From the NCBI GenBank assembly GCA_951406725.2, contig OX597837.1:24924001-24988000 (forward strand): DNA of 64,000 bases, in the 5' to 3' direction. The position numbers were made by a program, and so were the translations under genes. How positions within the stretch are numbered: position 1 is the stretch's first letter; the number at the start of each line of letters is the position of its first letter. This DNA is from Octopus vulgaris (lineage: Eukaryota). The notes under the pieces are model-generated. The model was given only the letters and a program-made list of their open reading frames with translations. It ran no database searches and was not told the DNA's origin. This document shows, piece after piece, positions 1-64,000 of this stretch.

Positions 1-83
1 TATTCCTGCTAACACCATGTTCCGTAACTTGTTGGGGTTGTCTTCACTTAAACTACTTGTATTCCTACTCGTACTTTCATTTT
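1..83 (-). CDS. MTX1: Metaxin-1/3-like protein, coding exon 8 (partial, runs off window; start of C-terminal membrane anchor)
   Basis: cag acceptor at 84-86; (E)NESTSRNTSSLSEDNPNKLRNMVLAGI, resembling the E.P.R.RN.IL segment before the metaxin TM helix; frame continuous with exon 7. Confidence 0.85.
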
Positions 84-213
84 CTGTGATGCCAAAAAAA
101 AACAAAAAAATATTAATAAATAAAAGGGTGAAGAAGAAACAATTTAATTACATTTCAATCAAAACAAGAAACGTTTTGTACATTTGTCATTAATTGATAA
201 TTGTTACAGTATC

Positions 214-624
214 TGTGAGGTATATTTGCCATCTCAATATGGCTAACCACTAAGGGTGGGTGTTACTGTAGATTGTAGCCCCAGGAAGGTGGCTATAGCC
301 AGCTGGAGACAATGCTCCCCTGGGGCTTGGAGACGATGCTCTCCTGGGGCTTGGAGACGATGCTCTCCTGGGGCTTGGAGACGATGATCTCCTGGGGCTT
401 GGAGACGATGCTCTCCTGGGGCTTGGGGACGATGCTCTCCTGGGCCTTGGAGACGATGCTCTCCTGGGACTTGGAGACGATGCTCTCCTGGGACTTGGAG
501 ACAATGCTCTCCTGGGACTACAAGCTACAGTAACACCCACCCTTAGTTGTTAGCCATATTGAGATGGCAAATATACCTCACATTGTCGTGCAGTTACTGT
601 TTATACCTCGTTCAGAGATTCATT
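214..624. mobile_element. Fold-back insertion with about 70-bp inverted arms enclosing a 24-bp minisatellite
   Basis: Arms near 214-290 and 510-582; about 9 copies of GAGACGATGCTCTCCTGGGGCTTG; 14-bp direct repeat ATTGTTACAGTATC at 200-213 and 625-638. Confidence 0.75.
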
Positions 625-1475
625 ATTGTTACAGTATCATATTCTGTAAATATACAGATGTGTGCAATGTGGGTGGGGTGTTTGTGTGTGCATCCATGTG
701 TGAGTGTGTGTGTAGGTGTGTGTGTGTGTGTTAGGTGCAGACATGGCTGTGTGTTAAGAACTTTGCTTTGCACTTTCGGTGAAAGCCTTCTATCAGCCTT
801 CAGCTGACCAATGCCTTCTGAATGTAATTGGAAGGTGGAAACTGTGAAGAATCCTGTTGTGTGTGTATATGTGTATATGTAAGAATGTGCATGAGCATTA
901 GCCAACATCAGTCAACTGAGCAGCTCTCTCTGATGAAACATATGGAAATACACAAAACTAAACATTTAGTCTCAGAGGTTCTCAAATTTGGTCATGGGGA
1001 AATTTCTTCCCCAGTCAGCGTATGTATATACATTTACATTCTTCCTACAACACAAGGAGTATTTTACTTCTATGTTTAGCAATATAGGTGTCTAGGCACC
1101 CTAATTGCATTTAGCGACGATTATATCTATATCTGTAGATATATATATATATGGGCATGGCTGTGTGGTTAGGGAGCTTTCTTCCTAGCTACATGGTTTC
1201 GGGTTCAGTCCCACTGCATGGCACTTTGGGCAGGTGTCTTCTACTATAGCCCCGAACCGACCGAAGCTTTGTGATTGAATTCAGTAGGTGGAAGTTACTG
1301 CTGTGTGTGTATGTGTGCGTGTAGGTGCTCAGTGCCTCTCCAAAAGAGAGAGACGGTAACTATTTCCCCTCGTCTCTCACCTCTCATCACCAAATCGAAC
1401 TCTGTAACTAATCATTTGCTTTGATGTTGAGAATCTTATACTTTATAGTTTGTTTATTAATACTGCTAAACTACC

Positions 1476-1910
1476 AAGGCGGCGAACTGGCAGAAACATT
1501 AGCACGCCGGGCGAAATGCTTAGTGGTACTTTGTCTGTCTTTATGTTCTGAGTTCAATTTCTGCTGAGGTCGACTTTGCCTTTCATCCTTTCAGGGTCGA
1601 TAAATTAAGTACCAGTTACGCACTGGGGGTCGATGTAATCGACTTAATACCTATGTCTGTCCTTGTTTGTCCTCTCTATGTTTAGCCCCTTGTGGGTAAT
1701 AAAGAAATAAGAAACATTAGCACGCCAGGCAAAATGCTTAGTGGTACTTCATCTGTCTTTACGTTCTGAGTTCAATTTCTGCTGAGGTCGACTTTGCCTT
1801 TCATCCTTTTGGGGGTCAATAAATTAAGTACCAGTTGCGTACTGAGGTCGATCCAATCGACTGGCCCCATCTCCGAAAATGTCGGGCCTTGTGCCTAGAG
1901 TAGAAAAGAA
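1476..1910 (+). mobile_element. tRNA-derived SINE (Meta-like central domain), nested or tandem pair
   Basis: ggcggcga(g/a)ctggcagaa head with A/B-box-like motifs and GTCGACTTTGCCTTTCATCCTTT core; other copies near 4222, 13900, 17475, 23190, 29320, 37415, 39050, 39620, 43945, 45478, 57400. Confidence 0.8.
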
Positions 1911-2284
1911 TAATGCTAGACTACTGCTTGGAAAGTTACTAGACAAGGGTGTGCAATTCTGAAGAGCTCCTATTGCCTTCAAACTGATAGATTAACTGAC
2001 CAAAAATTTGGAAATATAAATCTCATTTTTTTTATAAGACACCTATGTGATAATTCATATCTCAATCTAAGTGATTACTGTTTAAATTATAAAGTATTTG
2101 CAGTACAATTACTGGGGGCTTTTTGCTTATGTAAGAAATTAATATTTTAAATGTTTCATAAGCATATATGCCTGAATGATACAATTTGTCTCCCCTGTGA
2201 AGTACATCAGGTTAGTACTGACAAAATTGGCAAGCATTGGACAAAATGCATGCAGTATCTAGTTAAATCTGTTAAATCTAGTTA

Positions 2285-2630
2285 AATCTTCAAACTCCAC
2301 CCATCTAACACCCGTGGACATATTTACAAAGTAAGAAAACAGCACAGCTCCCATGACTTCAGGAAACATTTTTTCACGCTGAGAGTTGCTGAAGCGTGGA
2401 ACAAACTGCCGGCATCAGTTGTTAGTTGTCAGAGCACTGCATCCTTCAAAACTTCCATGCTCTCTGAGATTCGCCATTACTACACTTGATTTTCTCCCCT
2501 CCATACACACACAAGCATGTTCACTTTCCAGACATTTCTACATTACTGCATGTACTTTATATGCACTTTCTGACAAGTTGTGGTGCACCTGAGCACTGTA
2601 TACAATAATTTCATTATTATTATTATTATT
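2285..2630 (+). mobile_element. CR1/L2-group LINE 3' end
   Basis: Translates to ..HDFRKHFFTLRVAEAWNKLPASVV..SFK (R..FF..RV...WN.LP motif) and ends in an (ATT)n tail. Confidence 0.8.
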
Positions 2631-2821
2631 AAGTTCTGAGTTTGAACCCCATCAGCCAACTTCATCTTTCATCTGATTGCGATTGATAAAATAAAATATG
2701 AACCAAGCACTGGGATTGGTTTTAATATTCCAGTAAAACATCCAAGATGTGAGAATGGGATCATAAAACTAAGAAGACTAAAAGACAATGTGGCTCCTGA
2801 AAGTCATTTAAGATGAAGATC

Positions 2822-3066
2822 TGTGCCAGTGGCACGTAAAAAGCACCATCCGATCGTGGCCGTTTGCCAGCCTCGCCTGGCACGTAAAAAGCACCCACTA
2901 CACTCATGGAGTGGTTGGCGTTAGGAAGGGCATCAAGCTGTAGAAACATTGCCAGATCAGACTGGGCCTGGTGCAGTCTCCTGGCTTCCCAGACCCCAGT
3001 TGAACCCTCCAACTCATGCCAGCATGGAAAGCGGATGCTAAACGATGATGATGATGATGATGATGA
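2822..3066 (+). mobile_element. RTE LINE 3' tail (5'-truncated copy)
   Basis: Matches the 3' UTR of the RTE fragment at 10010-11236; (GAT)n tail. About 20 copies in the window on both strands. Confidence 0.8.
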
Positions 3067-3144
3067 TTGGTGGAGGGGAGGTCTGGGAGTTACGATTTTT
3101 AGAAGTTAAATGAAACAAAAAAAGGTTAAGGAAAATAATCTCAC

Positions 3145-3302
3145 CTTGAAGGCTCTGAGGAAAATAATCATGTAAGATTCGCTTGCAAAAATCTGTCAGT
3201 TTTGTACACGCAAGCAAATGGTTCTGCAATTGATTGCTGCTCAGTGGAGCTTTCATCATAGGAGCCAAGTAACCAAAGACTACGGCATCAAATAAGGATG
3301 GT
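3145..3302 (-). CDS. MTX1: Metaxin-1/3-like protein, coding exon 7
   Basis: (R)PSLFDAVVFGYLAPMMKAPLSSNQLQNHLLACTKLTDFCKRILHDYFPQSLQ; aag acceptor, GTGAG donor; phases consistent. Confidence 0.93.
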
Positions 3303-3423
3303 CTTGAAAAGAGAGAATTTACAAAGATGCTGTTTAGTAACAAATTGGTTCAACCCGCGTCATGCATGGAAAACAGATGTTAAACGATAATGATGATTGT
3401 TTATAAGAAATATATAAAAGATA

Positions 3424-3565
3424 TAAGGTTGTCCCAAAAGTTTGTAGAAAGTCTTGGAAAATAATGGTCTTTATTTTGAGGAATAATTTTTGTTGTTTTT
3501 GTTAGTACTTGGCGAGTAAAAATTCAATTTTCACAAGTGTTTACGAACTTTTGGGACAACCTAAT
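3424..3565. mobile_element. Tc1/mariner-type MITE
   Basis: Inverted termini AGGTTGTCCCAAAAGTT / AACTTTTGGGACAACCT in TA-rich flanks. Confidence 0.65.
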
Positions 3566-3683
3566 AATACAAAAATACACCAACCAGAAGATAAAACAAT
3601 ATTACTTGTGTTATAATTAATAGTTTTAATCCAATTAACATGAGTAATGTAAAGTTGCCTTTTTAGCATAAAATTCTTGTTAA

Positions 3684-4200
3684 TCCTTTTGTTACCAACC
3701 CGGCTGAAACTGGCTCTAGCTCTGAGTACAAATGTCTTGTTTTCATAAGTTTCGAATTAGAATCTTCCACCAAACCTTAGTCACAGTTTATGTTCCTAAC
3801 ACTAGCTGAATGATAACTAAGTTATTTTACTAAATTCTTTGTTATATTTAAAATTAATTGAAAGAAACACAGAGTCTCTCAATAGAAACATGGTAACAAA
3901 AGTGTTAAAACAGATGTAAAAATGAATGATACATAAGTATCAAGACACCTTGGGCCACTGCTAGTTCTTCCCGTCTTAACCATTTTGATACCAACCCACC
4001 TGAAACCACTTCTGGCTCTGTAGTACAAATGTCTTGTTTTCATAAGTTTCGAATTAGAATCTTCCACCAAACCTTAGTCACAATTTATGTTCCTAACACT
4101 AGCTGAATGATAACTAAGTTATTTTACTAAATTCTTTGTTATATTTAAAGTAATTGAAAGAAACACAGAGCATCTCAAAATAAATACAGTAATGAAAAGG
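3684..4200 (+). mobile_element. Composite piggyBac-like MITE dimer, copy 1
   Basis: TTAA flanks; two related units of about 220 bp separated by a 67-bp TTAA-bounded spacer. Confidence 0.8.
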
Positions 4201-4930
4201 TTAATGTTAACCATGAAATAAAGGCAGCAACTTGGCAAAATGCTTAGTAATATTTTGTCAATCTTTATGCTCTGAGTTCAAATTCCACTGCAGTCGATTT
4301 TGCCTTTCATCCTTTCAGGACCAATAAAACAAGTACCAGAAGGGTGGAAGACTGGCAGAATTGTTAGCACGCCGGGCGAAATGCTTAACAGTATTTCATC
4401 TGCCATTATGTTCTGAGTTCAAGTTCTGCCAAGGTCGACTTTGCCTTTCATCCTTTTGGGGTTGATTAAATAAGTACCAGTTATGCACTGGGGTCGATGT
4501 AATCGACTTAATCCCTTTGTTTGTCCTTGCTTGTCCCCTCTATGTTTAGGCTTCTGTGGGCAATAAATAAATAAATAAAATAAGTACCAGTTAAGCACTA
4601 GGGATGATGCATTTGACTAACTCCCTTCCTTGAAATTACTGGCCTTGTGCCAAAATTTGAAACCAATATTAATCATGAAATAGAAATGGAACCAGTTAAC
4701 AGAGCAAACAGGTTGAGTCAAAGAGAGGTTCTTTGTTTATTGCTTAGTCAAGAGGGATGAGTAGTACTCATAACCTTTTATAGAACCTACAAGAATGGCA
4801 GGAAGGAGACAAATATCTTTAACTGGAGATTTGACCTCAATACTTGCATCAGAATGGACTCTGCTAAAGGCACCCAAAGATTGGGTGGTGGCAGAAAACT
4901 GGGAGAGAGATTAAGTCAACCATCCAAGTA

Positions 4931-5096
4931 GGCGCAGGAGTGGCTGTGTGGTAAGTAGCTTGCTAACCAACCACATGGTCCCGAGTTCAGTCCCACTGCG
5001 TGGCATCTTGGGCAAGCGTCTTCTGCTATAGCCCCGGGCCGACCAATGCCTTGTGAGTGGATCTGGTAGACGGAAACTGAAAAGAAGCCTGTCGTA

Positions 5097-5153
<57 letters not shown>

Positions 5154-5358
5154 GTGTGTTTGTGTGTCTGTGTTTGTCCCCCTAGCATTGCTTGACAACC
5201 GATGCTGGTGTGTTTACGTCCTCGTCACTTAGCGATAGAATAAGTACTAGGCTTACAAAGAATAAGTCCTGGGTTCGATTTGCTTGACTAAAGGCGGTGC
5301 TCCAGCATGGCCACAGTCAAATTACTGAAACAAGTAAAAGAGTAAAAGAGTAAAGAGA
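4931..5358 (+). mobile_element. tRNA-derived SINE (Nin/Deu-like domain) with internal (TA)n
   Basis: Head ggcgcaggagtggctgtgtggtaag...gttcagtccc, domain GCCTTGTGAGTGGAT.TGGTAGACGGAAACTG, tail ..ctccagcatggccacagtc..gaaacaagtaaaagag. Copies near 6240, 17970, 32815, 41985, 44780, 49855, 56775, 58710, 60020, 60987. Confidence 0.85.
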
Positions 5359-5598
5359 GGTGACAGTAGAATTTGAAATCAGAACAAAAGGGCCCGGAAC
5401 TAATAGCACAAAATAGCCATCTGATCCTAATGTTTCCATCATTCCACTATCCTAGCTTGGAATGTGTTGAATTCCAGCATCCAATATGCCTGGCTTTCTC
5501 CATCAGTTACAACGAATGTTCCAGTTGACACAACAGAACAGCCTGCTCATAAAATTAACATGCATGTGGCTGTACTCCACAGACACAAGTACCTTTAA

Positions 5599-5964
5599 CC
5601 CTTTAGCATTTAAACTGGCCATATCCGGCCAAAAGTATTCTGCCTGTTTTATGTTCAAACTGGCCAGATCTGGTCTCTCACACCAACCCTACAATATCGT
5701 TTTAAAAATTAACAGCTACCTCATCAAAATCTCATAGCTACAAGATAATGCATTTAAACTGGCCATATCCAGCCAAAAGTATTCTGCCTGTTTTATGTTC
5801 AAACTGGCCAGATCTGGTCTCTCACACCAGCCCTACAATATCGTTTTAAAAATTAACAGCTACCTCATCAAAATCTCATAGCTACAAGATTAATGAATGA
5901 TTAGTTCAAGGTAATGTTGATAAAAAAGGATTAATTTTGGCAGAATAATGTGAACACTAAAGGG
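5599..5964 (+). mobile_element. piggyBac-like MITE with 144-bp internal duplication, nested in a SINE
   Basis: TTAA-CCCTTTAG ... CTAAAGGG-TTAA; the host SINE resumes on both sides. Confidence 0.85.
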
Positions 5965-6239
5965 TTAACATAGTTCTCAGGGAGATTCAATGTGACAGAG
6001 AATGTGACAAAGCTGGCCCTTTTGAAATAGAGATACTATTTATTTTTGCCAGCTAAGTTTACTGAAGCAATGAGAAATAAAGTGTCTTGCTCAAGGACAC
6101 AACATGCTGCCAGGGATTGAACTCATTACCTTATGATAGTGCTGAATACCCATAGACCCTAAGCTACGCACCTTCAAGACAAGGAAATTAGATTACTATA
6201 GTGAATATTTTAGTATTTTAACTTGTGTCTTCGAGCCTC

Positions 6240-6627
6240 TCTCTTTCACTTGTTTCAGTCATTTGACTGTGGCCATGCTGGAGCACCGCCTTTAATCGAG
6301 CAACTCGACCCCGGAACTTATTCTTTTGTAAGCCCAGTACTTATTCTATCAGTCTCTTTTTGCCGAACCGCTAAGTAACGGGGGACATAAACACACCAGC
6401 ATCGGTTGTCAAGCAATGCTAGGGGGACAAACACAGACACACAAACACATACATGCATATATACATATATACGACAGGCTTCTTTCAGTTTCCTTCTACC
6501 AAATCCACTCACAAGGCTTTGGTCGGCCCGAGGCTATAGTAGAAACACTTGCCCAAGGTGCCACACAGTGGGACTGAACCCGGAACCATGTGGTTGGTAA
6601 ACAAGCTACTTACCACACAGCCACTCC
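6240..6627 (-). mobile_element. tRNA-derived SINE (Nin/Deu-like), inverted relative to 4931-5358
   Basis: Reverse complement of the 4931 family. Confidence 0.85.
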
Positions 6628-7070
6628 GAATAACTTTAAATAATTTTACGCAGCAATAAAAGCTCATGAATATATAAAAGACATCAAAGTCATGGGGCTT
6701 TTCTCAATTAATCATATAAGGGAAACAGCTACAAACAGGAAACCATAATGGGTCAAAGTGTTTCAGAAAAGTTTCCCTTCTACTGAGATAAACTAGAATT
6801 AGTCACCAAAGTATTGTAGATTTGGATCCTTGATCAAACAGAACAAAAAAAAAAACTGGTTTTTTATGAGTGGATGCATAACAGATAATACCTACAAATC
6901 CAGAAACTTAAAGACTCATGATAAATCAGTAAATATTGTTTCTAAGTGGAGAATGGCATAAAAATGCCAAAATAAGAGACTACAGAGTACAAGGAATTCT
7001 TTCTCAATATCATATAAGCAATTACATTTGACTGAATCAGAAGTGACAGAATAAAAGAAAATAAAACTAC

Positions 7071-7147
7071 CTTTCTCCAAAAAAATAACGATTGTTCCCC
7101 AATTTCTTTTCCAATAAATTGAGACAAAATTTTGCTTCTCTGTAAAT
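7071..7147 (-). CDS. MTX1: Metaxin-1/3-like protein, coding exon 6
   Basis: IYREAKFCLNLLEKKLGNNRYFFGE(R); GST-C-like LY.EA..CL.LL...LG...FFG motif; ends phase 2. Confidence 0.93.
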
Positions 7148-7399
7148 CTAAAACAGACGGAAAAATACTTCTTAAAAGCAGAGAATATTTTGAAGATGGC
7201 TTATTATAATCAATATGAATTATATTTTATTAGACTTAACATTTAACATTTTAAAAAATTGCTGTAAATAAATTCAAAAATTTTAAAAAAAGGAATGTGT
7301 TCAGCAGTAGGAAAATCCTTTTAATTTTCATTTGAGTACATGTTAGCTAAAGTCAAACTATGTCTAGTTATAGACAACACAGAATATAATAAGAGAAGA

Positions 7400-7690
7400 A
7401 TGAATTTATTGTTTACAGTGCTCAGGTGAACAAACAGTGACTAAGTCCTTAAGAAAAATAGAAAAAAAAAAGTGGTGGGGCATCAGGTGTATTGTTGGTG
7501 GATTTCAGGAAGCACGGAAGTTTTGAAGGATGTAGTGTCTTCACAGCTAACAACTGATGGAGGTAATTTATTCCATGCTTCAGGAATTCTGAGCATGGAA
7601 AAGCATCGGAAAATGTCATGGGTGCTGTATTGTTTTTTGATTTTGAACACTTGTCCATGAGTGTTAGACATATAGATTTCAAAATGTTGC
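7400..7690 (-). mobile_element. CR1/L2-group LINE 3' end
   Basis: HGQVFKIKKQYSTHDIFRCFSMLRIPEAWNKLPPSVVS; same family as 2285-2630. Confidence 0.75.
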
Positions 7691-8091
7691 CTAAAATTGT
7701 TGTTGATGAATAATCTTGTGGGTGTCTACAGTAGGAGCACTCCGTCGGTTACGACGACGAGGGTCCCAGCTGATACGATCAAGAGAACAGTTTGCTTGTG
7801 AAATTAACGTGCAAGTGGCTGAGCACTCCACAGACACGTGTACTCCTAACGTAGTTCACAGGGAGATTCAGCGTGACAAGGCCGGCCCTTTGATATACAG
7901 GTACAACTCATTTTTGCCAGCTGAGTGGACTGGAGCAACGTGAAATAAAGTGTCTTGCTCAAGGACACAATGCGTCGTCTGGAATTGAACTCACGACCTT
8001 ACAATCATGAGCCGAATGCCCCTAACCACTAAACCACACGCCTTCACAACTACACACATAAATGCATAATCCTAAATAATTATCACAGAAG

Positions 8092-8210
8092 ATTTATGGC
8101 CATATCACTTTGAAAACACCGGTTCTCGTCCGATCACCAAAGTTAAGCAAAGTCAAGCCTAGTTAGTACTTAAATGGATGACCGCTTGGGAAACCTAGGT
8201 GCTGTAAGCG
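8092..8210 (+). pseudogene. 5S rRNA-derived sequence (probable retropseudogene or SINE head)
   Basis: 119 nt reading ..GGCCATATCACTTTGAAAACACCGGTTCTCGTCCGATCACC..GTTAAGC..GTTAGTACTT..ATGG.TGACCGCTTGGGAA..GGTGCTGTAAGC, clearly 5S rRNA with several transitions; single copy, fused to a retroposon tail. Confidence 0.9.
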
Positions 8211-8837
8211 TCTTTCTCTCTTAATGGCGGTGCCCCAGCATGGCCACAGCTCGTGAGCTGAAACTAGAAAGAATAAAAAAAATAAAATAAGATAAGATGA
8301 ACAAAGGAAAGAAGTCACACGATTTCAAAGGTTATTTTGAAAACATGTGATTTCAGGTCCAGTGTTACTGTTTGGCACCTCAGGCAAGTGTCTTCTGCTA
8401 TAGCCTCAAGCCAGCTAAAGGGTTAAAGTTAAATGGAGTGGGGTAGGGTGGAGATTGGTTTGGTAGATGTGTATATAGTAGCTAACAGGCATGTATAGTA
8501 GCTAACGAATGTATATAATAGCTTTGTGAGGGGAATTGGTGCAGGAGTCCAACGTGTGTGTGTGTGTGTGTATGTGTGTGTTCGTTTACATTGTGTGAAT
8601 AAATGTTGACTCTGTGTCTTTATGAACACAAAACAGCGACATTCTCTGGTAAACATATGTCCCATGGATCTGAAGACATGTGAAGAAGACCAGTAGGATG
8701 GAAAATACATCACTTGAAAGATAAATGGGGAGAGGCTACAAGAGTGCCCAGCTATAGAAAAGAAAATCTACCTCAATAACTCTAGTGTAAACCATGCCAG
8801 CATGGAAAAAGGACATAATGCATGCATGTATGTATGC

Positions 8838-8854
8838 ATGTGTGTGTGTGTATG

Positions 8855-8890
<36 letters not shown>

Positions 8891-8911
8891 TATATATATA
8901 TACACACACAC

Positions 8912-8986
<75 letters not shown>

Positions 8987-9065
8987 TATATACACACACA
9001 CACACACACATATATATACACACACACACATATATATATATATACACACACACATATATATATAT

Positions 9066-9098
<33 letters not shown>

Positions 9099-9453
9099 CA
9101 TACATACATATATATATATACACACACACATATATATATACACACACACATATACATACACACACACATATATATACACACACACATATATATATACACA
9201 CACACATATATATACACACACATATATATATATACACACACACATATATATATACACACACATATATATATACACACACACACATATATATATATACACA
9301 CACACATATATATATACACACACACATATATATATACACACACATATATATATATACACACACATATATATATACACACACACACACATATATATATACA
9401 CACACACACACATATATACACACACACACACACATATATATACACACACACAC

Positions 9454-9494
<41 letters not shown>

Positions 9495-9673
9495 CACACA
9501 CACACACACATATATACACACACACATATATACACACACACATATATATATACACACACACACACACATATATACACACACATACACATATATATACGCA
9601 CACACACATATATACACACACATATATATATATATACGCACACACACACATATATACACACACATATATATAT

Positions 9674-9713
<40 letters not shown>

Positions 9714-9717
9714 GCAT
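8838..9717. repeat. Compound (TA)n/(CA)n microsatellite, about 880 bp
   Basis: Directly visible; explains the six long low-complexity ORFs here. Confidence 0.97.
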
Positions 9718-9957
9718 ATATGCTTTATTTAAAAGCAGCAGAAATTCAACAAAACCTGTTACTCGGAGTTTCACGTTCCCGTTCGTCGGACAGTTTTGTT
9801 AAAATTTTAACAAAACTGTCTGATGAACGGGAACGTGAAACTCCAAGTAACAGGTTTTGTTGAATTTCTCCTGCTTTTAAAAAAAGCATATTACTCTACC
9901 CCTGGTATTTGAGTACTCTTTTTTTCCACCTTGTTTCACATTTATGTGTTTACTCCG

Positions 9958-9960
<3 letters not shown>
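9718..9960. mobile_element. Penelope-like element remnant: 174-bp palindrome plus tail
   Basis: Arms 9718-9804 and 9805-9891 with no loop; carries hammerhead motif; flanked by (TA)n. Confidence 0.65.
9811..9859 (+). ncRNA. Minimal type I hammerhead ribozyme-like motif
   Basis: Stem I caaaactgt/acaggttttg, core CTGATGA, stem II ACG-GGAA-CGT, GAAA, short stem III ACT-cca-AGT, cleavage triplet GTA. Confidence 0.65.
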
Positions 9961-10009
<49 letters not shown>

Positions 10010-10010
<1 letters not shown>

Positions 10011-11236
10011 ACTTCTGTCACTTTCCGGGGGAAAAACTAGAAGTAGTTGATAGCTTCCGCTATCTAGGTGACCAAGTCAGTAGTGGGGGTGGGTGCGCTG
10101 AAAGTGTAACTGCTAGAATAAGAATAGCCTGGGCAAAGTTTAGGGAGCTCTTACCTCTGCTGGTGACTAAAGGCCTCTCGCTCAGAGTAAAAGGCAGACT
10201 GTATGATGCATGTGTACGAACAGCTATGCTACATGGCAGTGAAACATGGGCCGTGACTGCTGAGGACATGCGTAAGCTCGTGAGGAACGTAGATGCTCCG
10301 ATGGATGTGTAATGTCAGTGTACTTACTCGACAGAGCGTTAGTACCTTGAGAGAAATGTTGTACCTAAGAAGCATCAGTTGTTGTGTGCAAGAGAGACGA
10401 TTGCGCTGGTATGGTCATGTGGCGAGAATGGATGAAGATAGGTGTGTGAGAAAGTGCCAATCCCTAGCAGTTGAGGGAACCCGTGGAAGAGGTAGACCCA
10501 GGAAAACCTGGGACGAGGTGGTGAAGCACGACCTTCGGACGTTAGGTCTCACCATGGAAATGACTAGAGACCGAGACCTATGGAAGTATGCTGTGCGTGA
10601 GAAGACCCGGCAAGACTAGTGAAGCCATAATCCGTGGCCCCTACCTGGGACGTAGTCAGTCCACCTGTGCATACCTTCCTTCTTGTGACACTTGTGAAGA
10701 CCTGTTGAGGCAAGTGAGAATCGAATCGTATCGAATCAAATCGAACCAAATCAAAATAGATGAACATCAATGGAATTTGTATCCTTGTGGTACCAGTGCC
10801 GGTGGCACATAAGAAAACCATCCGAACGTGACCGTAGCCAGTACCGCAATGACTGGCCTCCGTGCTGAGGGCACGTAACAAACACCATCCGAGCGTGGCC
10901 GTCCGCCAGCCTCGTCTGGCACCTGTGTCGGTGACACATAAGAAAACACCATCCGAGCGTGGCCGTCTGCCAGCCTCGTCTGGCACCTGTGTCGGTGGCA
11001 CATAAAAAACACCATCCGAGCGTGGCCGTCTGCCAGCCTCGTCTGGCACCTGTGTCGGTGGCACATAAAATCACCCACTACACTCTCGGAGTGGTTGGCG
11101 TTAGGAAGGGCATCCAGCTGTAGAAACACTGCCACATCTGACTGGCCTGGTGCAGCCTTCGGGCTTCCCAGACCCCAGTTGAACCGTCCAACCCATGCTA
11201 GCATGGAAAGCGGACGTTAAACGATGATGATGATGA
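10010..11236 (+). mobile_element. RTE-clade LINE, 5'-truncated, with RT thumb/C-terminal coding remnant and full 3' UTR
   Basis: EKLEVVDSFRYLG..RIRIAWAKFRELLPLL..LYDACVRTAMLHGSETW / RRLRWYGHVARM..RGRGRPRKTW; frameshift near 10290; stop at 10619; (GAT)n tail. Confidence 0.92.
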
Positions 11237-12021
11237 TATATGTATATGTATGTATAAGTAGAAGTAGTTTTTTTTAATTAAAATCCAAAGACAGACAATG
11301 GATATGCTAAGACCAGCCCTCCACAACAGAATTGAGATCTTAAAACCAAGGTACCACATAAAAAACATTAGTGCAGGTGCCACTTAAAAAGCACCCAGTA
11401 CATTCTGTAAAGTGGTTGATAGGCATCCAGCAATGTAGAATTTGTTATTTTATTTACTGGAATATTTTCCATGATTATGATAAAACTGTGCCGGTGGCAC
11501 ATAAAAAGCACCATCCAATCGTGGCCGTTTGGCAGCCTCGTCTGGCACCTGTGCCGGTGGCACGTAAAAAGCACCCACTACACTCACGGAGTGGTTGGCG
11601 TTAGGAAGGGCATCCAGCCGTAGAAACATTGCCAGATCAGACTGGAGCCTGGTGAAGCCTTCTGGCTTCCCAGACCCCAGTTGAACCGTCTAACCCATGC
11701 TAGCATGGAAAGCAGATGCTAAACGATGATGATGAAACAGATTCCTAATTATAGGATATGAGGGGAGAAAGCAGGATTAAAGTGAGAAAAATCACTGATT
11801 CACTGCTCTAAGTTTGACATTAATCAAATTCAACATGCTTATCATACTTACACAATTATTCTGTTAATTAGCCAAGAACTAGATTTTACTTAATTTTATG
11901 CTTTAGAATTAATGAAATATAAATATGATACTAGGCTAAAAAGGTTATAGACTATTTGAGATGAGACTGGGATAGTACCAGTAATATATTGATGTTCACA
12001 ACGGTTTTCCAAAGTTCTTAC

Positions 12022-12198
12022 TTTCATATCAACTTCTACATCTGTGACATTCTCACTGCTTTTAGAATATATTCTTGATTTGGCTTTCCTCCGCATCTTG
12101 CTGGGTATATAGAAATTCAGTGGAAACGGAGACGCTTTAGCAAAACCTGGTCTGGTAAGGTCTATGTAAGTCTTGGCATCAATCCACCATAAATGAAG
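12022..12198 (-). CDS. MTX1: Metaxin-1/3-like protein, coding exon 5
   Basis: LHLWWIDAKTYIDLTRPGFAKASPFPLNFYIPSKMRRK...VEVDMK; PFPLNF motif; AG/GT boundaries, 177 nt. Confidence 0.94.
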
Positions 12199-12606
12199 CT
12201 GAAAATAATACAATTGTTATATATTATATTATTATATTTTTATATATTATTATTATTATTATTATTATTATATAATAATATAATTATTGTTCAGTAACTG
12301 GAACAGACAGCCAAATCAAGGAAGTGCTGTGGACAACAGCAAATATAATAATAATCTAGGACAAAAGATAAAACAGATTGCTTTAGAAAAAATTGTTAAA
12401 AGTAACAGGTTGAACCAGATTTCAGTTAAAAAAAAAAACAACTAATATTTAATTACTTTATCAAGTAATATAATTATATTGTAGTACCATGTTTAGTTCT
12501 TTGTACTGTTTATGTGTTTAGTTCACATGATGTGTTAGTGTAATGACCTAACAGATATCAAACTAAGCAGTATTATTTTTCATACAGATTTCATGGTTTC
12601 ATGATG

Positions 12607-12656
<50 letters not shown>

Positions 12657-13194
12657 ACAATAAAAATTACTTGGGACACAAAACTCTGCTTGCGAAGACC
12701 TGTTGAGGCAAGTGAAATCGAAATCGATCAAAAATCAATGAAAATTGCAATTGTGATACCAGTGCTGGTGGCACGTAAAAGAAGCATCCGAACGGGGCCA
12801 TTGCCAGCACCGCCTCGTCTGGCCTCCGTGCTGGTGGCACATAAAAAGCACCAACCGATCGTGGCCGTTGCCAGCCTCACCTGGCATGTAAAAAGCACCC
12901 ACTACACGGAGTGGTTGGCATTAGGAAGGGCATCCAGCTGTAGAAACACTGCCAGATTGGACTGAGCCTGGTGCAGCCTCCTGGCTTCCCAGACCCCAGT
13001 CGAACCATCCAACCCATGCTAGCATGGAAAGCAGACGTTAAATGATGATGATGATGATGATGATTTAAGTCATCATCACACAACAAAAATTGATGCTGAT
13101 GCACTGGGAACTATAATGAATTCAATAATCATTTTGGGATGAACATGGGGTATATCCCCACAATTCATTCCATAATAACATTAAATATGTTTAA

Positions 13195-13711
13195 CCCTTT
13201 CGTTACCAACCCGGCTAAAACTGGCTTTGGCTCTGTAGTATAAATGTCTTCTTTTCATAAGTTTTCAATTAAAATCTTCTACTAAACCTTAGTCATAATT
13301 TATGTTCCTAACACTAGCTTAATGATAATTAAGTTATTTTACTAAATTCTTTGTTATATTTAAAATAATTGAAAGAAACACAGAGTCTCTCAACAGAAAT
13401 ATGGTAACAAAAGTGTTAAAACAGATGTAAAAATGAATGATACATAAGTATCAAGACACCTTGGGCCACTGCTAGTTCTTCCTGTCTTAACCATTTTGAT
13501 ACCAACCCACCTGAAACTGCCTCTGGGTCTGTAGTACAAATGTCTTGTTTTCAAAAGTTCTGAATTAAAGTCTTCCACCAAACCTTAGTCACAATTTATG
13601 TTCCTAACACTAGCTTAATGATAACTAAGTTATTTTACTAAATTCTTTGTTATATTTAAAATAATTGAAAGAAACACAGAGTATCTCAAAATAAATACGG
13701 TAGCAAAAGGG
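13195..13711 (+). mobile_element. Composite piggyBac-like MITE dimer, copy 2
   Basis: TTAA-CCCTTT...AAAGGG-TTAA; same internal spacer as copy 1. Confidence 0.85.
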
Positions 13712-14167
13712 TTAAAGATATATTAATTGGTATACTAAAAAAACTGTTTAAACCTTACATTTAAGGTGACAAATAATCAAACACAAAGAAAGAGACAGTA
13801 ATTTTTGCAAATCAATAGACAAAAATATACTTTAAATCATAAAATATATTTTTTGTTTTAAATGTTTGTCCTCAAACCTGTTTAAGTAATATATATATAT
13901 TTCTTTATTGCCCACAAGGGGCTAAACATAGAGGGGACAAACAAAGACAAGACAAAGGGATTAAGTCGATTACATCGACCCCAGTGTGTAACTGGTACTT
14001 TAATTTATCGAGCCTGAAAGATGAAAGGCAAAGTCGACCTCGGTGGAATTTGAACTCAGAACGTAACAGCAGACGAAATACGGCTACGCATTTCGCCCAG
14101 TGTGCTAACGATTCTGCCAGCTCGCCGCCTTAAATTAAGTAATATATATATATTACAATGAAATATA

Positions 14168-15233
14168 CGGGCACATGCATGTTAATATTCTTAAGTTATT
14201 ACACCTGGAAAAGTACAGAATAAGATTTCTACAGTAGAATTTGCCTAGTTCGTCATTTCTAAAGGAAACTAAAAAGTACCTAAAATTAAAATTCTACTGT
14301 ACTTAAAATATTGCAGCTGAGAATAACATTTTTTAAAATTTACTATATTTTATTAAAACAAAAATTATAAAAACATTATTGGGTTTTTCCTAAAATAAGC
14401 CCATCCGATTTTATGCCTTTGGGCTTATATTCAGAAACTCTTTTCGTGTATAGCTCCAGTAATTTTTATTATTTTCAGAAAAAAAATTATCTAAGCAAAA
14501 TTATTTCAGTCTGTATTTAAGTCCATGGCATATTTTTGGAAAAAGCAGTATTTTAAACATGAAATAAAAATTAATTTTTTAAAAATTAGAATTCATCTAA
14601 TTAGTCTTCCCTATGAGAAGATTGAAAGTGATGAATTAGGTGAAGTAACGAATTAGCCAGACAAATTAGGCTAATTCTACTGTATTAATGTTAACGAATA
14701 AATTTTACTGATGATTTGTCAGATTAATTTTTTTGCTTTTTAATGTGGAAGAATTCACTGAGCATATGGTTGATTTGAAAACATTTAAAGACCATTCTAC
14801 TGCAATTAATATTTTTTGGGGGGGTTTTTTGTAAAAGGAAAAAGAAACCTTGTGCAATATTATTTACAACTTCATAATTTTATTGTTTGTAGTTGATACA
14901 ACCAAATAAAATGACTATTTTAATGGTATATTTCAAAAGACATAATTTTAAAAAAATTTTTATTTTAATCTATTTTTGATTATTTTTGTACCATGTTTTT
15001 AAAGATTTATTTATTTTTTAGATTCTCATAATAAATAAAATAAATTATCTCAAATTTACCTAATATAATGTATTTTAATTTCAAAAACGTTATTCTCAAG
15101 TACAGTGGAATTTTAATTATAAGTACTTTCTAATATCCTTTAGAGGTGCCAAATTAGGTCAATTCTACTGTAAAAATCTTGTTCTGTACTTTTCCAGGTG
15201 TAATAACTTAAGAATATTAACATGCATGTGCCT
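14168..15233. mobile_element. Fold-back DNA element with about 170-bp inverted arms
   Basis: ggcacatgcatgttaatattcttaagttattacacctggaaaagtacagaa and its reverse complement at 15180-15233; internal TA-CAGTAGAAT / ATTCTACTG-TA pogo/Tigger-like termini. Confidence 0.7.
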
Positions 15234-15989
15234 GCATTTATCCACTTTTTTTCCAGGCAATGCAATAATACAAATGAATATTCTCTTGTTAAAAAAATAC
15301 TCGAATTATTTTTCATTGTTGATGATTTGAATTAAAATAAGAATTTTATGAATGAGAAAGTAATTATAATTGTAAAAAATATTAGATCCTATATCATCAC
15401 TGTATATAAAATTTTTATATTGAAACAAAACGCATGACATGAACATGCCAAAGAAGAAAGTGCAAAAATTCATTATGAAAAATAATTTTCTATACCATAC
15501 ATCATCATCCTTTAACACCCATTGTCCATGCTGGCATGGGTTGGACGGTTTGACTGGGCTGGCACACTGGAAGGCTGCACCAGACTCCAGTCTGATTTGG
15601 CATGGTTTTCTACAGCTGGATGCCCTTCCTAATGCCAACAACTCCAAGAGTGTAATGGATGCTTTTATGTGTCATTTGGGTGACACTGGAATGCTTTTAT
15701 GTGCCACCAGCATATGGGTGCAAATTTGCATGACACTGTTATCTGCCACAACTGCAATTTTGCTTGGCTTGATGGGTCTTCTGCTCAAGCATGACATAAT
15801 GCCAAAGGTCTCAGTCATTGCCTCCATGAGGCCCAATGCCACTTTGCCTCTGTGAGGCCTAACGTTCAAGAGAACTCAGCTACTTTACCTCCATAAGACC
15901 CAACACTAGAAAGGAACTCAGCCACTATGCCTCTGTGAGGCCCAATGCTCGAATTCACTATATAATAATGAATATTAATGTAATACTTT

Positions 15990-16560
15990 TATATATTTGT
16001 TTTGCAAGATTTTTGATGTGAAATCGTATGTTGAAACAGATATTGTTGTATTTAGGAATGGTCATTTTGCCAGTTTAGCCAATAAAAACACACGCACTAT
16101 ATATTTGGTGTTACTTTGCCTCAGCATTATTTATTTTTTACATTAATCTTAATCTTATTTCGGCCAGAGTTCTTTCGTCACACTCCTGTGACATCATCAG
16201 TGGTCCTTTGCTTTCTTCTTTCTTATTTGTGTGTCTCTCCTTACTAATGTGTCAGCCATTTTGTATTTTGTATTCCTATTGTATGTGTCTTCATTTGCGC
16301 ATGCGTCTACCTCTATGTGTGTCTATGTTTAGTTAGTGTGTGTGTGGGGGGAGTGCCTGTAATATTTGTATCTCCTGTTTATATACATTCATGTAATTTG
16401 TTTTTTGTTTTTGTTTTTGTGACGAAAGAACTCTGGCCGAAATAAGATTAAGATTAATGTAAAAAATAAATAATGCTGAGGCAAAGTAACATCAAATATA
16501 TAATGCGTGTGTTTTTATTGGCTAAACTGGCAAAATGACCATTCCGAAATACAACAATAA
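15990..16560. mobile_element. Penelope-like element remnant with inverted partial terminal repeat
   Basis: 16041-16181 is inverted at 16419-16559; hammerhead motif at the inner edge of the left arm. Confidence 0.65.
16162..16206 (-). ncRNA. Minimal type I hammerhead ribozyme-like motif
   Basis: Minus strand reads ggacca CTGATGA t gtcaca-ggag-tgtgac GAAA gaac TC tggcc. Confidence 0.6.
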
Positions 16561-18739
16561 TGTAATACTATTTTTATTATAAAATCAAGAAATAAATTAG
16601 CTATATCTATATATAGTAAGAAGAGCTAGCAAGAAGAGATATGAGAATATCTGAAATATATAGTAAGAAGAGAATCTGATTATATGAATAGTAAAGCCAT
16701 GGCTAAAATAAAATTTTTTTAAATGCAAAAATAACCAATGCATCCATCATAAGGCAGGATGAGCCATCTGCCCTTGTTAGGGCAAAGTTAGTTAGTCGAA
16801 ATTCATGCAAAATCAGAAGAAACCCTGCAATTCAACAACTGTTCTTGTCAACTTGCCTGAAAATTAAAAATCTGAATTGATAGAAAGCCAGGCAATATGC
16901 TTAGCAGTATTTCACCTGTCTTTACATTTTGATTTCAGGCCTTGTGCCTTTAGTAGAAAAGATTATTATTTATCATCATCATCATTTAACGTCCGCTTTC
17001 CATGCTAGCATGGGTTGAACGATTTGACTGAGGACTGGTGAACCAGATGGCTGCACTAGGCTCCAATCTGATCTGTCAGAGTTTCTACAGCTGGATGCCC
17101 TTCCTAACGCCAACCACTCCAAGAGTGTATCATCATCATCATCATCATCGTTTAGCGTCCGCTTTCCATGCTAGCATGGGTTGGACGGTTCAACTGGGGT
17201 CTGGGAAGCCAGAAGGCTGCACCAGGCCCAGTCTGATCTGGCAATGTTTCTACAGCTGGATGCCCTTCCTAATGCCAACCACTCCAAGAGTGTAGTGGGT
17301 GCTTTTACGTGCCACTGGCACAAGTGCCAGTCAGGCAGTACTGGCAACAGCCACACTCAAGTGGTGTTTTTTATGTGCCACCTGCACTGGCAACAACCCC
17401 ACTCGAATGTTTTTCACATGCTACCGGCACAAGTGCCAGTAAGGCAACGCTGGTAATGATCACGTTTGAATGGTAAGGCAGCAAGCTGGCAGAACTGTTA
17501 GCAAACTACATAAAATGCTTAGTAGCGTTTTGTCTGTCTTTACATTCTTATTTCTTTACTGCCCACAGGGGGCTAAACATAGAGGGGACAAACAAGGACA
17601 GACAAACAGATTAAGTCGATTATATCAACCCCAGTGCGTAACTGGTATTTATTTAATCGACCCCGAAAGGATGATAGGCAAAGTCGACCTCGGCGGAATT
17701 TGAACTCAGAACATAATGGCAGACGAAATACCGCTAGGCATTTCGCCCGGTGTGCTAACGTTTCTGCTAGCTCACCGCCTTTGTCTGTCTTTACATTCTG
17801 TCCTCAAATTCCTCCAAGGTCGAATTTGCCTTTCATCCTTTCAGAGTTGATAAAATAAGTACCATTGAAGTACTGGAGTCAATGTAATCTACTTCCCCCT
17901 CACCTCAAAAAATTGCTGGCCCTGTGCCAAAATTTGAATCTATTACTTTTATTATTAGTTATCATCTATCTCTCTCTTTTACTCTTTTACTTGTTTCAGT
18001 CATTTGATTGCGGCCATGCTGGAGCACCGCCTTTAGTCGAGCAAATCGACCCCGGGACTTATTCCTTGTAAGCCCAGTACTTATTCTATTGGTCTCTTTT
18101 TGCCGAACCGCTAAGTGACGGGGACGTAAACACACCAGCATCGGTTGTCAAGCAATGCTAGGGGGACAAACACAGACACACAAACACAAACACATATATA
18201 TATATATATATATATACATATATACGACAGGCTTCTTTCAGTTTCCGTCTACCAAATCCACTCACAAGGCATTGGTCGGCCCGGGGCTATAGCAGAAGAC
18301 ACTTGCCCAAGATGCCACGCAGTGGGACTGAACCCGGAACCATGTGGTTGGTTAGCAAGCTACTTACCACACAGCCACTCCTGCGCCTCTCATTACTTTT
18401 TCTTCTATTTACTTATTTACTGTAAGAAATAACAGAATTTTATGCCTTTAGAATTTAGGATTATTATTTTCACAACTGCTGCTGCTGCTGCTACTATTAC
18501 TAATCTTAATCACAGCACTTTTCATTCTGATATTCAGGTTAGCTTTATTATTTTTAGTTTATTTGTCAGTCAAAGTCCTTTTGTCACATTTTGTGACCTC
18601 TTCAGTAACTTTCAGTCCCCTGTGTCTCCTCTTGTCCTGCATATTCCATTTTTTTCTACAGCTACTCTCACATCCACTGAGCTTATTTGGTATCTTGCCA
18701 CTCCTTCAGGGCATTAATGTCCCAACTCATTGTGTACAA

Positions 18740-19320
18740 TAAGGAAGGAAGGAAGGAAGGAAAGAAGAAAGGAAGAAAGAAAGAAAAAGAAAGAAAGGAA
18801 GAAAAAGGAAATGAAGAAAAAAGGAAGGAAGGAGGGAAGGAAAGAAGGGAGGGAGGGAGGAAAAAGAAAAAAGGAAAGAAAGAAGGAAAGAAAGAAAGAG
18901 AGATAGAGAAAGAAAGAGAGGGAGGGAGGGAGGGAGGGAGGGAGGAAGGAAGAAGGAAAGAAGAAAGGAAGGAGGGAAGGAAGGAAGGAAGGAAGGAAGG
19001 AAAGAAGAAAGGAAGAAAGAAAGAAAGAAAGGAAGAAAAAGGAAAGGAAGAAAAAAGGAAGGAAGGAGGGAAGGAAAGAAGGGAGGGAGGGAGGAAAAAG
19101 AAAAAAGGAAAGAAAGAAAGAGAGATAGAGAGAGAAAGAGAGGGAGGAAGGGAGGGAGGAAGGGAGGAAGGAAGGAAGGAAGGAAGGAAGGAAGGAAGGA
19201 AAGAAAGAGAGGGCGGGAGGGAGGGAGGGGGAGGAAACAAAGAAGGAAGGAAAGAAAGAAGTAAAGAAAGAGAGAGGAGAAAGAGAGAGGGAGGGAGGGA
19301 GGCAGGAGGAAGGAAGAGGA
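18740..19320. repeat. Polypurine (GGAA/GAAA/GGGA)n tract with about 240-bp internal duplication
   Basis: Nearly pure purine plus strand over about 580 bp. Confidence 0.95.
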
Positions 19321-19594
19321 TACATGAAATACAATTAGATAACAATTTAACTGCCCAACCATGAGTAGCCAACCAAAATGATTGACCTTTTACTGTGGAG
19401 AAAAAAAATTGTCTCTTATAGTAAAAAAGAAGTAAAAACCCCAGTGTTGCCTTCTGTCAGATTCCCACATGTGTTTCTAGCTCTTTGGCTTTTATCAATG
19501 GGAAATACTGAAGGGAGGGTTCGCCATAGAAAACCTAAAAGGGCAATAAAAACGAAGCTGGCTCCTTGAAATAATGAGAAAGAAATTAACTTAC

Positions 19595-19687
19595 AACAGC
19601 AGGTAAAAGTTTTTCTTCAAGTAGTGAGCAGAATGCTATAGTATCTGCACACTGGGTGTTGGACAGTCGGTTATCACAGCCCCAATG
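19595..19687 (-). CDS. MTX1: Metaxin-1/3-like protein, coding exon 4
   Basis: HWGCDNRLSNTQCADTIAFCSLLEEKLLPAV; metaxin ADT.AF.SLLEEKLLP motif; AG/GT boundaries, 93 nt. Confidence 0.94.
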
Positions 19688-19859
19688 CTACAAAGAAGAC
19701 GAATACATGAATATGTTTAATGTTTCCTTGACACAGGGATAAGGTGCTCTTCTACATTTAATAAGATACAGAATGAGAAGGTAGGGGAACATTTATACAG
19801 GTGAAATATTTCCAAGATAGTAAAATGAGAACACATCCAATTGAATTGCCATCATTAAA

Positions 19860-20224
19860 CCCTTTAGCATTTAAACCGGCCCTATCCGGCCAAAAGTATT
19901 CTGCCTGTTTTATGTTCAAACTGGCCAGATCTGGTCTCTCACACCAACCCTACAATATCGTTTTAAAAATTAACAGCTACCTCATCAAAATCTCATAACT
20001 ACAAGATAATGCATTTAAACTGGCCATATCCGGCCAAAAGTATTCTGCCTGTTTTATGTTCAAACTGGCCAGATCTGGTCTCTCACACCAGCCCTACAAT
20101 ATCGTTTTAAAAATTAACAGCTACCTCATCAAAATCTCATAGCTACAAGATAATGCAGGATTAGTTCAAAACAATGTGGATAAAAAAGGATTAATTTTGG
20201 CAGAATAATGCGAACACTAAAGGG
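19860..20224 (+). mobile_element. piggyBac-like MITE with the same 144-bp internal duplication as 5599-5964
   Basis: CCCTTTAG...CTAAAGGG-TTAA; near-identical to 5599-5964. Confidence 0.85.
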
Positions 20225-20795
20225 TTAAAGTTAAATGGAGTGGGGTAGGGTGGAGATTGGTTTGGTAGATGGGTATATAGTAGCTAACAGGCATGTATAG
20301 TAGCTAACGAGTGTATATAATAGCTAACAGATTTGCATAGTAGGTAATAGGTGTACATAGCAGCTTAAGCAGTCACTGATTACACTTAAAATATGTAGTA
20401 TTTAATGGTTAATTAAGGTAGTAGTATATTGCAATTAATGGTTGGTCAGGGTTATAGTATAAAGCATTCCAGCCATGGCCATCCTTTTTTTTTTCTTAGA
20501 TATGAAAGACTGCATTATCCAATATAGCTTTTCTCTTTAAGGTGTAATTTGAAGGAGATTTGATTGCTATTTCTAGGAAGTGGGCTGACCACATAGGGGC
20601 TCCCTTGTTACCTAAGGATGGGGAAGATGGCATTATAAGAAAGCAACAAAGACACAAACAAACTAAATTAAGACAAACATTTAAAATACAAGTAAGAACC
20701 AAGACGCTTAAGATTTGTTCAACTATTGGCAGCATAACATTAAAATTTATCCTAATTACAATTAAATCTATTAAATAAATTAAGAAACTACTTAC

Positions 20796-20872
20796 CTTTT
20801 CTCGAAGATAATTAATTATATTTTCTGTTGAACTTTGAATTTCTGTTCCGTGTCGAAGTAAGGGAAGCTCTC
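20796..20872 (-). CDS. MTX1: Metaxin-1/3-like protein, coding exon 3
   Basis: tag acceptor, (G)ELPLLRHGTEIQSSTENIINYLREK, GTAAGT donor; phase matches exon 2. Confidence 0.92.
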
Positions 20873-21548
20873 CTACACAAAGAAGAAAGTTTATAAGATA
20901 CTGCAGCTAATGTTGTGCTTTGTGCTAATTTGGTGGACACTGGCAAAATGGTCAGCATTCTTGCCATTTTCTTTAGTTAAATTGCCTCCTGTTGAGGCAA
21001 GTGAAAATCAAAATCGAAATCAAAATTGTAATCGATCAACATCAATGGAATTTGTAGCTGTGATACCAGTGCCGGTGGCACGTAAGAGAACCATCCGAAC
21101 GTGGCCATAGCCAGCGCCGCCCTGACTGGCCTCCATGCTAGTAGCACATAAAAAGCACCATCCAATCGTGGCCGTTGTCAGCTTCGTCTGGCACGTAAAA
21201 AGCACCCACTACACTCACGGAGTAGTTGGTGTTAGGAAGGGCATCCAGTCGTAGAAACATTGCCAGATCAGACTGGGCCTGGTGCAGCCTTCTGGCTTCA
21301 CAGACCCGAGTTGAACTGTCCAACCCATGCTAGCATGGAAAGTGGACGTTAAACGATGATGATGATGATGAAATCAGGAGGAAAGAGCACAACCCTAGGC
21401 CTTCACAAGGTCTTCTGAGATAAATGACATGAGTGCTGTTGATGTTTTACTGAAATTTTTGCAAGTCCATAACACCAGACAAACCTATGGAAGTAGGCAA
21501 TTCCAAAGTTTCATACCAACACTTGGCATGAAAGTACTGGCCTTCGAG

Positions 21549-21569
<21 letters not shown>

Positions 21570-21583
<14 letters not shown>

Positions 21584-22666
21584 TAACAATAAGGGTTTTG
21601 CAACAAGTTGCTTGACCACATACAGAAAATTTTAGAAATAGCAGCCAAAGGACTACTAATTCCTTTTTCGACAAAAGTATGTCTCCACAGACAACAATAT
21701 TTGTAACTCACACATGGCAAGAAAAAAAGAAAAATAATGTAATTAAACAGTCTTCGATTAAGAAGCCCTTATTGTTATAATTATATACAAAAAAAACTTT
21801 TTGTATAAGTTTTTACTGAATATGGTCCTTTTCCATACCGAAAAACTACTAGGTGAAATTTGTTGATTTTATTAAATTAATTATCTTTCACCCTATATCT
21901 GTGTGTGTATATGCAACAGAAAGTGCGAGGAATATTAATTGTTGCTTCTATTGAACTCATAAAGCAAAATATGCTGAATATGCTCCTTTGTCACTTCCAT
22001 TATAGCTTTGAAAAAAATAACTGTTTAAATCGAACTGCATTCTTCAAAACTTGCAATAAGAATAAGGACAAGGTAAAACTATTACCTGCTTTTATAGCAA
22101 ATTGATGCAGGTAGTTTATCCTATCCCCCTCTGGCTTTTAGTTCATGCAATTGAAAAAACTGCATTATTTATGGGCTGACCCAATATACACACACAAACA
22201 CTTTATATATATATATATAAAATGAGATAGGGGTTGTAAATTCAACCCTCCATGGGATAACATATATCCAATATACTGCTAGAGAGGTACCCAACAAGAC
22301 TAATACATAAATGTTAAAAATTGCAGTGCAATTAATTCATCTACTGTATTATGTGGGCAAGGGTAAAATTATTACCGTAAATTAATAATACAAAATGAGA
22401 AAATGGAGAAATATACCTGATTTAGGTATGTTTCTCCATTTTCTCATTTTGTATATATATATATATACACACAGATATAGGGTGAAAGATAATTAATTTA
22501 ATAAAATCAACAAATTTCACCTAATAGTTTTTCGGTATGGAAAAAAGGACCATATCCGGTAAAAACTTATACAAAAAGTTTTTTTATATATAATTATAAC
22601 AATAAGGGTTTCTTAATCAAAGACTGTTTGATTTCATTATTTTTCTTCTTTTTTTTTTGCCATGTG
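21570..22666. repeat. Nested inverted-repeat complex
   Basis: About 21710-21910 is inverted at 22460-22666; extra hairpin at 22388-22456; related sequence at 51810-51990. Confidence 0.75.
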
Positions 22667-22885
22667 AAACGAGTAAAAGAGTAAAGAGAATATGAATGTG
22701 AAAGAGATAGTTGAATAACTGTAAACCTGCTTTGGGGCCACATTGTATATATAAAAACACATATATTCAAATGTTCAAGCTTGTCAATTCAATGAATGAG
22801 GATGAGAGTACTCAATACATGTTGAAGAGTATAACATGCATTTGCTTGTGGCATACATATTTTACTTGTTTTATCACATCCTTAC

Positions 22886-22955
22886 CTGACGGAGATCGAA
22901 ATGGATTCCCAGTTTTCTGTATACATACTGGAACCCCAGAAAATTTACAATATGT
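22886..22955 (-). CDS. MTX1: Metaxin-1/3-like protein, coding exon 2
   Basis: cag acceptor, TYCKFSGVPVCIQKTGNPFRSPS(G), GTAAGG donor; 70 nt, ends phase 1; matches metaxin TYARF.GAP...NPW.SPSG. Confidence 0.93.
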
Positions 22956-23969
22956 CTGTAAGTAAAAATAAATGCATATTTAGGGCAAAACATGAAAATA
23001 CAGATCTTCAATGGCTAAACATATCAGCAGATTTTTATTTACTGGTGGTGCCAAATTGTATGATGGAAAGATCTGTGATCAAAATCCTTAACCTACTTCC
23101 AATCAGAATTATTTCCTGCTTTATTTCATTGTATTATATGGAATGGTGGAATGCTAGACATAATAGCTTGTAATATGGTTACAAGCTAATGGACGGCAAG
23201 CTGACAGAGTCATTAACATGGTGGGTAAAATGCTTAGTGGCTTTACATTCTCAGTTCAAATTCCACTGTGGCTGATTTCATCCTTTTGGGGTCAATAAAA
23301 TCAGTACCAGTTGAGCACTGGGGTCAGTGTAATCGATTTCATCCCTTCCCCAAAACTGCTGGATTTGTGCCAAAATTTGAAACCAATATCATCACAAGCC
23401 AATAAGGCAGCAAGCTGACAGAATTGTTACCACACCAGGCAAAAAGCTGAGAGGAATTTCATCCATCTTTACGTTCCGAGTTCAAATTCCACGGAGGTTG
23501 TCTTTGCCTTTCACCCTTTCGGGGTCGATAAATTAAGTAACAGTTACGCACTGGGGTCAATGTAATCGACTTAATACCTTTGTCTGTCCCCTCTATGTTT
23601 AGCCCCTTGTGGGCAATAAAGAAATAAGAATTGTTACCACACCAGGCAAAAAGCTTAGAGGAATTTCATCCATCTTTATGTTCCGAGTTCAAATGTTGCC
23701 AAGGTCAACTTTGCCTTGCATCTTTTCAGGAATGATAAAATGAATACCAGTTGAGTACCAGGATCAAAATAACTGGCTTATCCTCCCACACCTAAACTTG
23801 CTGGCTTTGTGCTAAAAATTGAACCAATATTGTTACAAGTTACAAGCTTGTAATCATTTTAATGTCCCCTGTACCATTGGTCAGATGGAATTTGTTGAGG
23901 CAGATATTCTTCCTTCTTACCAAATCCCACCGGTTTCCAAGTAAAGCGATATTTCCTTTAGTCTTTTAA

Positions 23970-24489
23970 CCCTTTTATTCCCAACCTGGCTGAAACTGGT
24001 TCTGGCTCTGAGTACAAATGTCTTGTTTTCATAAGTTTTTAATTAAAATCTTCCACCAAACCTTAGTCACAATTTATGTTCCTAACACTAGCTTAATGAG
24101 AACTAAGTTATTTTACTAAATTCTTTGTTACATTTAAAGTTAATTGAAAGAAACACAGAGCATTTCAACAGAAATATGCTAACAAAAGTGTTAAAACAGA
24201 TGTAAAAATGAATGATACATAAGTATCAAGACACCTTGGGCCACTGCTAGTTCTTCCTGTCTTAACCATTTTGATACCAACCCACCTGAAACCACCTCTG
24301 GCTCTGTAGTACAAATGTCTTGTTTTCAAAAGTTCTGAATAAAAATCTTCCACCAAACCTTAGTCACAATTTATGTTCCTAACACTAGCTTAATGATAAC
24401 TAAGTTATTTTACTAAATTCTTTGTTATATTTAAAGTAATTGAAAGAAACACAGAGCATCTCAAAATAATAAATACAGTAACAAAAGGG
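23970..24489 (+). mobile_element. Composite piggyBac-like MITE dimer, copy 3
   Basis: TTAA-CCCTTT...AAAGGG-TTAA; same internal spacer. Confidence 0.85.
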
Positions 24490-25231
24490 TTAAGCATGAA
24501 CAGCAGAGCAGCTGGAAATATTTCCAAGGAAGATTGCAGACAAATACCATTGCTGGTATGATGATACCACTTTACAGTTTACAATTAGCATGTGATATCA
24601 AAGCAAGAGAACATGAACACACACACTTCCATCTATCAAATCCACACACAAGGCTTCGGCTGACCAAGAACTATAGTGGAAGATATTTTTCCCAAGGTTC
24701 CACACAATGGGGCCAGACCCAAAACTATGTGGTTGTGAAGCTAATTTCTTAACCACACAGCTATGTCTGAGCTTAAATAATAATTAATTAAATCTAATCA
24801 AGTATGTAAATTGCAGTCTTATAAGGAAAGATGTTTTATTGGAAATGAATTTGATATTTCCTCCTGGGGAATTCTTGCTGCAATAATCAAACTAAAAAAA
24901 TTAAACACTGCTAATTAAGGAAAAGTAAACCCCAGATGTACAAGTGCTATTAAAGGTAAATTCTTGGTAATTTAAAGATGCAGTGTTGAATCCCAGTGAA
25001 ACCAGTTCCCTTCTTGTACCTGGAATTTCCAACTATAGCCAATAACCTTGAAGGGGGTTTGATCCACCATCCATGCTCTTCAGTGCTTTGTTATTTCATT
25101 CATGTCCAAGTTGTATTATAAAAGTTTTATAAATCAACCTCAGGACTTGACTTATACTTCATTTTGGCTTCTATAAGAATAAAAAGCAAGGTTGCCCTCA
25201 GTCAGATTTGAGCCCACAAAGTAAAAGAACA

Positions 25232-25449
25232 TACAAGGAGATGCTGCAAAGTTCCTGGCATTGGGAAAAGAAAATACAGGAGGATCAGTTAATTATGAAT
25301 TTATTCAACATATTCCCTTCTCAGACTCACACACTTATTGCAGTAGTCCTTCAGTTTTTCTAAGCCCTGTAAAAAAACTCAGAAGGTTGGGCTTCTGATC
25401 AGGCCCTTCACAATACTCTGAAAACCAAAGTTTTCATCACTCCTTTGTA
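25232..25449 (+). mobile_element. mariner-type MITE
   Basis: Degenerate TIRs (ta)caagg.g.tgctg.aaagttc / ..ttttca.cac.cctttg(ta); related copies at about 53520-53730 and 53800-54173. Confidence 0.6.
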
Positions 25450-26758
25450 GTAAAATGCCATCAGGCATTTTGTTCAACCCTCTAGTTCTATCGACCTCAA
25501 AAACAGAATATTTGACAGCAACTTAATTAACCATTAAGGATTACAAGAGTTCTGTTTTGTTTTTTTTCTTAAATTGAAGGTCTATCACAGAACTTCAGTA
25601 TTGGTGAGTATAACTTGGAATGAGGTAGAATCTATGGATTCCCCAGAGATTAAAAAGTAAAGTCAGAACAAAGAAGTTATATTTAAATGGAACTTGTGTT
25701 TGGCTGAAGACAAAATCACCAGGTGTTCTCATTAAGATGTGCTGTATTTTTGAAAGTCGCTAGTCACACCTGACCGGTTCTTTATCTTTGATATCAGCAA
25801 ACGATATAATGTTTCTCAGCTCATGAACAAGCACAATAACTGCATAACTTAGTTCAAAAATAGTTTATGTAACAACTAAACACACCATAGTAATCTTTTA
25901 GTCTCTTGTTTCCTACTTCTCATTAACTTACTCTTCTATCTGTTTCAGTCATTAGATGACAGCCATGCTGGAGCACCACCTTGATAAACTTTTGGTCAAA
26001 TGAATCAACTCGAGTACTTTATTTTCTTAAGCCTTGTACTTATTCTATCATGGAGCCGTGTGGCTTAGTGGTTAGGGTGTCAGCATCATGATCATAAGAT
26101 TGTGGTTTCGATTCCTGGACCAGGCGACATGGTGTGTTCTTGAGCAAAACACTTCATTTTCACGTTGTTCCAGTCCACTCAGCTGGCAAAAATGAGTAAT
26201 GCTGTGATGGACTGGCATCCCGTCCAGCTGGGGAACACATATGCCATTGAAACCGGACCCACGAGCCTGGCTAGGCATTAAAAAGGGCACAGTGGAGGTG
26301 CAATGGCCCAGTGGTTAGGTCAGCGGACTCGCAGTTGGAGGATCGCAGTTTCGATTCCCAGACCAGGCGTTGTATTTATTGAGCGAAAACACCTAAAACC
26401 TCCACAAGGCTCCGACAGGGGGTGGTGGTGACCCCGGTTATCAAGTGGTGGTGGGGGACAAACAAAGGCACACACTTATGAGGAGAGGAGGAAGACTGAA
26501 GAAACAAAAAGAAGGCAACACAAGGCCCTGCAACTCCAAGCAAGACCACCACCTGCCTTGCCATGTGATCAATGCTCGACACTGTTCCATTCCCAACATG
26601 GCCTTCTGAGCCATGTCAGGTTTAAGCATCATGGAGGCACCACATGAACCAAATTCAGACACAAGTGGGTGCTGACAACAATATATATATATATATATAT
26701 ATACACGATGGGCTTCCGTCAATTTCCGTCTACCAAACCTACTCACAAGACTTTGGTC

Positions 26759-27477
26759 AGCCCAAGGATATATTTATTTCTTTATTGCCCACAAGGGCTA
26801 AACACAGAGGGGACAAACAGATTAAGTCGATTATATTGCCCCCAGTGCGTAACTGGTACTTAATTTATCGACCACTTACCCAAGGTGCTACGTAGTGGGA
26901 CTGAACCCAGAACCATGTGGTTGGGAAGCAAGCATCCCATTTACATAGCCACGCCTTTACAAAAAAAAGATAAGGACACTATACTCTAACCCCCTTTAGC
27001 CCAAGGATATATTTATTTCTTTATTGCCCACAAGGGGCTAAACACAGAGGGGACAAACAGATTAAGTCGATTATATTGCCCCCAGTGCGTAACTGGTACT
27101 TAATTTATCGACCACTTACCCAAGGTGCTACGTAGTGGGACTGAACCCAGAACCATGTGGTTGGGAAGCAAGCATCCCATTTACATAGCCACGCCTTTAC
27201 AAAAAAAAGATAAGGACACTATACTCTAACCCCCTTTAGCCCAAGGATATATTTATTTCTTTATTGCCCACAAGGGGCTAAACACAGAGGGGACAAACAG
27301 ATTAAGTCGATTATATTGCCCCCAGTGCGTAACTGGTACTTAATTTATCGACCACTTACCCAAGGTGCTACGTAGTGGGACTGAACCCAGAACCATGTGG
27401 TTGGGAAGCAAGCATCCCATTTACATAGCCACGCCTTTACAAAAAAAAGATAAGGACACTATACTCTAACCCCCTTT
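26759..27477. repeat. Three near-identical tandem copies of a 240-bp SINE-chimera unit
   Basis: CCCAAGGATATATTTATTTC recurs at 26761, 27000 and 27240. Confidence 0.95.
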
Positions 27478-28029
27478 CTTTTTCTTATTATACTCTATAC
27501 TCTAACCCCCTTTCTTTTTATTACCTAAACTGAAACTACTGTCTATTCTTTGTATAGAAATGTTTGAGGAATGGAAAGTTATTTTTTTAATTCTTTGTTC
27601 TTTAAAATATCAGAAATTGTGATTAATACTAAAAAGTCCATCAGCTTATATTTTAGCACATAATCATCATCATGACAATACTGCAAGATGTTGTGGATAG
27701 CATCTGATCAGCTGAGGCGACCAGCAGAGATGATCTTGGCTGGGATCGTATGGGTGTTGTTGAGTCAAGCTAGAGTGAACAGCTTGTTTGGAGCAGTGAA
27801 GTGTGAGATGTTCCTTGTATCAGGTCCATTCTGACCAACTCAGGAAGGATGTATTGTTGACGACAGCTTGCCTGTTTCTCCTTCTTCAGGCAGAATGATA
27901 TCAGCTTGTACATTTTTGAAGAACAAGGAATTACATGTGTTTTGAGGCCACCATGCTACAGCTTCAACAATTTTCAGAGGGCTATTAGTAATTTTGGCTT
28001 GGGTCCTTTGAGAACTGGTAACTATACTA

Positions 28030-28650
28030 CAGTCACATCTGGAGCTCAGTGACATCTTGTGCCACCTCAGTTACATCTGGAGCTCTCAGTACCACTCTGT
28101 TCCACCACAGTAACATCTGGTGCTCTCAGTGCCATCTTGTGCCACCTCAATTCCACCACAGTCACATCTGGATCTCTCAGTATCACCCTGTTTCACCACA
28201 GTAACATCTGGTGCTCTCAGTACCATCTTGTATCACCTCAGTTCTACCAGTCACATCTGGAGCTCTCAGTGCCATCCTGTGCCACCTCAGTTCCACCACA
28301 GTCACATCTGGATCTCTCAGTATCACCCTGTTCCACCACAGTAACATCTGGTGCTCTCAGTACCATCTTGTATCACCTCAGTTCTACCAGTCACATCTGG
28401 AGCTCTCAGTGCCATCCTGTGCCACCTCAGTTCCACCAGTCACATCTGGATCTCTCAGTATCACCCTGTTCCACCACAGTAACATCTGGTGCTCTCAGTA
28501 CCATCTTGTATCACCTCAGTTCTACCAGTCACATCTGGAGCTCTCAGTGCCATCCTGTGCCACCTCAGTTCCACCACAGTCACATCTGGTGCTCTCAGCG
28601 CCATCCTTTTCCACCTCAGTTCCACCAGTCACATCTGGAGCTCTCAGTGC
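28030..28650. repeat. Minisatellite with 40-51-bp subunits in an about 140-bp higher-order repeat
   Basis: CAGT(C/A)ACATCTGG..CTCTCAGT subunits; GTGCTCTCAGTACCATCTTG recurs at 28211, 28351 and 28489. Confidence 0.92.
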
Positions 28651-30351
28651 TGCCCTGAGTATCGCAATGAACTTGTGAAATGTTACTATTGTCTCTGCTG
28701 TCACAACTGGAATCAACTCAGTTTTTTAAAATAATGCTTGCCTCCAAACCTTGCATGCATAAGCCAGTTCACCTGCTCTTGTTTCAAGAACATGCTTTAG
28801 AGAATGCTTGTCTGTTAAGGCTTTATGTCGAAGAATATAGAAAAACAGTCTTGCAACATTGATGCTAAAATCTTATTTCCCCATAGACATTCGCGAAAGT
28901 CATATGTTGCAGTCACCGAACATAGTTTAGTATAGTAATAACTGAGATCTTCATGGCTCTGGGTAGCTTGTGTGAAGTTTCCCCGAGAAGTATTCAGCAA
29001 AAATGTCTACTTCATCCACAGTGAGTACAGTACCACATTTCTCTTCGTCTCTAAAAGAGCATCAGTTTTCTTATTGCTAGTCAAGTCCACAGCCCACTGA
29101 TTTCCAAACCTTTTCTACTACCTGACACACCCGATTCTTCATCACCGTGTACAGGAAATGAAGGTAAATAAGTTAGTCGTGTTGTCATACATCACATTTA
29201 AAGGCGCTCCATCTCCAATACAGTATCGCTCAGCTCTCTGTCTATCTATCTATAATGGTTAAAAGATGGATAGTCTGTTTATAATGATTTGTGATTTACG
29301 CAAAGGGCCAGTAATTGTAAGGGGTTAGTCGATCCAGAGGGATGAAAGGCAAAGTTGACCTAGGCGGGACTTGAACTCAGAACATAAAGAACCGAAAGAA
29401 ATACTGCAATGCATATTTCCCGACGTTCTAATGATTCTGCCATCTCGCCACCTTTAGTCTACTTATAATAATATATAATAATATAAGCAGTTGAAATAAC
29501 CCAAGAACCGTTTCCGGTACACTTGTTTACAAAAATAATAACGACGCTGTACTACACATGTACTATTAAGTAGTATTTATGTCATGCGTGGGTGCGAAAC
29601 AGATGTTCTCGGATAACCAAATACCGAGGCCCAGATTTAATTTCTTCACTTATTACAATCAGTTATTAATGAAGCTTAACAAAATCCAAATTTCCCATAA
29701 TTTTAGCAACTGAAACAAAAATTTTCGAAATGGAAAATAATACACTAAACTGTGGGATACACCAAAATCTTTAGCGAACGAGGCACGACGAAGGGTACTT
29801 TTCTTGTAATCAAAGGTGATGCGATGGAATCCACCTTGTGTTATATTTTATCGACCTTAGGAAGGAAGTCAGATCGGTCCCCTATTCGTAAAGCAACAAA
29901 ACAGAAAAAGTTTTCTGGACTTCCTGAGTAAAATCTTTTACCATATACGTTATATCGATCTGAAATTTTTCCTGTGGTGCAGAGAAATAAGAATTAACCA
30001 AACGAAATGATCGGTTAATGTCAGTCGATACGGTAAGCTCCCGGCAAACCGAGTGCGCCAGGTAACCTTCGAGTTGCGTTTACTTGAGAGTCATTTCAAT
30101 TTGCTTGTGACCTTAAGACAAGTATGAACGTCACGAAATCTCCCTCATCATTCCCTTATAAACCCTCTGCCTTGTGCATCTCTAAGAAATTCCGCCGTTC
30201 CATATCGATTCTCAGATACTCCGAGCACTGCTCTTTGACTGACATACATATAACGTTATGCCCTTGCTTTCATTAATTAATACAACGAAGTCACAACGTC
30301 AGAATTAGTACAAACGACGAAAGAGAAATTAGCAGACAATAAGTGTATTAC

Positions 30352-30432
30352 CAGTACAGCGAGACATTTCGGTTCAACAGTTGGTAATCCCCAATCTCCG
30401 TGCCAAATATCTAATTCTATACACTCTGCCAT
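30352..30432 (-). CDS. MTX1: Metaxin-1/3-like protein, coding exon 1
   Basis: ATG at 30432; translates MAECIELDIWHGDWGLPTVEPKCLAVL, matching the metaxin N-terminus (W.G.WGLPS/T); GT donor follows, phase 0. Confidence 0.93.
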
Positions 30433-30640
30433 ATTTAGGTTGTTTCATTTAAATCCCCGTTGCTCGGCCACGTGACACCAACAAGCTCTTTCTCTTTCTC
30501 TCACTCTCTGTCTTTCACTTAATCTCTCTCTCTCTCTCACTCTCTGTCTTTTACTTAATATCTCTCTCTCTCTCTCTTTTCCCTCTCTCACAGGACATTC
30601 AGGACAAAAAGCGCTCTGAAAACGGGCGGACTTTCCATTA
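30433..30640 (-). promoter_or_regulatory. Putative metaxin 5' UTR and proximal promoter
   Basis: Immediately upstream of the ATG; E-box GTCACGTGGC (CACGTG at 30469-30474), (GA)n tract, GC-box-like GGGCGG near 30624; locally higher CpG content. Confidence 0.45.
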
Positions 30641-31179
30641 GAATTTTTTTAATATTGATTTATACATGTATTTTTATGCATTAATAAAAAAAAAATCGGC
30701 AATCTGTTGTAAAATATTATTGGTTGCAGCGTATAAAATCTATTTTATCGTTTTCGGGAAAATAATTAAAACTGTGCTAGCGATGGCACCCGGCCTTACT
30801 ATAAATACGTACATACCTACCACCTACGTACCTTCCTTTATTTTTTACTTCTTTCAGGTGTTAGACTGTGGCCATGCTGGAGTACTATCTTTAAAGATTT
30901 TAGTCGAACAAATCTACCCCAGTACTTTTTTTTTTTAAAGTGGTACTTATTCTATCGGGTCATTAGATCGAACCGCTAAGTTATGGAAACATAAACAAAC
31001 CACCGGTCGGAAAGCGGTGTGAGAGATAAATACACACACATATACATACATGCATGCAACAAAACTTCCATAAGCTAGACAGCCTTAAACAAGTATTAAC
31101 CTTACCAGATTTAGAATCCCAATGAAAGACATTCAGACAACATTAATGTAGGGTGCGGTTGCGGGTGGTGTATGACACT

Positions 31180-31850
31180 CAACACCAACAAACCTGTACA
31201 GATGGGGCTTGAGCGGGGACCAGTTGTGTAGACTTTGTGGAGAAAGGGGTACCGTGGCACACATCTTATCTGGGTGCAAAATAGCACTTATTCAAAGGAG
31301 ATACAGGTGGCGCCATGGCAAGGTGCTTGCAACACCGGCTCACACTCTGGACCAGGAAAGGCTCAGGAAACACCATCATCAGAGGAAAATAGCAGCAATC
31401 AAATTTGTGAAAGAAGGAGAAAAGCTAGTGAGTACAGCAAAGAGGACAAATAGCTTATGACATGGGTCCCAATTATGAGATATGAGAGTAGACCTGGAAA
31501 CTGCAGTTTCTCCAGGTCATCCATATAACTCTGAGCCCAAATGTAGTTCTGTGGTCTGAAAAGCAAGGTAAGTAATCTTGATCAGGCTTGTAGTCCAGTA
31601 GGAAGAAGGATGTAATCAGGTTTACAAACTGAAGTGAGGGCCTTCTGCAGGATTGCAGGGAAAAGAAATGGCAGTCATGGCTTTTCCCAGTCAAAGTTGG
31701 CTGTAGGGGATTCCTGACCCAATCAGTATAGCGGATGCTTATAGCCATTAGAACAAGAGGAAAAGAGCAAAGGGTGGTTGTGTGCAGGATGGAAGAGGCA
31801 GCAGAAAGAGCCTTTTACTGATTATGGAGTAAGAGAGAAGAGTTAAGCCA
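31180..31850 (+). mobile_element. Decayed non-LTR retrotransposon with restriction-like endonuclease (R2 group, HERO-like)
   Basis: CRLCGERGTVAHILSGC zinc knuckle, YRWRH..VL, then DMRVDL, LSPNVVLWS, VKVGCRGF, EEAAERA..*LW; stops and frameshifts. Confidence 0.8.
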
Positions 31851-33390
31851 GGAGGAGATGAAGAACCACCTCTGCTGATCCACTAACAGGAGGGTATTAT
31901 GGTATAGAGTCAAAAGATCTGATGAGCATTGGATACAGTCTGATGATATCATTTCCTCCTGGCCAAAGTTTCATTCACTTGAGCAAGTGGAAAAGAAGCA
32001 TCCTTTTTCCAGATGTTACCAATAATAACATATACAATGAAACCACCACAAACCAAGAAACTAAGAACCCCTAAACAAGGTCAACCCTCAAGAACAATTT
32101 CAATGGAGGAAAGTTTAGAACAACAACAACACTGGATATAAAAATTTCAGTCAATAAACATATCAAATGCATGCATCCATCATCAGTTGCCTAACAGATA
32201 TCATTATGGTTTTGACTCCTTAGGAATTAATAGACATAAAGCAGGATTGAAACATTATCACGATATGTCCATTTGTCTACACCTATATGATGGGTTTCTA
32301 CCCAGTTTCTGTCTACCAAATGCACTCACAACACATTGGTTGATCCAAGGCTATAGTATAAGACACTTGCCCAAGGCGCCAAACATAAGGACTGAACTAA
32401 AATTAAGTGGTTGTAAAACAAGCTTCTTAACCACACAGCCATGCCTGCACCTATATCATCATCATTTAATGTCCATGTTCCATGCTAATGTGGGATGGAT
32501 GGTTTGTCAGAATCCAATGGGACCAAAAACTGGATCTTGCTCCAATGTCCTTCCTAATGCCAACAGTATGTCCTAGGTGCTTTTTTCATGCCACCAGCAC
32601 TACTGAGGTTGCCATGCAGCTTACAAGACTACAAGGGAGGGGAGAGGTCAGCCGAAGAAGAACAGCAGGCTCTGGCAGAGTAGCAGCATGATTACTCATA
32701 TTTAGTAGAGGGGAGAGAGAGAGAAAGTGATTAACAGGAGCTGCAAAAAGATAGACAGGAGATTAAGTGTCCATAGCTCAGAGTGACCACCGGCATATAT
32801 TTCACATAATCTTTTATCTTTTATTTGTCTTAGTCATTAGACCGTAGCCATGCTGGAGCACCACCTTGAACAATTTGTTTTAGTCGAACGAATCAATCCC
32901 ATTACTTATTTTTTTGTTAAGCCTGGTATTTATTCTACTGGGCTCTTTTGCCAAACCGCTAAGTTAGAGGAATGTAAATACACTAACACTGGTTGTCATG
33001 TGGTGTTGGGGAACAAACATTAGACACATATATGACAGGCTTCTTTCGGTTTCTGTCTCCCAAATCCACTCACAAAGCTTTGGTTGGCCTGAGGCTATAA
33101 TAGAAGACACTTGTTCAAGTTACCATGTAGTGGGACTCAACTTGGAACCATGTGCTTCAGAAGCAAGCTTCTTACCACAGAGTCATGCCTGTGCTTAACC
33201 CTGCCTCTAGAGGATGTGTCAGTTATCAAATGGCAATTAAGGCCAGTTCTACTTGAGAAGGGGAGATAATCTCAAACACCAAGAATTCTCCAAAGATGAC
33301 ACACCACTAAGGGAAAGGACAGGCTTATTGTCTGGAGGTAAATGGACAGCTGGGACATATGTTTCTGCCTCAGTAGGTTTATCAGCACAA

Positions 33391-33650
33391 CATCATCATC
33401 ATCATCATTGTTCGACCGTGGTCGAGACAATGGAATTTACTATGTTACGCCAGACTTCACGGTCCATCATAGCATTACGGAGGTCCTGTTGCTGGATGCC
33501 TGTATCCCTGGAGATTACATCAGGGTAGGAGAGTGTGCGCCCTCTGGTATTGCGAGTAGATGGCTTCCAGAGGAGAAGAGTAGAAATTACTTCTTTTTCA
33601 GCTCTACAACAATGTTCAGCAAACTGGACTCTCCTACCTTTCACAAGAGA
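33391..33650 (-). mobile_element. RTE/RTEX-group LINE 3' end (second family)
   Basis: RRVQFAEHCCRAEKEVISTLLLWKP..RGR..Y.D...DTG....L.NAMMDREVWR, stop, then (GAT)n. Confidence 0.8.
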
Positions 33651-35153
33651 TGACACAGCACAACAATGATCCAGCTTTATCATCATTTTAACATTCACTT
33701 TTCCATGTGTTGTTGAAAAGCATGAAAGTTGCTCTTACCTGGAGTTGCAATCGGCGACAATCACTCCAAATGTCAGATCACAGGAAAAAACCAAACAGAT
33801 CTCACAGTTGTAATCATATGTCAACTCAGTCAATTCCTTGCCTGTTAGGACCACTAGACCATGACTGCTAGCAGCACACAACTTTCCATGCCTGTAGACC
33901 CTGTAAGGAAGAGGCCGTCTTTTCCTGTTGCTCGCTGACATGACATCATCTCGTCCCTCTTCCGGTCCCTTCATGACATCCCTCCCTCTCCCTTCCAGTC
34001 ACAGAACATAAAGATGGACAAAATGCTACAAAGTATTTTATCCAGCATGCTGGCAATTCAGCCAGCTCACCACATTGTATTAGCACAAATATTAATTTCA
34101 AATTTTGGCACAAGGCTAACCCCTGTGTTCTAACTGGTACCTATTTTATTGACCCCCAACCCCAAAAGATGAAAGACAAGGTCAACCATGGCAGAATTTG
34201 AACTTGGAATGCAAAGACAGACCAAATGCCACTAGTCATTTTGCCTGGCATGCTAAAAATTCCTGCCAGCTTGCTGTCTTAACTAGCACAAATAGTGCAA
34301 CACTGTTCAACATTCTATGACCCCGTCAAGTACGTATGAAAGATAAAATAAAACGTTACTCATAAGAAGAAATAGTTGTTTCATTGATATAAGCTGGTAA
34401 TTTTGCTGAAAAAACGAAAGTAATACTTTTGTTGAGTAATCCACTCTGTTGGGTGGTCAGTCTTAGGAAAGGCATCCAGCCATAAAAAAACATGCCAAAC
34501 CAGACACTGAAGCCTGGTACAGCCTTCTACCTAACCAGCTCATGTCAAACCGTCCAACCCATGCCAGCATGGAATGCGGACGTTAAATTATGATGCTGAT
34601 GAATGATACTTATAATATACTAAACATATGATACAACTTATGAAGTAAATTGCAATAACCAACAGGGTTTAGGAGTTTCTGAAACATGTCTTAGAGAACC
34701 TTGATGTTGTTGCTTAGTCTAAGAACGACCCTTATTGGGTATACCTATAATGTACGACGTATCAGCAGTGACAGATCCGTCTTTTTAGGACTATGTATCC
34801 TATTTTTAAGTTGGTAGGCTATTTCAAGGATATTTGGCTATTATTTTTAGCAGTTTGGGCGGCCCCTAGAGGCTCCCTACATGTCACAGGTATCACTCAG
34901 TATCATTGTATTAGCTAAAGGCGGCACGGATCATAATTCGAGAATTATTATTCAATATATTCAGTGTTTAAGGATTCTAGTTAGTAAAATTTGGAATTAA
35001 ACTTTAAAAGTAACTTAGAAAGCAGCTGAGATCATTTACGTAGGAGGGACGTTTTTTTAGTTAGCACCGGCAACAACCTGAACTTGTCTATTTCATAACG
35101 TTCCACATGAAAATTTTTCAATTATTTGGTATATTTAATAAACTCCACTAAAA

Positions 35154-35219
35154 ATGGGTAAACTGAATGCAACATTACTTCGTTATTTAACTCAGGAAGA
35201 TTTCCGGGTTATCACCTCT
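35154..35219 (+). CDS. RIOK2: RIO kinase 2, coding exon 1
   Basis: ATG in aaaATGG context; MGKLNATLLRYLTQEDFRVITS; GTGAGT donor. Confidence 0.95.
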
Positions 35220-36148
35220 GTGAGTATATGGTTATTTTTAGTGATCAACTATTTTTTGTAATGATCTAGACTTCACCTCACACACGTGTCTCTAATAATA
35301 ATATTTTTACACTTTGATAGTGTATACTTTATTTCACATAAAACAGTGTATTTTATTTTATTTTATTTTAATTCAATTTTATTTTGACAGTATCCTCCTT
35401 GCTTTGTGTTGAAAACTAATTCTACGTTTTAGAGGTTTTAAAAGTGAAATCTTCATTTCATGTATTGCTTTCCTCAATAAAAATCATTGTCGTTTTGACC
35501 CAGTAATGATCTTAACACCAACAACGTATTTGTAATTTTCCATTTATGAAAATATATTATGTAGGAACTAAGAAAAAACTGTTGAAATTTGTCTGTTAAA
35601 TGTGAAAGTAGATTTTGAGAACTATGTTAGATGGGTGGGTATAATTGTAAAGTTATATGCATCGACATCCATATGTTAGAATATAGGGAAGTATGAGAAA
35701 AGTTCGTCTTTTTCCAAAGATATTGGTTCGGATGGTTTTTGTGGATGGGGAGAGGAGAATACTGCAAATGTAAACAAATACTGGTCGAGTTTATCTATTC
35801 TTTCATTTCCTAACACATCACTCAGCTGATAATCTTTAGGTGCCGCGGGCATGGAGGGCTTGAGATATGTGCACACTCGACAGCTTTGATCCCTTACCCA
35901 AATGCTACGGTTATGTATATAGAAACCCGACTGCATTGATCGGGGGAGGCTTATGTTGCTTGTTAAGTTGGCCCTAGGCACAAGGAAGCTTCCTGGTGAT
36001 TGGTCAACCTGCTAGAAATAGCAGTAAATTTTCTCCTAAATCACGATTTATGAAGGAGATATATAATGGACAATGTAGATCAAAAAGCACAGTTTGGAAT
36101 AACTGTCTTTCGATGTCCCATACCCCATGAGAAAAGAAAGAGATACAG

Positions 36149-36372
36149 GGTACTATTTAAGAAGAGTGGTCCCGGTGCGCGTACTCGCGCATCCGCGCTA
36201 GGTAGTCGTAACTAGTCGATCCTTACTTTGTGTTTTTGTGTTTTATTTATTTGTGTAAAAAATTATTTATTTTGTGTTTTATTTACTTCGCTCGGTAGTC
36301 GTTGTAGGATCGACTAGTCACGACTAGCTAGCGCGAGTGCGTGCACTGGGACCACTCTTCTTAAATAGTACT
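36149..36372. mobile_element. MITE with long TIRs and 9-bp target-site duplication (Merlin- or MULE-like)
   Basis: TIR GTACTATTTAAGAAGAGTGGTCCC; TSD GAGATACAG at 36140-36148 and 36373-36381. Confidence 0.85.
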
Positions 36373-37779
36373 GAGATACAGAAAGTATATGTGTGTAGGC
36401 GGGGTTGGTGTAAAAATAATCGAAATTTTGGGATTTTTTTTTTTGTCACAGTCGTTATTTGTGTTGTAAGAAACGCAGGAATACTACGTGATTAACTTAG
36501 CCTGAAGGCCAACAACCAAAAATCGTGCTGGTGTTTTATATAAGTTTGGTCTGAGGAATGAATTGTGTTCATGACCTCAGTTTCTCCAAGATCTACATGA
36601 TTAATGTTTGTCTTCAAATTGACTGCTGGTAAAATGTAGGCAGATAGTGAATTCCTGAGGGCTGACATCCTGGGAAAGGACTGGATGTGAAAGTTAGTAT
36701 GACTCTTGAAGGTGGGTGGAAAGGAAGAAGTTTGGAATACCTGAGTTAAGGTACATGAGACCAGACATCTTTAAAGATCAAAGATCAATGTATGTCTGAT
36801 ATAAAGACAGAGAGAGACGAGATAGTAATGGTGTGACCAAATATTTGTGCTGACCTTGAGAGTTTTAGTTGCATTGTGTTCTTGAATTGTGGGTTAGGGT
36901 ATTGTTTTCCTGATATATGGAATGATTGTGTCTTGTGCTATTGAAGAAGACAAAACTGATATGAACCCTTTGAAGGACGTTGTTGGTGTCAGTGAAGGTT
37001 TGGCATGGTGTCCAGGGCAAATAAACTAGGATAGATGGACAGGAGCTGGTGTCTTGCTGAAGAGGTGGATACATGGCTTGCTTACTAGGAAAGAGGAAGA
37101 GAGATGTGAGGTCAGAGTATAAGGTAAATATGATAGAGGAGCATAAAAGGTGAGTGAAAAGTGTGTGACATTATTAGTGATAGAGAATGAGTTGGATACA
37201 GAGAATATCAGTGCAATGAGGGGGAAGTGAAGGAAGGAAATAGGGTAACGTAGAAGATTGATGAAAGAATGGGTGTTAGTTGTGGGGGAAGGGCTTGACA
37301 GAACCTCAATTCTGCTGAGATGGACAGGTCTTCTCATGTACAGTATGTTCTTAGATTTGGGTGAAAGAAATGGATAGAAATAAAAGTGGACGGTGGTAAG
37401 AAGGATTGGTGAATGTCAGGCAGAATCGTTAGCAGACCGGGCGAAATGCTAAGCGATATTTCGTCTGCGTTACGTTCTGAGTTCAAATTCCGCTGAGGTC
37501 GACTTTGCCTTTCATCCTTTCGGGATCGATAAATTAAGTACCAGTTAGGCACTGAGGTCAATGTAATCGACTTAATACCTATGTCTGTCCTTGTTTGTCC
37601 CCTCTGTGTTTAGCCCCTTGTGGGTAATAAAGAAATAGGTAAATTGTCTGGTAAGTGGGATTAATGAATGTCAATGGTAAATTGTCTGGTAAGAGGGAGT
37701 GATGACTGGCGGTACTGAAAGGGCAATGGTAGAATCTGCAGAATGTAAATAGATCCAATGAAATTCTTTATATAGATAA

Positions 37780-37962
<183 letters not shown>

Positions 37963-38789
37963 TAAAATTTCTTCTTTTTTTGTTTTTATGTTGTTTTTGT
38001 ATAGCCCCAGGTCAGCCTCATCAAGCAAATTTATGATCGAAGGCTTCCAGCTTGGAACACCCTGTAGTGATATTTATGACTAGATCATTAAATGCAAGAG
38101 AGATATGAAGTCAGTAGATCTGGACATCCTGGGACTGGAGGAGGTCACAAATGATTGCCCATGCTGGAGACAAATATTACCTAAGGGGAAGAGAAATTGG
38201 AACTTGCCACCAATGAAAAGTGCACTCAAAGAAAAGAAAAGTCAGTAGTGCCAGTGGAGTACTTCGTCAGATGCAGTCATTGCATGCAGGATTGCCATTC
38301 TTGTGTGGGCCTCTACAGTCACAGTAGACACTGTACCATCATCAGTATATGACACAAATTCTCTAATCACAGATCCATGGTCTCTGAAGACCAACGGATG
38401 CCTATCTGTTGTCCAATATGTCTTTATTTTTAACACAGTAATGTGTAGTTTGAAGGAGATTTGGCTGCTATTTCTAACAGGCTGAGGGGCATGTTGAATT
38501 TGAAGTTCCTTCTTCGACCCAGCCTTTCCTGTTGGTTTGATACAGTAAGGATAATGAGTTGCTCAATGGGTTAAATAATGAAGAATCTCATCTGTGGGAT
38601 TAGGACGGAAAGTTTGTGATTCCAGGATGTCCATTAACTAATTCTGGATTCTACTTTTAGTAAAATATTGAAGAGCAGGAAACATCCTCTACTTTATTTA
38701 TCTGACAGAATTAAAAAATTAATAAAGACCAACTTATTTGTGGGGCACCAAACTAACTGGAAGTTGACGTGAAGTTCATTAGTCTACAA

Positions 38790-38990
38790 CAGTGGTTTTC
38801 AACCAGGGTTCCGCCAGTACAGTCCAGGGGTTCCACAAGAAGTTACAAAACTGCTGAAATCGACAATAATTTTTAATTCTCCTGTGCAGATATGTGTGCA
38901 TAAGACTATTAAATTATTGCACAGGGGTTCCTCGAGCCAGTGGAATGTTTCCTTGGGGTTCCGCTCCAGCAAAAAGTTTGAAAAGCACTG
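38790..38990. mobile_element. hAT (Charlie-like) MITE
   Basis: CAGTGGTTTTCAACC ... GTTTGAAAAGCACTG; degenerate nnCTAnAn 8-bp flanks. Confidence 0.75.
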
Positions 38991-40009
38991 GGCTAGAGAA
39001 TGAGTTTAAATATTTTTAGCAATATTTCTATGTTGAAAAATTCAACCAACTGGCAGAACCGTTACCATGCTTAGTGGCATTTCGTCCATCTTTATCTTCT
39101 GAGTTCAAATTCCACTGAGGTCAACTTTGCCTTTCATCCTTTTGGGGTCAATAAGATAAGTACCAGTTGAGCACTTTGGTTGCCGGTGACACATAAAAGC
39201 ACCATCCGTTTCGTGACCGTTTGCCAGCTCTGTCTGGCCCTCGTGTCGGTGGCACGTAAAAGCACCATCCGTTCGTGTCCGTTGCCAGCCTCGCCTGGCC
39301 CCCGTGCCGGTGACACGTAAAAGCACCATCCGTTTGTGACCGTTTGCCAGCTCTGTCTGGCACCTGTGCCGGTGGCACGTAAAAAGCACCCACTACACTC
39401 ACGGAGTGGTTGGTGTTAGGAAGGGCATCCAGCCGTAGAAACACTGCCAGATCTGACTGGGCCTGATGAAGCCTTCCAGCTTCACAGACCCCAGTTGAAC
39501 CATCCAACCCATGCTAGCATGGAAAACGGACGCTAAATGATGATGATGAAATGAACTAACCCGATCTCCTGAACTTGCCGTCCTTATGCCAGAATTTAAA
39601 ACCCATATTTCTGTGTCAAAAGAAGGTGGTGAGCTGGCAGAATCATTACCGTGCTGGGCAAAATGCTTAGTGACATTTCGTCTGCTTTATGTTCTGAGTT
39701 CAACTTCGCTGAGGTCAACTTCGCCTTTCATTCTTTTGGGGTCGAACAAATAAGTACCAGTTAAACACTGGGGTTGATGTAATCAACTTACCTCCTCCTC
39801 TGAAATTGTTGATCGTGTGCCAAAATTTGAAGCCTATATTTCTATGTTGAAAGTTTTCTACAAGTAAACATATTCCTTAAATATGCTTGATCTATGATTG
39901 TGTAACTTCTGATGATGGCATTTTCTTTGTGTCTGAAGGTCATGAAAAAGAGCAGCATGCCTTCAAATGGCTATGTAAACTGATCTTTGAGGCTGTAGGA
40001 CTTGTCTTC

Positions 40010-40318
40010 TTTTTGTTTGTTCCTTCTCAAGCCATGCCTGGCTCATAAGGGCCGGTTTCCCGGTTTCTTGGCATATAGGTTCCCCACCTGGATGGGATGC
40101 CAGTCCGTCGCAGGTGAGCTGCAAGATGCAGGAGGAAAGAGTGAGAGAAAGTTGTGGCGGAAGAGTCAGCAGAAGTTTCGTCATTACCTTCTGCTGGAGC
40201 CGTGTGGAGCTTAGGTGTTTCGCTCATAAACACACACATCATCCAGTCTGAGATTCGAACCCGCAATCCCTCGACCGCAAGTCTGCTGCTCTAACCACTA
40301 GGCCATGTGCCTCCACAC
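40010..40318 (-). mobile_element. tRNA-derived SINE with V-like domain
   Basis: tRNA-like head (GGCCTAGTGGTTAGAGCAGCAGACTTGC..GGGTTCGAATC) and CCTGCGACGGACTGGCATCCC.TCCAGG domain; second copy about 59085-59380. Confidence 0.75.
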
Positions 40319-41138
40319 ACTTGTCTTCTTGATTGACTTAGTATCTTTAAAGTGAGAGTCACTTTGCTCAATCCATTCTCACTCTTTAGACTTTGAGGTC
40401 TGACTACAATGGCTCAGTGAGCTAAGACAGCTGTGGTGACCAGCAAGCTGTAGGTTTTACACTGGAGTGGCTTTCACCTAGGTGAATTGCCTTACAGGGC
40501 TTGGGTTCTCCATCTACTCTGGAGTTGCTGGGAGGGTGTCAAAGATGACACTGGACCACTTGAGGGACTCCATTCTTTGATTTACTGAAAAGGTCGACTT
40601 CCCTTGCCTTTTCCTTTCCCAAAGCACTCCAAGGCTGGAACCCCGTCAGGTGCTGCTACTCCAGGTCAGAGTAGACCTGGAAACAATAGGCACTAAGAGG
40701 TGGTTCCTCATTTTTCAAAACCCTGGAACTCCCAATCCAGGACCTCACTACTAAATGTAGTTTAGTCATACCCAGGACAGCAATATGTTTGGCACTCCTT
40801 GCCAGTGGCACGTAAAAAGCACCATCCAATCATGGCTGTTTGCCAGCCTCGTCTGGCACCTGTGCCGGTGGCACATAAAAAGCACCCACTACACTCACAG
40901 AGTGGTTGGCGTTAGGAAGGGCATCCAGCTGTAGAAACACTGCCAGATCAAACTGGGCCTGGTGCAGCCTTCTGGCTTCCCAGACCCCAATTGAACCGTC
41001 CAACCCATGCTAGCATGGAAAGCAGACGTTAAACGATGATGATGATGATGATGATGATGATATAAAAGGATTTGTTACAGAGGTGCCAAGTCTTTCTTGT
41101 AATTAGCTCTACACATCCTCGTTTGTTTATAGTTTTAA

Positions 41139-41342
<204 letters not shown>

Positions 41343-41461
41343 TAGTTTACTGATGAAGTGTTAAAAGATAATTAAAGGATACGAGCAGAAAAACTGCCCT
41401 CCATGCAGTTTTCTGCTAGCATATGTATTGCGCATATTGATATTATATATACATATAGATA

Positions 41462-41855
41462 TCTTTATATATAAAAGTGAGGTTGTGTGCTGTCTGTCTC
41501 CTATGATTTAGATTCCAAACTACTCCCACATTTTGCGGTGCAGTTTAACCAAAACCGGGTATCTTATAGTCGTGATTCATATCGAGCCCTTCTGGGTATT
41601 AGCGCGCGTCTACGATGAGTCTACGATTTAAAGAAAAATTTACCATCAATTTTTCCCATTTTTAATGCACTTTTGGCATATATAAGGGAAGTAACTCTCT
41701 AAAAATTTATTATTTAATCTCAGAACGTAAAAAGCTACAGTAACACCCCCTTTGTGGTTAGCCATATTGAGATGGCTATTATACTTTACATCTCTAAAAA
41801 TGCTTATATAGTTATTTCCCTTACAAACCCGAGCAACGCCGGGCGATACTGCTTG
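41462..41855 (+). mobile_element. Non-autonomous Helitron, copy 1
   Basis: 5' A|TCTTTATATATAAAA, subterminal hairpin CCCG-AGCAACGC-CGGG, 3' CTTG|T (CTAG variant). Confidence 0.75.
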
Positions 41856-42196
41856 TGATATATAAATTATAAAGTAAATTGACAATTTGCACATGAATTG
41901 GAGAAAGACTCTGTTCTAGTTTATTCTGTAATCAGTAAAATAATCCAAGATTAATATTCATTTATAATTTATTCAAAGTGATATACTCTTTTACTTGTTT
42001 CAGTCATTTGACTGTGGCCATGCTGGAGCACATCCTTTAGTTGAGCAAATCGACCCCAGGACTTATTCTTTGTAAGCCTAGTATTTATTCTATCAGCCTC
42101 TTTTGCCGAACCGCTAAGTTACGGTGACGTAAACACACCAGCATCGGTTGTCAAGCGATGTTGCGGGGACACAGACACACAAACATATATACACAC

Positions 42197-42244
<48 letters not shown>

Positions 42245-42579
42245 GATAGGCTTCTTTCAGTTTCTGTCTACCAAATCCACTCACAAGGCTTTGGTCGGCC
42301 CAAGGTGCCATGCAGTGGGAATGAGCCCGGAGCTATGTGGTTGGTAAACAAGCTACTTACCACACAGCCACTCCTTCACCTATATGACTTTTTAAAAACG
42401 TGGAGAAAAAAACCCAAAAAACTGGACACAGTCCTACACTTCTTCAATTATTATATTATAGATAGATCGGGTTTGTTTTGTTTTTTTTTCTCATTTTATT
42501 ACACTTTTTACGGAGATGTACTTGCATAGCAAGTGACTTGATGTGAGATTGTGTGCTGAAACAAAAACAATTGTAGTGT

Positions 42580-42878
42580 GAAGATATTTGTAAGCCTTTC
42601 AAGAACATGCAAAAGCCATTAGTTTCGCTTCAACATTTAAATCTCATTTGTGTCAAAATATTTTCATTGCTTTGAAACTGCAACCTGCTCACTGACAAAA
42701 TTTGGTGAAGTTTTGTCAGTGTACAGGTCTCAGTTTCAAAGCAATGAAAATATTTCGACACAACAGTGAACAGGTCACGGTTTCAAAGTGACAAAAATAT
42801 TTTGACACAAATGAAATTTAAATGTTGAAACAAAACCAATGGTTTTTGTGTGTTCTTGAGTGGCTTACAAATATCTTC
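42580..42878. repeat. About 300-bp imperfect palindrome (possible Penelope-like remnant)
   Basis: gaagatatttgtaagcc ... ggcttacaaatatcttc arms; the right arm has an internal duplication. Confidence 0.7.
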
Positions 42879-43405
42879 CGAACGCGAAGAAAAACTATTT
42901 GTTTATATATGGAATTCAAACAGAAGTTGACATTTAAAACAGAAGCAAATCTTGTAATATTAAGCATTATAATTTATGTTTACTATACAAATAAACTTTA
43001 TACCTTAAGAATTTTTTTAATATTCATTTATAATTTCTTCAAAGTAATATAACATTTTTTAATAACATGGGAAAAAACAAAAAAAAACTGGACACAGCCC
43101 CACACTTCTTCAATCATAATATCAAAATGAGTGAATTGTTTTTCCTTACAATTGCTAGCTGGTGTACGTATGTGTGTGGTGGGGTAGCAGATTTCAGCTT
43201 TTATCCAATTTATATTTTTCCTGTGAAATGTTTCCAGAAGAATCCAGAAAGGATGGTGGTTGGTGTAGTGGGGGGGCACCCTAGTTTCTCTGGAAGTTTT
43301 CATACTTAATAAATTTATTCGTCTTCAGTTTCACAAAAGCACATTTGCATAAGATACTCTTTCTTGAATAGGACAAACAGCACTCAATTCTATGGAATGT
43401 TATAA

Positions 43406-43712
43406 TCTTTATATATAAAAATGTAGTTGTGTGTGTGTTTGTCTACACCGATTTAGATTCCTAAATTTGTGGTGCACATTTTACAGTGCCGTTTAACCAA
43501 AAGCGAGTATCTTATAGTCGTGATTCATATCGAGCCCTTCTGGGTATTAGCGCGCATCTACGATGAGTCTATGATTTAAAAAAAAAATTACCATAATTTT
43601 TCCTCATTTTTAATGCATTTTCGCTCGGTTTATATAAGGGAAGTAACTCTCTAAAAGTGCTTATATAGTTATTTCCCTTACAAACCCGAGCAACGCCAGG
43701 CGATACTGCTAG
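43406..43712 (+). mobile_element. Non-autonomous Helitron, copy 2
   Basis: A|TC start, same body as copy 1, hairpin, canonical CTAG|T end; lies 35 bp before RIOK2 exon 4. Confidence 0.8.
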
Positions 43713-43746
43713 TATTTATATATTTTCTGTTAAATTTTCTTTCCAG

Positions 43747-43801
43747 ATGTCTATATTGTTGCTACAGAATCTGGAGTACCGTATGTCTTAAAATTACAAA
43801 G
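43747..43801 (+). CDS. RIOK2: RIO kinase 2, coding exon 4
   Basis: (D)VYIVATESGVPYVLKLQ(R); 55 nt, phases 1 to 2 join exons 3 and 5 in frame. Confidence 0.93.
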
Positions 43802-46557
43802 GTACAAGAAATTTATTATATGATTTTTTTTTTTGTCAACCCTTTTGTTTATGATATTTTTGTTGAAATACCCTGCCCTTGTTTCAATTAATTTTGAAAA
43901 CAATAAAGAATTTAGTAAGATAACTTTGTCATTATTAAACTGGTGTAAGGCAGAGAACTGGTAGAAACGTCAGCATGGCGATGCCCCAGCATGGCCACAG
44001 CTTGTGAGCTGAAACTAGATAAAATGAAAATGAATGAAATGCCAAGCAAAATGCTTAGTGGCATTTCATCTGTCTTCATGTTCTGAGTTCAAATTCTGTT
44101 GAGGTCAACTTTGCTTCTCATCCTTTTGAGGTCAATAAAATAAGTCCCAGTCAAATACTGGAGTTGATGTAATCCACGCGCCCCACTCCCCCTCTCCTGA
44201 ATTTGCTGGACATGTGCCAAAATTTGAAACCATTATTAAGCTAGTGTTTGGAACAAAAATTAACATGAAATTTCAGCGGAAAGTTTTAATTTAAATTACA
44301 TTTAACCCTTTAGTGTTCAGATTATTCTCTCAAATGTGATGTTTGTTTATTTAAAATGGATTGAATTAGTCATGCATTATCTTGCAGTTTAGAGATTTCA
44401 GTGATGTGGTTTTTTTAGTTTTAGAATGACATGGTAGGGCTGAGTTAAGAGGCAAGCTCTGGTCAGTTTCAATATAAAACAGGTTAAGTATTATGGCCGG
44501 TTTGAATGCTAAAGGGTTAAAACAGCAATTTGTATAATAGAACCAGTTGCAGTTTCAGACAGGTTGGTTTAAAAGAGTTAACCTATCTGTGATACAGATT
44601 GTCCGGGTTGATACTTTCTGTACCAACAACAAACTCTTGACCTCATGCTTCCTGTTGATTTATATGTGACCTATGATAACGTGGTGCTATTTTCTAGATT
44701 ATGGTAGCACACAATAAAGAGATTGGTGGCTTCAGTGAACATAGCATAATTCATGATGGAGCTAACATATTGTTTGTATACTCTCTTTTACTTGTTTCAG
44801 TCCTTTGACTGCGGCCATGCTGGAGCACCACCTTTAGTCGAGCAAATCGACCCCGGGACTTATTCTTTGTAAGCCTAGTACGTATTCTATCGGTCTCTTT
44901 TGCCGAACCGCTAAGTGACGGGGACGTAAACACACAAGCATCGGTTGTCAAGCAATGCTAGGGGGACAAACACAGACACACAAACATATATATATATATA
45001 TATACATATATATGACGGGCTTCTTTCAGTTTCCGTCTACCAAATCCACTCACAAGGCTTTGGTCGGCCCGAGGCTATAGTAGAAGACATTTGCCCAAGA
45101 TGCCATGCAGTGGGACTGAACCCGGAACCATGTGGTTGGTAAGCAAGCTACTTACCACACAGCCACTCAATGTTGTTTCTTTATTGACCATTTAACATCT
45201 GCTTTCCATCCTGTTCAAAGAGCTATTACCTTTCTTGGTAACAATGGGCCTCTCTCTCCGAGTGAAAGGCAGATTGTACAAAGCTTGTATACAAATGGCT
45301 ATGATACATAGTAGTGAAATCTAACTGCAGAGGATGTGCAAAAGCTTGAAAGAAATGAGCCAGCATACTTCACTAGGTGTGCAATGTCAGTGTGCATGTA
45401 TGACAAAGTGTGTGTTGAGAGAAAAATTGAGTATAAGAGATATCAGATGTAGTAACTCTGTGTGCATTACCTAACCTCTTTCTTTACTGCCCACAAGGGG
45501 CTACACACAGAGGGGACAAACTAGGACAGACAAACGGATTAAGTCGATTACATCGATCCCAGTGCGTAACTGGTACTTAATTTATCGACCCCGAAAGGGT
45601 GAAAGGCAAAGTCGACCTCGGCGGAATTTGAACTCAGAACGTAGCGGCAGACGAAATAACGCTAAGCATTTCGCCCGACGTGCTAACGTTTCTGCCAGCT
45701 CGCCGCCTTACCTAACACCAACCGTTTGACAGTATATGCTGAGTGTATTTTATTACAGCACCATCCTTAAGCGCATGTGTGTGTGTGGCAAGAAGGAGGA
45801 TGTCTCATCTTCAGAAAAATTTAATAGGGTAATCTGCTTCTGTACCCCACTCTCTCTCTCTCTCACCTTGTATCTCTTCTACAACAAGACAGCTGTTTCT
45901 ATCCCTCTGTCACACTCTAACCTCTCATCACCCAGCACAAGGCTCCATCTCCAATACCCGCAAACTCTAAAAGGATCTTTGTCTTGCAAGTCATTTGGTG
46001 AACTTGCCAGTTCTGGTACCACATAAAAAGCATCCAGTCCACATTGTAAAGTGTTTGGCATTTGGAAAAGCATCCAGCTGTAAAAAGCATGCCAAAACAG
46101 ACCTTGCCTGTGTTGGTGCCACGTAAAAAGCACTCAGTCTTATCTGTGGGGTGTTTGGTGTTAGGAAAGGTATCCAGCCATACGAACCAATCCAAAACAG
46201 AGTGAAGCCTGGTGCAGTCTTCTGCCTAGCCAGCTCCTGTCAAACCATCCAACCCATGCCAAGATGGAAAGCAGATGTTTAAATGATGATTGTGATGATG
46301 ATGATGATGACAATGTAGAGGAGGAGGAGGGGGAGGACCAGCATGGAACTTGGTTTAGTTTGTAACTTAATGCAACTAACCCAGTTTGAGCCAACATTTT
46401 CAGTTGATAGGGTTGGTTGGAGGAAGACAACAAATTAACAGATTTGGAATCAACTGTGTGAGCTGAAGAAATAATTTCCTGATGGCCATTTGACGATTAT
46501 AATGTTGTTATATTTTGCTCTCACGACACCAACAAAATAATGCGATATATTGGATGA

Positions 46558-46713
<156 letters not shown>

Positions 46714-46929
46714 TGAATTGGTGGATTTCTAAGACTAACTTTCATCAGGAGTTTTCTGACATTGTCGGGGTAAAAGAAAATTAATGAAAATAAAAAATAT
46801 TAAAATCTGTTTTAATACCAAATATTAGCCATTTTCTTATAACTGTGTGCACTGGATGATGAAGGATCTCAACAAGTTATGAGACTTGTCAAAGCCATAC
46901 TAGCATGAAAAGATGGATGTGAAATAAAG

Positions 46930-47339
46930 GGATCTTTTCGGTTTGAACGGCAGTTTTTTCTAGCGGTGTCATATGAAATTGTCACCCATAATTATGACCC
47001 TAGTATCGATCTATTGCATTTCAATCTGTGTTAGGGTTAGGGGTGGGAGAAGGGTATCTTTTTTTCTTCAGAAATGTAAATAAACCCAATCTGTTTCTTA
47101 AACGAGGGACATATTTATACGGCACAGAATGTTTTCACCTCAATAGACGTCATTGATTGGTTGAAATTTCAGAAATTGAAGAAAAAAAACAACAAATATC
47201 TTACAAACCATAGAATTTTCTCAATAAAGCCAAGAGAAAAAGATGTTTTATAAACACATTCTACCAGTATACGAAGTTTAAAAGTGTTTAGTTACGTGGA
47301 AATTATTTTTAAAAACTGCCGGTCAAACCGAAAAGATTC
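46930..47339. mobile_element. MITE with about 30-bp TIRs and 8-bp TSD
   Basis: GGATCTTTTCGGTTTGAACGGCAGTTTTT / AAAAACTGCCGGTCAAACCGAAAAGATTC; TSD AAATAAAG at 46922-46929 and 47340-47347. Confidence 0.85.
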
Positions 47340-47454
47340 AAATAAAGATCACATTGAACTGACACAAACAGGAAACCAAAAAGATTCTTATCTGACCAGT
47401 GTCCATGTTTTTATTTATTATATGTATCATCATTTAACCTTCACTTTCTATACT

Positions 47455-47765
47455 GTTAGTTAGTTAGTTAGTTAATTTGGCTCAAAAGCAAATAGCAAGG
47501 CCATGTAGGGGGACATGGAGTTATGTACAGGGTGGTGTTCATGTAAAGAGTTCAGGCCACTTGAGGTCAAGGGAGGCTTTGTACAAAGCGGTCGTCAGCA
47601 TCTTCACCATCTCATCTGGCAGCTTGTTCCACGGATCCGCAACCCGGACGGAGAAAGCTCCTCTCCTTCGATTGAGATGAAATCGTCGCAGGTAGAGCTT
47701 TTCGGAATGACCCCACATCCGACGCTCTGGAGCAGGAGTGAAGAACAGCTCTTTCAAGCGGTCCA
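47455..47765 (-). mobile_element. CR1-group LINE 3' end with (TAAC)n tail
   Basis: GHSEKLYLRRFHLNRRRGAFSVRVADPWNKLPDEMV..YKASLD. Confidence 0.8.
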
Positions 47766-48654
47766 GAGAGCTATTACCTTTCTTGGTAACAAAGGGACTC
47801 TCTCCCTGAGTGAAAGGCAGATTTGCCAACCTTACTACTATTGCTAGTACCACGTAAAAAGTACCTATTACACTTTGTAGAGTGGTTGGTTTTAGGAAAG
47901 ATGCCCAGCTGTAGAAACCATGCCAGAGAAGACTGTTGAGCTTGGCATCCTTTGAATCCCCATCTCCTGTCAAACTGTTCAAACCATGCCTGCATAGAAG
48001 ATGGACATTAAATGATGATGATGATTATATATTATACATACACACACACACACACATGTACAGAAAAATATTTTTTGAACCGTCTGGCACCACCATCCGT
48101 TCATGGCCGTTGCCAGCGCCGCCCCGACTGGCCTCGTGCTGGTGGCACGTAAAAGGCACCATCCGTTCATGGCCGTTGCCAGCGCCGCCTCGACTGGCCT
48201 CGTGCTGGTGGCACGTAAAAGGCACCATCCGTTCGTGGCCGTTGCCAGCCTTGCCTGGCCCCCGTGCCAGTGGCACGTAAAAAGCACCATCCGTTCGTGG
48301 CTGTTGCCAGCCTCGCCTGGCCCCCATGCCGGTGGCACGTAAAAAGCACCATCCGTTCGTGGCCGTTGCCAGCCTCACCTGGCCCCCGTGCCAGTGGCAC
48401 ATAAAGAGCACCATCCGATCGTGGCCGTTTGCCAGACTCGTCTGGCACGTAAAAAGCACCCACTACACTCTCGGAGTGGTTGGCGTTAGAAAGGGCATCC
48501 AGCCGTAGCAACATTGCCAGATCAAACTGGGCCTAGTACAGCCTTCTGGCTTCCCAGACCCCAGTTGAACCGTCCAACCCTTGCCAGCATAAAAAGCGGA
48601 CGCTAAACGATGATGATGATGATAATGAATGTTGACCAAATAAATAAAATTTAA

Positions 48655-48813
<159 letters not shown>

Positions 48814-48896
48814 TGACCTGTTGCTCTTTCAGTGTACACTGCCAAAATTTCTGTAGCCTCTTGTGCATAAATGCTTGGAACATTTTCCTATGTCTC

Positions 48897-49250
48897 ATAT
48901 ATATATAAAAATTAGGAAAAAAAACACCTTTTATCAATTCAAAATGAACAATTAAATTACACCATCTAGAAAATTACATATAATAGAAAAATTAAAATTA
49001 AAATAGCAATAAAATGTCAAATATTAAGTAAATTGCAAAAAATAATAATAAAAAAATAATAAAAACGTATATAATAGGTAGAAAAACTATTATATGTTTT
49101 ATTATTTTTGCAATTTACTTAATATTTGACATTTTATTGTTATTTTAATTTTAATTTTTCTATTATATGTAATTTTGTAGATGGTGTAATTTAATTGTTC
49201 ATTTTGAATTGATAAAAGGTGGGTTTTTTCTAATTTTTTTTATATATATA
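48897..49250. repeat. AT-rich inverted repeat with about 150-bp arms between (TA)n runs
   Basis: caccttttatcaattcaaaatgaacaattaaattacaccatcta and its reverse complement. Confidence 0.85.
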
Positions 49251-49353
49251 TTATATTGTGTGAAATTTGAATTAGTATTTCTAAATTGAATTTGTTTCCT
49301 TGTAAGTTTGGATTTTATTCTCTCAAATAATGATTATATATATATATATATAT

Positions 49354-50530
49354 ACGAGATCTGATCAATAAGTATCCGGATTGTTGCCATAGTAATGAAG
49401 CTAAAGCATGCAGAGTAAAGCCGCTTGACACAGATTGACCTTGAACTCTGCTGTGTATGTGCACTAAGTTTTAACATTCTAGCTCACTTCTGCTGTTTAC
49501 AGCAGTACTTGGAAAGAACGTGTGTAGCATGTGATCATCGCATTGACCATGACTGAGAAAGTTGTCATGGTGATACGTGCTCAGAGGCCTACACAAAGTT
49601 GCAGAAAGTGTATGGAGAGAAGTGTATCAGCCGCACAAAGTGTACGAGTGGTTCAGACATTTCCAAGATGGCTGAAAAAATGTCAATATCGATGAATGTT
49701 CTGGGAGACCTACAACCGGCAGAACTGAGAGAAACTTCAGAGATGTGTATGCAGCTGTGAGAGGAAAATTGTCGAATTACCGTCTCTGCGTTATCAGAGG
49801 ATGTGAAAATTAGTTACAGTTCAGTTCAGTCCATTATCACTGAAGACTTGGGTACTCTCTCTTTTACTCTTTTACTTGTTTCAGTCATTTGACTGCGGCC
49901 ATGCTGGAGCACCGCCTTTAGTCGAGCAAATCGACCCCGGGACTTATTCTTTGTAAGCCCAGTACTTATTCTATCGGTCTCTTTTGCCGAACCGCTAAGT
50001 GATGGGGACGTAAACACACCAGCATCGGTTGTCAAGCAATGCTAGGGGGACAAACACAGACACACAAACTCACACACACACATACATATATACGACAGGC
50101 TTCTTTCAGTTTCTGTCTACCAAATCCACTCACAAGGCATTGGTCGGCCTGGGGCTATAGCAGAAGACACTTGCCCAAGATGCCACGCAGTGGGACTGAA
50201 CCCGGAACCATGTGGTTGGTTAGCAAGCTACTTACCACACAGCCACTCCTGCACCTATGAGACATGTGTCTGTCAAGTTTGTGTCAAAACAGGGAGCAAG
50301 GTCTGGACTGTAGGGAGGATGAGGGACAGTTTTGATGCCCATCTTTGTCACGTAGTTGGCTACCAGGATGGAATTGTCCTGGTACAGGTGCCACCAACCC
50401 GAGCGGAAGAACTCTGGCCTTTTGAGACAAAATCTTTTCCTGAACACCCTCAAAATCTCCACAAAGTACTCTTTGTTGATCATCTGGCCAGAGGGAACCC
50501 AGTGGATGTAGATGATGTCCTTGCTATCAA
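49354..50530. mobile_element. Decayed, rearranged mariner transposon interrupted by a SINE
   Basis: TA-CGAGATCTGATCAATAAGTATCCGG TIR; plus-strand VYEWFRHFQDG and MRHVSVKFV; minus-strand WHLYQDN and HPPYSPDLAP. Confidence 0.82.
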
Positions 50531-51156
50531 AAAGGGGATCATTCATTCATACACACACACAACTGTGCCTAGTCAAAATAAAAAAAAATTTAATCATTAT
50601 CCCTGTAACATTCAGATCACTCTATAATATACTTATTCATTCACATTCATCATCATCATCATCGTTTAACGTCTGTTTTCCATGCTAGCATGGGTTGGAC
50701 GGTTCAACTGGGGTCTGGGAAGCCAGAAGGCTGCGCCAGGCCCAGTCTGATCTGGCAGTGTTTCTACAGCTGGATGCCCTTCCTAACGCCAACCACTCCA
50801 TGAGTGTAGTGGGTGCTTTTTACGTGCCACCTGCACAGGTGCCAGACGAGTCTGGCAAACGGCCACGATCGGATGGTGCTTTTTACGTGCCACCAGCCAC
50901 ATTCGGATGGTGCATTTTACGTGCCACCGGCCCGGAGGCCAGTCAGGGCAGCACATTGTTTTAGATTAATCATGCATATTTTGTAGCTTCGAGCTTTTGA
51001 TGATGTGAGTGTTTATTTTTAGAATGACTTTGTCAGGTAGGTATGAGAAGCCAGATCTGGTTGGCTTGAACATAAAACAAGGACAATATTTGGGCCGGAT
51101 ATGACCGGTGTTTAAATGCTAAAGGATTAAATAATTGGTCATTATGTGACTGCTGA

Positions 51157-51378
<222 letters not shown>

Positions 51379-52172
51379 TAGGTTATCTTGTTTTTTTTTT
51401 CTGTTTTTATGTCTAAATTCTTGTTTCACTGACTTGAATTTGAATTAAAATGTTCGTTGTCTTATAAATCATCATCATCATAAACCTGTTTTCCATGTTG
51501 GCATGGATTGGGTGGTTTAACCGGTGCTGGTAAGGCCAGGAGCCTCACCAGGCTCTATTGTCTGTTAAGGCATGGTTTCTACAGTTGGATGCACTTCCAA
51601 ACTCCAGCCACTCCACAAAGTATACTGGATGCTTTTCATGTGGTGCCAGCACTGTGTACAATCACATTTAACATGTCCACATACATTAAAACATGGAAAA
51701 AGCTCCATGTGAAAATCATCTCTGGAAAGAAATTCTTCTTGTAGACAATGTGTGTGAATGCATGTGCTATATCCTGTTTATATATATATATATATATATA
51801 TGAGTAACAATGAAGGGTGAAATTAATTAATTTGGAACAATTATCAATTACACCAAGTAGTCTTCGGCATGTAAAAGCCTCATTCGAGGAAAATTTAAGT
51901 AATACTAAGCAATTAAGGGTTTAGCAACGAATTGCCTTACCACACACCGAATTTAGAAATAGCAGTCAAATAGATTATAGCTATTTCATCTACTAAAAGG
52001 GAGATCACAGTAAAGGCACAGCATTTGAAAGGCAAACACAAACAGGTAAAAGAGAATGAATTAACGGCAATCTATCATACAGTTTTAATATATATATATA
52101 GAGTGGAAAAGTTGTATCTATAATAAAGTTGAAGCTTTGAGGAGAATGTGTGTGTCGTGTCTGTTTTAATGA

Positions 52173-52301
<129 letters not shown>

Positions 52302-52949
52302 TAAGGATATCAGGAAATCTCTCTTAAAATGTTATGTTATTTTTTAATGTTTTCATGATTGTCAGGGCTCCATACAAGGCTGTTTAACCCTTTAACATTT
52401 AATCTGGCTGTAATTGGCCCAAATATTCAACCAGACTGGCAAGATTTAACCTTTCACACCTACCCTACAATATCATTCTAAAAATATACAGTCTCCTCAT
52501 TGAAATCTTGAAGCTATAAGATAATGCATGACTAATTCAAAACATTGAATAAATAAGCATCATATTCTTTAGCTGAATAATATGAATGCTAAAGAGAAAA
52601 TATATCTTATTTTTAGGACAGCAAGCCATTATAGAGAATGTTTTCTGAAGCAGGATTAGGGGTGTGTTCAATGACTTGTTTGAAAGTTAGGGTTAGTAGT
52701 GTTATGAATTTATGGTCCACTAACTTCTGATTCAGTGGTTCAGACACTCAAGTTTTGTGTGAACATAATTTGTACATCACTATCCTTGGATGCCAAATGA
52801 CATAGATCTGGGGGGAAACAACAACAACAATAACAATGATGAATCATTGTGATTTTAATTAATAAGATAAACTTTCACACACACGAGAAGGGTTTTTTGT
52901 ATCTTGCCACAGATTTCTGTCTTAGTCTTCTTATGAAACAAAAAAAAGC

Positions 52950-53145
52950 CGAAGACTTCTTATGAAACAAAAAAAAGCCGAAGACAGGTGGTGTACAAAA
53001 CAAACAGATGTATTAGTATAACGCTCAGGAATAGAAAAAGTCTTTTACGTTTCGAGCCTACGCTCTTCTACAGAAAGGGACACAGAAAGAAACAAGGAGA
53101 GAAAAAAAATGTGTGTAGTGGCTAACGATCTATCATGGCGACTCA
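52950..53145 (-). mobile_element. Penelope-like terminal-repeat remnant
   Basis: Hammerhead-like motif; adjacent 29-bp tandem duplication at 52927-52985. Confidence 0.55.
53042..53077 (-). ncRNA. Minimal hammerhead ribozyme-like motif with core variant
   Basis: Minus strand reads cttt CTGTAGA a gagc-gtag-gctc GAAA cg TA aaag; palindromic ACGT stem III typical of Penelope-like elements; position 6 deviates from consensus. Confidence 0.55.
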
Positions 53146-53727
53146 TATAGTTTGCTTAACTCTTCATCTAGAAATACAAGTGGATTTTCTGTGTGTATTG
53201 TTTTATCTGATGGACTGAAGAAAGCAGAACAAGTGTCTTGTCTGATATGTAGGAGTAAATGACTGAAGGAAAAGAAGTAACTTTTATGTGAACTAAGTTT
53301 TAAAACTAACAAAATTCTAGCATCAATCTGGTTCCAAGTGTTTAATGAGGGCTATTACAGCTGATCAAATCGATTAGTAGATTTCTAACCATAAGGTCAG
53401 TATTTCTTCTGTTGCCAAGGTAACATTTGTCAACCAAGTCCATACCATTGTTAACAGATTCCCATTCTGCTGTGTATAGCTGGAGAGTTTTGTGACTGAC
53501 AGATGATGTCACCTTATGGGCAGGTGCTGAAAAGTTCCTCACTTTAGGGTATCACGAAAAACCTGGTTGGAGGCTCAACCTTTGGAATTCTTTTACAGAG
53601 CTTAGAAAAACTGAAGGGCCACTGTAAGAAGTGTGTGAATCTATGAGGAGAATATGGTGAATAAGATCATAATAAACTGATCTTCATGTATTTTCTTTTA
53701 CCCAAAGCCATGAACTTTTCACTACCC

Positions 53728-53780
<53 letters not shown>

Positions 53781-54370
53781 ATGTATGTATGTATACACAC
53801 ACAAGGCAGTGCTGAAAAGTTCATGGCTTTAAGGGTATTGTGAAAGGCTTGGTTGAGGGGCCAATCTTTGAAGGTCTTTTGCTGAAAAACTGAAGGACCA
53901 CTGCAATTATCATCATCATCATCGTTTAACACCTGCCTTCTATGCTGGCATGGATTAGATGGTTTGACAAGAGCCTGCACCAGACTTCTGTATCTGTTTT
54001 AGCAGGGTTATTATGGCTGGATGCCCTTCCCAATGCCAACCACCCAGCAGAAGTGATTGGTGTTAGGAAGGTGTGTGAATCTGAGAGGGGAATATGTTGA
54101 ATAAAATCATAATTAACTGATCTTCCTGTTTTTTCTTTTACCAAAAGCCAAGGACTTTTCAGCACCTCTCGTATAATGGCTGATTTCCATCCAGTTTAAA
54201 GTGGGATGATCCTTGGTTGGGTGACTTAATGTGTTAGTCTGTTTACTGATGCCCCAGCAACTTGATAGGTTACAGTACCTATAATAATCTGTTGATAACT
54301 ATTTTCAAAATATTCTTGTGTTTTTTTGAAGTAGACAAAATAGTCCAACTCTGTGTTCAATTCTTTGCAG

Positions 54371-54443
54371 CCGAACTGACTCAATGGATGTTGAAATTGC
54401 TGCCAGTGGTTTTACTAAAGACATTGCAGAGCCATTTGATGAG
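54371..54443 (+). CDS. RIOK2: RIO kinase 2, coding exon 9
   Basis: RTDSMDVEIAASGFTKDIAEPFDE; conserved D.E..ASGF motif; AG/GT boundaries. Confidence 0.94.
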
Positions 54444-54486
54444 GTAACATTTTCAATCTTCACATCATTTCCACAACTATCTAAGC

Positions 54487-54742
54487 CAGTGGTTCCCCAA
54501 CTTTTTCTGGCTGGCACCAAGACCACATTCCTAACGTCACCTCGCCCCCTTCACCGCCACAAACATAGACCATTTTCTGCAGCAATTTTTTAAAAAATGT
54601 ATTTCACAAATTAAACTTAAATTAATTAACCCATTATTTTGTTTGCTTTTACATCCATTGCTCCCTTTTAGCCACCCCATTATCACCCCACTTTTCTTCA
54701 ATGTCCCCTCTGAATTTTTCCATCACCCACTGGGAACCACTG
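54487..54742. mobile_element. hAT MITE
   Basis: CAGTGGTTCCCCA ... TGGGAACCACTG; degenerate TSD ATCTAAGC / AGCTAAGT. Confidence 0.75.
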
Positions 54743-55183
54743 AGCTAAGTATTGTAGTGGGTGCTCTTTACATGCCACCGGCACAGGTGCCAGGCGAGGC
54801 TGGCAAACGGCCACGATCGGATGGTGCATTTTACGTGCCACTGGCACGAGGCCAGTCGGGGCGGCGCTGGCAATGCCCACGTTCGGATGGTTCTCTTACG
54901 TACCACCGGCACTGGTATCGCAGCTGCAATTTCCATTGTTTTGATCGACTTAGATTTTGATTTAGGTTTTATATAATTAATTTAAATGTCTGTGTTGTAT
55001 CATCATCATTGTCATTATTTATGTTTTGCATAAAATAATTCTTTTTCTTAATAATTTCTGACTTATGGCAAATTAATTATCTTTCTGAAATGGTTAATTA
55101 TTTTTTGAGGATCATTTTAGCTTAAACTTGCCTCAGTTTTGCATGGTTTATTATGTTCTTGCCAAGCACATGTGTATAGGATC

Positions 55184-55245
<62 letters not shown>

Positions 55246-55510
55246 AATTAAATTAGAGATAAAACCACTATTAGGCAAATCAAACAGTGAAAAACATAAA
55301 CATAAAAATAAAAATAATTAATATAATATACAAAATATATAAAATATAAAAATTTAAATTATTTAAATTTAAAATTAAAATTATTAATTTATATTTATAA
55401 ATTTTTATATTTTTTTAATATATATATATTTTTATTTTTTTTTAAAATTAAATATATATAAACTATCAAAAAGTATTAAAAAGTTTAATATATATGTTTT
55501 TTTTTTCTAG

Positions 55511-56116
55511 GCCTTGAAAGATATTGGTGTTTTGGAAGATTTTGATGAAACTAAAGAAGACGAAGAAGAAGAAGAATCTGATTGTGAAAGTGTTAAAGAA
55601 CAGAGTAAGGATAGTCCAAAAGAGAAACAACAGACAAATTCCAAATCTAAATCTATCGAAGCTTGGCTAAAAGATTGCGATACCATCCAAGAAGTTGATG
55701 ATGATGATATTTATTATTGCGCAGCAGATTTTGTTGAAGGAAACCAAGCTCCTAACACTGCAGAATCTACCGATGAAAAAGATGGAGAAAATACTCTGAG
55801 TAATTCTGTCAAAGAAGCTGAAGAAGTACAGTCGGAAGGCGTTAAGCCAGATGAAAAATGTGAAGAAGCAACAAGTTGTCCGTTCGACAGAGAGGAGCAA
55901 CTAACTGAGAGTCGAAGCATGAGGGCTACAAGCATAACGAGTTCCACGTTTGACCCCAGATTTGTGAAAGAGAAAATCAAAAGAGAGGTTCATAAGAAAA
56001 TAACCAAACAAGCTTCTAGCAATATCAGAAAGACGGGAGAGAACTTTTATATTAATAAGAAAAGGCAAGACATGAAATTCGACATCAAGGATTCTATGGA
56101 TGGGTTCTGGTCTTAG
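55511..56116 (+). CDS. RIOK2: RIO kinase 2, terminal coding exon (acidic linker and basic C-terminus)
   Basis: ttctag acceptor, open frame to TAG at 56114-56116; acidic region then SSTFDPRFVKEKIK...KRQDMKFDIK. Spliced CDS is 1551 nt = 516 aa plus stop. Confidence 0.92.
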   Translation, partial: ALKDIGVLEDFDETKEDEEEEESDCESVKEQSKDSPKEKQQTNSKSKSIEAWLKDCDTIQEVDDDDIYYCAADFVEGNQAPNTAESTDEKDGENTLSNSVKEAEEVQSEGVKPDEKCEEATSCPFDREEQLTESRSMRATSITSSTFDPRFVKEKIKREVHKKITKQASSNIRKTGENFYINKKRQDMKFDIKDSMDGFWS

Positions 56117-56123
56117 GATTTCA

Positions 56124-56348
56124 TTAACCCTTTAGCATTCAGATTATTCTGTTAAATGTAAGACTTATTTATTCACATTTCTCTGAATTAATCTTGTATT
56201 ATTTCATAGATTTGGAATTACAATGATACGATTGTATTTTAGAATGACATTGTTGGGCAGGTGCGATAGGTTGGATCTATCCAGTTTGAACATAAAACAG
56301 AAACAATATTTTGGCCGGATACAGCCGGTTTAAATACAAAAGAGTTAA
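56124..56348 (-). mobile_element. piggyBac-like MITE in the RIOK2 3' UTR
   Basis: TTAA-CCCTTTAG ... AAAGAG-TTAA; same family as 44302-44520 and 52384-52595. Confidence 0.75.
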
Positions 56349-56676
56349 CATGAATTCTGTTTCTTTAGTAGGTATCTGACTTTAAGAACTTGCCCATTTT
56401 ACGAAATGAATAACACCATTCAGAAATTGTACCATTTTGGGAACTAGGTTGATTCTGAAATCAAAACACCAAATCTCAAAATGGTAACTGAAGATATATC
56501 ATGTAATTGTCTTGTTCTTCAGTTGGTTGACTGTCACTCTAAGAACTATACACTGGAAGATTGCAGAAACTATGTTAGTTCTTTGTCCACCATAGAGAAC
56601 TTTCTGCTCATCCTACAGAAACTAACTGGCTTCAAAGAGGTCAAACTTGTATTTTTGATATCCTTCAAGAAATTCA

Positions 56677-56682
56677 ATTAAA
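56677..56682 (+). terminator. Candidate polyadenylation signal (ATTAAA) for RIOK2
   Basis: Variant hexamer about 560 nt after the stop, followed by a GT/T-rich tract; no transcript evidence. Confidence 0.35.
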
Positions 56683-59600
56683 CTTACTGTATTGTTTTTG
56701 TTTTGTTGTAAATAGTTTGTTTTATTAGCTTTATCATCATCATTTTTCATCTCCTGGCAACTGTTTGTTGTATATCTTTCTCTTTCTCTTTTACTTGTTT
56801 CAGTCATTTGACTGCGGCCATGCTGGAGCACCGCCTTTAGTCGAGCAAATCGACCCCTGGACTTATTCTTTGTAAGCCCAGTACTTATTCTATCGGTCTC
56901 TTTTGCCGAACCGCTAAGTGACGGGGACGTAAACACACCAGCATTTGTTGTCAAGCAATACTAGGGGGACAAACATATACACACACATACATATATATAC
57001 ATATATACGACAGGCTTCTTTCAGTTTCTGTCTACCAAATCCACTCACAAGGCATTGGTCGGCCCGGGGCTGTAATAGAAGACACTTGCCCAAGATGCCA
57101 ACGCAGCGGGACTGAACCCGGAACCATGTGGCTGCTAAGCAAGCTACTTACCACACAGCCACCCCTGCGCCTTGGTTTTTATTACTGGATGTCCTTCATA
57201 TCATTAATCACTTTACAGCATGGATGAACTGCCAGGACATGCCCACCACTAAGGAGGGGAGTGGGGCACTGGATGGCACTGCCCCTTCACTGTTCAGTTA
57301 CACTTCTATTACTATCACTACCACCACAAGTGGGATGGCCAAAAGTGGGGACAATAGATGTAAAAACAACAAAATAATAGATGAAGTTTATTAATGAAAT
57401 ATATATTTCTTTACTACCCACAAGGGGCTAAACATAGAGGGGACAAACGGATTAAGCTGATTACATCGACCCCAGTGCGAAACTGGTACTTTATTTATCG
57501 ACCCCGAAAGGATGAAAGGCGGAATTTGAACTCAGAACGTAACGACAGACGAAATACCTATTTCTTTATTACCCACAAGGGGCTACACAGAGAGGGGACA
57601 AACAAGGACAGACATAGGTATTAAGTCGATTCCATCGACCCCAGTGCGTAACTGGTACTTAATTTATCGACCCCAAAAGGATGAAAGGAAAAGTCGACCT
57701 CTGCGGAATTTGAACTCACAGCGTAGCGACAGACGAAATACCACTAAGCATTTCGCCCAGCGCGCTAACATTTCTGCCAGCTCACCGCCTTCTTATTAAT
57801 GAAATATAGTCATTTTGAATTTGCCACAGAAAGCGGTCTATGTTTGTGATGGTGAATGGTGGTCTGAGTGTCAAGTGTGTACTGAAAATGTTTGGGGATC
57901 GCTAGTGTGAATACACCTGAAATCAGCTCGCAGTGCTGCTTATCCAGACTGAAACAGAACAGAGAAGTTTCTAAGTTTTAGATTCAACACAACCAGGTTT
58001 TATGTAATGTCAAGTATCATCATCGTTTAGCATCCGCTTTCCATGCTAGCATGGGTTGGACGGTTCAACTGGGGTCTGGGAAGCCAGGAGGCTGCGCCAG
58101 GCCCAGTCTGATCTGGCAGTGTTTCTATGGCTGGATGCCCTTCCTAACGCCAACCACTCCGAGAGTGTAATGGGTGCTTTTTATGTGCCACCTGCACAGG
58201 TGCCAGATGAGGCTGGCAAAATGTCACGATCGGGTGATGCTTTTTACGTGCCACTGGCACAGGGGCCAGATGAGGCTGGCAACGGCCACAATCGGATGGT
58301 GCTTTTTACGTGCCACCGGCACGGAGGCCAGTCGGGGCGGGGCAGGGCTGGCAATGGCCACGTTCAGACGGTTCTCTTACGTGCCACTGGCACCGGTATC
58401 TCAGCTACAATTTCCAATTTTCATTCAAATCCAGTGTAGTTTTCAACTTTTGGCTCAGTATATTTGCTCTGCTGTTTGCCAAGCAACTGAAGTAAAAATT
58501 ATTTCAGATTTACACCCAGAAAAGGCATGATGGTGACTTAAATGTCTGTTTAGTTTTACTACATTGACCTACCAAATGGTATCAAGATAGACAGGCTAAT
58601 TAGGTTCTTTTTACTTTTGTCATGTCTGTCAATTAACATAATGAATAATGAGAGAAATGCAATCAGATTATGAGGACTAAACCTTACTTAGTTTTAAGTT
58701 GCCACTTCTCTTATCTTTCACTTGTCACAATCATCAGACTATAGCCATGCTGGGGCACCACCTTGAAAAACTTTTGGTCAAATGAATCAGGCCCAGTACT
58801 TATTCTATTGGTCTCTTTTGCTGAACTGCTAAGTTACAAGGACATAAACACACCAACACTGGTAGTCAAGCGATGGTAAGGGACAAACACACACATCCAT
58901 ATAATGATGATGATGTTGCTTCTTTCAATTTCCATCTATCAAATCCACTCACAAGGCTTTGGATGGCCTGAGGCTGTAGTAGAAGACACTTGTTTAAGGT
59001 GCCACGCAGTGGGACTGAACCCAGAACCATGTGATTGGGAAGCAAGCTTCTTAACACACAGCCATTCTTGCGTTCTATACTCGTGTTTTGTTTGTTCCTT
59101 CTCGAGCTACACCTGGCTCATTAGGGCCGGTTTCCTTGGCATATAGGTTCCCCACCTGGACGGGACACCGGTCCATCGCAGGTGAGCTGCAAGATGCAGG
59201 AGGAAAGAATGAGAGAAAGTTGTGGCGAAAGAGTCAGCAGAAGTTTGCTACTACCTTCTGCTGGAGCCGCGTGGAGCTTAGGTGTTTCAATCATAAACAC
59301 ACACATTGCTCAGTCTGAGATTCAAACCTGTGATCCCTTGACCGTGAGTCCGCTGCTCTAACCACTAGGCCATGTGCCTTTACTCTTTACTTCTGTAACA
59401 ACTTCTTAACATTAATTTAAATGTTCTAATTGTTCATCAAAGAGTTCTCATCATCATCATCATCATCATCATCGTTTAGCGTCCGTTTTCCATGCTAGCA
59501 TGGGTTGGACGGTTCTACTGGGGTCTGTGAAGCCAGAAGGCTTCATCAGGCCCAGTCAAATCTGGCAGTGTTTCTACGGCTGGATGCCCTTCCTAACGCC

Positions 59601-62516
59601 AACCACTCCGTGAGTGTAGTGGGTGCTTTTTACGTGCCACCCGCACTGGTGCCAGACAGAGCTGGCAAACGGCCACGAACGGATGGTGCTTTTTATGTGC
59701 CACCGGCACGAGGGCCAGGCGAGGCTGGCAACGGACACGAAACGGGGCGGTGCTGGCAGCGGTCGCGAATTCTTCTACAAACTATACTTTCTGGTACTTT
59801 ACATAAATTTATTAACATTTCCTTGCTCTCTCTCCCTCTCTTCACCATAACATACAATATATTAGTTGTGATTGTTCTTGTCCTATAATTTATCTCACTC
59901 TCTATGTTTAGTATTTTGTGAGCAATCTATCAAAAGTACTTTTAATCCTGTTGTATCCAGTTTACTCTGTCAAATCTAATGCTTATTTATTCACATTGGT
60001 TTGAATTAATTATGCATAGAGGTGGCTGTGTGGTAAGTAGCTTGCTTACCGACCACATGGTTCAGGGTTCAGTCCCACGACGTGACACCTTGGGCAAGTG
60101 TCTTCTACTATAGCCTCGGGTCGACCAAAGCCTTGTGAGTGGATTTGGTAGACAGAAACTGAAAGAAGCCCGTTGTATATATGTATATATATATATATTT
60201 ATGTGTGTGTCTGTGTTTGTGCCCCCAACATCGTTTGACAACCGATGCTGGTGTGTTTACGTCCCCGTAACTTAGCGGTTCGGCAAAAGAGACCGATAGA
60301 ATAAGTACTAGGCTTCCAAAGAATAAGTTCTGGGGTTGATTTGCTCGACTAAAGGTGGTGCTACAGCATGGCCACAGTCAAATGACTGAAACAAGTAAAA
60401 GAGTAACTCATAGCCTCAATATTTTAGTGATGTGATTTGTTATTTTTAGAATAATATTGTAAGGTAGGTGTGAAAGGCCAGATCTAGCTGGCCATCTCGG
60501 CTTCATGTACCAAACTATCATAGCTGTATTACCGTGATATAGAATGAAAGTGGCTCGCTTGAAAGAAAGAGGTGCAGAGTGATCTTTCTAACAGCACAGC
60601 TGCTTCTAAGAGCAAGAACGAGGGGAACATCAACCCCCAGTACATGACAGGTACTTTATTGGTCTCAGAAGAATGTAATGGTGAAGTGGACCGTGGCAGG
60701 ATCTGGACTCAAAATCAAAGAATTGGAACTGCTACCACAAAGGTATTTGCCCATCAAACTAATCATTTTGTCAGTAAACCACATCAGGAGTCACTCATTC
60801 TGAACAATTTAGTGCAATTGCAGTACAGTCTCATCTCTAGTGTCACCAAGTCTTTTTCATCAGTTTCCTTCTCAAAACTCAATTTAACAACAATTTCAGA
60901 ATTTTTTAATACTCCTCTCATCACATCAATTTTCCACATAGTCAATATGGTAGTCTTCCGGTTTCATTTATTTTACGTCCATATGTAGGCATAGGAATTG
61001 CTGTGTGGTAAGTAGCTTGCTTACGAACCACATGGTTCCGGGCTCAGTCCCACTGCATGGCACCTTGAGCAAGTGTCTTCTACTATAGCCTCGGGCCAAC
61101 CAAAGCCTTGTGAGTGGATTTGGTAGACGGAAACTGAAAGAAGCCCGTCGTATATATATATGTGTTTGTGTTTGTCCCCCCTTGAGTTTCTAACCTCAAT
61201 AAAGGAAAGATAAAGAGTTGTTTCTCTGGTTGAAGTACAATAAGATTTTCTACTACTCATAACGATTGAATTTAGTTAAGATTATATCCAACTGTTTAGT
61301 ATTTACAGAGCAGGATTATGACATGGTGGATGGTGGGTGTTATGTCTAAGGTTCCCACAGAATCATTACATAATCATCATCGTTTAATGTCCGTTCTCTT
61401 TAGTAAACAGATCTGTTGATTTTGATGATGAACATTCAATGATTGAATCAACTAAACTACCTGCTCTTTGAATAAGCATGAACCCTTGAGGGGATTCTGA
61501 GACAATCAGCTTGACACAGTGTGAGGGTTACCTTTAAATTCCAGGAACAATCCATCTGATGAACTGAATGGTTTCCATTGAGTCACTCCCATTTGTAAGG
61601 TTTGGACGTGAAATTATAGAAAAAAAAATCCTTCCCCATCCCACATGCCATGCAATGGGGATAAATCCAGTACCTTGTGATTGCAAAGTGAGCCCTCTTA
61701 ATTATTTGGTCATTCAACAACTGTAGAAACTGTGAGGAATCCTGTTGAGTGGTTTCTACCCTACCTGGAATTCAAAGCTCCAGTGTTTGTCATGCTGATT
61801 CTGCCCAAGGATTACATTAAGGTATCCTGTGGAATAGACAGAGATCCATTTATCTCTCTGGACTGGCTTCTGTGCCGGTGGCACGTAAAAAGCACCAACC
61901 TATCGTGGCCGCTGCCAGACTCCCCTGGCACCTGTGCCGGTGGCACATAAAAAGCACCCACTACACTCACGGAGTGGTTGGTGTTAGGAAGGGAATCCAG
62001 CTGTAGAAACATTGCCAGATCAGACTGGAGCCTGGTGCAGCCTCCTGGCTTCCCAGACCCTGGTCAAACAGTCCAACCCGTGCTAGCATGGAAAATGGAC
62101 GTTAAATGATGATGATGTACCAGAACAAAGAAACTTGATGGAATGTACTCTCACTCACTGCCATACTACACATCAGGCCTATTGTACTTCACACATCCTA
62201 CCAATTCATTTCCTCCAGCATTCATGAAATGTGTGTTGGATTTTCCCACACAATAACAACTTCTATTTTTCACTTCATTTGGAGGTAGCAGTTTAAAATC
62301 TCCTAAGCTCGTTCAGTCAACTCCTTTCTCCAGTCTCAGATCAATATGCTCAACTTCATCATCATGATCATTTAGCATCCGTTTGCCATGCTGGCATGGG
62401 TTAGCTGGTTTTACTTGAATTGGTAAGTCAGAGAGCTGCACCAGGCTCGTCTGTTTTGGCTTGGTTTCTACAGCTAGATGCCTTCCTAATGCCAACCATT
62501 TCCATAGAGTATAGTG

Positions 62517-63912
62517 GGTGCCTTTCACATGTCACCAGCACAGGTGCCTTTCACGTGTCACCAGCACAGGTGCCTTTCACGTGTCACTAGCAGAGGTGCC
62601 TTTCACATGTCACCAGCACAGTTGCCTTTCACATGTCACCAGCACAGGTGCCTTTCACATGTCACCAGCACAGTTGCCTTTCACATGTCACCAGCACAGT
62701 TGCCTTTCGCATGTCACCAGCACAGGTGCCTTTCACATGTCACCAGCACAGTTGCCTTTCACATGTCACCAGCACAGTTGCCTTTCACATGTCACCAGCA
62801 CAGTTGCCTTTCACATGTCACCAGCACAGTTGCCTTTCACATGTCACCAGCACAGGTGCCTTTCACATGTCACTAGCAGAGTTGCCTTTCACATGTCACC
62901 AGCACAGTTGCCTTTCACATGTCACCAGCACAGGTGCCTTTCACATGTCACCAGCACAGGTGCCTTTCACATGTCACCAGCACAGTTGCCTTTCACATGT
63001 CACCAGAACAGTTGCCTTTCACATGTCACCAGCACAGTTGCCTTTCACATGTCACCAGCACAGTTGCCTTTCACATGTCACCAGCACAGTTGCCTTTCAC
63101 ATGTCACCAGCACAGGTGCCTTTCACATGTCACCAGCACAGGTGCCTTTCACATGTCACCAGCACAGTTGCCTTTCACATGTCACCAGCACAGGTGCCTT
63201 TCACATATCACCAGCACAGTTGCCTTTCACATGTCACCAGCACAGGTGCCTTTCACATGTCACTAGCAGAGGTGCCTTTCACGTGTCACCAGCACAGTTG
63301 CCTTTCACATGTCACCAGCACAGGTGCCTTTCACATGTCACTAGCAGAGGTGCCTTTCACATGTCACCAGCACAGTTGCCTTTCACATGTCACCAGCATG
63401 GATGCCTTTCACGTCATCAGCACATGTTGCCTTTTCACATGTCACCAGCACAGTTGCCTTTCACATGTCACCAGCACAGTTGCCTTTCACATGTCACCAG
63501 CACAGTTGCCTTTCACATGTCACCAGCACAGGTGCCTTTCACATGTCACCAGCACAGTTGCCTTTCACATGTCACCAGCACAGTTGCCTTTCACATGTCA
63601 CCAGCACAGGTGCCTTTCACATGTCACCAGCACAGTTGCCTTTCACATGTCACCAGCACAGTTGCCTTTCACATGTCACCAGCACAGGTGCCTTTCACAT
63701 GTCACCAGCACAGGTGCCTTTCACATGTCACCAGCACAGTTGCCTTTCACATGTCACCAGCACAGTTGCCTTTCACATGTCACCAGCATGGATGCCTTTC
63801 ACGTCATCAGCATGTGTGCTTTTCACATGTCACCAGCATGGATGCCTTTCACGTCATCAGCATGTGTCCTTTTCACATGTCACCAGCACAGGTGCCTTTC
63901 ACATGTCACCAG
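62517..63912. repeat. 26-bp satellite (about 54 copies) embedded in a minus-strand RTE tail
   Basis: Unit TGCCTTTCACATGTCACCAGCACAG(G/T); RTE-tail sequence on both sides. Confidence 0.95.
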
Positions 63913-64000
63913 TACTGGCCGTGATTGTGATTTCACTTAGCTTGTCATGCCTTCTCAAGCACAACAAATTTCCAAAAGTCACAGTCACTTGTTGTTGCCT

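Follow-up and report, generated by a model that had tools for sequence, protein, structure and literature searches.

A Hydra-clade Penelope-like insertion with head-to-head ends and a variant hammerhead core in Octopus vulgaris

A palindrome with back-to-back hammerhead motifs, found in a 64,000-nucleotide stretch of the Octopus vulgaris genome (hereafter the window), marks an ordinary insertion of a new Hydra family within the Penelope-like elements (PLEs), with a real, datable variant in the hammerhead core. The best explanation as a whole, which we consider probable, is a Hydra-clade PLE insertion in which two 5'-truncated end pieces were joined head to head within a TA repeat, likely by reverse transcription that started at two sites and ran off the RNA end, and which is predicted not to cut itself.

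Results

The palindrome and its parts

A sequence-only reading of the window had described a 174-bp palindrome without a loop, and the arms agree with that description: 9718-9804 and 9805-9891 are 94% complementary with a loop length of 0, 82 of 87 pairs being matched and 5 of 87 positions different (Table 1). We number element positions throughout from window position 9805 as position 1. The inverted arms stand, but the two outer limits do not hold as element ends. On the left, the element ends at 9723 after 82 nt, and the outer 5 bp are TA tract that matches the start of the tail by chance. On the right, element sequence runs past 9891 to 9958 and is followed by (TA)n.

The motifs had also been read correctly. 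The plus arm has the type I layout of CTGATGA, ACG-GGAA-CGT, GAAA and GTA, and the minus arm reads CCGACGA and ACTCCGAGT. All three core-region differences (arm positions 17, 20 and 41) are CpG-type transitions as claimed, and the other two (element positions 66 and 78) are not CpG-type. At each of the five mismatches it is the right arm that has changed, and the left arm keeps the family state.

Table 1. The insertion and its target flanks, in window coordinates
Feature	Coordinates	Strand	Basis
(TA)n/(CA)n microsatellite, left target flank	8851..9722	.	TRF arrays 8851-9713 and 9688-9721; sequence
Left arm, an 82-nt end piece running from element position 82 to 1; short end just past AATAAAG	9723..9804	-	
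Minimal type I hammerhead, master state CCGACGA (C3 9789, C4 9788), stem III palindrome intact, predicted cut after 9760	9751..9797	-	
Head-to-head junction AAAA/TTTT with central self-complementary AATT, at the family's recurrent 5'-end site	9801..9808	.	Shared centre; 5'-end pile-up
Right arm, element positions 1-82; left arm's subfamily at all diagnostic sites checked	9805..9886	+	
Hammerhead with CpG-decayed core CTGATGA (9820-9826), stem II 9827-9836, GAAA 9837-9840, damaged stem III (G41A, 9845), predicted cut after 9849	9812..9858	+	
72-nt PLE tail between two fixed ends; continues into 5' UTR and ORF in full-length copies	9887..9958	+	
(TA)n tract, right target flank	9959..10008	.	TRF

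No further pieces of the PLE were found in the 64-kb window. Adjoining the insertion, positions 10010-10600 hold a broken 3' fragment of a LINE ORF, which we take to be RTE-like from its motifs. A dispersed repeat with 61-63-bp tandem units occurs at 10788-11735, 39181-39390, 48091-48446, 58173-58331 and 59622-59741.

The arms are the ends of a multicopy Hydra-clade element

A first-look search of the 2.8-Gb genome, with the right arm and its continuation to 9960 as query, returned 1,984 candidates. Exact matching found 690 copies of a 34-mer from the arm of the window's subfamily; the corresponding anchor in younger subfamilies occurs 7,632 times and the hammerhead pattern 6,534 times, the last count being a lower bound on motif copies. 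Reversed controls gave 0 matches in each case, so the arm and hammerhead matches are not due to chance, and the 690 and 6,534 matches establish the multicopy family that a genome-wide search with the arm had been proposed to reveal. Five groups could be told apart among the copies: A0 and A (the latter being the window's subfamily) with a CCGACGA core and GGAA loop; A2; C with CCGATGA and a GCAA loop; and B with CTGATGA.

Copies stop at two fixed places, after position 82 (short end) or at about position 155 (tail end). TA adjoins the short end in 101 of 103 arms and the tail end in 82 of 96. An AATAAA stops one base before the short end. In long copies, the motif is preceded by a 1.2-kb 3' UTR and, upstream of that, an ORF; a full copy runs hammerhead, tail, 65-nt leader, ATG. 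Between tail and ATG, about 50 nt before the ORF start, lies a TATA-like word, TATAAAAG (loci L090-L115). Locus L258 (C12:43652000-43661900) contains two tandem 3,430-bp units of the youngest subfamily with open 710-aa ORFs, and this subfamily may still be active.

The 710-aa ORF carries RWK at residue 37, DKT at 113, the reverse transcriptase (RT) motif YRDDG at 344, a GIY-YIG-like GVVY..YTG at 579-599 with no cysteines between, CxxC at 666 and CxH at 694; there is no CCHH in the endonuclease. A CxCX5C linker is present in all nine readable A/A2 copies, and its second cysteine is often F or Y in younger copies. Within the linker (ORF residues 561-569), F, Y or L replaces this cysteine in 13 of 17 B copies and 4 of 9 C copies, yet both subfamilies still target TA. 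The ORF has 1,050 full-length homologues at E<=1e-20, the closest database protein being 58% identical, and a Pfam scan of four ORF fragments gave no matches. By eye, the protein resembles published Hydra proteins. With the Hydra-clade elements of Craig et al. (2021, PMC8557442), as described there, it shares RWK, DKT, the CxCX5C linker, the lack of CCHH, CxxC/CxH and the C-terminal GIY-YIG-like domain.

An ORF with Hydra-clade motifs is thus linked to the hammerhead motif, which bears out the suggested Penelope-like origin; the retrozyme origin offered beside it is not supported, the motif belonging to a 3.43-kb ORF-bearing unit. Could the palindrome itself be the mobile unit, as a non-autonomous retrozyme or a foldback (MITE-like) element? 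We regard this as very unlikely. Its 24-nt centre (at most one mismatch) does recur at nine distinct loci among the copies examined, the window's own included, and most subfamily A copies are shorter than 160 nt. However, the junctions are highly variable, every subfamily shows the centre type independently and built on a word of its own, the sequence forms the end of a unit that bears an ORF, and there are no tandem monomers, unlike in retrozymes as described in PMC7229834. We conclude that the palindrome is almost certainly a single insertion of a Hydra-clade PLE.

Identity with Hydra-1_Obim was rejected, as the hammerhead differs from that in File S2 of PMC8557442 and the protein differs at many sites by eye. 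A decayed piece of a second Hydra family, resembling Hydra-1_Obim by eye, lies at L054:7680-8624 on the minus strand.

Core position 4 separates older from younger subfamilies

CCGA occurs in 2,694 of the 6,534 exact motif matches, a lower bound on C at core position 4 (C4) because old copies miss exact patterns more often. We tallied cores of A, C and B in position-ordered samples picked regardless of core, with 54 of 98 arms gap-free in A. C4 is present in 50 of these 54 A arms and 25 of 27 C arms, and in 0 of 40 B arms, all 40 of which read CTGATGA. In the oldest subfamily traced, the first 100 of 1,206 matches comprise 68 CCG, 18 CTG and 12 CCA. C4 copies also occur in contigs of all four public runs searched, from three studies, with 31-112 contigs each. 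The proposal that CCGACGA is the ancestral core therefore holds for the master of the window's subfamily (50/54 C4) and the oldest traced (68/100 CCG), but does not extend to the whole lineage, whose youngest and most numerous subfamily is CTGATGA in 40 of 40 arms.

Trees of 69 end regions and of 41 ORF segments are ladders in which end branches shrink from C4 (A) to U4 (B) copies; the ORF tree has few old copies, with 11 of its 41 rows, duplicates included, on the old side. Moreover, tail divergence falls from 0.055 in A0 to 0.025 in A, 0.015 in C and 0.007 in B (n = 8, 48, 16 and 27). From the ladder trees and the falling divergence together we read C4 as the older state and U4 in B as a reversion that came late. 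This root gains no confirmation from protein outgroups, whose sites on the C-B branch lean against this order when the closest homologue is used (2 on the old side, 5 on the young side, 8 on neither), and a pool splits 6 versus 5. Overall, we consider it highly probable that C4 was ancestral and then reverted to U4, and the canonical U4 of the youngest subfamily most likely arose by reversion.

At an earlier time C4 would itself have been derived: CCGA marks four older subfamilies here, in contrast to the Hydra hammerheads of File S2 in PMC8557442, where CTGA is found in 26 of 26 rows. We found no C4 core in any PLE in the literature searched, which covers studies of PLE hammerhead variants incompletely.

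Arms reaching more than 50 nt upstream make up 0 of 98 sampled A arms versus 20 of 60 B arms, the A sample being 98 of 100 listed sites, and one of the two left out being a long copy. A change in processivity or in the use of the promoter between A and B is possible.

The right-arm core arose by CpG decay

The CTGATGA of the right arm is a CpG-decayed form of the CCGACGA master. Positions 27, 32, 40 and 50 of the right arm, like its tail, have the A-type state; descent from the canonical young subfamily is ruled out because all other diagnostic sites are A-type. Across A arms, 7.6% of CpG sites are changed versus 2.4% of sites elsewhere. In the genome as a whole, CTGA occurs with A-type stems 100 times, 18 of these reading CTGATGA, and CCAA 58 times, a real excess (p = 0.001). 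Decay is thus asymmetric, and the A-type copies may include a small U4 sublineage. Where copies with T4 have a readable inverted partner, the partner keeps C4 in 11 of 11 cases, as in the window (30 loci checked, 18 without a full partner core and one a mis-hit). The same decay broke the stem III palindrome of the right arm, with a dimer energy of -0.1 kcal/mol versus -7.8 kcal/mol for the left arm.

A-to-I editing is ruled out as a source of the arm differences, as the family state is found in the left arm and the right-arm changes are C>T and G>A. Separately, in one run that we guess to be RNA, A>G makes up about 16-17% of depth both at the final base of the cleavage triplet and at the base that follows it, in 14 contigs each (L258:5699-5705, element positions 40, 45 and 46), with about 0 in three other runs. 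This is a hint of A-to-I editing of fold-back RNA, which would spoil the cut site.

A probably weak hammerhead motif and no cleavage footprint

A hammerhead search against Rfam, suggested as a check on the motif, gave no match at E<=10 for the region or for either arm. Folded as monomers over 57 nt, neither arm was better than shuffles (z +0.6 to +0.7), and the hammerhead was not the minimum-energy fold. The order and helices are those of a type I motif, with 14 of 14 modelled pairs standard in both arms and position 4 a C in the master. A palindromic helix III would form a dimer at -7.4 to -7.8 kcal/mol in the left arm, B and C. Stem II has only 2-3 bp, and G10.1-C11.1 is absent, being replaced by A-U, A.G or A.A; many of the Hydra motifs published in PMC8557442 likewise lack this pair. 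The U4C change likely weakens the motif of the older subfamilies.

A cut RNA would give copies starting at position 46, and only 5 of 199 arms end at 44-48, none of them in B or C. We therefore see no cleavage footprint, in agreement with the Poseidon element PAc of Anolis, which takes uncleaved RNA as its substrate (Frangieh et al. 2024, PMC11167929).

At the window locus, the palindrome folds on either strand into a hairpin of -127 to -128 kcal/mol, compared with about -2 kcal/mol for the hammerhead monomer. Since the antisense arm comes first on either strand, this stability predicts that self-cleavage is absent, and the locus is unlikely, on these fold models, to be a working ribozyme. That the locus was exapted by the host as a ribozyme pair or a miRNA-like hairpin RNA gene is hardly credible. 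Its hairpin is indeed strong (-128 kcal/mol) and Rfam miRNA models do match; those matches, however, all fall below the gathering score and are expected for any long hairpin, one arm carries five unrepaired changes, three of them at CpG, and the locus sits inside a microsatellite and other repeats.

In the parent element, the hammerhead would be a weak motif of the dimer type. U4C would have been tolerated through at least four subfamilies before reverting to U4 in the youngest, and cleavage would not be needed before copying. How far selection acted on the motif can be read in two ways. According to the first, U4C marks a dead relic, in which the master went on spreading after the loss of its ribozyme and got U4 back through an ordinary, unselected CpG mutation. 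We place this at somewhat below an even chance; it concerns function only and is compatible with our overall explanation. It is favoured by the considerable loss of in vitro activity reported for U4C (cited in PMC3088659), the 2-3-bp stem II without G10.1-C11.1, the lack of a footprint in any subfamily, the unimpaired in vitro insertion of PAc hammerhead mutants (PMC11167929), and the fact that CCG to CTG is the commonest change. The pattern of master changes speaks against a relic. Five of the six A-to-B changes in the 43-nt motif fall on eight positions left free by the fold (N7, the N of GNRA, 11.1, the loop III centre and the stem I bulge; hypergeometric 3e-4, uncorrected for CpG). The masters also retain four further CpGs in stems and core, and the stem I bulge occurs in three states.

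The second reading, which we hold to be doubtful, is that a live but down-tuned U4C ribozyme was selected through at least four waves and later traded one weakness, C4, for another, an open stem II base. The thousands of stubs would then be the record of an enzyme that acts as a dimer, priming a single time at each of two RNA sites, on opposite strands of the DNA, and running off the cap. If true, it would explain the head-to-head palindromes typical of all PLEs.

Most inverted insertions combine a short end and a tail end

An inverted partner lies within 330 nt of 121 of 199 arms, and 12 more have a tail piece only. Among 95 distinct inverted insertions, 92 have one short and one tail end. 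The 5' ends pile up at positions -5 to +5 (75 of 199 arms) and fall off in an upstream cliff, with 0 at -10 to -6, 7 at -49 to -11 and 26 long; values below -50 are limited by indels and count only as long. An initiator-like YYANWYY word stands at the pile-up in all main variants. The pile-up is shaped partly by local palindromic words. For comparison, Drosophila Penelope has an internal promoter in its pLTR (PMC2377424).

These regularities can be accommodated by a mechanism with two starts, which we moderately favour. The transcript would begin at the initiator-like A, 16-17 nt before the core. The RT-endonuclease would nick both strands of (TA)n and prime on opposite target strands, with one start at element position 82 and the other at about 155 (5' copies of these sites). 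RT would then run off the RNA 5' end, and the two cDNAs would be joined head to head, their ends annealing by 2-4 nt of microhomology (AATT/TTAA here, CTAG in younger subfamilies). Classic L1 twin priming on one RNA would not put both arms on positions 1-82. Both arms do cover these positions, so two RNAs or strand displacement must be assumed. The two-site start has been shown for PAc (PMC11167929), and we infer the remaining steps.

A competing account, which we consider rather unlikely, is fold-back self-priming, in which one cDNA or antisense template folds at a short palindromic word and is copied back, the endonuclease setting the second end later. Near symmetry about the centre in 53 of 95 inverted insertions, centres on AATT, TTAA or CTAG words, and the proposal that rotifer PLEs prime themselves on an antisense template (PMC3846280) would all fit. 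However, in 92 of the 95 the copied-back arm would have to stop exactly where the other fixed end lies, 42 of the 95 junctions are asymmetric (for example with arms ending at 3 and 35, or at 2 and 42), and non-inverted arms stop at the same site.

Discussion

PLEs have already been described with truncated copies in inverted orientation, palindromes at the junction, tails and minimal hammerheads. The insertion shares with Hydra-clade elements, as PMC8557442 describes them, (TA)n targets, an inverted 5'-truncated copy and a tail at one end, and with Hydra-2_aJap and Hydra-2_aMil a hammerhead with an ACTC-N-GAGT stem III and ACAG. It differs from that description in its 3.43-kb unit (Hydra elements are "generally <3 kb"), its 72-nt tail (30-40 nt there), and its stem II of only 2-3 bp with a GNRA loop.

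PAc resembles the octopus family, in the account of PMC11167929, in its two internal RT start sites that define the tail, its AT-rich targets, the extension of both strands, its use of uncleaved RNA as substrate, and the lack of ends at the cleavage site. It differs in belonging to another clade, in its canonical core, and in a hammerhead that overlaps the ORF start, compared with about 200 nt upstream here. A rule of one short and one tail end, or a twin-priming account for PLEs, was not found in the literature searched, whose coverage is incomplete; the parts of the PAc paper available to us give no pairing statistics for inverted insertions (PMC11167929).

The minimal PLE hammerheads of Cervera and de la Pena (2014, PMC4209133) are likewise type I, with a palindromic helix III and dimer dependence, and include opposite-strand motifs 100-700 bp apart in mostly truncated copies. 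Their consensus differs, being CUGANGA with G10.1-C11.1, and the core variant reported in the text available to us is U3-A8, not C4. Natural C4 has precedents elsewhere: a U4C viroid variant, weaker in vitro and sufficient in vivo (cited in Perreault et al. 2011, PMC3088659), and CYGANGA matches in deep-sea RNA viromes (PMC13481778). As described in these sources, neither is a retrotransposon motif, whereas here a minimal motif without loop-loop contacts is the master of thousands of insertions. Rotifer Penelope pLTRs, as presented by Arkhipova et al. (2013, PMC3846280), share head-to-head inverted repeats, junction palindromes, a one-sided tail and an Inr-like word; they differ in low copy number and in palindromes explained by self-priming on an antisense template.

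In motif searches, at least 41% of this family's motifs would escape a descriptor that requires CUGANGA. The role of hammerheads in PLEs is described as unclear in PMC8557442, in the part available to us. The one-short-one-tail rule and the 5'-end cliff make the origin of PLE inverted ends directly testable by biochemistry, and the five 60-nt natural variants are suited to a side-by-side assay. The lineage as a whole is a natural experiment: its subfamilies are dated and differ at a core position, each of them multiplied by hundreds to thousands, and none shows a cleavage footprint.
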